From Octopus vulgaris (Eukaryota), in assembly GCA_951406725.2 (NCBI GenBank), contig OX597821.1, forward strand, positions 50,034,001 to 50,098,000: a DNA stretch of 64,000 nt, written 5' to 3'. Numbering within the stretch: the stretch's first letter is position 1; the number at the start of each line of letters is the position of its first letter. The notes beneath the pieces were generated by a model, which was given only the letters and a program-made list of their open reading frames with translations, made no database searches and had not been told where the DNA came from. Below are positions 1 through 64,000 of this stretch, in pieces. The position numbers and the translations under genes were made by a program.

Positions 1-6
1 ACCACC

Positions 7-175
<169 letters not shown>

Positions 176-177
176 TG

Positions 178-1500
178 CTTTTTTCATTGGCCAGAAGGGC
201 CGAAAACAAAACTAAAAGAGACTAAAAAACACATCGGACAACTGGGGCTTAGCACAAAAGTTGGTGTATAAAAAACATTAAACAAAACCAATTAAAAACA
301 AAATTCAAAATAAAATTCCCCACAAGGAGAGAGTTCCACCCAGGGACAACCGAGTAACTCCTCACATGCTGTTTACCCTGATCAGCAGGTCCTTCTCTCT
401 TTCTCAACAGCTCCGGCTTACAAGCGAATATAGGCCCATTTACACGGGCCATCCTCACCACATTCACCCACCTTGCAATAAAAATACAAGGGAGAAGCAG
501 TACTTTCCTCTCCACCCTCCCTTTACTTTTCAAGTGAAATTTGAAAAAGTCGATGAGGGCTTGGCCGAAGAGGAGGGCATCTCTTTGCAGTCCTTTCAAC
601 TTCGTCTCCCACATTATCTCTTTCGCCATAGCCACCGGACAGAGGAAAACTGCCTTCTCTTCCCGGCCAAAGAAGGCGGTGGGCGATTTTCACGATGGAT
701 TCAGCTGATAACCGGATCCATCTTACACGCGCCAACAGTTGTTCGACAAAGCTCTACAGGTCAGCAGTGCCTGGAAAATGAACGAGAGCACTCAGCGGTT
801 TCGTCGCTCTGCGCACATCTCAGACTGGTCGGTCTGACTGTACTTCCGTGTCTGTAGAGCTTGTTTCAAACCAGCAGAACCCCCGGTAGCACTGTCAGGC
901 CTGAGATTTCTGGAAATTATCCGTCGACTCCAGCCCGAAAGTCCTCCAGAAAAACCAGCTAATTGACTCTTCCCGACGCCCAGAGTTTCCCCGAGGACGT
1001 AGTCGCACTCGCCCACCACTAATTCCCTACAGAACTCCAATGTGGAACTTCTATCGACTGCACTGACCGACTGGCACAGTACAGTGAGCGCTTGCCGACA
1101 CCCCAGTTGCCAAGCCCCTTTTCTTAATCTATGCTTAATCCAGAATTGTAGCTCTGTCAATGAGACGAGCTGCGGAAGCCTACCGACTTGTCCTAATTAA
1201 TCTTTGCTCCTGTCATTGCTTCGTATTCCCTTAAGCTCGATTTCCGAGCTGTCCGACACAAAGCTTCTGCATCCTAGTTCACGTAGTATACTTCTCGAAA
1301 TATAAAACTTCCGTTGTAATGGCTAGAAAGCCAGCACGTACAGAAGGGGCAAGAGTGGACATCCTTGATGGACCGAACGAGCGACGCTAAACAATTCCGA
1401 TAAGTGGCCACTTACTTTAACCACCGAACAAATGTCGTTGTACGCTGCAGCGATTTAGCCTCTGAAAACGGAACCGAAACCGACCGCTGTGACCTCCAAA
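178..1500 (-). mobile_element. Decayed L1/Tx1-like non-LTR retrotransposon, ORF2 pieces (RT to C-terminus)
   Basis: Minus-strand translation of ~1320-1500 gives GFGSVFRG*IAAAYNDICSVVKVSGHLSELFSVARSVHQGCPLLPLLYV, matching the RT QGCPLS motif. The C-terminal ALIDFFKFHLKSKGRVERKVL (ORF 249..635) is similar to the copy at 29451-29798. Stops and frameshifts are present. Confidence 0.8.
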
Positions 1501-1899
1501 CGTCTGAAGAAATCTGGCTGCCCTGCTTCAGTTGGGGTATACATAGCGAGTAGTTTAAAAGCACCACCTTCGCTAATGCTCATCTACGACTACCAGCTTA
1601 TCTTCCGGGTCCAGGAAGATCGTCCGTACCTCGAGATCCAGACCTTTCCTAAACAGCACTTCCACCCTGCCTCCCATTCCAGGCTGACTAAACAATGTGT
1701 AGATCACAAAATTACTGAAGAGGGGGTTAGATCACGTGTATCGGAAATCCTGGTTTCGCCTAACAGCCGTCTCATCCATAGCTATTGATCTGAGGTCGTT
1801 GAGCAGGCGACCTTGCTTCTAGGGCGATCCCAGGCCACGACTATGTGTACAACCTACAATTAAACCTATCATAATGACCGGACAGTGTTTGAAGAATAA

Positions 1900-2728
1900 A
1901 TAAACCGCTGGCGGGCGGTTCAACCTGAAGAAAATTCAAACAGGGTCCTACTTTCAAGGTCATGCGCTATTCATCTTGATATGAGATCACATGGTCACGC
2001 ACATGTGGTTGTAATGTATGTGCTTGCTGTATCCTTATTAGACGTGTGGTCATGATGGGTATATTGGGCTTCATATATCTGTGCCCCAGTGTCACTTTTA
2101 TGGCATGCATTGCTCTCTTTCACTCAATAATAATAATAGTAATAATAATAAGTATAAAAAGATGGCCTACAGCAAATATTTTACTCAATATCACCATGCT
2201 TTGATGCAGTACTAGGCAGAGGCTCTCATGGCTTCTGATCTTAACTGATTGGAAGTGTTATCATGTTGTCTTGGTATAAAAAGATGGGCTACAACAAATA
2301 TTCTGCTCAATACCACAGATTTGCTTGTCAGTTGTTTGACCTTAACCAGTTGAGCATGTCCCTTAGTGGCTGATGATATGTGCAGAAATAGTGGGGAAGC
2401 ATCATAGCCATGTGTTGAGAGGAATTCTTTGGTGTTTGAACAATTCACCTTTGGAAACATGGTTGTTTTGTTCAATATCCTTAAACAACCTTTCTTCGGG
2501 GATCTTTTGAGCGGGATGGGCTACTTGACCTCAAGTAAATTCTAACTGGGCCCCCACCTGCAAGGTCATGTGCTGTTTATCTTGATATGATATCACTATG
2601 TCGCGCACATATGGTTGTAATGCATGTGCCTGGCGACCCTTATCGGACAGGTAATAATGATGAGTATACTGGGCTTCATACATTTTACGCCAGTGTCACG
2701 TTGATGGCATGCACTGCTCTCTCACTCA
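1900..2728. repeat. Interspersed repeat in two partial copies, each abutting an AAT tract
   Basis: ~1955-2127 aligns with ~2562-2728 (caaggtcatg...gcatgca.tgctctct..cactcaat), and 2153-2195 aligns with 2274-2315. Family not identified. Confidence 0.65.
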
Positions 2729-2752
2729 ATAACAACAACAACCACAACAATA

Positions 2753-2806
<54 letters not shown>

Positions 2807-3610
2807 GACAAAGAAAAATCCCAGCAATGGTTGATAAGCTCAGGACTCAAAGCAGAAACAGAGGGATTTTTAATTGCAGCACAAGACCAAAGCCTCCCCA
2901 CCAGAAATTACCAAAAACATGTAATGAAAAGAAATATTACAAGTAACTGCAGAATATGTGGAGATGGACAAGAAACAATAAATCATATTATCTCTAGCTG
3001 CCCAGTCCTGGCGAAAAAGGAATATATTCACAGACATGACAGAGTTGGAACCTACATACATTGGAAGCTATGCCAACATTATGGAATAACAACAGAAAAA
3101 AGATGGTATAGGCACACACCAGAAAAGGTCACAGAAAACGACAAAGCAACCATACTCTGGGATATGCCGATACACACAGATAGAGAAATTAAGGTTAACA
3201 GACCAGATATAGTTGTCAGAGATCATGAAGGAAAAAATGCTTTCTAATTGATGTATCAATACCGGCAGATGACAACGTGTCTCTAAAAGAAATGGAGAAA
3301 CTCTCAAAATACAAAGACCTGGAAATAGAGGTAACTAGAATGTGGAATCTGAAAACAGAATCAATTCCTATCATAGTAGGTGCATTAGGCATGATAAAAA
3401 AATATTCAGACAAATACATAACAAAAACACCAGGACTTACAAACACATATAACATACAGAAGATTGCACTACTAGGCACTGCACACATCCTACGCAGAAC
3501 ACTTTCCATACAATAACCATCAGAGCATCACAACAAATCACAGCACATACCCAAGGCACACAGAGCTGCGCTCGGTAGTGAAGTGAAAGCACGCTATAAA
3601 AATAGAACTA

Positions 3611-3613
<3 letters not shown>
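2807..3613 (+). mobile_element. 5'-truncated R4/Dong-clade non-LTR retrotransposon (CCHC finger + restriction-like endonuclease + 3' UTR)
   Basis: ORFs 2831..3247 and 3277..3516 contain AAQDQ, CRICGDGQETINHIISSC (CX2CX7HX4C), RHD, ILWD, RPDIVV, LIDVSIP and EKLSKYKDL. One frameshift near 3235. (AAT)n on both sides. Confidence 0.92.
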
Positions 3614-3673
<60 letters not shown>

Positions 3674-3679
3674 TTTTTT

Positions 3680-3898
3680 ATTATAGGCACAAGGCTAGAA
3701 ATTTGGCAGGAGGAGGACTAATTGATTACGTCGACCCTGTGCTCAAAGTCGATGAAGGTGGTTAATTATTTCATCGACCCGAAAGGATGAAAGGCAAAGT
3801 CCGCCTCGACTGTATTTGAACTCAGAATGTAGCGACAAACGAAATATCCGCTAAGCATTTCATCCAGTGTGCTAACGATTCTACCAAATCATCGTTTA

Positions 3899-3932
<34 letters not shown>

Positions 3933-4240
3933 CAATGACAACGACGATGACGACGACGACTATAATGACGAACTGAAGTGGGAAATACGCAGGTTGCAGG
4001 CAATGAAGAAAATGGATGTGATACCTATAGCGATTGGTGCTCTTGGAAAATATCAGCACCCAACTCCCAGCATGGCTTTAAAAAGATTGGAAAGATACAA
4101 CGCCTACAAAAATCCTCATTACTTGAAACTGCAAGAGTCCTCCGCAGGGTTCTTGAAGCATAATCAGTAAATAAGTATCACCTTAGTCAGCAGGTTGTGA
4201 ACAACTAACAAAATAAAGCTAAGATTTTTCATGATGTACT

Positions 4241-4277
<37 letters not shown>

Positions 4278-4945
4278 GCAACAACAACAACAACAACAAT
4301 AATAATAATAATAGTTTCAAATTTTGCCAAAAGGGCAGCAATTTTGGGGGACGGTATGAGTCGATTACATCGACCCCAGTGTTTCACTGGTACTTAATTT
4401 ATCAAACCCGAAAGGATGAAAAGCAAAGTCAACCTCGGCGGAATTTAAACTCAGAACGCAACGGCGGGCGAATAATAACAACAACAACAATAATAATAAT
4501 AATTTTTGGCACAAGGCGAGCAAGTTCAGAGAAGGAGCCTAGTCGATTACACCAACCCCACTGCTCAACTGGTACATATTTTATGGAAGCCCAAAAGGAT
4601 GAAAGGCAAAGTCGACCTCGGTATAATAATCATAAATAATGTTCTTAATTTAAACACAGGGATAGAAATTTAAAGTTGACATAACTGGGATTTAATTTCA
4701 ACCGTTTTTCTTTAAAATAATGTTAAAGTCGGCAAACTGGCAAAACCGTAATCATACCAGACAAAATGCTTAGCGGCAATTCTTCCGCCTTTACTTTCTG
4801 AGTTCATTCAAATTCCGCCTTGGTCGACTTTGCTTTTCATCCGTTTGGAGCTGATAAAATAACTACTAGTTCAGCGCTGGGGTCAATCGTCTAGCCCCAC
4901 ACCCTCATAAAATTTCAGGCCTTGTGCCGATAGAAGAAATATTTA
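3680..4945. mobile_element. Cluster of tRNA-derived SINE family A copies (mostly minus strand; plus copy ~4730-4940)
   Basis: Repeated core cgaccccgaaaggatgaaaggcaaagtcgacctcggcggaatttgaactcagaac, the reverse complement of the intact copy at 30707-30937. Confidence 0.8.
3975..4240 (+). mobile_element. Short 3' relic of an RLE-type (R4-like) LINE
   Basis: Frames give DVIPIAIGALG and LQKSSLLETARVLRRVLEA*, which resemble the C-terminus of the 2807-3613 element. It lies between trinucleotide tracts. Confidence 0.6.
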
Positions 4946-5000
4946 TTAAACTAACGTTACCTTCTTTTTTACAGTATCAATATTATAATTTATTATTATA

Positions 5001-5258
5001 ACTTCACCGTGGGAAACCATCAAATACGACCGCTGATACAAATCGCCAGCGAAAAGACAAATGAGCCACAATCCGTGAGCTTGTTGCACAACTGGACTCT
5101 GGTCATAATGCGTTACGCAAGATGGTGGAAGATTTTGGGTATTGGAAAGATTGTACAAAGTGTTTATCTCAGCAATTTACATCCGATTTGAAGATGCGAA
5201 GGATGGAAATTTACTCTGATTTGAAAACATTTCAAGCTAATGAAGATAGGTTTTATTT
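5001..5258 (+). mobile_element. Mariner transposase fragment, third partial copy of 8587-8845
   Basis: Near-identical to 8587-8845 (acttcaccgtgggaaaccatcaaatacgacc...). Confidence 0.8.
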
Positions 5259-5429
5259 ATAAAAAAAGGATTTTTGATTGCTATAACTACTGCTAGTAGG
5301 CTAATTTAGGAGGGGTGCTAATTCTTGCTATAAACTACTGTGCATTTAAGTTGTTGGATTCTAATTTCGCAATCCTGCTTCCAAATACCAAAATTAAAGG
5401 ACAACGTGGAAGCAGATGCTATTGATAGT

Positions 5430-5615
5430 GCAAATAAACGGAAAACAATAAATTTAGAAACGAAAGTATGAGGTGTGAAGTGAACACAAAGCAGCAAAAA
5501 CTGGTAAAGGTTTAGGTTTCAAAATTTTGTGTGCGTAAGTCTACAATTCTAAGGAATAAAGAAAGATATTTGAATGAAATTTAAAATGCAACGCCTTCCA
5601 ATCTACGAAAGTATT
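5430..5615 (+). mobile_element. Tigger/pogo-like N-terminal HTH relic
   Basis: Translates in pieces to NKRKTINLETKV and STILRNKERYLNEI*NATP, which resemble the CENP-B/Tigger psq-type HTH. Confidence 0.5.
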
Positions 5616-5707
5616 TAAAAAATCAGCATGGATAACTGGTCAAGATAACTTTCAAGAGCATCTCTTGACATGTATATATACATATATGTGTGTGTGTAGA
5701 GTGAGAG

Positions 5708-5742
<35 letters not shown>

Positions 5743-7320
5743 TGGGCGGGAGAAAGGGGGTGAATGCAGGTATGAGAAATACCACACAGCGTAAATTCTT
5801 GATCTATTAAAATTATCTCTGTCCTTAGAGGATGAATCATAATTACCAAATAGCATTTAAGACCATCTCCACTTGAGAAGGGAAGATAATTTCAAGAATC
5901 AAGAATTCTCCAAAGTTGACATACCGTAAAAGAAAACAATAGGCTTACTGCCTAAAAATAAGAGGGCAGTATGGACGCATGTTTCTAGCTCATGTGTCAG
6001 CACAACAGTTGTCCAACTATATCTCTAGTTACCAACGGACTTGGACATATGCAAAACACTAAAGAGTAGAATACATTTATAGCCTGGGTAAGACATTTTT
6101 TATGATGTTTTGCAATATTTTTCTCTCCATAAACACATTTTATGAAATAAAGATGTGCCCAAGGGTGGTGGTTCATTGCTGGAATTTAAGCAAAAAATTC
6201 GGACTGTGCGAATTTTAAACTCTAATTTTTTTAAATATTCGAAAAAGAGTGGAGCTCTTTGGATTTATGGGTGGATGGGTTTTAAAAATTGTAAAAAGAT
6301 TTTATCATAATCGTATGAATTCCAGTGTGTAAAACAAAAATTCGTAAAACTTTTTTCCGAAAATTCCAAAACATAAAAAGTTATGAGGGGTCATATGGGA
6401 TGCTTAAACTAGAATTCCACCAAGAACTTTACAGACGAGGTATCCAGCCAAGTGTAAACTCTGAACATCGAGGGCTTCTTAAAGAAAAAGGGCCATTTGG
6501 GAACACCACGTCTCTCTATCTCGAAGAATATCTACAAAAACGGGTAAAGCGTAAATGAATATTTCAGCGTCGTTTAAGAAACGGAGGATGACTCCAGTTA
6601 CTCACAAAACAGCAACTGGAATATGTAAATAAAAAGCAGTTGGGAAAAAGATATAAGATAAATATGGAAAAGCCCATCCTTTTTCTATAAGAACAAAAAA
6701 AAAAAAGTCAGAGGAAGTTGGTTATAAACATCTTAATTATTTAAGCAAAATAAAATAAATAATAAATAGAAAAAATAGAGAGGGAGAGGGAGAGAGATAC
6801 TAAAAATGAAATTATTAAAATATAAATAAACGAAAAATGAATGAGAAATAAGAAAAGTGAAAATAAACAAATTTTTAATATAAACAAGAAAAGAAAAGGA
6901 AAAGGAAGGAAAAGGAAGGAAAATGAAAGAAAACAAAATATGTAAGAATAAAAAGGGATAAATATGGAAAAGAATGAAGATAAATTGAGGGAAGGCGAGA
7001 TATGGAGAAGCTAGAAAAAATATTTTTGGAAAGAAAAGTTGTGAAGGACCAATCGATATTAAGCAAGCAGCTTACGTCACTCATCCACCACACTTCAATA
7101 TTTCTCCACTTCGGAAGGAAGTGGTTGCCACTGTATGCCTACACTGTGGTCATTTTCGCCATATCGGACAATATTTTCTCTTGTCTTCCCTCCTACGACA
7201 AAAAGAATTTTCGTTACCGCCGCCATCTGTTCAACTAACCACTACAACCACAATGATAGTTTCCGAAACAGCTTATGATAAATGTACGCCAACAGTATCA
7301 TACAAAAAGTTATATGTACT

Positions 7321-7351
<31 letters not shown>

Positions 7352-8187
7352 TACCTACACACACGCACACGCACTCACACAAACATATCAATCATATATT
7401 CATTTCTTCACAACCTACACTGTAATGGTATTTATTGTAGTGTCCGGTCATTAAACTTGTATAATTGTGTAAATATACTTTGTCTAAGAACATATTAAGA
7501 TTTTCATAATAAGTCTCCCACTATTATTGATCGACATTTTAAGAAACGGCAGAATAACAAGACATGTCATTTCGATTCTCATTCAAATTTTCCATAAAGA
7601 CTTAAATTGGGATACTTTTACTATTTTGTTAGGGCGGGAATGGAAACGCCATGATAGGGTCTCCTTGACTGATGGGAGAAAAGGGGGAAGTTATCTTCAA
7701 ACTGGAAAGCTGAAATGCTTGCAAAAGGTTAAACCTTTGCAAAAGATAGCCAAGGACCAGGTGACGTTGGTAAACCGGGTGAAGGATTATGTTTACCAGC
7801 CAAAAATTCAGAGTACGGAGAGATGAAGCAAATAGAGCAAGACATCTTGTCAGGCACTAACAAATCCACCAATCTACTGTTCTGGATTGGTATTTTATTT
7901 TAGTGACCTCGTAGGATGAAAGATAACGTCCACCTTGGTGCCATTGAGCTGCTAGACTCGTTTGAGCGTGAGAAAAAAAGTCCCTTGTAGTTTTTGTTCT
8001 GTCTTTATGTTCTGAGTTCAGATCCCATTGAGATCAGTTTTGTCTTACTTTACTTTAATGACTCACAGGTCGATAAAATAAAGTACTAGTCAAGTATTCT
8101 AGTCGATAATACTCACTTCCTTCCCTCAAAGTTTCTTGTCTTCTACCCAACTCAGACACAATAGTTGATGCATAGACTAATAAGTAT

Positions 8188-8400
8188 GTGCAGTCACTTT
8201 TGCAGCACTTTTATATAGAGAACGATGGAGAGTCTTTGGCATTGCAGTTCTACGAGGCGAGGTGGTGGTCATTACCATCTCATGACAAGCTCTACAAAAA
8301 TGGAAGCTCCAATAGCCGAATTTGCCCTAAATGTGTGCAGGTGGTGAAGACGATATACTCTTGCACGCCATCGTTCAATATCTTTCCAAGCAAATATTAG
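8188..8400 (+). mobile_element. L1/Tx1-like ORF2 C-terminal zinc-finger fragment (duplicated at 10597-10809)
   Basis: LPSHDKLYKNGSSNSRICPKC resembles VRNKLYRYGSANSRACPRC in the L1-like copy at 29850-30089. Confidence 0.65.
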
Positions 8401-8409
8401 GATCCAGAC

Positions 8410-9528
8410 AGAAATAACATTGAGTTCTTGATGAAGAACTTCACTGAGTTCTTGATGAAGGACGGGTGCAGGCTGTCCGATATCTATAGAAAGATACTGG
8501 TTGTTCACAGAGACAACACCATTGATAAAATCAATGTGCACAGATGAATGAAGATGTTTAACGATGAGGAAAGATATCAATGAAAGACTTCACCGTGGGA
8601 AACCATCAAATACGACCACTGATACAAATCGCCAGCGAAAAGACAAATGAGCCACAATCCGTGAGCTTGCTGCACAACTGAACTGTGGTCATAATGCGTT
8701 ACACAAGATGGTGGAAGATTTTGGGTATTAGAAAGATTGTACGAAGTGCTTATCTCAGCAATTTACATCCGATTTGAAGATGCAAAGGATGAAAATTTAC
8801 TCTGATTTGAAAGCGATTAAAGCTAATGAAGACAGGCTTTATTTTTGAGCTGGTAACATGGGATGCAATGTGGGCGTATCTTTATGATCCAGAAACAAAG
8901 GCTCGGCCCATGAAAGAGACAACACCTCTTTTGCAAGAAGCTCAACTGCCAACGATCGACACAGAAACTCACGGAAGCTGTTTTTCAGGATGACAAGAGC
9001 GTCATTCTCCTTGATTTTCTATAATGCGACTGTACTGTGAAGAGTGAGCGTTACATTGAGAAATCCGAAAAGCTTAGAGAAACCATTAGAAGGAAGTGAT
9101 CGAACAAAAGTTTAAAAATTACCTACATTCACTGCGATAATGTGCAGCCAGACATATCTTCGGCAACAAATCAAAGTAATTGTAAATTAGATTGATCAAC
9201 GGTCCCCTATTCACTGTACGCACTCTGACTGGCACCTACCGACTTCTGTCTGTTCGGATCAATGAAGGACAGTCTATGGGGACAACGATTTGATGACATA
9301 GACGAAGGGAAAATGGTTGTGAAGTAAATGCAGCAGAGCAAACCTGAATTTTTGCAAAGAGGATTTGAGAGTTGTGTTCAATGATGCTGCAAATACAGAT
9401 TAAATTCTGCATTACCTTTCTATAAAACGAAGAATTACACTATCAGCATGTGCAACATGAACGACCTATATCAGTTAATAAAAAAAAAGTTATGCCAGCA
9501 TTTGCATTAATTGGAGACGACCCTCGTA
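8410..9528 (+). mobile_element. Decayed mariner transposon with right TIR (duplicated at ~10820-11919)
   Basis: Pieces include EFLMKDGCRLSDIYRKILVVHRDNTIDK, WAYLYDPETK and LAPTDFCLFGSMKDSLWGQRFDD. It ends in ...gagacgaccctcg-TA, the reverse complement of a CGAGGG-type TIR. Confidence 0.85.
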
Positions 9529-10267
9529 TGTACGACGCGTGTATACATACATACATACATACATACATACATACATACATACATACATACATACATACAT
9601 ACATACATACAAATAAAAATACCCTGTTGTTGATGTTGAAATTGCAATGAAGGAACCTTGGATCTAGGTTAGAAACTGGTTCTTTCTCTATCGGCAAGAA
9701 ATTTTGAAATAAACGGAATAATGACTTACATGTGTGTGGTGGGGATGCATGCCTGAAAAATGAAAGAGTCAATTAAGAAAGAAATATCCAGTGAAGAATT
9801 CACACACACACATTTTCATAAATTACCAATGTTATTTGCATTTTTTAGTCTGGAAAATACGAGACATAACTCTGAACATGTTTTGGTGCTATTCTCCTTA
9901 CCACCACTACCGATGAATAAATCTACACATGATGTAGGAAAATATAATTGTTTGGAGATTAAATTACAGGCGCCATCTATATGCAAAACAAAGGAGCATT
10001 TAATAGATAACTATTCAAAAACAAAGGTCAAATAACTTTGAAAACTTACATTCCCATATTCTGATACAAGTGACGTAAAGGAAGTTAGCTTGCATCAATC
10101 GAAAAATCGATGCACTAAGTCATTAGGAACTGAACTCTTGACTTGTCACAAACCGGACCCAACTATAATTAACTGTTTTGCTCAGACGTTGTGTTGATAT
10201 CAGGTTCTTAAGTCGATGACACTTCCGCCTGCTACTAACGGACAATTGATCCACTTGAAAACAAACA

Positions 10268-11966
10268 TAACAAATCCACCAATCTACTGTTCTGGATTGG
10301 TATTTTATTTTAGTGACCTCGTAGGATGAAAGATAACGTCCACCTTGGTGCCATTGAGCTGCTAGACTCATTTGAGCGTGAGAAAAAAGTCACTTGTATT
10401 TTTTGTTCTGTCTTTATGTTCTGAGTTCAGATCCCATTGAGATCAGTTTTGTCTTACTTTACTTTAATGACTCACAGGTCGATAAAATAAAGTACTAGTC
10501 AAGTATTCTAGTCGATAATACTCACTTCCTTCCCTCAAAGTTTCTTGTCTTCTACCCAACTCAGACACAATAGTTGATGCATAGACTAATAAGTATGTGC
10601 AGTCACTTTTGCAGCACTTTTATATAGAGAACGATGGAGAGTCTTTGGCATTGCAGTTCTACGAGGCGAGGCGGTGGTCATTACCATCTCATGACAAGCT
10701 CTACAAAAATGGAAGCTCCAATAGCCGAATTTGCCCTAAATGTGTGCAGGTGGTGAAGGCGATATACTCTTGCACGCCATCGTTCAATATCTTTCCAAGC
10801 AAATATTAGGATCCAGGCAGAAATAACATTGAGTTCTTGATGAAGAACTTCACTGAGTTCTTGATGAAGGACGGGTGCAGGCTGTCCGATATCTATAGAA
10901 AGATACTGGTTGTTCACAGAGACAACACCATTGATAAAATCAATGTGCACAGATGAATGAAGATGTTTAACGATGAGGAAAGCTATCAATGAAAAACTTC
11001 ACCGTGGGAAACCATCAAATACGACCACTGATACAAATCGCCAGCGAAAAGACAAATGAGCCACAATCCGTGAGCTTGCTGCACAACTGAACTGTGGTCA
11101 TAATGCGTTACGCAAGATGGTGGAAGATTTTGGGTATTAGAAATATCGTACGTTGAAAACAAACATTGCAGTCTTTAATTGATGAAGCAAAAAGCAATTA
11201 ACGATAAAAAAATTCATATAATTTAATGGGAGACTGAGTTTTCATTACGAGTACTTGCAGGCAAATCCAACAACACGCTTTCTTTACTATCTTCATTCTT
11301 AGACGAAGGACAACACCTCTTTTGCAAGAAGCTCAACTGCCAACGATCGACACAGAAACTCACGGGAACTGTTTTTCGGGATGACAAGAGCGTCATTCTC
11401 CTTGATTTTCTATAATGCGACTGTACTGTGAAGAGGGAGCGTTACATTGAGAAATCCGAAAAGCTTAGAGAAACCATTAGAAGGAAGTGATCGAACAAAA
11501 GTTTAAAAATTACCTACATTCACTGCGATAATGTGCAGCTAGACATATCTTCGGCAACAAATCAAAGTAATTGTAAATTAGATTGATCAACGGTCCCCTA
11601 TTCACTGTACACCCTCTGACTCATACCTACCGACTTCTGTCTGTTCGGATCAATGAAGGACAGTCTATGGGGACAACGATTTGATGACATAGACGAAGTG
11701 AAAATGGTTGTGAAGTAAATGCAACAGAGCAAACCTGAATTTTTGCAAAGAGGATTTGAGAGTTGTGTTCAATGATGCTGCAAATACAGATTAAATTCTG
11801 CATTACCTTTCTATAAAACGAAGAATTACACTATCAGCATGTGCAACATGAACGACCTATATCAGTTAATAAAAAAAAGTTATGCCAGCATTTGCATTAA
11901 TTTGGAGACGACCCTCGTATGTACGACGCGTGTATACATACATACATACATACATACATACATACA

Positions 11967-11997
<31 letters not shown>

Positions 11998-12084
11998 TTA
12001 CATACATACAAATAAAAATACCCTGTTGTTGATGTTGAAATTGCAATGAAGGAACCTTGGATCTAGGTTAGAAACTGGTTCTTT
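10268..12084. repeat. Local duplication, copy 2 (with a foreign 156-bp patch at 11153-11308)
   Basis: Aligns to 7858-9685 except at the patch. Confidence 0.95.
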
Positions 12085-12115
12085 AATTCTCCTACAATAT
12101 TCTCTCTCTCCCTCA

Positions 12116-12153
<38 letters not shown>

Positions 12154-12184
12154 TCTCTCTGCGGGAGTAGTTGAATATATTATA

Positions 12185-13366
12185 CGAGGGTGGGCTGAAA
12201 AGTTCGTAGGCTGACAATTAAGGAGTCAGCTAAAGCTGTGAAATCGTGCATTCATTAACTTCAACACTCCTTATTAATAACTACATTGTTTCGTTACAGG
12301 TAAACTGACATCTCACTGTTCAAAGAAGACTTCAAATGTAACCAGTTGCGACTTCTCTTGAAAGTGAACATAATTTGGCATCGTGGTGTTATCGAGTACC
12401 TGCAGGAAAAGGGTTTAGTCCCCAACGACATTCATGCTGACATGTTTGCTATATTAAGAGATGATGTTCCAGCTTTATCAACAGTGCAAAAGTGAGCAGC
12501 TGAATCTACGAGGGGGACGGAGAGTCTTGAAGATGATCCCAGGTTTTGACGTCCTCAACTGTTACCGCCGAGGAAAACACTAATTGTGCTCACCACATGG
12601 TGATGGATGACAAGCGATTGACTATAAATCAAATAACCAATGTTAATAGCATATTCCGTGAGAGAGTTGAAAATATTCTGCGCGATGAACTTGGCAAGAC
12701 GATGGTTTCTACTCAATGGGTGCCACGTTTTCTGACACCTGATCAAAAGCGCACCAGACTCATTACATAACGGGAAAATCTAACTTTGATCCAGCTGATT
12801 TCCTTGAACGTTTCCTAAACCAGGATGAGTGTTGGATTTGTCACTTTGAGCTAGAGACAAGGAAGCAATACATGCAGTAGAAGCACCTCTCCTCACTCAC
12901 TCCAAAGAGAGCCAAGGTTGTTCCATCTGCATGGAAGGTGACGGTTTCAGCCTTTTGGTGATGCAGAACGCATTGTGCTTATGAACCCAAAGGGCCATAC
13001 ATCAATGGAGAATACTATGCCAACTTGCTGAGACAGATACAAAAGGCAATCAAGACCATTAAAACTGACGAAAAGGCCCTTGTTTCATCAATGGCAGTTG
13101 TACGAACTGAGGCTTTGAGCCGGTTGATCAGTCTCCTTATTCTCGCGATTTGTCTCCATTTGAGTATCATCTGTTCCCCAATAGGAGAAAAAAACCCAGT
13201 TGGCTGAACACTAGTATTGCAGTAACGATGACGTCATATCTAGTGTAAACTTTTTTGATCAACAGGATGAAAGCTTCTTCACCAATGGGATCCAAGCAAT
13301 GCAATAGAAAGAAATGCGTTGGCTGGGAAGTTGAAAAGTAAACCTAATTTGGTCAGCCGACCCTCG
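12185..13366 (+). mobile_element. Near full-length decayed mariner element with both TIRs and TA target duplication
   Basis: Termini are TA-cgagggtgggctga...tcagccgaccctcg-TA. ORF 12546..12770 has DDKRLTINQI...ILRDELGKTMVSTQWVPRFLTPDQKRTR (WVPR motif), followed by QDECWICHFELETRKQ. Many stops. Confidence 0.9.
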
Positions 13367-13404
13367 TATGCATATGGGTATGTAAGTGTGTTTAAATGAA
13401 GATT

Positions 13405-13470
<66 letters not shown>

Positions 13471-13635
13471 GATTGGAAATGCAAACAGGATAATAGAACT
13501 CAAAAGAGGAAATGCACTTATCATTTATATACAAATTTGTGAAGCCTTGATTGGAAAGCAGTTAATGAGTACCAGCATATGTAACTCTCTGCCCTTGAGT
13601 TACTCAATAACTTCTGCCGATTATTAATAAAAAAC

Positions 13636-13702
<67 letters not shown>

Positions 13703-13704
<2 letters not shown>

Positions 13705-13928
13705 TTCTTTACTGCCCACAAGGGGCTAAACATAGCGGGGACAAACAAGGACAGACGAAGGAATTGAGTCGATTATGTTGACCCCAGTGCGAAACTGGTA
13801 CTTTATTTATCGACCCCGAAAGGATGAAAGGCAAAGTTGACCTCGGCGGAATTTGAACTCAGAACGTAACGACAGACGAAATACCGCTAAGCATTTCACC
13901 CGGCGCGCTAACGTGTCTGCCAGCTCGC
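13703..13928 (-). mobile_element. tRNA-derived SINE family A, near-complete
   Basis: Reverse complement of the 30707-30937 copy, flanked by (TA)n. Confidence 0.9.
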
Positions 13929-13937
13929 GTATGCGTG

Positions 13938-14066
<129 letters not shown>

Positions 14067-14239
14067 TTTTATTCTTTCATACGCTTCAGCCAGAAGGCTG
14101 TGGCCATGCTGGAGTACTTTTTATTTGTTTCAGTCATTAGAATACTGCCATGCTGGGGTATCGCCTTGAAGTGCAAGGGGTGAATTGCCAATGAAATCTG
14201 GTGACTCTTGAATTAACTGTAATCTTATTTACATTATTT

Positions 14240-14610
<371 letters not shown>

Positions 14611-15279
14611 AGAATTACTCATCTCTAAAATATAGAAGCGTTAACTGTAATAATATAATACTTTCTGTTCCTCAGTCCTTCACCTTTTCAGCTCATTTTC
14701 ATTATTAAATCCATAGGAACAAGACAATTTTCTGCTCTCACAAAATAGATCTCTCGTGAGACAATTTATTTTCTACTACGTATTTGTTGTGGATAATTAA
14801 TCGCCGCTGCTGTTGAATTTAATTTAAGACGTCTCGAAAGAAGATATCAAGTAGGACGCAAGGCAGTTGCGCTAAAAAGATACACTGGATATTGCACTTG
14901 ATATTTTTAAAAGAGTTGATGCGCGTGAGAGAGGGAAACTTACATTGCCTAAACATAAGATCTTGTAACGTCTACAGTGGGAACGATACGTTACAACATT
15001 GAGAAAATTATGTCTATTGCTCAAGAAGTTACTTCGTTAACTGCCAGGACCTTATTTTTCTATAGATCTAAAGAATGCTTAAAATTGAATGAATCGTGAG
15101 TGCGTAGATTGAGGATCAGAACCGGCGAAATGTATCTATAAACATAATGATAATTCAAAATTATTCAAGTTTTGACCATTTGTTGAAAAGTAAGGAGAAA
15201 CTTCTAATGAAAAACCCTTTCTGGCCAGTAAAGGTTGGTTTGAAAGGTTTAAGAAGCGCATGAATTTGCACAATATAAA

Positions 15280-16400
15280 ACGTTCAACAAAATTTTCAAT
15301 ACCTCGTTGATAGAAATCACCCGGTTTCGACTCGAAAAATTGATCCAACAAAGCTCTCAATTCTGCATCAGTATTGAATGAAACTCCGCGCATATCATTT
15401 GAAAGAGATCGAAAGAGGTGGAAATCCGTTGGTGCCAAATCAGGAGAGTACGGCGGATGTAGCAGCACTTCCCAGCCATGCATTTGAATGGCTTCCTTGG
15501 TCATATTGGCGATATGAGAGCGGGCGTTGTCGTGCAGCAGAACTCCAAGCTGACAATTAGGTCTTTTCTCTTGAATAGTCATGTTGAGTCATTCCATCTG
15601 TTGAGCATTGACTTCTACATTGACCGTTTGGTTCCGTTCAAGCAATTCGTAATGGATAAGCCCCTTCCAGTCCCACCATATGCACAACATCGTTTTACGC
15701 GGATGAAGAACTTGTTTCATGCGTGGTGTCGCTTGTTAACCGGGGCTAAGCCATTCCTTACGCTGCTTCATATTGATGTACAGGCACCATTTTTCGTCGC
15801 CGGTAATGATTCGGTAAAGAAATCGTTGCTTGTGTCCATGAGTTGAGCGGTGACGAGCAAGCAAACAAGCGGAGACTGTGGCCCGTTGATTTTTGTTAAT
15901 GTCACTTAAAGCATGTAGAACAGATGCTCCATACTTCTGAACCTTTCCCATCGAGCAAAAAATGTTTTCTATAGCAGAGCGGGAGCATTCCATTTCCTCT
16001 GCCAGTTACCTTGTCGTTTGACGAAGATTTTTGTGCAAAAGTTGGTTTAATCACTTTTCATCGAACTCAACTGGACGGCCAGAACGAGGTGCGTCTTTGA
16101 AGTCAACATTTCCATTTTTGAACTTGGCATACCAATCACGTGCAGTTCTTTCAGCTACGGCACCCTCTCCATACACAGCATAAATGTCGCGAGCAGCTTT
16201 TGCGGCCTTAGAACTTTGATTAAAAGCAAAAAGAAGGTGTCGAAAATGCTCGTTTTTCTTAACTTGACATTCCATTTTAATGATCTGAAAATAAACAAAG
16301 ATTAACTAAAATTAACCAGAAAAAAATAGATTCCAAAATTTAAAAACGCAATAAATTTCAAAATTTAAAAAAACGCGGGAACTTAGCTGCCAACCCAATA
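15280..16400 (-). mobile_element. Mariner (DD34D) transposon, frameshifted, left TIR present
   Basis: ORFs 16051..16275 (HFRHLLFAF...DAPRSGRP), 15736..15993 (RIITGDEKWCLY) and 15136..15582 (LLHDNARSH, HPPYSPDLAPTDFHLFRSL). TIR-like tattgggttggcagctaagttcc at ~16378-16400. Confidence 0.93.
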
Positions 16401-17221
16401 TATTAGTTAAATCAGTGATATCGGCGACAAAAAGGCAAGGCAAAATATTTCATAAGCTCTCTGTTGGCACACCAGGCTAACGATATTATTTAGATTAGTG
16501 AAGAACTCTAAGTAAACTTTTGGTAGGGTCTACAGTTATGGTTCACCACAATTCTGTATTGTAAATCCGTGGATGGGCTTCAGATAACCTGGTTTTTGCA
16601 GAGTGATATATAAGAAACAAGTTAAAATAATGGTCATTACATATAATTCCTTTATTATAGCAAATTTAGCTTACAGCTGTTTCCGATAGTCATTATAGAT
16701 AGGTTTACTCAATTGGTCAACTGAGAGGTGGTGATGAATGAAATGTATAATGTGTTTTTTTGTTTGTTTGTTTTTTACCTAAGTCTTTTCCTCCGTTACT
16801 TAGCCCGACTGTAACGCGATTAGTTGAATGAAAAGCGAAGAGCGAAAGAAAAAGGAGAGAAAATAAGGGTAAGACGAAGAGTGAGGGAGAGTTTTGTGTA
16901 TTAAGTCTATAAAATTATGCATAAATTATATAAAATGTATTAAGTAATCATCGCATTCCAATTTCTTTCACTTTTCAATGATTAGCAGATGAGCGACTAT
17001 CTTTTGATATAGACACAAGCTACGCTTTCAGGTTCTTTTGGATAAAGTTTTCAGAAATAATTCAATAAATTTACCATTAATTAATTCTCTCCTTTTCTCT
17101 TGTATTACTGCCCTCTCTGCTCACACAACCACAACTACCCGCTCTACCTTCACTGTTATTTCTGACCTCTGCCAATGCAATCCGCCCTGCGCTCTCTGCC
17201 CAGAGTGTTCAACAATACCTT

Positions 17222-17620
17222 AGGCGCAGCTTCGCTGTGTGGTAAGAAGCTTGCTTCCCATCCACATGGCTCTGGGTTCAGTCCCACTGTGTGGTACCTT
17301 GGGCAATTGCCTGTCTTCTACTATAGCCTCGAGCCGACCAAAGCTTTGTGACTGGGTTTGATAGACGGAAACTGAAAGAAGTCCGTAGTACATATTAATG
17401 TATATATCTATGTGTGTATGTCTTTGTGCCTATGCCTCTCTTCGGCATCACTTGAAAATCTGGTGTGCTTATGTCCCCGTAACTTAGCGGTTCGGCCTGA
17501 GAAACCGATAGAATAAGTACTAGGCTTTAAAAAAAGTCTTGGGTCGATTTATTCGACTAAAACCTTTCGAGACAATGCCCCAGCATGGCCGCAATCAACT
17601 GACTGAAACGAGTAAAAGAA
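17222..17620 (+). mobile_element. tRNA-derived SINE family B
   Basis: aggcgcag...gtgtggtaagaagcttgcttccca...gggttcagtccc head with A/B-box-like motifs. Body matches 23693-24088. Confidence 0.85.
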
Positions 17621-18039
17621 AATAAAATAAAAAAAAATTACCAAACTCACCTCACCTTCACCTCAACCACGACGAAGCCATTAATTTCATTTTGCGGTGG
17701 AAACTTTTGTCTTTTAATTCTTTACTTTGCTGTTATTCGTCACAGTATTCTGTCTGCACGCACCCTCTTTCCTCACTCTTTCTCTTTCTTTCTTTTTCTT
17801 TCTCCGCCTCTCTTTTTCTCACTTTCTCCCCCCTCTCTCTCTCTCCCACCCCCTCTCTCAACATCCACCCATTTTAAAACTCATTGATAGCCATCCTTAG
17901 TGTATTTCTTATCGATATTTGTTTTTTTTTTTTTTGTTTTTTTTTTGTTGAACTTAAGGAATGGTCAGTTCCACACAGCAGCATTCCATTCTTCGAAGGT
18001 AAATGACAAAGAAAAGAATGAATCGCCCACACCATCTTT

Positions 18040-18084
<45 letters not shown>

Positions 18085-18160
18085 TTCTTCTTCTTCTTCT
18101 TCTTCTTCTTCTTCTTCTTCTTCTTCTTCTTCTTCTTCTTCTTCTTCTTCTTCTTCTTCA
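18040..18160. repeat. (TCA)n(TCT)n microsatellite
   Basis: Directly visible. Confidence 0.97.
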
Positions 18161-18932
18161 TTTTTTTCTTTTTATTCTTTGTCAGTTTTCCTTCTCTGTC
18201 TTATTTTTCTTTCTCTGACTTATTTTTTTCTCCTTCATTTTGTTATTGCTATTCTTGTCTTCATTTTGTTTATTGATCTTCTTATCTTTTCTTCCTATTT
18301 TTTATATCCTCATCCTCCTCATTTCTTTTATTCCCCCACCCACCGTTACCACCAGTGCCTTCCTTCTTCCCCTCCTTTGCTGGATGTCTGGACCAGATGG
18401 TTCGTAGCAGCTAATTCGGTGCCACATCATTTTGAATTCCCATCCTTGTAGGGGCTATACAATAAGTTGTTATTTGAAGAATGTTAAGGGGGAGTGGATT
18501 AAGTAACAGCGCCACACAACATACCATGCGTTATTTAGCTTCGTCGTTCCTTCTCCGTTCTGAGTTCAAATTGTGCCGAGACCAAAATTACTTTTTACTT
18601 TTCAACCTTCAGGAAGTCGATAAAATTATAAATAAAGGAGAAAATAATTTTTAACTTTATACCACATTGAAAAATCAATATTAAGGCCTGAAAAATTTCA
18701 ACTTTCCGAGGTTGACAAAATAACGTGCCAGTCATACCCTTCCCATGGATAGAAATTGGTCATACCTTTCCCACTGGTAGAAACCAGTACAGATACATTA
18801 TCAAATTTCCGAAACAATCTGATTCCAAAACATTTCAGGATTACTGATTTTTCCGGGACATGTATGGTCATAAGTAAATTAAACAAATATCAAATTAATT
18901 AATTAATTAAATGATATGTAGGTACATGTTTA

Positions 18933-19060
18933 TTAATACAGTATTGTGCAAGGTGCCAGTAAACAAGGCTGGCGACAGCAGGAATGTGAAGTTCCTGCTC
19001 GTGAATGACTGTGAATTACAAGAGGTGTCCAGAAAGTCGATGTTGTACTTGGATTTTCAC
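18933..19060 (-). CDS. Candidate terminal coding exon of an unidentified gene (Cys-rich C-terminus ...SCCRQPCLLAPCTILY*)
   Basis: Acceptor ttatctttcag precedes 19060 on the minus strand. The phase-1 frame is open for 41 aa to TAA at 18935-18933, which overlaps AATAAA. The sequence is non-repetitive with raised GC. No upstream exon was identified. Confidence 0.4.
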
Positions 19061-19199
19061 CTGAAAGATAACCGTAGACTGGTATTCAGAAACAGATTAA
19101 ATTTCTGTCAGTGTTTAGTTAGGTTTCTTTAAGTTCTCAATTCAATTCCTGCTAAGATCGAATTTGCCTCTCATTTTTTATTGAAATTATTATTTCAGT

Positions 19200-19700
19200 G
19201 CTATATCTCTTTCTAATTTTCGCACAAGGCCTGCAATTTTTAGGGCAGACGGTAGGTCAATTACATCCAGTCCAGTACTTACTTGATTGGTACATTATTT
19301 TATTGACCCCGAAGGAATGGAGAGCAAATTCGACCACGGTAGGAATTTGAACTTACAATGTAAAGTGATGGAAGAACCACCACAAGGAATTCTCCGATTC
19401 CCTAACAATTTTGCCAGCTCGCCACTCTAAGAATAGTTTCAAATTTTAGTACAGGGCCTGCAGTTTTGAGGGAAGAGTAAAGTCGATTGCATCGACCCTA
19501 GTACTTGACTGTACTTATTTTATCGACCCAAAAAGGATGAAAGATAAAGTCAACCTCTGTGGTATTTGAACTTAGAACGTGAAAACGGACGAAATGCAGC
19601 TTGACATTTTGCCCGGTGTGCTAATGATTCTGCCAGCTCGCCACCTTTTTTCTTTCTTCTACAAACACAAGGTCTGAAATTGTGAGGTCTGTCGATTACA
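19200..19700 (-). mobile_element. Stacked decayed SINE family A copies
   Basis: Two to three consecutive reverse-complement copies of the SINE A core. Confidence 0.75.
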
Positions 19701-19704
19701 TCGA

Positions 19705-21700
19705 CAACCGGCAATGCCCTCCGATAGCACTGCCAGGTTAGAGATTTCTGGAAATTATCTCCGGCCCGAATTTCCTCCGGAGTGGCCAGCCAGTTTATTT
19801 TCTTTGACGTCCAGAATTCCCACCGGAACATCATTACTTTTACCCACTACTAATCTAACGTCATGGCGTAATATCCATCGACCACCTTGCCCGACTGGTA
19901 GAGAGGTGTAAGCGCCTAACGGCACTCAAGGTGCCAGGCACCTTGCCTTGGTGTACGCTTGATCTAGGATGTCAGAGAGACGAGCTGCGAAAAAGCGCGT
20001 CTAACGGACGTCAACCACACCTGTTCAGTGTCAGGAAAATCTAGAGATGTCGTACGTAGCCTCAGCATATGACGGTACATCATTAGCCACGGTATGCCCA
20101 GTCCTCCACGCAGCAGATATTAACAACAAATGGGCCGTTTGACCAGCGGTACAAGTCTCCTTCCACAGAAAGTGGAATAGCAAGCGTTTCATTTTGGTCA
20201 CTTATGAAGAGAGACTAGGCACGACGGTCAGGCGGTAATAGATAATAGATTCACTGTTGATATTCATCATCTCCATCCGGCTCATCAAGAGTAGTTTCCT
20301 CTCGGCTCATTTCTGGGTGAGACTAGCCACACTACAAGTTATATCGTTCCTGTTCTTGTCTACCTCATGGTTTTAATCCAACTAAAACCCGAGCTATTTA
20401 ACTGGTCCGACTGTCTAGCGACTCACTAAGTTATTAGAAAAGCATGGACCTGCATCCTCAGATGCCGATTTGAAGGTCCAACGACTTCCGGTTAATTTTT
20501 GCTCTTCTCACCGCTTCGTATTCCCTTAGAGTCGCACCATACCCTCGCACCGATACTATTACAGTATCGTTGTCCGCATATGCAGACATGCATTCTAGTT
20601 CCTACGGGTCATCTCGCGAAACTTCCAACTTCTGCAGTTGAGGCTCTTGAATCTACGCACAGTGGGAGAGATAAGGGTCACACTTGATGGACCGCATGAT
20701 ACTAGTGACTATTTACTCCGACTACCGAGCAAATGTCACTGTACATTGCAATGATCCAACTTCTGAAGATGAGCCGCGTAGATGATAGCCATTTGATGGT
20801 CCCTGGGATTGAGTGACTTGGCTTCCATGAAATTTTGAAGATTCTTTGGGAAGTCCTTTAGGATCTTCCTACTAGGGACCCTTGCACGCAGACTTGCCAT
20901 ATCCTTGGGGAAATTTTCCTTCAGCATTTTGACAGTGCTGAACCTGAAGACCTCTCCCTCAGTTTCTATCTTATTTTTCATTCGTACGTTTTATCAGCAC
21001 AAAATTTGGAGTGGGTGTGTTTTGGTTGATATTGCTATGTTAAGTACTGCTCTTGTGTGTTTTGTTTTTGCTGAAATGGGTGCAGGTGGAGAAGTTGTTG
21101 TGGTGCATTTGTCTATCTTTGGTGTGGGTGTGGTTTTAGTAACACTATCGAGAACGTGTGTCTCGTTCAAAGTGGGTGTAACTTTTTTAATATTATGCCT
21201 TTTTTATCGCTGTTTCCTTTTTATTTACTTGGCTGTCCTTCTTCCTCACAAGATAACATTTCCCCATCAGAAGGATCCGATGTGGGTGATGGTGGAGGCT
21301 TGTTTGCGCGTGTATCAGTGTGTGTGTTTGTGTTTGAATATGGGGGAGATAGGAAGCGTGATAGAGAGAGCTTCGTGTTAAAACATTTCCTGGGCTGCGT
21401 GTTTTGATTCTGTCATGAGTGTCATTGTAGCTGATATTGGTGTTGGTGCTGTTGCTGTTGTTCTTGTTCCTTTTGCTTCTGTTGTCGCTGTTATTGAGGC
21501 TGTGGTGTCGACAAATGTAGATGACTCGTCTCTCCTGCTTTTAGCTGTGGGCAGAAGACTCTGAAACAGCCCTGCGCACCACACAAGAGGCATCTTAACA
21601 ATCATAAGGTGCAGTTCCACTCCATCGAGCCGGTGGGTAAGATCTTGGACAATGGTCCACGTGGCCCTTAGTGGTCCATATAAAATTTTGCTGTTAAAAT
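19705..21700 (-). mobile_element. Heavily deleted L1/Tx1-like element (ORF1 relic ~20740-21700, ORF2 relics ~19705-20735)
   Basis: Knuckle-like RCLLCGAQGCFRVFCPQ (~21545-21597) followed by a Thr-rich tract, SAYADN (YADD-like, ~20570-20587), and DNFQKSLTWQCYRRALPV (ORF 19550..19834), similar to the other two L1-like copies. Confidence 0.7.
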
Positions 21701-22039
21701 TTATCTGCAATAAATTGCTTGTACTTCTACAATACACATTCTTTAATACAATTCCTTATTATAAAAATGCAGCAGGATGGTTTTTTTTTTATAGAAATCG
21801 ATCAGCTATGGAGGTCCCTTAGAGTAAAATAAGAATCAAAGGGATCCTTGGGTAAAGAATGGTTGAGAATCACAAGTCTAGGATACTTCCCAACTCCTCC
21901 AGTTTAATCTGGAGTGATATATTCCCACTAAGGTTCCAGTCCCAGACCCTTCTCTGTTCGTTTCACTTGAAGGCGGATGTTACTGCTCTCCAAAATAACA
22001 CATGCCAGCAATCACCAGATTTACCAACCAGGTGGACAG

Positions 22040-24560
22040 TTCGTTCGTCCTAAATGGCACAAAACCAGCAATTGTATAAGCGGGTGTTAGTCGATTACAT
22101 CGAACCCAGTAATTGGCTGGTACTTTATTTTATCAAACCCCGTAAGAATGAAAGTCACAGTTGGCCTCGGCAGGATTTGAGCGTTGAAAATAAAGATCCA
22201 GAATAAATACTACTGGTAAGAAGTTTGCTTCCCAATCACATGGTTCCAGGTTCAATTTCACCGCGAGACACCTCGGGCATGTGTCTTCTACTGTTGTGGT
22301 TGTTTTTGGTGACGGCAGCGGCGGTGGTGGTGATGGTGGTAGTGGTGGTGGCGGCGGCGGCGGCGATGGTGGAAGGTGCTGTTAACAGTTCTCTTCCAAT
22401 CACCGTTTAAATCTCACTAGCTTTCTATCGAAGATTTCGACGCTTCCCCACACACACATGCACACACACTTTATAATTTCACACAAAAACTACAAATTCC
22501 GTCCCGAATGGTGATCATGCAACAGAATTAAGGAGCTCCACAATAGCTTGGTCACTTCTGGAACAACGCAAAGCAAGAAGTTTTAAATGTAGACTCTTAC
22601 AATTGTTAAAATAAAACATACGAAAGACTCGAATTGACGTGCTGTCGATACCAAAACGACAACAATAATCTGTCAAATTCTAGAGCACAAGGCTTGCAAT
22701 ATTAAGGGGTTTAAGAAAATCGATTACATCGGTTTTAGTGCTCAGTAATGTCGATCAGGCGGAATTTGAACTCAGAAAATAATGGACCTGAAGAAATGCT
22801 GCTAAGCATTTTGTCCGAGACACAAACGATATCAGCTCGTTGGTTTCTTCAACAATTCTTTCTAATTTTTAGCACAACTCCAGTAATTTTGAAGATGTAG
22901 CGGCAAGTCGATTACATCGACCTCAGTGCACAACGGATATTTATTTTATCGACCCCGAAAGGATAAAAGAAGTTATCAGCGAGCTGACTTTTGAACTCAA
23001 GAGTGTAAAGAGTCGGAAAAAAAAATGCTGCAAAGTATTTTATCCGATGCGCTAAAAATTCTGTCCCCTCGCTGACAACTTTAATAATGTTTCAAATTTT
23101 GGTACAAGGCCAGCAGTTTCTGGGGGAGGGGGGGCAAGTTGATTTCATTGATCCAGTACTCAACTGATACTAATTTCATCGACCCTGAAAGATATGAAAG
23201 GTAAAGTCGACCTCGGCGGAATATGAACTCAGAGCACAATGACAGACGAAATTCCGGTAAGCATTTCATCCGTCTTGACAACGATTCTGTCAGCTCACTG
23301 CCTTACTGGCAACTTTAATAATAGCAAAATAATTTATAACATAGCATAAGGCCAGACATTTGAGAGGAGAGTTCAGTCAATTACATTGGTCATATTTAAC
23401 TGGTATTTTATTTTATCGTTCCTTTAAAAAAATAAATAGTAAAGAAAACTAGGATGGTATTTGAACTCAGATCGTAAAGAGTCAGAAGAAATCCACGAAC
23501 TATTGTCTCTGACTCGCTAACGCTCCTGCCAACTCACCGTCAAGTAATGATCGTCTCTAATTTTGGCTCAAGACCAATAATTTTCAAGTAAGGATTAAGT
23601 TGTTTTGTTCTCAGTACGTGACAGGTATTTTATTCTAACGAACCTGGAAGGATGAAGAATAAAATAGATTGACGTCAGTGTGGTTTGTACACAGGCGCAG
23701 GAGTGGCTGTGTGGTAAGTAGCTTGCTTACCAACCACATGGTTCCGGGTTCAGTCCCACTGCGTAGCACCTTGGGCAAGTGTCTTCTACTATAGCCTCGG
23801 GCCGACCAAAGCCTTGTGAGTGGATTTGGTAGACAGAAACTGAAAGAAGCCCGTCGTGTATATATGTGTGTGTGTATATATGTTTGTGTGTCTTTCTTTC
23901 CCCCAATATCGCTTGACAACCGATGCTGGTGTGTTTACATCCCCGTAACTTAGCGGTTCGGCAAAAGAAACCGATAGAATAAGTACTGGGCTTCCAAAGA
24001 ATAAGTCCTGGGGTCGATTTGCTTGACTAAATGCGGTGCTCCAGCTTGGCCACAGTGAAATGACTGAAACAAGTAAAAGAGTAAAGAGGAAAAGAAAAGA
24101 GTAAAAAGGTAAAGAACATAATCAAATATCGCAAGGCATTTTTCCCGATGCTCTAACGATTCGGCCAAACCATCACCCTAGTGATTGTTTCTAACATAGG
24201 TACAAAGCCAGACATTTTGAGGAAAAGGATAAGTCAATAATGTCGCCCCAGTATTTGACTGGGGCGATATTATCGACCACGAGAGGATGAAAGGCAAAAT
24301 TACCTTCGGCGGAATAAGAACTCAGAACATTACAGAGCAAGTGTAAATATCACTATAGCGATTCTGCTAATCTACTGCTCGGTAGGCCTGGGGTTTCGGA
24401 AGGCTAGTCGATTACATAGACCGACCCCAGTACTCAACCGATACTTTATTTATCGACCAAGGAAGAAAGACAGGCAAACCTGCCCTCGGCGAGATTTGAA
24501 CTCAGAACATTACAGAACTTGAGCAATTATCGCCATAAGGATTCTACCCATCTACAGCCC
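22040..24560 (-). mobile_element. Dense stack of decayed SINE family A copies, predominantly minus strand
   Basis: Recurrent gtcgattacatcgacc...aggatgaaaggcaaagtcgacctcggcggaatttgaactcagaa variants at about 200-250 bp spacing. Confidence 0.75.
23693..24088 (+). mobile_element. tRNA-derived SINE family B, full length
   Basis: Head aggcgcaggagtggctgtgtggtaagtagcttgcttaccaaccacatggttccgggttcagtccc, internal (TG)n, and gtaaaaga tail repeats. Near-identical reverse copy at 32097-32516. Confidence 0.92.
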
Positions 24561-26179
24561 TATAATGACAATATTTTCTTTTATTTGCCACAACAGAAAC
24601 AAAGAACAAAAGCCCCAAAGCTACGTCAGGTTGATATTTTCAGAAAAAATAATACCATCAAAGCTACTTGATTTAAGAAAAGTAATTTGTCATGGGTATA
24701 ATTATCTTTTGTGATCATCAGATTCTCTACCTATTGTGTAACTCTTTCACTTTAAGTTTTGAAGAGGTGTCAAGGAAGATATCTGTGTCCTGATATCACC
24801 TTGCCAGTCCTTCATTTGGTCATTTCCGCTTTCTGTTTCATTTAATCTTTTCCTAAGGACCTATTAACCTCTAAATAGTTTGCCTGTTTTTCTTTTTGTT
24901 TTTTTGTTGTTTTTTTTTCCTAAAAAATAATGCTAATTTTCACGTCTACTTTTGTGCTATATTGTCGCTTGTTTTTCTACTACAATTAATGTGTTGCTAT
25001 TGTTATTGCTGCTGAGGCTTCTGTTTTTAAGTTCTGAATTCAAATGCCTCCGAACTCAACTTAGCCTTTCATCCTTTCAGTGTCTAGAATAAGGAGCAAT
25101 TGAGTACTGGGATCGGTGTAATCAACTAAAACCTTCACCGCAAAGTTTCAGGTTTTATGCCTTTAGTATAAAGAACTATTATTGCTGTTGTTGTTGTTAC
25201 TACTGATAATGTTGTTGCCGTTGTTCTTGCAGCTGTTACTGTTGCTATCGTTTTTTGTTGCTTTGCTCTTGCTGTTGTTACTGCTGCCGCAGTTTGTTGT
25301 TCTAGTTGTTGTTATTCTTGTTCCTGCCTAGCTTCTGTTACTCGGATTAAGCTGGGTTTCGTACTTTCCCCGCTAAGACACATTCGACCCACATATTTCC
25401 CCACTTGTCCCTTCTCTTGTGTCCAACCCATTTGGCCCTGTACTAACAGCATCAAACTCACTAGTCTTAGAGGGAATACAGATGCCATAGGCACTGCACC
25501 TTCGTCTAGGCTCAGTAAAAGGTATAGAAATGGCCCAGGTCAACTCTGATTGAACAAACCTACGATGTAAGGCATTTCAGCCGTGACACTCCATTTTCTT
25601 TAGAGATTGGTACAACATCACCAGATGTTTCATTTATGTTTTAACGCGACAGGGCCTAATTTGAGGGATTTTTACTGCTATTTCAAGCGGTACAAGTAGC
25701 CAAATAGAAGTTGTAACAGTGGTGTAGCTGCGCCATTTACTCTTTAGTAGTATAGTTTGTGATTTGAGGAATATTTTGCTACTATTTCTAGCAGAAAGAA
25801 TGGCAAGTAGAAGCTGTAATAGTAGTGTAAATGTATTATCTACTTTTTATAGTATGATAGGTTGTGATTTGAGGGATATTTTGTAACCATTTCTAGGAGA
25901 TCGAGTGACCACATAGAAAGTGTTGAAGTGGGGAAGTTGGTAGTGATAGTTCTGTAATTGAATCTGCTGTCTGCGCCCAGAATTCCTGTGCTGACATTTG
26001 TTTAGTGACACTAAATATTTGTACACAGTCTTCATAATTACAACGTACAGCAAGAAACATCTATCAAAGGTTTTCTTTTCTCTTTATTTCTTCCTTTCTT
26101 TCTTTTTCTTTCTTTCGTACTTTCTTTAAACCTTCCTAAAATTTCTCCCAAACAATGTTACCATAATCAAGGTGTGGTT

Positions 26180-26620
26180 TCATTACAGTCTTAAAATATT
26201 TTTAAACTTCAAGTGACCGCATGGGATGCATTTTACCACGTCGCACCAAGAATTCTCCATTGACTTTACTAGATCTTCAATACCATCTGACATTAACATC
26301 AATGTAGTTGAATGCTTTTCTTCCTCTATTAGACTGCCAAAGTCTCCAAAATATAACACCTCGCATCGCTTAGTATTCAATAACAATAACGCTGTGCATC
26401 CTGGCTTACCCTGCGTAGAGAAACAAAAACCGTGGTATATGAATTACATGGTCCTAAATATAAACTATTATATTTTCTACATCCGAGAACAATAACCGCC
26501 AAAAAAGGGAAACAATCAGTTTATTGAAATTACTTACAACATTCTTCATGCTCTCATTGCCATCCACAACCATGAATATCTTAGAGACATCACCAAGAAC
26601 ACTTATAATTAACAACAATA
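26180..26620 (-). mobile_element. Possible Tc1/Tc3-like transposase relic
   Basis: Minus-strand pieces LLFSDVE (VLFSDE-like) and IEDLVKSMENSWCDVVKC (resembling the Tc1 C-terminal LVKSMP.R). Very decayed. Confidence 0.35.
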
Positions 26621-26895
26621 CATGTCGTAACCGCTCCGAAATATAATTGCTCCTTTACAACAGTCAACGATGCTATAAAATGAATATCGAATTGTATGAA
26701 CCAAAGGACAAAGAGCGTTGTACAGAAATTATTGCGAGCAAGTTAGACTTCCTAGTAATAGCAATCGAGCATCCCTCAAGTTGCGTCCTACCATCATAAA
26801 CGATATATATATGTACATATGTGTATATGTGAGTGTGCGTGAGTGAATGAGCGTATGTCTGTCTGTCTGTTTGTCTGTTTGTCTGTCTGTCTGCC

Positions 26896-26932
<37 letters not shown>

Positions 26933-26950
26933 GTATGTATGTATGTATGT

Positions 26951-27178
26951 TCTCTTCAGGTTTAAATTATTTAAATTCTTCCTCTGAGGAAGGAGCTGGT
27001 TTCTAACAAAGATACAAAGCTCCATCGCTGGATTGTAGGTAGCAAACACAATGTTACATGTGAAACTTGATAAAAGTCTTGCATATTCTTATTGTTCCAC
27101 TTATTGCTTGTATTTGAAATGTGCGAGTTTGTTGGTTGATTTCTTTGTTTGAAAACCCAAGCTTATCCAGATTGTAAC
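26951..27178 (-). mobile_element. 5'-truncated LINE-like 3' end embedded in (CATA)n
   Basis: Minus frame LDKLGFSNKEINQQTRTFQIQAISGTIRICKTFIKFHM* plus a short 3' UTR, with (TATG)n on both sides. Confidence 0.55.
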
Positions 27179-27704
<526 letters not shown>

Positions 27705-28289
27705 GTGAGGGATAGAGCTTTTCATCAATGACAATTTCATCAGAACTGCCTTGATGTTAAACAACGAGAATGATAAGAATTTTAAGCTAAAATGTCATGC
27801 CAAGAGTAACAACAGCATCCATGTAAGGAGTTTAAATCGCACGAACCACTGAGCTCATTGTCTGATGTCATTTCCAGTCGAACATTTTCTCATTTGCATA
27901 CATTTGAAACAAAATATCTCTCAATTAAGATAGTAATTGCTTGCCCTTCTTTCGAAATTTAAACGTGCAAGTTTTTTAATCTTTATTTGGGAATGGCTTC
28001 ATCTCCTAAATCTTATTCACTATTTGACAATGTATAGTCATAAATCTCAACACTGGAAATACATAAGTCTTTTTTTATAACTCTTATTTAGTCACGTAAG
28101 TTAAAATTTGGACTTAGCTTTATTGAAGACCTGAGTATCACCATAACAGTAACACTATAAATACTACCTCCCTTACTGCTAACGTCTTCATCAGCCATGA
28201 CAACAATAATGACGTGTCAATGAGGGAATCTCAATGTTATCTACAACATGCAACAATTTGCAGTCATATGCTCCTTTATATAGACAGTT

Positions 28290-28605
28290 GTGGAGGCGCA
28301 TGGCTCAATGGTTAGAGCGTCGGACTCACAATCATGTGAGTTCGATTCCCGGACGGTTCAGTGTGTTGTATTCTTGAGCAAGACACGTTATTTCACGTTC
28401 ACTCAACTGTAGAAATGAGTTGCGACGTCACTGGTGCCAAGCTGTATCTGTCTTTGCCTTTCTCTTGAATAATATCGTTGGCATGGAGAGGGGAAACTGG
28501 TATGCATGGGTGACTGCTAGTCTTTCATAAACAACCTTGCTCAGACTTGTGTCTTAGAGGGTAACTTTCTAGGTGCAATCCCATGGTCATTCATGACCGA
28601 AGGAG
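28290..28605 (+). mobile_element. tRNA-derived SINE, third family
   Basis: Head tggaggcgcatggctcaatggttagagcgtcggactcacaatc...gagttcgattcccgg has A and B boxes and is followed by a non-tRNA body (ttcttgagcaagacac...). Confidence 0.75.
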
Positions 28606-29214
28606 GTATTTACTTTATTTTTACCCCTTAAATTACATATCATTCATTGTGCAACAACATGCGTCAAGTGAAACCAGGAATCATAACAAAAATATTATGA
28701 TTTATACAGGTGGGACATGTAGAGATTCTTATTTGGTGTACGCGGTAGAATTTTGAAAGAGACTTGAAAGTGCATATTCTCAAAAAATATTCTGAATCTG
28801 CTACACTTTCAATACCCAAAATGTGTGAGGAGAAATATGTTTGGTGGTTATTAACATCACGCCCGGGAAAAATGAATCAAATAACAGGAGAATTTCATCA
28901 AATTTATACAAAACTGTTTGATTAAATATTCTTTTTCTTTCCTTCTTTTCTCTCTTTTTTCTGTCTTTTTCTTTTCGCCAGTTATAAAATTGAAACCTAA
29001 AGATTGATGTCATTCCATCAACGTGTGGATGCTAGTTGCTCTCGTTTATATTTTAGATTTGAATTTCTATAATTTTGAATTTTATCGCTTTTTATCTTGA
29101 ACTCAACAAAACAGGCTTGCTGTCGAAATATCGTTCAAGCAATAAAATATCTGTTGCAATCACAATAGATATTTGTTGTTGTCTAACAACAACAACAACA
29201 ACAACAATAATGAG

Positions 29215-31580
29215 AATCTTTTCTTTATTTACCACTGAGGGTTTATATAAATGATTGGGGACGGCACAGGACAACGCAACACAAAAAGTGGGATTTAATC
29301 GTGTAAAAATGTAATAATAATAAAATTATAATAAATAAATAAATCCCCAAAAGAAGGAGACTCTGAAGGACTGCTCGTAGAAACCCCACAAAAACCACGA
29401 TCATTCTGACTTCTGGGGCAAGTACCCTCTCCTCTTTATCTACTCTCGATCTAGAGACGCATACTTAGAGTAGGCCTATTCACTCGGGCCATTTGTGTTA
29501 AGTTCGTTAAGTTCACCCACCATTTAATAAAATTGCTGGGAGGCAGCATTTCCCTCTCTACCCTAACTTTTCTTTCCATGTAAAACTTGAAAAGGTTGAT
29601 GAGGGCTTGGGCAAAGAAGAAAGTGTCTGTCTCCAGCCATTTCAACCTGGTCCACCTCACAACCTCTTTCGCTAAGGTCATCAGACAAAAAAACACTTCC
29701 CGGCCAAAGAAAGGTAGCGTGGCGATCTTCATGATTGACTCAGCTGATTGCCAGATCCGTCCTACACGCGACAGCAGGTGTTCGACATAAACCTTCAAGT
29801 CAGCGATTCGCGAGCACTGGATGCCATGATGCAGAACAGTTTCGTCGCTCTATGCACACCTGGGGCAAGCTCGGCTGTTGGCACTTCCATACCTGTACAG
29901 TTTATTCCGAACCGACCATATCCACCGGTAGCACTTCCATACCAGTAATTTTTGGAAGTTATCCATAGGCTCTGGCCCGAAAGTCCTCCAGAATAGACCA
30001 GCCAACTCATTCTCATCGACACCCAGAGTCTTTCCAGGAACGCCATCCCTCTTGTCCGCCACTATAGAAAGCCTAAGTGGAACTTCCACCGACCGTATTG
30101 CCCGACTGACTGAGTGTGAGTGCCTGATGATACTTTAGGGGCCAGGCGTCCTGCCTCGCTCTAGTCCTTATCTTGAAATTCAGATCTCTCTGCATCAACA
30201 TACCCGTTCCATCTCCCATTTCCAGTTGACATGGAGATGATTACAGCTAGTATCCAGCGAAAATGAGCATGAAAACTTGTCGGTCGTAGAGTCTGATTTC
30301 ACTGATGGCCACTACATGGACACTTGGTGACCTGAGGTCGCTAAGTAGATGGCCTTGTTTCCAAGGCTACTCTAGGCCACGTGCATTTGTACTGCCTACT
30401 CTAAGCAAGGTTGTGTTAGATCAAAGTATAGAAACGGAAAAGGCTACTTAGTGTAATTCAGTTGGCGAGGAGGAAATGGGTGTTTCGTCCCCATAGGTAT
30501 GTGTGGATGTTTCCACGAGCAGTTCTTTATATATTCTTTTATTCATGTCTCTTTGGAAAGCTCCTACCCTTCAGCATATTTTGTTTTGGTCGCATTTTAT
30601 GTGTGTTGTGTTGTTTGTATGACTTTAATATGTTTTGGTGGGTTATTTCTTGGTGTGATAAAGTTGATGTGTATGATGTGTGTATAGTTATATATGTGAT
30701 ATTGAAGGCGGTGAGCTGGCAGAAACGTTAGCACACCGGGCGAAATGCGTAACCGTATTTCGTCTGCCGTTACGTTCTGAGTTCAAATTCCGCCGAGGTC
30801 GACTTTGCCTTTCATCCTTTCGGGGTCGATAAATAAAGTACCAGTTACGCACTGGGGTCGATGTAATCGACTTAATCCGTTTGTCTGTCCTTGTTTGTCC
30901 CTTCTATGTTTAGCCCCTTGTGGGCAGTAAAGAAATATATATATGTGATTACTTTGGGGTTTTTTTATTGTTGGTATATATTGCTGTGTAGTTTTGCTGG
31001 TGTGGAGTTGTGCGATCTGACAGTTGTATGTATGACTTGGATTGTGCTTGTAGTGGAGATGTCGATGTTTCTGTGATTGCACTTGCTGCTAGTATTGTTA
31101 CTGTTGTTTTTTGCTGCTGTAGTCGCCTGTTTCTGTTGGTGGTGTTGCAGCTGCTGCTGCTGCTGCTGTTGTTGTTGTTGCTGCTGCTGCAGCTGTTGTT
31201 GTTGTTGTTGTTGTGGTGGTGGTGGTGGTGGTGGTGTCGGCATAAGTAGGGAGCTCACTTCTCTCTCTGGGCAGAAAGCTTGGAGATGATTTGTGTCCCC
31301 ACACAGGTGACATCTTGGCTTTTTGCCCTCAACAGCGAAGTGAAACTTTGTGACATCCGGTAGGGTTATGTAATCCAGGATAGCCTCGACGCCTTTTTGG
31401 TCTGCCTTATCATAACTTCATCCTTTGTCTCAACCATTTCTACTTGTGTATCTTCTGTATTTGCAGAATCGTGACTTTCTCTTCTATTTCAAGAAAAATT
31501 ACAGTCACCAACCAGCAGATATTTATCTCTGGTAGGATGTTGAGTATTCTAACTCTGAATCCTCTTCAGCCAAGGTAGAT
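29215..31580 (-). mobile_element. Internally deleted L1/Tx1-like element (ORF1 zinc knuckle + ORF2 C-terminus + 3' end), interrupted by a SINE
   Basis: VEGKKPRCHLCGDTNHLQAFCPER (CX2CX4HX4C, ~31262-31333) followed by a Gln/Thr-rich tract. ORF2 pieces DNFQKLLVWKCYRW..VRNKLYRYGSANSRACPRC and ALINLFKFYMERKVRVERE. Confidence 0.8.
30707..30937 (+). mobile_element. tRNA-derived SINE family A, intact reference copy
   Basis: ggcggtgagctggcagaaacgttagcac (A-box-like) ... gagttcaaattcc (B-box) ... tgtgggcagtaaagaaata tail. Many homologous copies in the window. Confidence 0.92.
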
Positions 31581-31584
31581 GGGG

Positions 31585-32092
31585 ATGAGTACTTGATTGG
31601 TACTTAATTTTTCGGCCCCAAAAGGATGAAAGGCAATGTCCACCTTGGCAGAACTTGAACTCAAAACGTAACAACGGCTGAAATACCGTTAAGCATTTCG
31701 TCCAGTATGATAACGATTCTGTCAGTTTGCCGCCTTAATAATATAAATATTAGTTTAAAATTTCTCCACAAGGGTAGCTAATTTGGATGGGAGGATAAGT
31801 ATTTCACTGGTACTTAATTTATCCACCCCGAAAGGATGAAAGGCAAATTCGACCTCGGCGGAGTAATACCTATTTCTTTATTACCCACAAGGGGCTAAAC
31901 ACAGAGGGGACAGACAAACGGATTAAGTCGATTATATCGACTCCAGTGCTTAACTGGTACTTAATTTATCGACCCCGAAAGGATGAAAGGCAAAGTCGAC
32001 CTCGGCGGAATTTGAACTCACAACGTAACGACAGACGAAATACGGCTAAGCATTTCGTCAGGCGTACTAACGATTCTGCCAGCTCGTTGCCT
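31585..32092 (-). mobile_element. SINE family A copies (intact one at 31871-32092)
   Basis: Reverse complement of 30707-30937. Confidence 0.88.
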
Positions 32093-32096
32093 TACT

Positions 32097-32515
32097 GCTC
32101 TTTTACTCTTTTACTTGTTTCAGTCATTCGACTGCGGCCATGCTGGAGCACCGCCTTTAGTCGAGCAAATCGACCCCAGGAGTTATTCTTTGTAAGCCTA
32201 GTACTTATTCTATCGGTCTCTTTTGCCGAACCACTAAGTTACGGGGACGTAAACACACCAGCATCGGTTGTCAAGCGATGTTGGGTAGGGGGTGGGGGGA
32301 AACACAGACACACACACACATACACACACACATTTATATATATACAAATATACGACGGGCGTCTTTCAGTTTCCGTCTACCAAATCCACTCACAAGGCTT
32401 TGGTCGGCCCGAGGCTATAGTAGAAGACACTTGCCTAAGGTACCACGCAGTGGGACTGAACCCGGAATCATGTGGTTGGTAAGCAAGCTACTTATCACAC
32501 AGCCACTCCTACGCC

Positions 32516-32516
<1 letters not shown>
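32097..32516 (-). mobile_element. tRNA-derived SINE family B, full length
   Basis: Reverse complement of 23693-24088. Confidence 0.92.
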
Positions 32517-32576
<60 letters not shown>

Positions 32577-35251
32577 GCCCAAAGAATACGAAGATTTGAG
32601 AAGAGAAACAAGTTTTACAAGCAAAATAAGCTGTTCACATCCAATGCCAAAAAATTCTACAGAGAAATAGGGAAGGAGAAAGTAACCGTTAAAGAAGTTC
32701 AAAACTTTTGGAAAAGGATTTGGAGTGACAAGAAGACGTACAACATAAATGCAGACTGGATTATACAAACAGAAGGATCCTACCAAAATTTACAACAAGC
32801 ATGGGAAGACATCACAATAGCAGACCTAAGAAAGGCACTCACGAAGGCCCATAATTGGAAATCCCCCGGTAAAGATAGGGTGCCGAATTTCTGGCTCGCA
32901 TCGCTCCCATGCGCACACGGTAAGCTAGTTCAGCTGCTCAATGGAATTATGAGAGACCCAAAGAAAACACCTGAATGGTTAGCAAGTGGTATTACTTACC
33001 TACTCCCAAAGAATAACGAAACCAGCCTTCCAAAAAAACTATCGGCCTATAACCTGTCTATCCACCACGTATAAAATCCTAACATCTATCCTGGCGGAGA
33101 AAACATATGCATTCATGCAGAAGAACGATATTTTCCCCATTGAACAAAAAGGGTGCCGCCGAGGCTCATACGGATGCAAAGATCAACTGCTAATTAATCG
33201 TATGATCCTTGAGAACTGTCACAACAAGCGCAGAAATCTCATATAAAAAGGCCTTCGACAGTATACCGCATCCATGGATCTTGAGATAGCTGGACATCTT
33301 CAAAATTTCCCCTGTGATTTCAAGCTTCCTGAAGCACAATATGTCGTTGTGGAATACGAATCTCCAATTATACCACTCTAATGGAGTACTTGCCTCAGAA
33401 AATATAAACATCAACTGTGGAATTTTTCAAGGTGACTCACTTTCACCTTTAATATTCTGCATAGCCCTAATACCCCTTACAAGTGAATTATACAGAACAG
33501 GGTATGGGTATAAAATTGCCAATAAAAAAATAAGCCATCTATTTTATATGGATGACTTAAAACTCTATGGTAAAGACGATAGTGAACTTGAAGGCCTATT
33601 GCGCACTGTGAAAGCATTCAGCGATGACATCGGGATGGAGTTTGGGCTTGAGAAGTATGTCAAGGCCACTTTCCAGAAAGGGAAAGTGAAGACCACAAAT
33701 TCCGTCGTGTTAGATGTTGACACAGTCATAAGAGAGCTTGAGCAAGAACAAACACAAATATTTAGGGATAAATGAATGCTCTGGTATTCAGTATGCAAGC
33801 ATGAAAGAGAAGATCAGGAAGGAATGTTATAGGAGAGTTCGTGCAGTCCTGAAATCTGAACTAAATGCACGTAACAAGGTGTTAGCTATAAATTCCTTAG
33901 CAGTTCCAGTTGTTACTTATAGCTACAATGTGTTGAACTGGAATATGAGTGAAGTAAAGAATATAGATAGGAAAATACGCAAGCTGCTGAGTTGTAATAG
34001 GATGCACCACCCAAAGGCAGACGTAGATCGCCTTTACCTTCCCAGAGCCCAAGGAGGTCGAGGCCTGATCCAATTTGAACTAGCTTACAAAACAACCACA
34101 ATTAGACTGGCCAAATATCTTGAAATAACGAATGACTGGATGCTAAAGCTCGTGGAAATCACGAGAGACGAAAGAAGCTTCATTCTATCATAAAGGAAAG
34201 CAAAAAATTTGCTATTGATCTCGTGCAGGATACCCAAACTGAACAACCCGAGGGAAGTACGGCAACTATTGTTGCAAAGAAGGTGAAAATAATGGCAACG
34301 AAAAAAGCGCACGAGCAATTGGCTGATAGGTGGGAGGAGAAACCTCTGCACGGCAAATATGTGGCCCGTAGCAAACAAGCTGATGTTGACCAGAAGCAAA
34401 CCCATCAGTGGCTACGGAGCTCAGGGCTAAAAGCAGAGAGCGAAGGTTTCATCAAGATCAAAGCCTATTAACCCGGAACTACCAGGCCAATGTGATGAAA
34501 AATGGAGCAGACCCAAAATGCCGATTCTGCAACGACATGATTGAAACAGTGGACCACCTAATCTCTGGATGTAAAGTCTTAGTACCAGTGGAGTATAAAT
34601 TAAGACATGACAGAGTTGGCCAATATCTACACTGGCTAATAAGTCGGCATTACAATATCAAAACTGCCGACAAGTGGTATAATCACCACCCTGAAGCTGT
34701 AACTGAAGGAGAAAATGTAACGATTCTGTGGGACTTTCCAGTACATACAGACCGAACCATCAAAGCCAATAAACCGGATATTGTTGTGAAAGACCAAAAC
34801 AATAAAGTTTGCTTATTGATCGACATAAGCATCCCCTGTGATCATAATATCTCGGCGAAAGAGTTTGACAAGCTCAGAAAATATAAAGACCTGCTCATTG
34901 AAATTGAGAAAATGTGACATCTCAAGGCGGTTACAATACCAGTGATCGTAGGAGCACTAGGAATGATCAAGAAGGGAACCGAAAATTATATGAGAATGAT
35001 CCCTGGCTTACCATCCCTGCAGGAAGTGCAAAAGATTGTCTTAACTTGTACACCACATGTATTGAGAATAGCATTGTCGATGTGAGAACTATTACTACCC
35101 ATGTATTTTAATTTAACTTTAAAAAAAAAAATGAACGAACTAGTGAGTTTAGTTTAATGGCCTACCAATGTATACTATGAGTTTCTTTGCCCTAGGAGTG
35201 GCGAAGACACTCGGCAAGAAATGGAAGCAAATTTGAAAGAAGAAAAAAAAG
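32577..35251 (+). mobile_element. 5'-truncated R4/Dong-clade non-LTR retrotransposon (RT + CCHC + restriction-like endonuclease), frameshifted
   Basis: Successive ORFs give NWKSPGKDRVPNFW, NYRPITCL, EQKGC...GCKDQLLI, YKKAFDSIPH, GIFQGDSLSPLIF, HLFYMDDLKLY, RLYLPRAQGGRGL, CRFCNDMIETVDHLISGC, RHD, KPDIVV and LIDISIP. (AAT)n on both sides. Confidence 0.95.
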
Positions 35252-35288
35252 ATAACAATAATAATAATAGTTATAATAATACTAATAC

Positions 35289-35379
<91 letters not shown>

Positions 35380-35621
35380 GGTCTCAAATTTTGCCACAAG
35401 GGTAGCCATTTGGGGTGGACGGATATATCGATCACATCGACTCCCAGTGTCCCGCTGGTACTTAATAAAACGACCCAGAAAGAATGAAAGGCAAATGATA
35501 ATTTCTTTATGAACCACAAGGGTTTGCATTAAGAAAGACATTATGGACAGTACAGGACATGCATGCAGCTCCGTTAAAGAAACTAGCTGTGGAAATACGT
35601 GCCTGGTGAACGGCGACCATA

Positions 35622-35701
<80 letters not shown>

Positions 35702-35723
35702 CAACAAAAACAACAACAACAAC

Positions 35724-35774
<51 letters not shown>

Positions 35775-35863
35775 TCAATAAACAAACTCAATTTGGCTAT
35801 GTGTGCAAGAACCGTTTGAAAAATAAATGCTTTGAATAATACAAGAGTGAAGATGAGTGTGGG

Positions 35864-35905
<42 letters not shown>

Positions 35906-36884
35906 CGACGACGATGATGATGATGATGATGACGATGAAGTAACGATGAAGTAAAGCACTAAATAGGAAGACACCGGTCAGAAGAGATGTATGTAACTCG
36001 GTGCAAAAAACAATATATATGCGCTGAACGAAGGTGTGAACTTTAGATTTAATTACTGACTAATGTGTGCGTGTGTATGTGCGTTGGTGCGTGAGTTTGT
36101 ATGTGTGTGTGTGTGTGCTTGTGTGTGTGTGTGCTTGTGTGTGTGCGTGGTTACAAGAGGAAGAAAGGCAGTAAAAAGTAGAAGAGCGTTGACAGGAGTG
36201 AAATTTCATATATGTCTTTACGTATGTATTACGTATGTATACATATGCTTGTATATGCATGTAGGTTTGTATATGAACGTAGGCTATGAGGAGCCGAAAT
36301 GAGTACAGCAATCCATTTTAGTTGAATCGTCTCTTCACATAGTAGTAGTAGTAATGATAGATAATGATTTATTTATTAACCACAAGGACTTACATTAAGA
36401 AAAATATTATGGGTAGTACAGGAAAAAACAAAGAATGTGTGTGTGTATGTACGAGAGTGTGTGTTGTGAGGGTTTTGCATGTAGACCAGACTAACAATTT
36501 TTTTAAAAATCAACAATCCTCAATAGGAAAGAGTAATAATAAGTAATGATGATGACTTAGTTGCCAATTGGGAGAAGGATGAGGGGGGGGGGGAGAATAC
36601 AAAGACAGACGTAAAGTTTGGAGGTTTTAATACAATGGAATGATTAAAAAATGTATACACGATATACAATAAAAGAAGGGAAGTATACGACAGTAAGAGA
36701 GATAATAGTGATGTGGTCCTCCTGATACGAGCCCACCCATGTTCACCTGAGTGCGTGTCAGCGCGTCAAAAGCCCTGGCATGCCTAAGCCACTACACAAA
36801 GAGAACTGGCAGCAGATTGACTGCCTGACCATTGGAACTCGTCCCTTCCACAAGAAAATAAACAAGAGACTCTGTAAGATAAGT

Positions 36885-37025
36885 AATTTCCAGCCACATA
36901 CTGCCGGGTTCAGTACTACTGTGTGGTATCTTGGGCAACTGTCTTCTGCTATAATCTCGGGCCGAGCAACCGGCCAAAATCTTGTGAGTGGATTTGATAG
37001 ACGGAAACTGAAAGAAACTTGTCGT

Positions 37026-37074
<49 letters not shown>

Positions 37075-37285
37075 CTTGTATGCATGCGTGTGTGTGTTTG
37101 TGTCTGTGTTTGTCCCTCACTATCACTTGAAAACCAGCTTTGATTTGTTTACGTCACCGTATCTTTGCGGTTCAGAAAAGAAACGGATAGAACAGTACTG
37201 GGGTCGATTCTTCGACTAAAGATTCTCCAAGGCGATGTCCCAATATGGCCGCCGTGTAATGACTGCAACATGTAAAAGGTAAAAG
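36885..37285 (+). mobile_element. Decayed SINE family B
   Basis: ccgggttcagtactactgtgtggtatcttgggcaa...gatttgatagacggaaactgaaagaa...gtaaaag tail. Confidence 0.75.
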
Positions 37286-37299
37286 CTAAAATAATCTTC

Positions 37300-38260
37300 C
37301 CATTACATTTCTTTTTCCATGGCACTGATCACTCTTTCACCAGGTACAGGCAAAAAATTCTTAACAATATAAACCCTCTTATTACATGGACGATCTGAAT
37401 GTTTGTAAGGAATGACTAAGAACTAGAAGAGCAGCTAACAATTGTTAGAAAGTTTAGCAATAACATCGGGATGGATTTTGACCTTAATAAGTGTGCTAAA
37501 GCAACGTTTGTAAGTGACAAACTCAGACAGACAACATCTGTTAGATATCGGCACTACCATCAAAGAATTCAGCACACGAGAAATTTATAAATACTTGGGT
37601 ATAAGCGAACGAGATGGCATAAGTTATGCCACTATAAAGGAAAAATAAGAAAGGCATACTATAGGAGAATAAGTCTTGTACTGAAGACTAAAATTAGCTC
37701 TAAAAATTGCATCGAAGCCGTTAACACCCTAACAATTCCAGATGCCCAGGACAGTTTTAATTTCATTAAATGGAATCCCGCGGAACTCCAGCGCATGGAC
37801 GGGAAGACAAGAAAATTATTGAGATCTAATAACATGCACCACCCTAAAGTTGACGTCGATCGCTGGTACTTACCTACAAGGAAAGGGGAAGAGGAATTAT
37901 GCAATTAGAACTCTGCTGTAAAACCTCCACTATAGTGATGAACAGATGCGAAACGGGAATTTTACACCTTCATGATAATCCCGAAAAGCATGTTGGAGCT
38001 TCATTGAAACAGAATAGGGAAAAAAGGACAGGTGCCAAAACACAGCTCTGTCTGGTTCCAGTGGCAAGCTGGAGGCTAAGTGAAATAGCAAGGCTACGCA
38101 TAAAAACAAGAAAAATTATGGCTGCTTGTAGTATGTACCGTCCAAAATCTGACACTACCACATGATATTACGATTAAGACAGACGCATGGGACTTTATAC
38201 AACTAAAAAACTATTGTATAATATTTACGGCAGAATTACAAAAATATCTTATAAAAAAAT
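37300..38260 (+). mobile_element. Old internal RT fragment of an R4/Dong-like LINE
   Basis: Pieces YMDDL, FSNNIGMDFDLNKCAKA, YKYLGI, AVNTLTIP and MHHPKVDVDRWYLPTRKGEE parallel 33540-34100. Confidence 0.75.
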
Positions 38261-39937
38261 AATAGAAAACTAATAAATACTACCGGGACCCGTAAATATT
38301 TCACGGAATTAATAGTAAATCTATTAGGTTATTCCTGAAAACTTTATCCAAAAAACCTGAAAGCAGAGCCTGTAGTTTCTGTATCAAAAGAAAGTCGCTC
38401 ATCTGCTAGTCATTGAAAAGCGAAGTAAATTGCAATACGATTATTACTTCATGCACTTTATAAATATACTCTATATACTTTATGCACAATTTTATAGGCT
38501 TAATACACAGCACTCAAAATAAATATCCACTCTTATTTTTTACATTCCCCCCCCCCCATAAATAGAAAAAATTACATTTTAAAATTTACATGGTCACAAT
38601 TTCATATTTAGAAAACAAAAATTTTATAGTAAAAAAATTATTATATATTAGCAGAAAGACCACCCTCGGGGCGGTTTTCTGCTAGCCCCTTAATAATAAT
38701 TTCACATTTGATTCCCAATTCTAATAATTTTTATATTTTCTGTCTAATTATTTCTTTGTATAATAGTGTTCACTTGCTTAGTAAATATTGCTTTCATTAT
38801 TTTATCACAGTCATAATATCACTTTTTTAAACAAACATCATGGTAATCCATCAACAGAAGGAAAAGAAGTTTGTCAAGTTTTACCTTCCTTTCAAAGCAA
38901 CATAGGGATTTCAATTCAGCAGCCTATCTGTAAGCTTTGCAGTGTGTGTGTGAGAGAGAGGGGGAAGAGACAATATTGCAAACAATGAATGAAATAAACA
39001 TGAAATGAAAAAAATCGTATAAATAAAAGAGCATTACCACAGATTACTACGCCCCCGACTTTGTTGCCTCATAACATCCAGAAAAATGGATACGTTTTAA
39101 CAAAATGTTCTACAAATATCGCTTAGATGTTGTGGCTTCAGAGTATATAGCGAATTATGAGAAATAATTTTTCCGAAGGGTGGAGAGAGGAGTTTCGGAA
39201 AATTCATACGATGGGACTTTTTCCCTCATAACTTTCAGGAAGATGGATATCCTTTAATGAAAATTTATACAAATCCCTTTCAGACGGCATAGATTACGAT
39301 TATAAAGAAATTTGTAGGGAAAATTTTTTCGGGGAATTTCCCCATTTTTATAAGCCACAGTCTTCGAAATGATGTGGTTGTGGGGAGGGCATCTTTGTAT
39401 GAAAGGTAAAACTTGACAAACTCTTTTTATATCTTGCATTATCTCACGCCGGATCTATTTTGGCCAATTTTTTTTTTTTTTGTACTTCAAAACCATGGGA
39501 AGAGCATTTTCGGTAATTTTTTTTTAAGTTGTTAACATTTTCAGAGGGAAAAATGAGTGACTTAAGGGCGACTTAGAAGTTGTTTCTAGCGCATCCAAAG
39601 ACAACCCTCCTCGTTTTTTTATCACTCTCACATTTATTGATGTTTTTCAATATTTTCCCCCATAAATACATTTATATGCTATAAAAAAGAAAATTTGAGA
39701 AATTATGAAGTTTTTGCAACCCCACTCCTTCCTCCCGGTTGTTTCTGTTTAGAAATTAAAATATTGGAGAGCCTGAGAAGGTCATTGTTGGCATTTATCT
39801 ACAGTAACTTTTAAAAAATTAGAGAGATGTACTTGCATAGCCAATGACTTGATCTGAGATCGTGTGCTGAAAAAAAAACAATTGCAGCGTAGATGTTTGT
39901 AGGCCATCCAAGAATACATGAAAACCGTTAGCTTCAC

Positions 39938-40204
39938 GGCGCTACTAAATACAGAGGTTCCGCTTAAATACAGAGGTTCTGATGCATCTACGTAACGGTA
40001 TGAAGGGGAGGGTTAGTTTTAGGGTTAAGGTTAGTTTTAGGGTTAGTTAGGGTTAGGGTTAGTTAAGGTTAAGGTTAGGGTTAGGTAGTCATTATACGTC
40101 CACACAGCGTACTTTTAAAATGTTTTGTACGTAACACCTTTATTTAAGTTGTACCTCTATATTTAAGTAGCACCGTTAAGGGACCTCTGTATTTAAGTAT
40201 TACC
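39938..40204. mobile_element. MITE with GG-terminal inverted repeats, ~8-bp target duplication and internal TTAGGG-like repeats (Merlin-like)
   Basis: Left end ggcgctactaaatacagaggt and right end acctctgtatttaagtattacc. Flanks are agcttcac (39930-39937) and agtttcac (40205-40212). Degenerate (GGGTTA)n at ~40009-40086. Confidence 0.6.
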
Positions 40205-42123
40205 AGTTTCACTTCAACATTAAAATTTCATTTGTATCAAAATATTTTCGTCGCTTTCAACCTGCGAACTGTTCACTAACAAAACTTCACAATAGTGATT
40301 CAGCACGAAGTTTTGTCAGTGAGCACAGACATGCGCATGCGCGTACACACACATTCATTGCCTTTCATTTGTGTGTATGTGTATCTATGTGTGCGCGCAA
40401 GTGTGTATTGGTGTGCGTGTGTGTCACTGTTGAAGTCACTCGTGCTTAGTGGTGTAGAATGTTTGGAAACTGAATAAGGTGCAAATATCGAGTACTTGTC
40501 GGTAACTTTTTTCTCCTCGTCTTCTAATAGTAATTACTCAGCTTTCTAGGCTATTCTCACAGCTATCTCGCGTTCAAAAATTATACGGGTATTTTTAAAA
40601 AAATTTCATTCAATAAATCATGTTTTTATATTACGTGTACATTAACAGAATAAACTATCGGTCAAAACTTATAAGAGAAAGTGAGAGACTTTGTGAATGA
40701 AAATGGAATGTTCCGCAGTGAATGCAATGAATATTTAAAACTGTAAAGAATTGGACACATTGAATGTGTCCAATTCTGGAGTTTAAAAAATTCAATAAAC
40801 TTGAGAAATCGAAATTATAGGAAATTTCTTAAAACATGAATTTCTAAAAATATTTCCAGACCGTCAACCCTTTAATAATTGCTTTCTTTTAGTACTTTTA
40901 GCAATTGTTACGTGCTTAATTAATAAACAGCTTTCTCCATTATAGTATAGTTGTTAGATATAGGGGTCACAATTACACAGGGTAAAAATTTAATGCAACA
41001 TGGCATACTCTGAAAATCACATCGGTGGTAATTTATAAGCCAAGGCGATGGGTCACTTCAATTTGCGTACACCTTTCAATCCAATACTTCTTTGCACTCT
41101 ATATTCTTCGTGTAAGTTCTCCCTCTTCTTTTCCCTTGTTTGTCAATGTTAACTTTAACTCTCACATCAGAATGCAGCATATAGCTGACCATAGCTGAAT
41201 ACAGGTTCAGGCAATAACAGCTCCACTTTATCAAATGTCTACCCTTGTGATTAGTTGATGGTCATTGCATATGACAGGCGAACGGGAAATTAGTTTCTTT
41301 CAAAAGTGAATGGGAAGTTTAGGATGCGCATGCGTTAAGAGATATGCGCTATAAAGAACTTCAAGTTTTAAAAGTTCAATTTAAAAAAAAATTACTTTTC
41401 ATTATGCATTACCATCGCCACTTCCACCACCACCACCATCATCTCTCTCTTTCTTTCCCTCTTTCTCCTCTCTCTCTTTCTTTTTGTCTCTCTCTCTCTC
41501 CCTCCCTCTCTCTCTATCTATCTGCTTTTCTTTAATATCACCATCAGAACATCACCCTTCTGCTAAAATTATTATAAGATAACTACAAAATACGAAGAAA
41601 ATAAAGAAAACTTATACAAGACAAAAGCTTAAATGACAGACTATAACGAGAGGAAAGATGAAACAAAAACGAATTTTTCAAAAGCTAAATTCTAAGCGAA
41701 AGTATGGGATTAACAGGGATTAAAGGTAGCTATAATAAATTACAAAGTAAAGACCTTCCGTTGCCAATACCAGAATAAAACTGAAGAGGGTGTAAATAAC
41801 TATATAAAAACCGCACACATTTCTGAGAGGCCTTGAAATCAAAGCAGCAACTGAAGAACTCTTTATTGCAGCACACGATTAAGGTTTTTCTCTCGGAAAC
41901 AACTAAAATTCAGGTAAAAGAATACACAAAGTAATAGCAGATTATGTGAAGTTTAAGAAGAAATAACCATGTAATTTCTTTCCACCCAGATTTAGCTGTG
42001 AGAGAAAACGTCTATAGACGCAATAGATTGAAGGAAGTTATACCAGTATTATGAAATTTCAATAGAAAAAGGTGGTATAAACATGCACCAGAAAAGGTCA
42101 TATTATATATATAATATTATATA

Positions 42124-42190
<67 letters not shown>

Positions 42191-42295
42191 ATTTTAAAGC
42201 ATATTTATGAATAACAATTCAATTTACCATGTAGTTCAAGTTGAATTGGACTTGACAATATATGTAACCAACCATACAGACATAGATAGATAGAC

Positions 42296-42332
<37 letters not shown>

Positions 42333-42380
42333 TATAGATAGATAGATAGATAGATAGATACATAGATAGATACATAGATA

Positions 42381-42416
<36 letters not shown>

Positions 42417-42526
42417 AACTGATTGATTGATTGACAAATACGTCTGTATGTATATATCAATATTTTTTCGAAACATTTTCTTCGAAGAATTCAAATAAAT
42501 AAAGTGAATACACAGATACTCACACA

Positions 42527-42581
<55 letters not shown>

Positions 42582-43215
42582 TCATATACATACATACATA
42601 AAAAGATTTAAATGCAGGCATTTTTGTCTCAATAATAATTACTAAGTTGCGCGTAATCCTAACTATGGGCACTAAGAGCTCTCCTGTGGTTGTAAATATT
42701 GACAGTAGTACATGAATGATACTAATGCCATTGAGGCTAAAAGAAAGACAGTCAGCCCGAGACTTTATGTGAACGTAGTACAGCGCAATATTTAATTCAG
42801 CGTTGCTCCACCGATTCTGCATACCCTTGTTCTGTTTATTGTTGCAATAATGTTAGGCTCATCATATCACATTTCTGAACTTCCTTTCTTACTGTGACAG
42901 ACTGACTGTGATATATCATTTTGTAAGTACTTTAAACTTACTTTGCGCCCACACTAACGTACACCCACACACCCACATACCCACACACACACACACACAT
43001 ACACACATACACACACAGATTCTTTATGATGTACACATATAATGAACTACGCGTGACATCACTACAAATACGTGCGTCACAGCTAGTTCATCACTATGCT
43101 TATTTATAATATACATACATACGTACATAGATGCCAACATAAATATTTATATAATTACATACATATTTACATACATGTATAAATATATAGAGAGATAGAT
43201 ATAGATATACTGATT

Positions 43216-43253
<38 letters not shown>

Positions 43254-44361
43254 GCTTTACATACATAAGTACATACGTACTGGATACATACGAGTAAACA
43301 TATCTGGATATATAAATACATACGTACATACGTACGCATGTATGCAATGCATAAGTCTATCTACATACATATATACTTATTTACAACACGCACACAAACA
43401 CACGTTATACAAACGTTCGTACATAAGTGAATATTTGTGTATGTGTGTGTGACGTGCACTTACGTAGGTTAATGGTGGAGTTTCTACGTAGTTGTTTGAG
43501 CCGGTAGAAATAGCAACCAAATTCCCCCTTGTCACATCTGACTGTCATAAAAGGAAGAACGCATTTGGCGATGTTGTCATAAATATACAAAGATACAGGA
43601 TGGTCGCGGCTGAAACGCCCTTGAGCAGAAGACTGCTCAAAGACATAGGGATGTTCGGTAAGAAGCTAGATAAAAAATTAATCAACGTTGAACAGTAAGA
43701 TGGTGTATATCGTTTAGTAATAAATTTATTGAAACCACACCCACCACCACACTCCTACGCCCATCATTCTACCCACCACGCCCATCATTCTACCCACCAC
43801 GCCCACTCCCATACCCACACCCACTAATATACCCAATGCCCAACATCACCAGCTTATACACACATACTCACGTACACACAAGTACATACATAGAATCGCA
43901 CGAACCAGCGTTGAAAAAAATATACGTATGTACAATGATATTTAACACGTTCGTGTACACTCGGATGTGTAAAAGCACTTCCGTTGCAGTGATAGACTCA
44001 AGAGAAAACTCTCTTCGTAGACAACAGATGTGAAAACATATTAGGATATTGGACACGCTTCTTCGGTACTACGCACCATCAGTCACGAATACCGAGTAGC
44101 TTTTCACAACCCTATAAATATGGTTATTCTTCTATATAAAAACAGCACAGTAAATTTGGTAGTGAGCATAAAGCTTGGACAAGCTCGAAACGCATGCATC
44201 ACAAGATTTGATGATATCATTCATAATCCAATATATTTTTATACATGGTGACTACGAGGAGAATCTTCATTCGAGACTATTTCCGCAACAGAAGGTCTTT
44301 CTACGTCCGAGTGTACACGAACATGTTAAATGTAATTGTAAATTCAATATGCATATACATG

Positions 44362-44468
<107 letters not shown>

Positions 44469-45373
44469 ATGTCATGTGTAAACAAATATAAGCTTGTTTT
44501 TGAAGCGTTGAAATGTATTGTGGAACAAGTAGAAAGATAATTTCTTTCAACACGTAAATACTGAACAGTATATATAAAGGATAAAACCTTTCCATCTTCT
44601 TGCTCTGTTAAAGTATTTAAGTAAAATTATATCATTATGTCCGATTGATTAAAATTCTATTTATTTGTGCAGCTGATGATAGCTCTGCAGTTAGTTACTG
44701 AAGCAATGATTGCATTGTTCAACTAAATGGGGTTGCTTGAAACGGTGGTACTGCATCCCTTCTTGATAACCTGTTGCTTATTTTGATATCATTCACCTTA
44801 CTTCGAGCTGTGCGGATAATACCAGACTGACTTGGAGCTTCAAATTAAATACTTAATTCAACTGAATCTCAATTATATATAAAGTCTCAATATATGGATT
44901 CAACAAATACGATAGTACTCATTGAGAAGCTCCTTAATGTATCATTCTACAAAACATATAGAATATGTAGAACACTACAAGAGAAGAGGTTTAATTATAT
45001 AAGTAAAATTCGCTTCTCTTTGTTAGGAAATCATCTTATTCATTTATATTGATTTTATTATTATTATCTTCCATAACTTTTAACGTGCTATTTAAATATT
45101 GACTTCACATTCTTGAAACATTACGCCGAAACCTTAGTATTTAACAAAGGATTTTCTTTCACCTGAGAACGTAGCTTAATTTCTCCATTGTTTTAAAGCT
45201 TTATTTGCATTGCTGCAGACATGTAATTTATTTATTCTTAATTATAATAAAATAAATTATCTTTACATGCTTTAAGTTACGAAACAATTTGTTGTGATAT
45301 ATGAATTTTCCAATTGTTAAATAAATTTCATCATACCATTTCTCACGTCATTCATAACTTTATATATACATAC

Positions 45374-45454
<81 letters not shown>

Positions 45455-45459
<5 letters not shown>

Positions 45460-45790
45460 AGAGAAAAAACACTATTATTGTAATTCAAACAATGATAGAC
45501 GTAAATTATACCATATAGAAAAAATAAAATATGTGATAAAACATTTAGCTAGATCACAATAAAGTACATAATAATAAACAGTATATAAGTAATAAATAGA
45601 CTACGTACATTTCGTGGCTATATCTTCAATTCGAATTACATATAAATTTAATCGATCCAAAAACAATTCAATTTAAAAGTATAGTCACTCCTAAGGTTAA
45701 CAATAATAACAATAATAGTTAAATAAATACACATTTTTAATAAATAATCAAACATAATTAAACAATATTTCTTAAAGAAATAAAAACATG
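45455..45790 (-). mobile_element. Short non-coding insert between (TA)n tracts with a degenerate hammerhead-like motif (Penelope pLTR-like)
   Basis: Minus strand 45697-45600 reads ac-CTTAGGA-gtgactata...tatagccac-GAAA-tgtac-GTA-gt, with one core mismatch versus CUGANGA. Confidence 0.5.
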
Positions 45791-45826
45791 ATTATATATA
45801 TATATATACTTATGTGGATATATGTA

Positions 45827-46633
45827 CAGCGTGTTCGCGCTAAATTTAGGAGTTCGCATAAAAGGAAAAAAAGTAAAATATCCCGTTCCTAAATGAAGTA
45901 TTTTTAAAAATCAAAAAATATTGAGCAGGTTAAGATCTTTGGACACCTTCTTGGTCTTGACTACCATCTAGGCCTTGGTGCTACAGGCAGAGGGATTAGT
46001 GTATTTCTCAACTGTGCCCCATACATAGTAATCTACGAGATTACAATCAGGGGAATTAGGATGCCAGAAATTGGGGCTGTTAAAATCATAGAAATTCTCC
46101 GTCAACCACTTCTCACATTTTCTGGAGGTATGCCAAGGAACCAAATCTTCCTGCTACACATATGATCTTCCAGCAGCAACCCTTCCCAGCCAGGTATTGA
46201 CCACAATATCCAGCAGCTTCACATGACCGTCTGAGCCCAAGGTTCTGTTCAAAGAGATGGGGTGCACGCAGTCAGAACGCCTGTTGTGTACCTTCCTACT
46301 GCTGTTGTGTCCCTTCCTATTCCTGTTGCATCCCTTCCTACGGCATCGTAGTGTCCATCGTAGCTTTCTACATCAGTCTTAAATCCTTTACAGTGTTTAA
46401 AGAGCATTGACCAGTAGCCATGATGTCGACATTTTTGTACCCGGTGCGAGTCATCATGATTCAGGTGACTCTTTTTCAATGTTGAGGTGGATGGAGGACT
46501 CGTCCTTCATGTCAGCTAAATTTTCTCAAATACAACTTTGATCTTTGTTCTGTGATGTCCTTTACTGTCCACGAATATATCCAACTGTTTCTATAAAGAG
46601 GGGGATGTAACTCGTCAAATTTAGCCCGAACAG
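45827..46633 (-). mobile_element. Internally deleted Tc1/mariner (maT/DD37D-like) element with TIRs
   Basis: Ends are TA-cagcgtgttcgcgctaaattt and aaatttagcccgaacag. Minus-strand SPNFWHPNSPDCNLVDYYVWGTVEK matches the WPPNSPDLNPLDY motif. Confidence 0.75.
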
Positions 46634-46695
46634 TTATATACATACTTACCTATACATACATATATATACATATATATTCATATATACAGACATAC

Positions 46696-46754
<59 letters not shown>

Positions 46755-46974
46755 CGTACATACCTAAACACACACGTAATGGAGTGTAGGATGATATAAA
46801 TGATATGCCAGAAGAGGACGGGTAAGTCGTAACAACGATGAAATGGCAAGAATCTATAAAGAAAAACTCTCAGCATACGTTTTCTGCATTAGTCGTCTGT
46901 CGCTGTCATGTTTAATATTTTGCAAAAGATATTTTATTATTCAGCAAGGAATGTTTGTGTGTGTGAGAAAGGCT

Positions 46975-47069
<95 letters not shown>

Positions 47070-47151
47070 ATAGATATAAATATAGATATATATATAACGG
47101 GAAGCTTTATGAAAATAGACAAAAGACGAAGGCAAGTTTACGGAAATAAAC

Positions 47152-47183
<32 letters not shown>

Positions 47184-47194
47184 ATATGTATATC

Positions 47195-47225
<31 letters not shown>

Positions 47226-47839
47226 GCAGATATAGATATAGATATATATATATATGTGTGGGTGTATATATGTATATCTATATATCTATCTATCTATCTA
47301 TATATATGTATGTATGTATGTATGCATATGTATATGTATATTTGCATGTGTGTGTATACGTATAGATATTTTTTGTGTGTATATGTACTGTAAATATATC
47401 TGTATATATATGTGTGTGTGTATTTATATATGTATATATGTATGCATGTATATGTTTGTATATACATACACATATGTATATATATATATTTATATATGTG
47501 TATGGATATATATGTGTTTGTGTGTGTATGTATGAATATATGCCTCTGTGTGTGAGTGTGTTTGTATGTGTATGTGTGTGCGCGTGCGTGTATTCAGCAT
47601 CACCCGCACTTAAGCGTTACCCAGCTTAACGTTCATTCATTAAAACCCTCCTTTCTCTTGATAACAATATTTTTAGTGAGATGGTAACACCACTACATTA
47701 TAAGCCTAAAATATGAGAAACTATGATTCACTTAAACTCTTACGTGCACCCAAATTGTTTCAAACATTTGTTTTTTAGCCATTCTGATTGCAAACCCAAG
47801 GGATGGAAGATCAGCTAAGCAGCCGGGGAACGCATTAGA

Positions 47840-48370
47840 CTGGGCGTAAGATTGCAACTGTTGAGAGGGATTGGAAGCGGGTAAACATCAGGGGTATGTG
47901 GGTAAGTCTTTAAATTTAACCACATCAATGGATAGGACCATCGTGAATAATGCGGACAAAATAAAGCTTGCTATGGAGACCTCGTTGTTAGTATCAAGGG
48001 TTATGATTTGAGGAAAACATATGAAAGCGGTACACTTTCTATATCAGGAGAAGACAAAATGCAACGCAACATGTCACTGGGCCAACTTATAATAATGGAA
48101 AAGCAAGGAGCGTAAGAAACTTACAAGAAGATGATGGAAATAATTCAGTAACGTTCACAACTAGTAGATGTTGGTAGATTCAAACGATAACATAAACTTC
48201 TCAGCATTAGCATCTCTGATGAAAGAGCAAGTACAGGCATTCAGATAGTTACAGAAGTTCCCTATATTCTTGAGTGTATCATTGAGCATGATGCCCTATC
48301 CTGTATTCAATGAAAATGAAACGGGCCTTTTCAGGATGAGGGTACCACCATATAGCTTCATTTCCCGAGA

Positions 48371-48448
<78 letters not shown>

Positions 48449-48560
48449 AGGCTTCTGTGCTCGAGGCTGGCAAAGTTCGTTCAGCACTCTGACTTGCAGT
48501 AAATCAGAAGATTGCATGCCGTGGTCAATGATCGGTTACCATTAACAAACGTTGAGGCCA
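47840..48560 (+). mobile_element. Tigger/pogo transposase relic interrupted by (TA)n at ~48373-48442
   Basis: TIVNNADKIK (HTH), VFNENETGLFRMRVPPYSFISRE (VFNxDETGLFW motif), AGKVR and DCMPWSMIGYH. Confidence 0.7.
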
Positions 48561-48758
48561 ACGACAAGAATATTAAAATTGCACTTGCTAGTAATTTTGA
48601 AGTCAATAGAAATGAGTAACATTTGAAACATTCATCCTGCGATTTGTTTCATGCTTTTGTCTAGCAATGTAAAAAAATTAACCTCAAAAGAAAGTAACCT
48701 GCATTTCTGTCGAAATAGTTTACTTATCACTCAGTATTGATATTTTAGCTCAACGTAA

Positions 48759-49175
48759 GACGGCGAGCTGGCAGAAACGTTAGCACGAAATGCGAAATGC
48801 GTAACCGTATTTCGCCTGTCGTTACGTTCTCAGTTCAAATTCCGGCGAGGTCGACTTTGCCTTTCATCCTTTCGGGGTCGATAAATCAAGTACCAGTTAC
48901 GCACTGGGGTCGATATAATCGACTTAATCCGTTTGTCTGTCCTTGTTTGTTCCTTCTGTGTTTAGCCCCTTGTGGGTAGTAAAGAAATAGGTATTCCGCA
49001 TGCCGTTATGTTCTGAGTTCAAATTTCGCCGAGGTTGACTTTACCTTTCATCCTTTCGGGGGTTGATTAAATAAGTACCAGTTACGCACTGAGGTCGATG
49101 TAATCGATTTAAGCCCTTTGTTTGTCCTTGTTTGTCCTCTCTATGCTTAGCCCCCTGTGGGTAATAAAGAAATAA
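48759..49175 (+). mobile_element. Two tandem SINE family A copies
   Basis: Both match 30707-30937. The second copy is 5'-truncated. Confidence 0.9.
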
Positions 49176-49405
49176 ATATTATTGGGTTATATTTTACTTT
49201 CTTCATTATATTTGTTATTATATGTATGGGAGTATATATTTGTGTTTGCGTGTTTGTGCAAGTGTATATATGTGAATGTGCATATTTGTGTGAATATATA
49301 CACATGTTTAGACAAGAAATAAAATGATAGATGCACAGATGGATAGGTCAGCAAATATATTTAGTCACATAAATAGATATTTATATGTTGGCTGATATGT
49401 ATGTT

Positions 49406-49491
<86 letters not shown>

Positions 49492-49813
49492 TGTGTGTAT
49501 GTGTTTGTGTGTTTGTGTATGTTTGCACGTGTGTGTGTATGTCTGCATGCATGCATGTATGTATAACAAAATGATAATACATTATTTTTTAATTTCTCTT
49601 TCTGAAGAATTTCTAATAGGAAATTCTTAACATGTAAAGCTTTGTAACTCCTATTAGCAAATGAAACACGTGTAATTCAGTATGTGACAACTAAGGCTAC
49701 ATTCTGGATTGTAATAATGGAATAAGCAGATGTGCATCAAGAGGAATGACTTAAAAAAATAAAAGAATAAAGAATATATATATATTAAACAATATAGATA
49801 TATGTGTATGTAA

Positions 49814-49871
<58 letters not shown>

Positions 49872-50267
49872 TGTTTCGGCATATCTAGCATTGATCCCTC
49901 ACGAGTGGGACACATAACAACTGTTTCAGGGGCATCTGGTGGTGCAGATGTGTTTCATCGGGTGATAAATAAATACAACTCGTTAAAATAACACTTCCGC
50001 AATGTATCTTCTCATTTTGTAGAAAGAAAAGCAGCAAAACGAAGGAAATATCTTCATTTATATAGTCCAACAATAAAATCACAGAACCCAAAAAGGAAAT
50101 GAACATGCACTACAGCGAGAAAAGTATTAAAAATAGCTGTTAACAGATATGGATGTATAAACGCCCTCGTGTATATGCATATATATATATATTTGATTTT
50201 ATTTGTTAGGGAATAAAAAATTCGGCATAACAGGGGTTCAAATTATTCTCAATGAAGAGATATATAT

Positions 50268-51118
50268 TTTCATTTAGAGATAGTGGGCCCCTTCATCTTC
50301 GCAGGACATTGCAATATCAAGCCATAATTAAGACGTTGTAGGATAATGGAGCCATCGGTAAATTGTATATTTTCCTTTATGTTACCATCAAGTTATTTAT
50401 ATTTTATTTTATTTTGTAAATTTTAAAAAGTTATCATTCGTATCACTTGTAAATTTTGCAGTTCGTAATTAGTACTATAGCTTTTGGTCGGAAATCTTTA
50501 TTCGTCATTGCCTCCATGTTTGGTAGCATTTATTTTTATTCGTATATATTTCTCTTGCTATCCCTTTTATTTTTATTCGTATATATTTTCTTGCAATTCC
50601 TTTTATTTTTATTCGTATATATACTTTTTGGCCATTCTTTTCATTTTATATCATTTTATATTATCACAAGTATATATTTTATTTTTATTTTTAACTCTAT
50701 ATAGATTTTGTAAATTTTTCGTATTTTATTCGCATTTTTATTTTTTCATTTTTTCATTTTTATTTCTTATTTTATTTTTGTAATTTATATTTTTGTAATT
50801 TTTATTTGAATTTTTATCTGAATTATGGCTTGTACTGTAGGGTCCAGCGAACGTAATTTACACATACCTATTCTACACATAGTTATGGGTTTTTAAAAAT
50901 TAAAATATAGTTTATAGTATTGAACGATGATAAAGTGACATAAGGGCCTGACGATTGGGGTTACATTTTAAGAAGGGTTCCAGAAAAACACGGAGTGGTT
51001 TAGGAACGAGGAAATGTACCTCATGAAACACGTGTAGCCAAGTTATAAAATAGTAGGTATTCAAAATAAAAAATATTTTTTATATGGTGAGATGAAGGGG
51101 CCCACTATCTCTAAATGA
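50268..51118 (+). mobile_element. Non-coding element bounded by ~30-bp inverted repeats and containing a hammerhead motif
   Basis: ttcatttagagatagtgggccccttcatct (~50269-50298) is the reverse complement of agatgaaggggcccactatctctaaatgaa (~51090-51119). TA tracts flank the element. Confidence 0.7.
50945..51039 (+). ncRNA. Minimal type I hammerhead ribozyme motif with palindromic stem III
   Basis: Stem I ggc/gcc, CTGACGA 50948-50954, stem II tggggttacattt/aaatgtacctca, GAAA 51025-51028, palindromic CACGTG, and GTA cleavage triplet 51034-51036. Confidence 0.7.
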
Positions 51119-51122
51119 ATAA

Positions 51123-51164
<42 letters not shown>

Positions 51165-52200
51165 ATAAATATTAGGGAATAAATCCAAATTTACAGGGAA
51201 AAATCAGATTTAGGATTGAATCCAATTTTATAGTAAAATATTATATAATATTAATTAGAGACAAAACCACTATTTTGCAAATCAAACAAAGAAAGACTTA
51301 ATCCAATACATAAAAAAAAATTAATATAAATTAAATAAAATTAAATTCGCCACTACAATATATATAGTTATGAGCTACTAAGTAGTTTGATACGTTTGAG
51401 ATATTTTCTAGGGAGGTCTTAATAACGCACTTAGTGTTTCGAAGTAATCTTTTCAAACTCTGACCACATGGCCTACACAAGTTACAAGAAATAAAATAAC
51501 TTATCCATGAGTTTGCATTTCCTGAATATTTCTGATCTGGAATTCAGCAGTGCGGTGAAATTCTTAGATTTTAAAAGGACATGAAATCTTTCAGCTACGC
51601 ATAATTTGCATTTTTTTTAGATCCATTAACATATGGCATGGATTTTTCTACATGTTCCCACTTGTGGTGTGGAGTTGTTCTTCAAGCTCCATACGTGGCT
51701 AACTTTACTTTTGTTTATGTGCGGGAAAGAAGATAGGTGGTTAGCGTAGAGTCTTTAAAGAACCCTTTGCATAATTCTATGTAATGTTTTGGCTATCATG
51801 TAGCACTACTGTTATTTCTGTTTCATATGCTTCTGGTCAAGTAGGCAAGCTCCAGAATCTCAGCAGTTACGACTGAGAGTAGGTTCTTAATGGTATTTAC
51901 GGGTAATGATGCTCTTCATATTGGGGCAGCAGCTATATGATAATTTGATTGAGTCCCTATAAAAGACTTTTCTGTATTTGTGCTTTTCTGGGAAATACTT
52001 ATCAAGACAGACAAGAATCTCTACCTTCCGTTAGTTTTAAAATTTAGGAAAAAGGGAAGCGAACCAAATTATTTCCCTTGGTCTATTCATTGGTTTATTT
52101 TTATGATACATACAATTACTAGAAAGGTTTTAATATATCTTAATTTGGAGCAACTCTTAGCTGGGATATTGTTGTGGTAGAGGGCTGCTTTATCAAACAT
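51165..52200 (-). mobile_element. Decayed Penelope-like element (GIY-YIG C-terminal half + 3' region)
   Basis: Minus-strand pieces YANHLSSF, SHVWSLKNN and KCKLCVAERFHVLLKSKNFTALLNSRSEIFRKCK resemble the Penelope endonuclease C-terminus. It lies between (TA)n and (CA)n(TA)n. Confidence 0.7.
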
Positions 52201-52201
52201 T

Positions 52202-52280
<79 letters not shown>

Positions 52281-52382
52281 CAAATAGTGAAGGATTATCA
52301 AAATACTTCATAAGCTCTCTGTGTATAGATGAGTATGTATATATATATGTATGTATATACATACATACACATATATGTATGT

Positions 52383-52477
<95 letters not shown>

Positions 52478-53092
52478 CTTCCATGGGTTTAAGATGTTTG
52501 CTAATTTTATTTTTAAAAACTTTTTAAAAGTGTTATTTATTTTATTTGTCCTGTTTTATTCCTTTGAGATTTTAATATTTTATTTTAACTCGAATTTTCT
52601 CCTTTCAACCAGTATTGGGACTATTACTCCCTTATCGTTGTTTTACTATTACCCCATGGTTATTGGTAATGTTATTTCTGTTAGTATTTTGGAAGATTAT
52701 CTTATTGTGAATTTAGTAATATTACTGGTATTGATGTTATTGATGTTGATGTTGTTGATGCTGATGCTGTCACTTTCGTCATAATTGTTTTGGTATAACG
52801 CATTACTCTGCAAGTTTACTCCAATCCTCTAACATCATTACACCACTATGCTAGATTAAAAACTGAAGATTAATGTCTTAGATTCACTCATGTCAATGAA
52901 AAGTCCATATATACATATATGAATACACACACGTGTGGCGCACGCCGCGCGAGTGTGTGGGTGCACATGGGCGCGTACATATAGATGTGCTTTTCGCATG
53001 ATATTGATGCACATATTTAAGTATACGTGCACGTGAGTGGTTTTTTTTTCCATTTATGGTTTTTCAAATGCATATATTCCTACATAAATACA

Positions 53093-53131
<39 letters not shown>

Positions 53132-53445
53132 CACACATATTTATGTATGTATTATGCATGTATGTATGCATATATATATGTGTGCGTGTGTGTATGTATA
53201 TATATATATATGTATATAATTAATCAATATAGGGTGGCAAAAAAAAATTTTGTAGAATTCTTTTGCCACCAGCGGCCTAGTGGGAAAAAATTAAATAGTC
53301 ATAAACCATTTTTAAGTTCAACATCACAATCAAGGAACGGCCATAATAGGCCATTCACCCACTAGAAATAACAGCCAAAAGCTTTAACCGCAAAATAACA
53401 TCAATTCCGTAAACCAGGAGAAAATTAAAAAACATTTACCCTGTA

Positions 53446-53552
53446 ATTTCTTAGACGATGCATCGTTTCATCTACTGTTTAATGGTAAACTAACCTGATT
53501 AAATTAAATCAAGCCAATCTACCATAGGCCCTTAGATTCATCAGTAAGAAAT
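53446..53552 (-). ncRNA. Type I hammerhead ribozyme (inverted copy)
   Basis: Reverse complement of 53861-53967, with TCATCAG at 53538-53544. Confidence 0.88.
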
Positions 53553-53860
53553 AGCCAAGTCAGAACAGATATTTTCCACGAGGCATTCTCGTTGCTACCT
53601 CGGCAATATCTGACCTAAAATTTTCAAATCGTCGCACTCGCGCCAAATTTATCGGCAGCAAATAAATATAAGCCGCCGATTCCATTACGGAATTAACCAG
53701 AAAATTCATAATTAATCAATATAGGGTGGCAAAAAAAAAAAATATATTTATTTGCTGCCGATAAATTTGGCGCGAGTGCGACGATTTGAAAATTTTAGGT
53801 CAGATATTGCCGAGGTAGCAACGAGAATGCCTCGTGGAAAATATCTGTTCCGACTTGGCT

Positions 53861-53967
53861 ATTTCTTACTGATGAATCTAAGGGCCTATGGTAGATTGGC
53901 TTGATTTAATTTAATCAGGTTAGTTTACCATTAAACAGTAGATGAAACGATGCATCGTCTAAGAAAT
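53861..53967 (+). ncRNA. Type I hammerhead ribozyme
   Basis: Stem I atttctta/taagaaat (8 bp), CTGATGA 53869-53875, stem II atcta/tagat, GAAA 53944-53947, stem III cga-tgca-tcg, GTC 53957-53959. Predicted cut after C53959. Confidence 0.9.
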
Positions 53968-54355
53968 TACAGGGTAAATGTTTTTTAATTTTCTCCTGGT
54001 TTACGGAATTGATGTTATTTTGCGGTTAAAGCTTTTGGCTGTTATTTCTACTGGGTGAATGGCCTATTATGGCCGTTCCTTGATTGTGATGTTGAACTTA
54101 AAAATGGTTTATGACTATTTAATTTTTTCCCACTAGGCCGCTGGTGGCAAAAAGAATTCTACAAAATTTTTTTTTTTGCCACCCTATATTGATTAATTAT
54201 GAATTTTCTGGTTAATTCCGTAATGGAATCGGCGGCTTATATTTATTTGCTGCCGATAAATTTGGCGCGAGTGCGACGATTTGAAAATTTTAGGTCAGAT
54301 ATTGCCGAGGTAGCAACGAGAATGCCTCGTGGAAAATATCTGTTCCGACTTGGCT

Positions 54356-54462
54356 ATTTCTTACTGATGAATCTAAGGGCCTATGGTAGATTGGCTTGAT
54401 TTAATTTAATCAGGTTAGTTTACCATTAAACAGTAGATGAAACGATGCATCGTCTAAGAAAT
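54356..54462 (+). ncRNA. Type I hammerhead ribozyme (second tandem copy)
   Basis: Same sequence 495 nt downstream, with CTGATGA 54364-54370, GAAA 54439-54442 and GTC 54452-54454. Confidence 0.9.
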
Positions 54463-54580
54463 TACAGGGTAAATGTTTTTTAATTTTCTCCTGGTTTACG
54501 GAATTGATGTTATTTTGCGGTTAAAGCTTTTGGCTGTTATTTCTAGTGGGTGAATGGCCTATTATGGCCGTTCCTTGATT

Positions 54581-54655
<75 letters not shown>

Positions 54656-55377
54656 GTGTGTGTGTATGTATGTATGTATGTATATAACTACTGCGTAGTT
54701 TATCTAATTATGTATGCATGCAAATTCGTATATGATTACGTAGTTTGATCACTTGTACACATGCATATAATTGCATGTACATTTCTCTCGTATGCACGTG
54801 TTTGCAAAATAGGTTTGCATGCAAGTTATTAGCTATTAGTAAATATAAATCCATTCCTGTGGTGCACAGAATTAAATCTGATGTCCACGAAGATGTTAAT
54901 ACTCTCAAGTTGAAGAGTTTTCTATTAGGCGGTGAGGTTGGATTTACGATGTGTTGCTGTGTTCTGTAATTTCAAACGTCATTGGAGTAAATATACAATT
55001 TATAAATACCATAATGACTTTATAGTCTTCAAATCCCCGCTCTAACATCATTTGCATTATCCACATAGATTACGGCTTATTTTAGATAGGTGACCACATG
55101 CCATGTCTTACTGATAAGAACAGGCATGACATTTTACTGAAATCTTCGATGTTTATATACATATATATTTCCCCTCGGACTTTCTTGTTTTTGCCTGTTT
55201 CTCAAGAAAAACTACGCTCGAAACGTAAAACAGCTACTCTCTTTCTTTTCTGAGTGTCTTATTAATATATTGTTTGTGCTTCGTCCTCACATTTGTTTGT
55301 TCTTTTCTTTTTCTCTCTGTTCTTTTTTATATATGTATATGTACGTGTGTATACGTATATATGTGTGTATTTACATA

Positions 55378-55436
<59 letters not shown>

Positions 55437-55639
55437 TAAATATAAAATATAAATTACAAAGTGGGACAAGAACGCAAAACACACAAAGAGACGACACAAA
55501 AAAACAGACGGGTCACTCGAAAAATCTAATCTTCAATCGGGAACCGAATCATCTTAGTAATTTCGGCTGTTTAATCTCGATTGTTATATTTCGGAATGGT
55601 CATTTTGCCAGTTTAGCCAATAAAAACACACGCACTATA

Positions 55640-57000
55640 TATTTGGTGTTACTTTGCTTCAGTGTTATTTATTTTTTACATTAATCTTAATCTTATTTCG
55701 GCCAGAGTTCTTTCGTCACACTCCTGTGACCGCATCAGTGGTCCTTTGTTTTCTTCTTTCTTATTTGTGTCTCTCCTTACTAACCGTCAGCCATTTTATA
55801 TTTCTATTGTATGTCTTCATTTGCGCATGCTTATATCTCTATGTGCGTCTATGTTTATTTAGTGTGTGTGGGGGGGATGCCTGTAATATTTGTATCTTCT
55901 GTTTATATACGTTCATGTAATTTGTTTTTGTTGTTGTTTTTGTTTATTCTTATTTTTATTTTGTTCATGTGTTTACATCCCTTTATTATTATCATTACAT
56001 ATGCTTGTATGTATGTATGACAACAATACTAGTAATAATAATAACAAATAAATAAAAAATATATAGTTATTTATTTCTATTTGTTTATTTATCTGTGTAT
56101 TTATTATGTTTTCGGGATCCTCTACCTTCATATGTTGTGGTGTGTGCTATTGTTCCATTCTAGTTTTCTATTCAGGCTAGGTTTATTTTCTATTATGTGC
56201 GTAGCTTCTGTAATTTGTCTGATTGTTGCATCTGTTCTATGTGTTGACAATATTTTAATTTCTATGTTGTTGATTGATCCCCCGTGTTCCTATTCGGCGT
56301 GTTGGTACAGAATCGATGAGCTTTTACCTTCCTTGAGTTGTCTCCAATTTTTCATTTACCCGCTCTCCTATGCTTCTTGCCGTTTCCCCTATGTATGTCG
56401 TTGTCTTGTTACTGCATCGTCCCTCTATACATCTTATACTATAGACTACATTTCTGGCTTTACAGTTTGTTTGTGGGCTAAATCTACATACAGTACAGTA
56501 CTTATCAGTACAGGGGGTTCTACTAAAAGGATAGGTTCTACCAATTATAGATTTGATAGGGTTGCCTGGCTTTTCAACAACCTTAATCCTTAACTTAAGT
56601 TTGTCTAGGGTCCTTCTAAAGTGGTACGCCAGTTCACCTCCAGGGGTGGTGTCAACGAACATGACACTGGTATTTATGGCTATCATACCAAGAGTTGGCC
56701 TTCCCTATTTTCTTTTTTGTCCTTTCTATAGTGTTCCATGACTTGTTCCTATAGAGTGGGCAAATCCCATTCCTATCATTACATAATATATTATCAAATT
56801 TCTTCATGGCTCCTTTGTATACTCTGATCCTTTCTTTATGGCTGTAACCTGAGAACTGCATGCGGTGAATGAAATATTGTATGTGTCTCTTTAACTCTGT
56901 AGGCTCGCACATGCGTGACACATTTCTCATTATTCTGACGAGGTCTGCCATCAAAATATTGAATTTGGCATTGTCCGCAATGGCTGAGTTCCACCGGAAC
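55640..57000 (-). mobile_element. 5'-truncated Penelope-like element (RT C-terminus, Cys-rich linker, GIY-YIG endonuclease; Neptune-like)
   Basis: ORF 56652..57059 has LVRIMRNVS...RMQFSGYSHKER...PLYRNKSW. ORF 56324..56686 has MFVDTTPGGELA...CTDKYCTVC...CKARNVVYSIRC...YIGETARSIGERVNE. A frameshifted tail reads IRQITEATHIIENKPSLNRKLEW. Confidence 0.9.
55702..55741 (-). ncRNA. Hammerhead-like motif with variant core in the PLE 3' region
   Basis: Minus strand cca-CTGATGCG-gtcaca-ggag-tgtgac-GAAA-gaac-TC-tgg, in the same orientation as the GIY-YIG ORF. Confidence 0.5.
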
Positions 57001-57239
57001 TCAGAATAATGCATATATGGGTACAGGACGTCACCAACAGTAAACAACAGGAAATACAAAAATTAATGAGTTAACTACGCAAAGAACGAGAGAAAAATGG
57101 AAAACAGGACACGTAACACAAAGAACGACCCTTCATCAGTTGTTGACTGTCTATATACTCCTCATTTCGAGCACTGAACGACAATATGAGCCTTCGAAGA
57201 CAGCTGGTCCCATAAATACCAAAATAAAATTTTGGATTT

Positions 57240-57280
<41 letters not shown>

Positions 57281-57371
57281 GAGACGCAATGGCCCAGTGG
57301 TGAGTGTTTATTGAGCGAAAACACCTAAAGTTCCACAAGGCTCCGGCAGAGGGTGATGGCGATCCCTGCTG

Positions 57372-57430
<59 letters not shown>

Positions 57431-57771
57431 CATGTATATGATAATGGGTTAGCTGGCCAAAATTTTGCAGTCACTGTCGTTGCAACCTCTTTGCATAAAA
57501 ATAAAAAATGCGCGGTCATATCTAATTTTTGCTATCCCCTCCATACACACACATTGTAATGGTTATGATGCATAGTCTAATTCTAATTATCATTTCCTGT
57601 ATTCCAAAAACCATATCAGATGTACATATTCGTCAGCAAGTTGTTCTGTATTTGTTGGTTGCATTTTTAATTCGGAATGCCGAGACATTTTAAAAGTTTT
57701 GCAAATTATTGTTGTTAAATTTGAATGGAGACGCCTTATTTCTTCTAAATAAGTCAGTCACATTTTTGTAG

Positions 57772-57997
57772 AGATCTTCGAAGGTAAATGAAAAGTAAAA
57801 AATCTAGAATTAAGTACATGCAACGAGGGAATCATATATATCAGTATAATGAATCTAACAACACAATACAATTATGCTATAATAACTAAATTTATTTTTC
57901 TAATATCTCTTTGATTTCAGCAATGACACAAGCGTTTAATAAAATTGGGTCTGGAAATGTACTGTACTTTTGGTCTTTGATAGTTGGTGTTATTGTT

Positions 57998-58015
<18 letters not shown>
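57772..58015 (+). CDS. Candidate 12-nt microexon (57772-57783) plus terminal exon (57921-58015) encoding a hydrophobic C-terminus
   Basis: tttttgtag|AGATCTTCGAAG|gtaaat, then tctctttgatttcag|CA ATG... The splice phases match and give IFEAMTQAFNKIGSGNVLYFWSLIVGVIVVYFMA*. No homology support. Confidence 0.3.
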
Positions 58016-62000
<3,985 letters not shown>

Positions 62001-62294
62001 GGTTCGCTTTGCAACGGCGTGGTCCCGAATTCGATCCCACTGCTTAATATCTTGGGCAAGTTTCATTATCTATAGCCTCTGATCGACCCATGCCTTGTGA
62101 GTGATACTGAGCCGATGGGAATTTAATAGAAACTCGATGAGTATATTGTAGATAAAGTCTTGTTATACACTGTGTCGCGCTGATTCTGCGTTAGAATAGT
62201 AACTGTGTCTGTGAAATGCTCACTGACCTATACGTTGATTCAGAAGCAGAAAATTAAGCTGATTGAACAACAGAATCTTAATCGTTGAATGACG

Positions 62295-62856
62295 GATATC
62301 CACTATAAAGCTGAAATGCGAAAAAGTTGTTTGTCTCATTTTGGGATGGGAACGGTTTAAGGGGTCGGATTGGCGCCAAAATTTACAGGGACATGTAAAA
62401 AGAGGCGACGAAGCGACTGGATTTGGTTAGAAACCCTATCTCAAAAGCTGTGGTTACTAGAGCAACAAAACCCAAACTTTGACAAATGTTGGTCGTTTCT
62501 CTCTTTCGGATATCACCCTGTCTTCCCCGATCTCTCTCTTTCCTTCTTTCTCTCCACAATCTCTCTATAACGATGTCTGACACCTTCCACTCTCATTCCC
62601 TCTCCGCCTTCGCCGTCTCTCTGTCACTCTTTCTTCGACCACCTCTCTCACTGTACGTCTGTCTGTATCTATAGAGAGAAAGCGTTGACAGCCGCAAAAG
62701 TTTAAATATTCCCGCCACAGATCTTTTAGAACGGTGAATTATTATCGACCACCACCACACAATCATAACAGATATTATTAATCAGATATATTGTGTTAAT
62801 TTATATATGTGTGTGTGTATAAATATATATATATAATGTGTATACATATATATATG

Positions 62857-62930
<74 letters not shown>

Positions 62931-63212
62931 CATGTATATATATATGCGTATATATATATATATATATATATATGATGTGTGCATATGAGGTCGGATTGAG
63001 CTGAAAATATGCACACCTATGTTAAAAGTACTAGCGAGTTTGCATGGCAACTTTGAGTTTGCTCAATTGAAAGGCATGGCCTCTAGGGCAAAATTCCTCA
63101 TCTTTTAAAATGTGGCCCGCGTAGACCCGAATAACATCGGGTTATAATACCGAAACAAGTAAAACAATAATAAACTATTTTAATCCCGAGCAAGGCCTGG
63201 TATATCTGTCTA
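62295..63212 (+). mobile_element. Possible non-autonomous Helitron-like element
   Basis: Degenerate 3' hairpin cccgagcaaggcctgg followed by tatatctgtcta, a second hairpin acccgaataacatcgggt at ~63125, and internal microsatellites. Confidence 0.35.
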
Positions 63213-63213
63213 A

Positions 63214-63720
63214 TCTATAAAATGAAGAAGGCGAACGTTGATACAACTTGGATTTTTATTTAAAAAGGGATCTAAATGGGGCTGGAAGGGGATTAAAATT
63301 TACAGGAGGGGGTAACTTGAGGTGAGAAATTTATTGGGAGACGTTTTGGGGCACTACAGTGGTTGCTTTCGTGTGAAAACGAGGATTTTATTGATTTTTG
63401 GGGACAGTTAGGGGTCTAGATTGGACACCTTTTGCTCGATTTCAATCAAATTTTCAACATGGTAAAGTAGAAGCGTATTTGTAATTTAAGCGCGGAAATC
63501 TAATTTTTTTATAAATGGGAGATAGATAGATAGAGAAAGATAGAGAGTCAGAGAAAGCGAGGTAGAGTCCGAGAGAAAGGAAGAGTAAGAGAGTGGGAAA
63601 GTGAGAGAGAAAGGAGAGAGAAACAAAGAGGAAGAATGTGGCGATAAGAAACAGAAAGGAAGCAACTGAAAGTAACAAACACACCCTCACCGGCGCGTAG
63701 AGCGGGTCACCTTCAGCTAG
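63214..63720 (+). mobile_element. Non-autonomous Helitron-like element
   Basis: Starts A|TCtataaaa and ends with the GC-rich imperfect hairpin ccggcgcgtagagcggg, a 10-nt spacer and CTAG|T. Confidence 0.55.
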
Positions 63721-64000
63721 TATTCCTCTATAAAATCCCATGTAGTTAGAGACAGTCTTAAAAAGGAAAAACTGAAGTTCCCAAGATGTCAAAACAGGAA
63801 CAAGAGAAATATTAATAATTTTACCACGGAAATCAGATATATCCTCTCAAAAGTTAATTATCCTTATTTACAGGAATCACTTTTTATTAATCAATCTTTT
63901 GGTGAGGAATGTCATGTTTGAAATTATTTTTGGATGAGATCTGTCAAGTTTATAGGGGCAACGTGGCTCGCAGAAAATACCAATATATGTTTTGGTGAGA

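Follow-up and report, generated by a model that had tools for sequence, protein, structure and literature searches.

Non-LTR retrozymes of metazoans are tandem repeats of type I hammerhead ribozymes that are expressed as circular RNAs, their proposed helpers being Penelope-like elements (PLEs) (PMC7229834). Reverse transcription on a primed circle was put forward for these elements, without demonstration (Cervera & de la Pena 2020, PMC7229834). A recent preprint covering 35 species, none of them a mollusc according to its text, ties retrozymes to PLEs through co-occurrence and pLTR homology and proposes their local amplification (Li, Clavereau & Pollet 2026, 10.64898/2026.07.22.740005). A PLE insertion is described as a partial tandem accompanied by an inverted copy that is truncated at its 5' side; one end carries a tail of 30-40 bp, and insertion is biased towards microsatellites (Craig et al. 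2021, PMC8557442). A purified PLE protein, predicted to be dimeric, cuts both target strands and extends them from two start sites within the RNA, which mark the borders of the tail; for this anole PLE in vitro, hammerhead cleavage was unnecessary, unprocessed RNA was used and the start site showed no difference between strands (Frangieh et al. 2024, PMC11167929). The literature searched (outside subscription papers and Repbase) yielded no cephalopod retrozyme and no paired-end anatomy for any retrozyme. The main text of the octopus repeat annotation mentions neither ribozyme nor retrozyme, and its library may name the unit described here otherwise (PMC13282606). The retrozyme class is thus already known, and its genomic insertion footprint was not found in the literature searched.

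The window analyzed here, a 64,000-nt stretch of Octopus vulgaris DNA, contains two head-to-head arms of a hammerhead-bearing repeat set between two microsatellites. Unit positions 1-495 are numbered from the base following the predicted cut at C53959, and the locus is laid out as follows.

53138..53215, no strand: left target microsatellite, (TA/TATG)n
53216..53741, minus strand: left arm of 526 nt, covering unit positions 208-495 followed by 1-241; at its sense 3' end, site B (unit 241, ..TTGATTAATTAT) adjoins the left microsatellite
53446..53552, minus strand: inverted type I hammerhead, predicted cut between 53454 and 53453
53742..53743, no strand: head-to-head junction, where the variable 5' ends of both arms meet (at unit ~208 and ~279)
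53743..54585, plus strand: right arm of 843 nt, covering unit positions 279-495, 1-495 and 1-131; at its 3' end, site A (unit 131, ..CCTTGATTGTGAT) adjoins the right microsatellite
53861..53967, plus strand: type I hammerhead 1, predicted cut after C53959; stem I 53861-68/53960-67, CUGAUGA 53869-75, stem II with an inserted 19-bp hairpin, GAAA, stem III
53960..54454, plus strand: the only complete cut-to-cut monomer, 495 nt, non-coding
54091..54200, plus strand: 110-nt 'tail' running from site A (unit 131) to site B (unit 241)
54356..54462, plus strand: type I hammerhead 2; the predicted cut follows C54454
54586..54655, no strand: right target microsatellite, (AT)n

A first-pass annotation, made from the letters of the window, had recognized three type I hammerheads here, two plus copies 495 nt apart and one inverted, within near-identical tandem and inverted units that lie in a TA-rich microsatellite and hold no credible ORF. 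Each of these points was borne out: the coordinates agree, a strict hammerhead descriptor matched exactly these three places in the window and nothing in 30 shuffled windows or 5000 shuffled units, the inverted and direct arms are 99.1% and 99.9% identical to the unit and meet at 53742..53743, both flanks are TA-rich, and the longest stop-to-stop frame wholly within the repeat is 68 aa. The monomer, 495 nt in the window and ~492 nt in most family copies, is low in G+C (169 of 437 unmasked positions). Folding of 53960-54454 as a circle, a check that the annotation had suggested, predicted a branched structure with a circular MFE of -143.8 kcal/mol (z -6.0 against 40 shuffles) and 67% of bases paired. 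Elsewhere in the window, ~1027-nt units stand in tandem at 57998-62000, each with a long (AAT)n tract at its end; two 185-nt copies at 48807-49174 presumably resemble an octopus SINE, and a decayed stretch at 55170-55300 resembles what we take to be a PLE 3' end with a minimal hammerhead remnant.

On the unit, the descriptor found one match on the sense strand and 0 on the opposite strand, which does not sit with the 'viroid-like' label of the first-pass annotation. Stem II closes a ~58-nt loop that contains the 19-bp hairpin, and this long loop II is the likely reason why the Rfam covariance-model search, another check that had been suggested, detected no hammerhead family at the gathering score or at E<=10. 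Since this form of hammerhead escapes Rfam, such families are probably undercounted. The miRNA-like Rfam matches were rejected, as they fall below the gathering score and arise from the inverted repeat and the microsatellite. Stem pairing was assessed in 21 chosen haplotype rows, which represent few lineages and in which stem II of a sister family is imperfectly aligned; 96.4% of the stem cells pair across these rows. Within stems I-III, five pairs are altered on both sides (reached in 5 of 500 shuffles) and 11 cells are compensated (0 of 500 shuffles). The 19-bp hairpin of loop II is without compensatory change in the 21 rows, with 14 of its 19 pairs invariant and one pair broken in 13 of the 21; it rests on folding and conservation.

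Array-fixed variants (104 at 89 of 437 sites) spare all 11 hammerhead core positions (chance 0.08); in one array, five of nine units carry a change of core G12. Position 7 (N7) varies among all four letters, position 17 between C and A only; the hammerhead tolerates such changes at both positions. Stem compensation and the variation at tolerated positions moderately support selection on the predicted hammerhead. No imprint of A-to-I editing was found among the array-fixed variants (A>G 20 vs T>C 19). Folding models add that the isolated window hammerhead has a non-catalytic fold better by 2.4 kcal/mol, that stem III has a probability of 0.02-0.03 in the circular ensemble, and that five of six variants folded alone, the window's included, have a non-hammerhead best fold, the variant of locus L099 being the one that folds as a hammerhead. 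It is plausible from these models that cleavage would be slow or assisted; the anole PLE hammerhead required protein (PMC11167929). The L099 array (18-4564) comprises nine units, ~90% identical to the unit, and runs past the edge of the sampled stretch; its stems are compensated and its MFE structure is the hammerhead.

To place the locus in its genome, 2.8 Gb were searched, and the loci sampled from it are labelled L with a number. A 20-mer from the loop II hairpin has 2,987 exact copies genome-wide (control 0); among the first 100 of these matches, counted by eye, all 15 two-strand clusters show the order minus then plus. A search with the monomer returned 1325 candidates, 40 of which were scored and gave 249 matches, and full-length monomer matches among those listed are 96-99% identical. 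These data support the unit as a young, dispersed multi-copy family. A sister family (L130-L149, e.g., L134:1375-2079), with 73-83% identity and a ~480-490-nt period, has both end sites and the TA target in common with the young family, and in it the hammerhead stems are compensated and the loop II hairpin is nearly invariant. A ~15-nt motif at unit positions 77-91 (window 54036-54050) recurs in several unrelated repeats (L112, L128, L150, L181); among them are a tandem of ~109 nt in L128 and, on the antisense strand, the UTR of a young PLE.

The ends of the insertions were compared in four sets: the window plus 39 places from the listed monomer matches (top-scoring set); 40 loci with an exact match to one end, sampled in list order; 20 loci anchored on the other end (B), in list order, at which the first pattern had no nearby match; and 20 sister-family loci, four of which were removed as duplicates. 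Site A was defined as unit 120-137 and site B as unit 230-246. The four sets hold 118 insertions, 95 two-armed and 23 one-armed, and in the two-armed ones the minus arm lies left of the plus arm. The pairing of ends is strict: 87 of the 95 combine A with B, none A with A or B with B, and eight have one end elsewhere. Nearly half of the A+B insertions (41/87) come from the two sets that were not chosen by an end, and all 87 have TA repeats on both flanks. Exact junctions genome-wide number 429 for A|TA and 854 for B|TA (reversed controls 0); the gap stems largely from the strictness of the pattern, because 13 of the 20 B-anchored loci have a slightly different A junction. Contigs from other public runs likewise contain TA after unit 131/132 and 238/241, together with the tandem joint, whose sequence is also the one that the joint of a monomer circle would have. 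Sites A and B each end in AT/TAT and are able to pair with the target.

Fixed sense-strand 3' ends combined with variable 5' ends are the trace of target-primed reverse transcription, and the A/B end pattern is the inverted-copy-plus-tail signature of PLEs, here with a 110-nt tail. The first-pass annotation had taken the partial-unit ends as a sign of rolling-circle copying; this reading needs revision, as the outer ends are two family-wide fixed priming sites, which points to the PLE tail signature and not to circular permutation, and only the inner ends vary. Of what it had proposed to look for genome-wide with the unit, the copy number and the compensatory stem changes were found and circularly permuted outer ends were not. 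Its broader view of a retrozyme-like, PLE-mobilized, young multi-copy element gains support from the 20-mer count, the two fixed ends and the TA target.

The two arms of an insertion resemble each other closely. At 38 diagnostic sites, paired arms carry the same variant in 274 of 279 comparisons, and an arm diverges by 0.32% from its partner vs 2.3% from the median other arm. In 12 of 54 insertions, both arms have variants in common that are absent from every other sampled locus, with the proviso that such 'private' variants may reflect sampling only, about 100 of roughly 1000 loci being covered. The inner ends lie within 10 nt of each other in 13 of 81 simple A+B insertions vs 4.1 by permutation (p 1e-4), a closeness that may come partly from annealing at palindromes. 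Both arms were likely copied from the same RNA molecule, and we go no further than likely because a single active donor per cell would also give this concordance.

A partner PLE was sought as well. No coding PLE frame (RT + GIY-YIG) is continuous with the unit at any sampled locus (window and the rest of the top-scoring set, both anchored sets and sister loci), and no autonomous partner sharing the unit was identified, one young PLE family having been compared. This family, presumably of Neptune type by its motifs, has 24,049 candidates, many of them 100% identical over 207 aa, and intact frames of 718-722 aa (L180-L182, L150-L179); it shows a ~5.2-kb tandem period, a head-to-head layout and a long conserved microsatellite-rich UTR. 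Atlas neighbours of its protein carry GIY-YIG, RVT_1 or HTH_animal, and Pfam and PDB searches with the protein returned nothing relevant. The hammerhead descriptor has no match in the family, and an 18-27-nt antisense motif, present in other repeats too, is all that it has in common with the unit. It was rejected as the partner, being without a hammerhead, sharing only that short antisense motif and having an A-like motif that is internal and not at an end; it stays a co-active candidate, linked to the unit by co-activity.

Several explanations of these insertions have to be weighed. Inverted repeats within a microsatellite are difficult to assemble, and the locus could be imagined as an artefact of assembly, or as ordinary satellite DNA in which a ribozyme-like motif has arisen by chance; however, hundreds of dispersed loci on many contigs have the same two ends, the contigs from other runs reproduce both ends and the tandem joint, the descriptor controls are 0 and the stems are compensated, so that this explanation is refuted at the family level and its probability is negligible. 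The unit might also be the pLTR or UTR of a coding PLE, present as 5'-truncated pieces, a concern already raised in the first-pass annotation and encouraged by a layout that matches PLE insertions (PMC8557442) and by a sample of about 116 loci. Yet arrays of up to 11 pure units hold no ORF, no PLE frame runs on from the unit in any sampled locus, and truncated coding copies are unable to yield multi-unit non-coding tandems in both arms; for the present copies, such an origin is largely refuted and very improbable. What then distinguishes the remaining explanations is how the tandem arrays arose. Arms are up to 11 units long. Of the 102 arms anchored at an end, 64 reach past the cut site, 23 of them by more than a full unit. 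Multi-unit arrays were mostly written at insertion, because the divergence among units of the same arm (0.417%) matches that between opposite arms (0.405%; 35 loci, p 0.64) and because 11 of 20 arrays of at least four units have single-unit changes only, partially shared variants being present in the other nine. The 36 arrays with at least two full units represent 24 haplotypes, so that new variants have spread to whole arrays time and again; this calls for a step in which one unit gives rise to many. The T475A variant, carried by three of the 11 units in one array and by every unit in both arms of two others, is what a single-unit step predicts. We lean towards a circle as the main source of multi-unit arms.

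The same step would be accounted for if twin priming took place on a linear ribozyme-cut monomer and the reverse transcriptase, on reaching its 5' end, jumped to a 3' end, whether of that monomer or of a sister; so would an excess of arm stops in unit 1-39, just past the cut site (23/135 vs 85/1404, p 2.5e-5, in the anchored sets, whose bins are non-independent; 9/180 vs 62/2064, p 0.18, not significant, in the top-scoring set). Judging by R2-type reverse transcriptases, however, end jumps would be expected to add or lose bases, and the cut-site junction is without indel in 174 of 174 cases, with a one-base indel at three of about 293 junctions counted by eye, none of them at the bond itself. 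A ligated circle or an uncut multimer fits this exact junction better than end jumps, and we regard jumping as improbable. Alternatively, PLE twin priming may always use a linear uncleaved or partly cleaved multimer, with unequal exchange in the DNA lengthening the arrays and making them uniform, the hammerhead doing no more than trim 5' ends and no circle being required. The excess of stops just past the cut site is expected from linear 5' ends and counts against a pure circle, and two of 76 unit-specific variants are in register in both arms (0.05-0.15 expected), which is incompatible with a monomer circle template. Periodic or clustered unit variants in the long arrays L048, L052, L056, L077 and L099, the dominance of one haplotype in the young set (18/40 loci) and the misfolded MFE of the hammerhead point the same way, as do the main substrate of the anole PLE, which was unprocessed RNA (PMC11167929), and the local tandem amplification proposed in the 2026 preprint (10.64898/2026.07.22.740005). 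Against an exclusively linear multimer, nearly one separately homogenized donor would be needed for each of the 24 haplotypes, 11 of the 20 long arrays are free of any sign of exchange, same-arm and opposite-arm divergence are equal, 74 of the 76 unit-specific variants are out of register, and T475A behaves as a single-unit step predicts; we consider it unlikely, though worth keeping in mind. The variants recur with period four in L056 (2268-7784) and period three in L077 (410-3933) and are periodic or clustered in L052 (2830-6705); either multimeric circles or later unequal exchange may have produced them. The arrays are best accounted for by several sources together: circular monomers, multimers and a measure of later exchange.

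Taken as a whole, the element is, in our judgement, probably a non-autonomous, non-coding retrozyme copied by a PLE protein, and this is the best explanation of the data. In the mechanism that we propose, an array would be transcribed through on the hammerhead strand, and the hammerhead would cut the transcript, probably slowly or incompletely, into monomers and multimers, the monomers being closed into circles by a host ligase, as in other retrozymes. A PLE RT-GIY-YIG protein, probably a dimer, would nick both strands of a (TA)n tract; the target is observed, and the enzyme is proposed. The two resulting 3' ends would prime on the same RNA at unit 131 and unit 241, where the end pattern is observed and the use of one molecule strongly suggested. 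Each reverse transcriptase would then run a variable length, often several rounds; its template would in many cases be a circular monomer and sometimes an uncleaved multimer, the data here suggesting a single-unit step and the circle being presumed. Both cDNAs would be joined head-to-head, often via a few overlapping bases, in the layout observed, and a minority of long arrays may have been reshuffled later by unequal exchange. We are highly confident in the twin-priming part, namely that both strands were nicked, that two priming sites on the same RNA were used and that the products were joined head-to-head. Only tentatively do we extend this to a single event per insertion, with a dimeric PLE enzyme placing both nicked TA strands on one circular RNA, at positions 110 nt apart, and two reverse transcriptases circling it to give head-to-head concatemers. 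If true, the insertions would be evidence, read directly from a genome, that a circular RNA is copied by rolling-circle target-primed reverse transcription, and one start site of reverse transcription could be assigned to each target strand.

How retrozymes return to DNA and how the tandem and inverted insertions of PLEs arise are both left open in the texts of the relevant sources (PMC7229834; PMC8557442; 10.64898/2026.07.22.740005). In the present family, young insertions number in the hundreds, their priming sites are exact to the base, the target is defined and the template is short; both questions thereby become testable, computationally across the genome and with a PLE protein in vitro. 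Its value lies in a countable footprint of PLE twin priming and in arrays written at insertion.

By its sequence, the element is a non-LTR retrozyme: like its metazoan relatives, it forms tandem non-coding low-GC units with one type I hammerhead per unit, is dispersed as dimers to multimers and is proposed to be mobilized by PLEs. Its ~492-nt unit compares with 170-400 nt (PMC7229834) and 51-972 bp (10.64898/2026.07.22.740005) in the described ranges. It differs from retrozymes as described in these sources in the 19-bp hairpin inserted in hammerhead loop II and in its two head-to-head arms, two fixed ends and TA target (PMC7229834; 10.64898/2026.07.22.740005). With viroids and viroid-like circular RNAs it shares its size, high self-pairing (67% paired) and a hammerhead, whereas the ribozyme is present on one strand only, the fold is branched and the element spreads by inserting into DNA; the sequence data gave no hint of RNA-RNA replication. 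Endonuclease-bearing PLEs have the same partial tandems, inverted 5'-truncated copy, one-end tail and microsatellite target (PMC8557442), as well as a hammerhead upstream of two internal start sites of reverse transcription (PMC11167929). In contrast to them, the octopus unit is without an ORF, its tail is 110 nt vs 30-40, both of its arms can extend to many units, and a strict pairing of one site per arm could be counted here.
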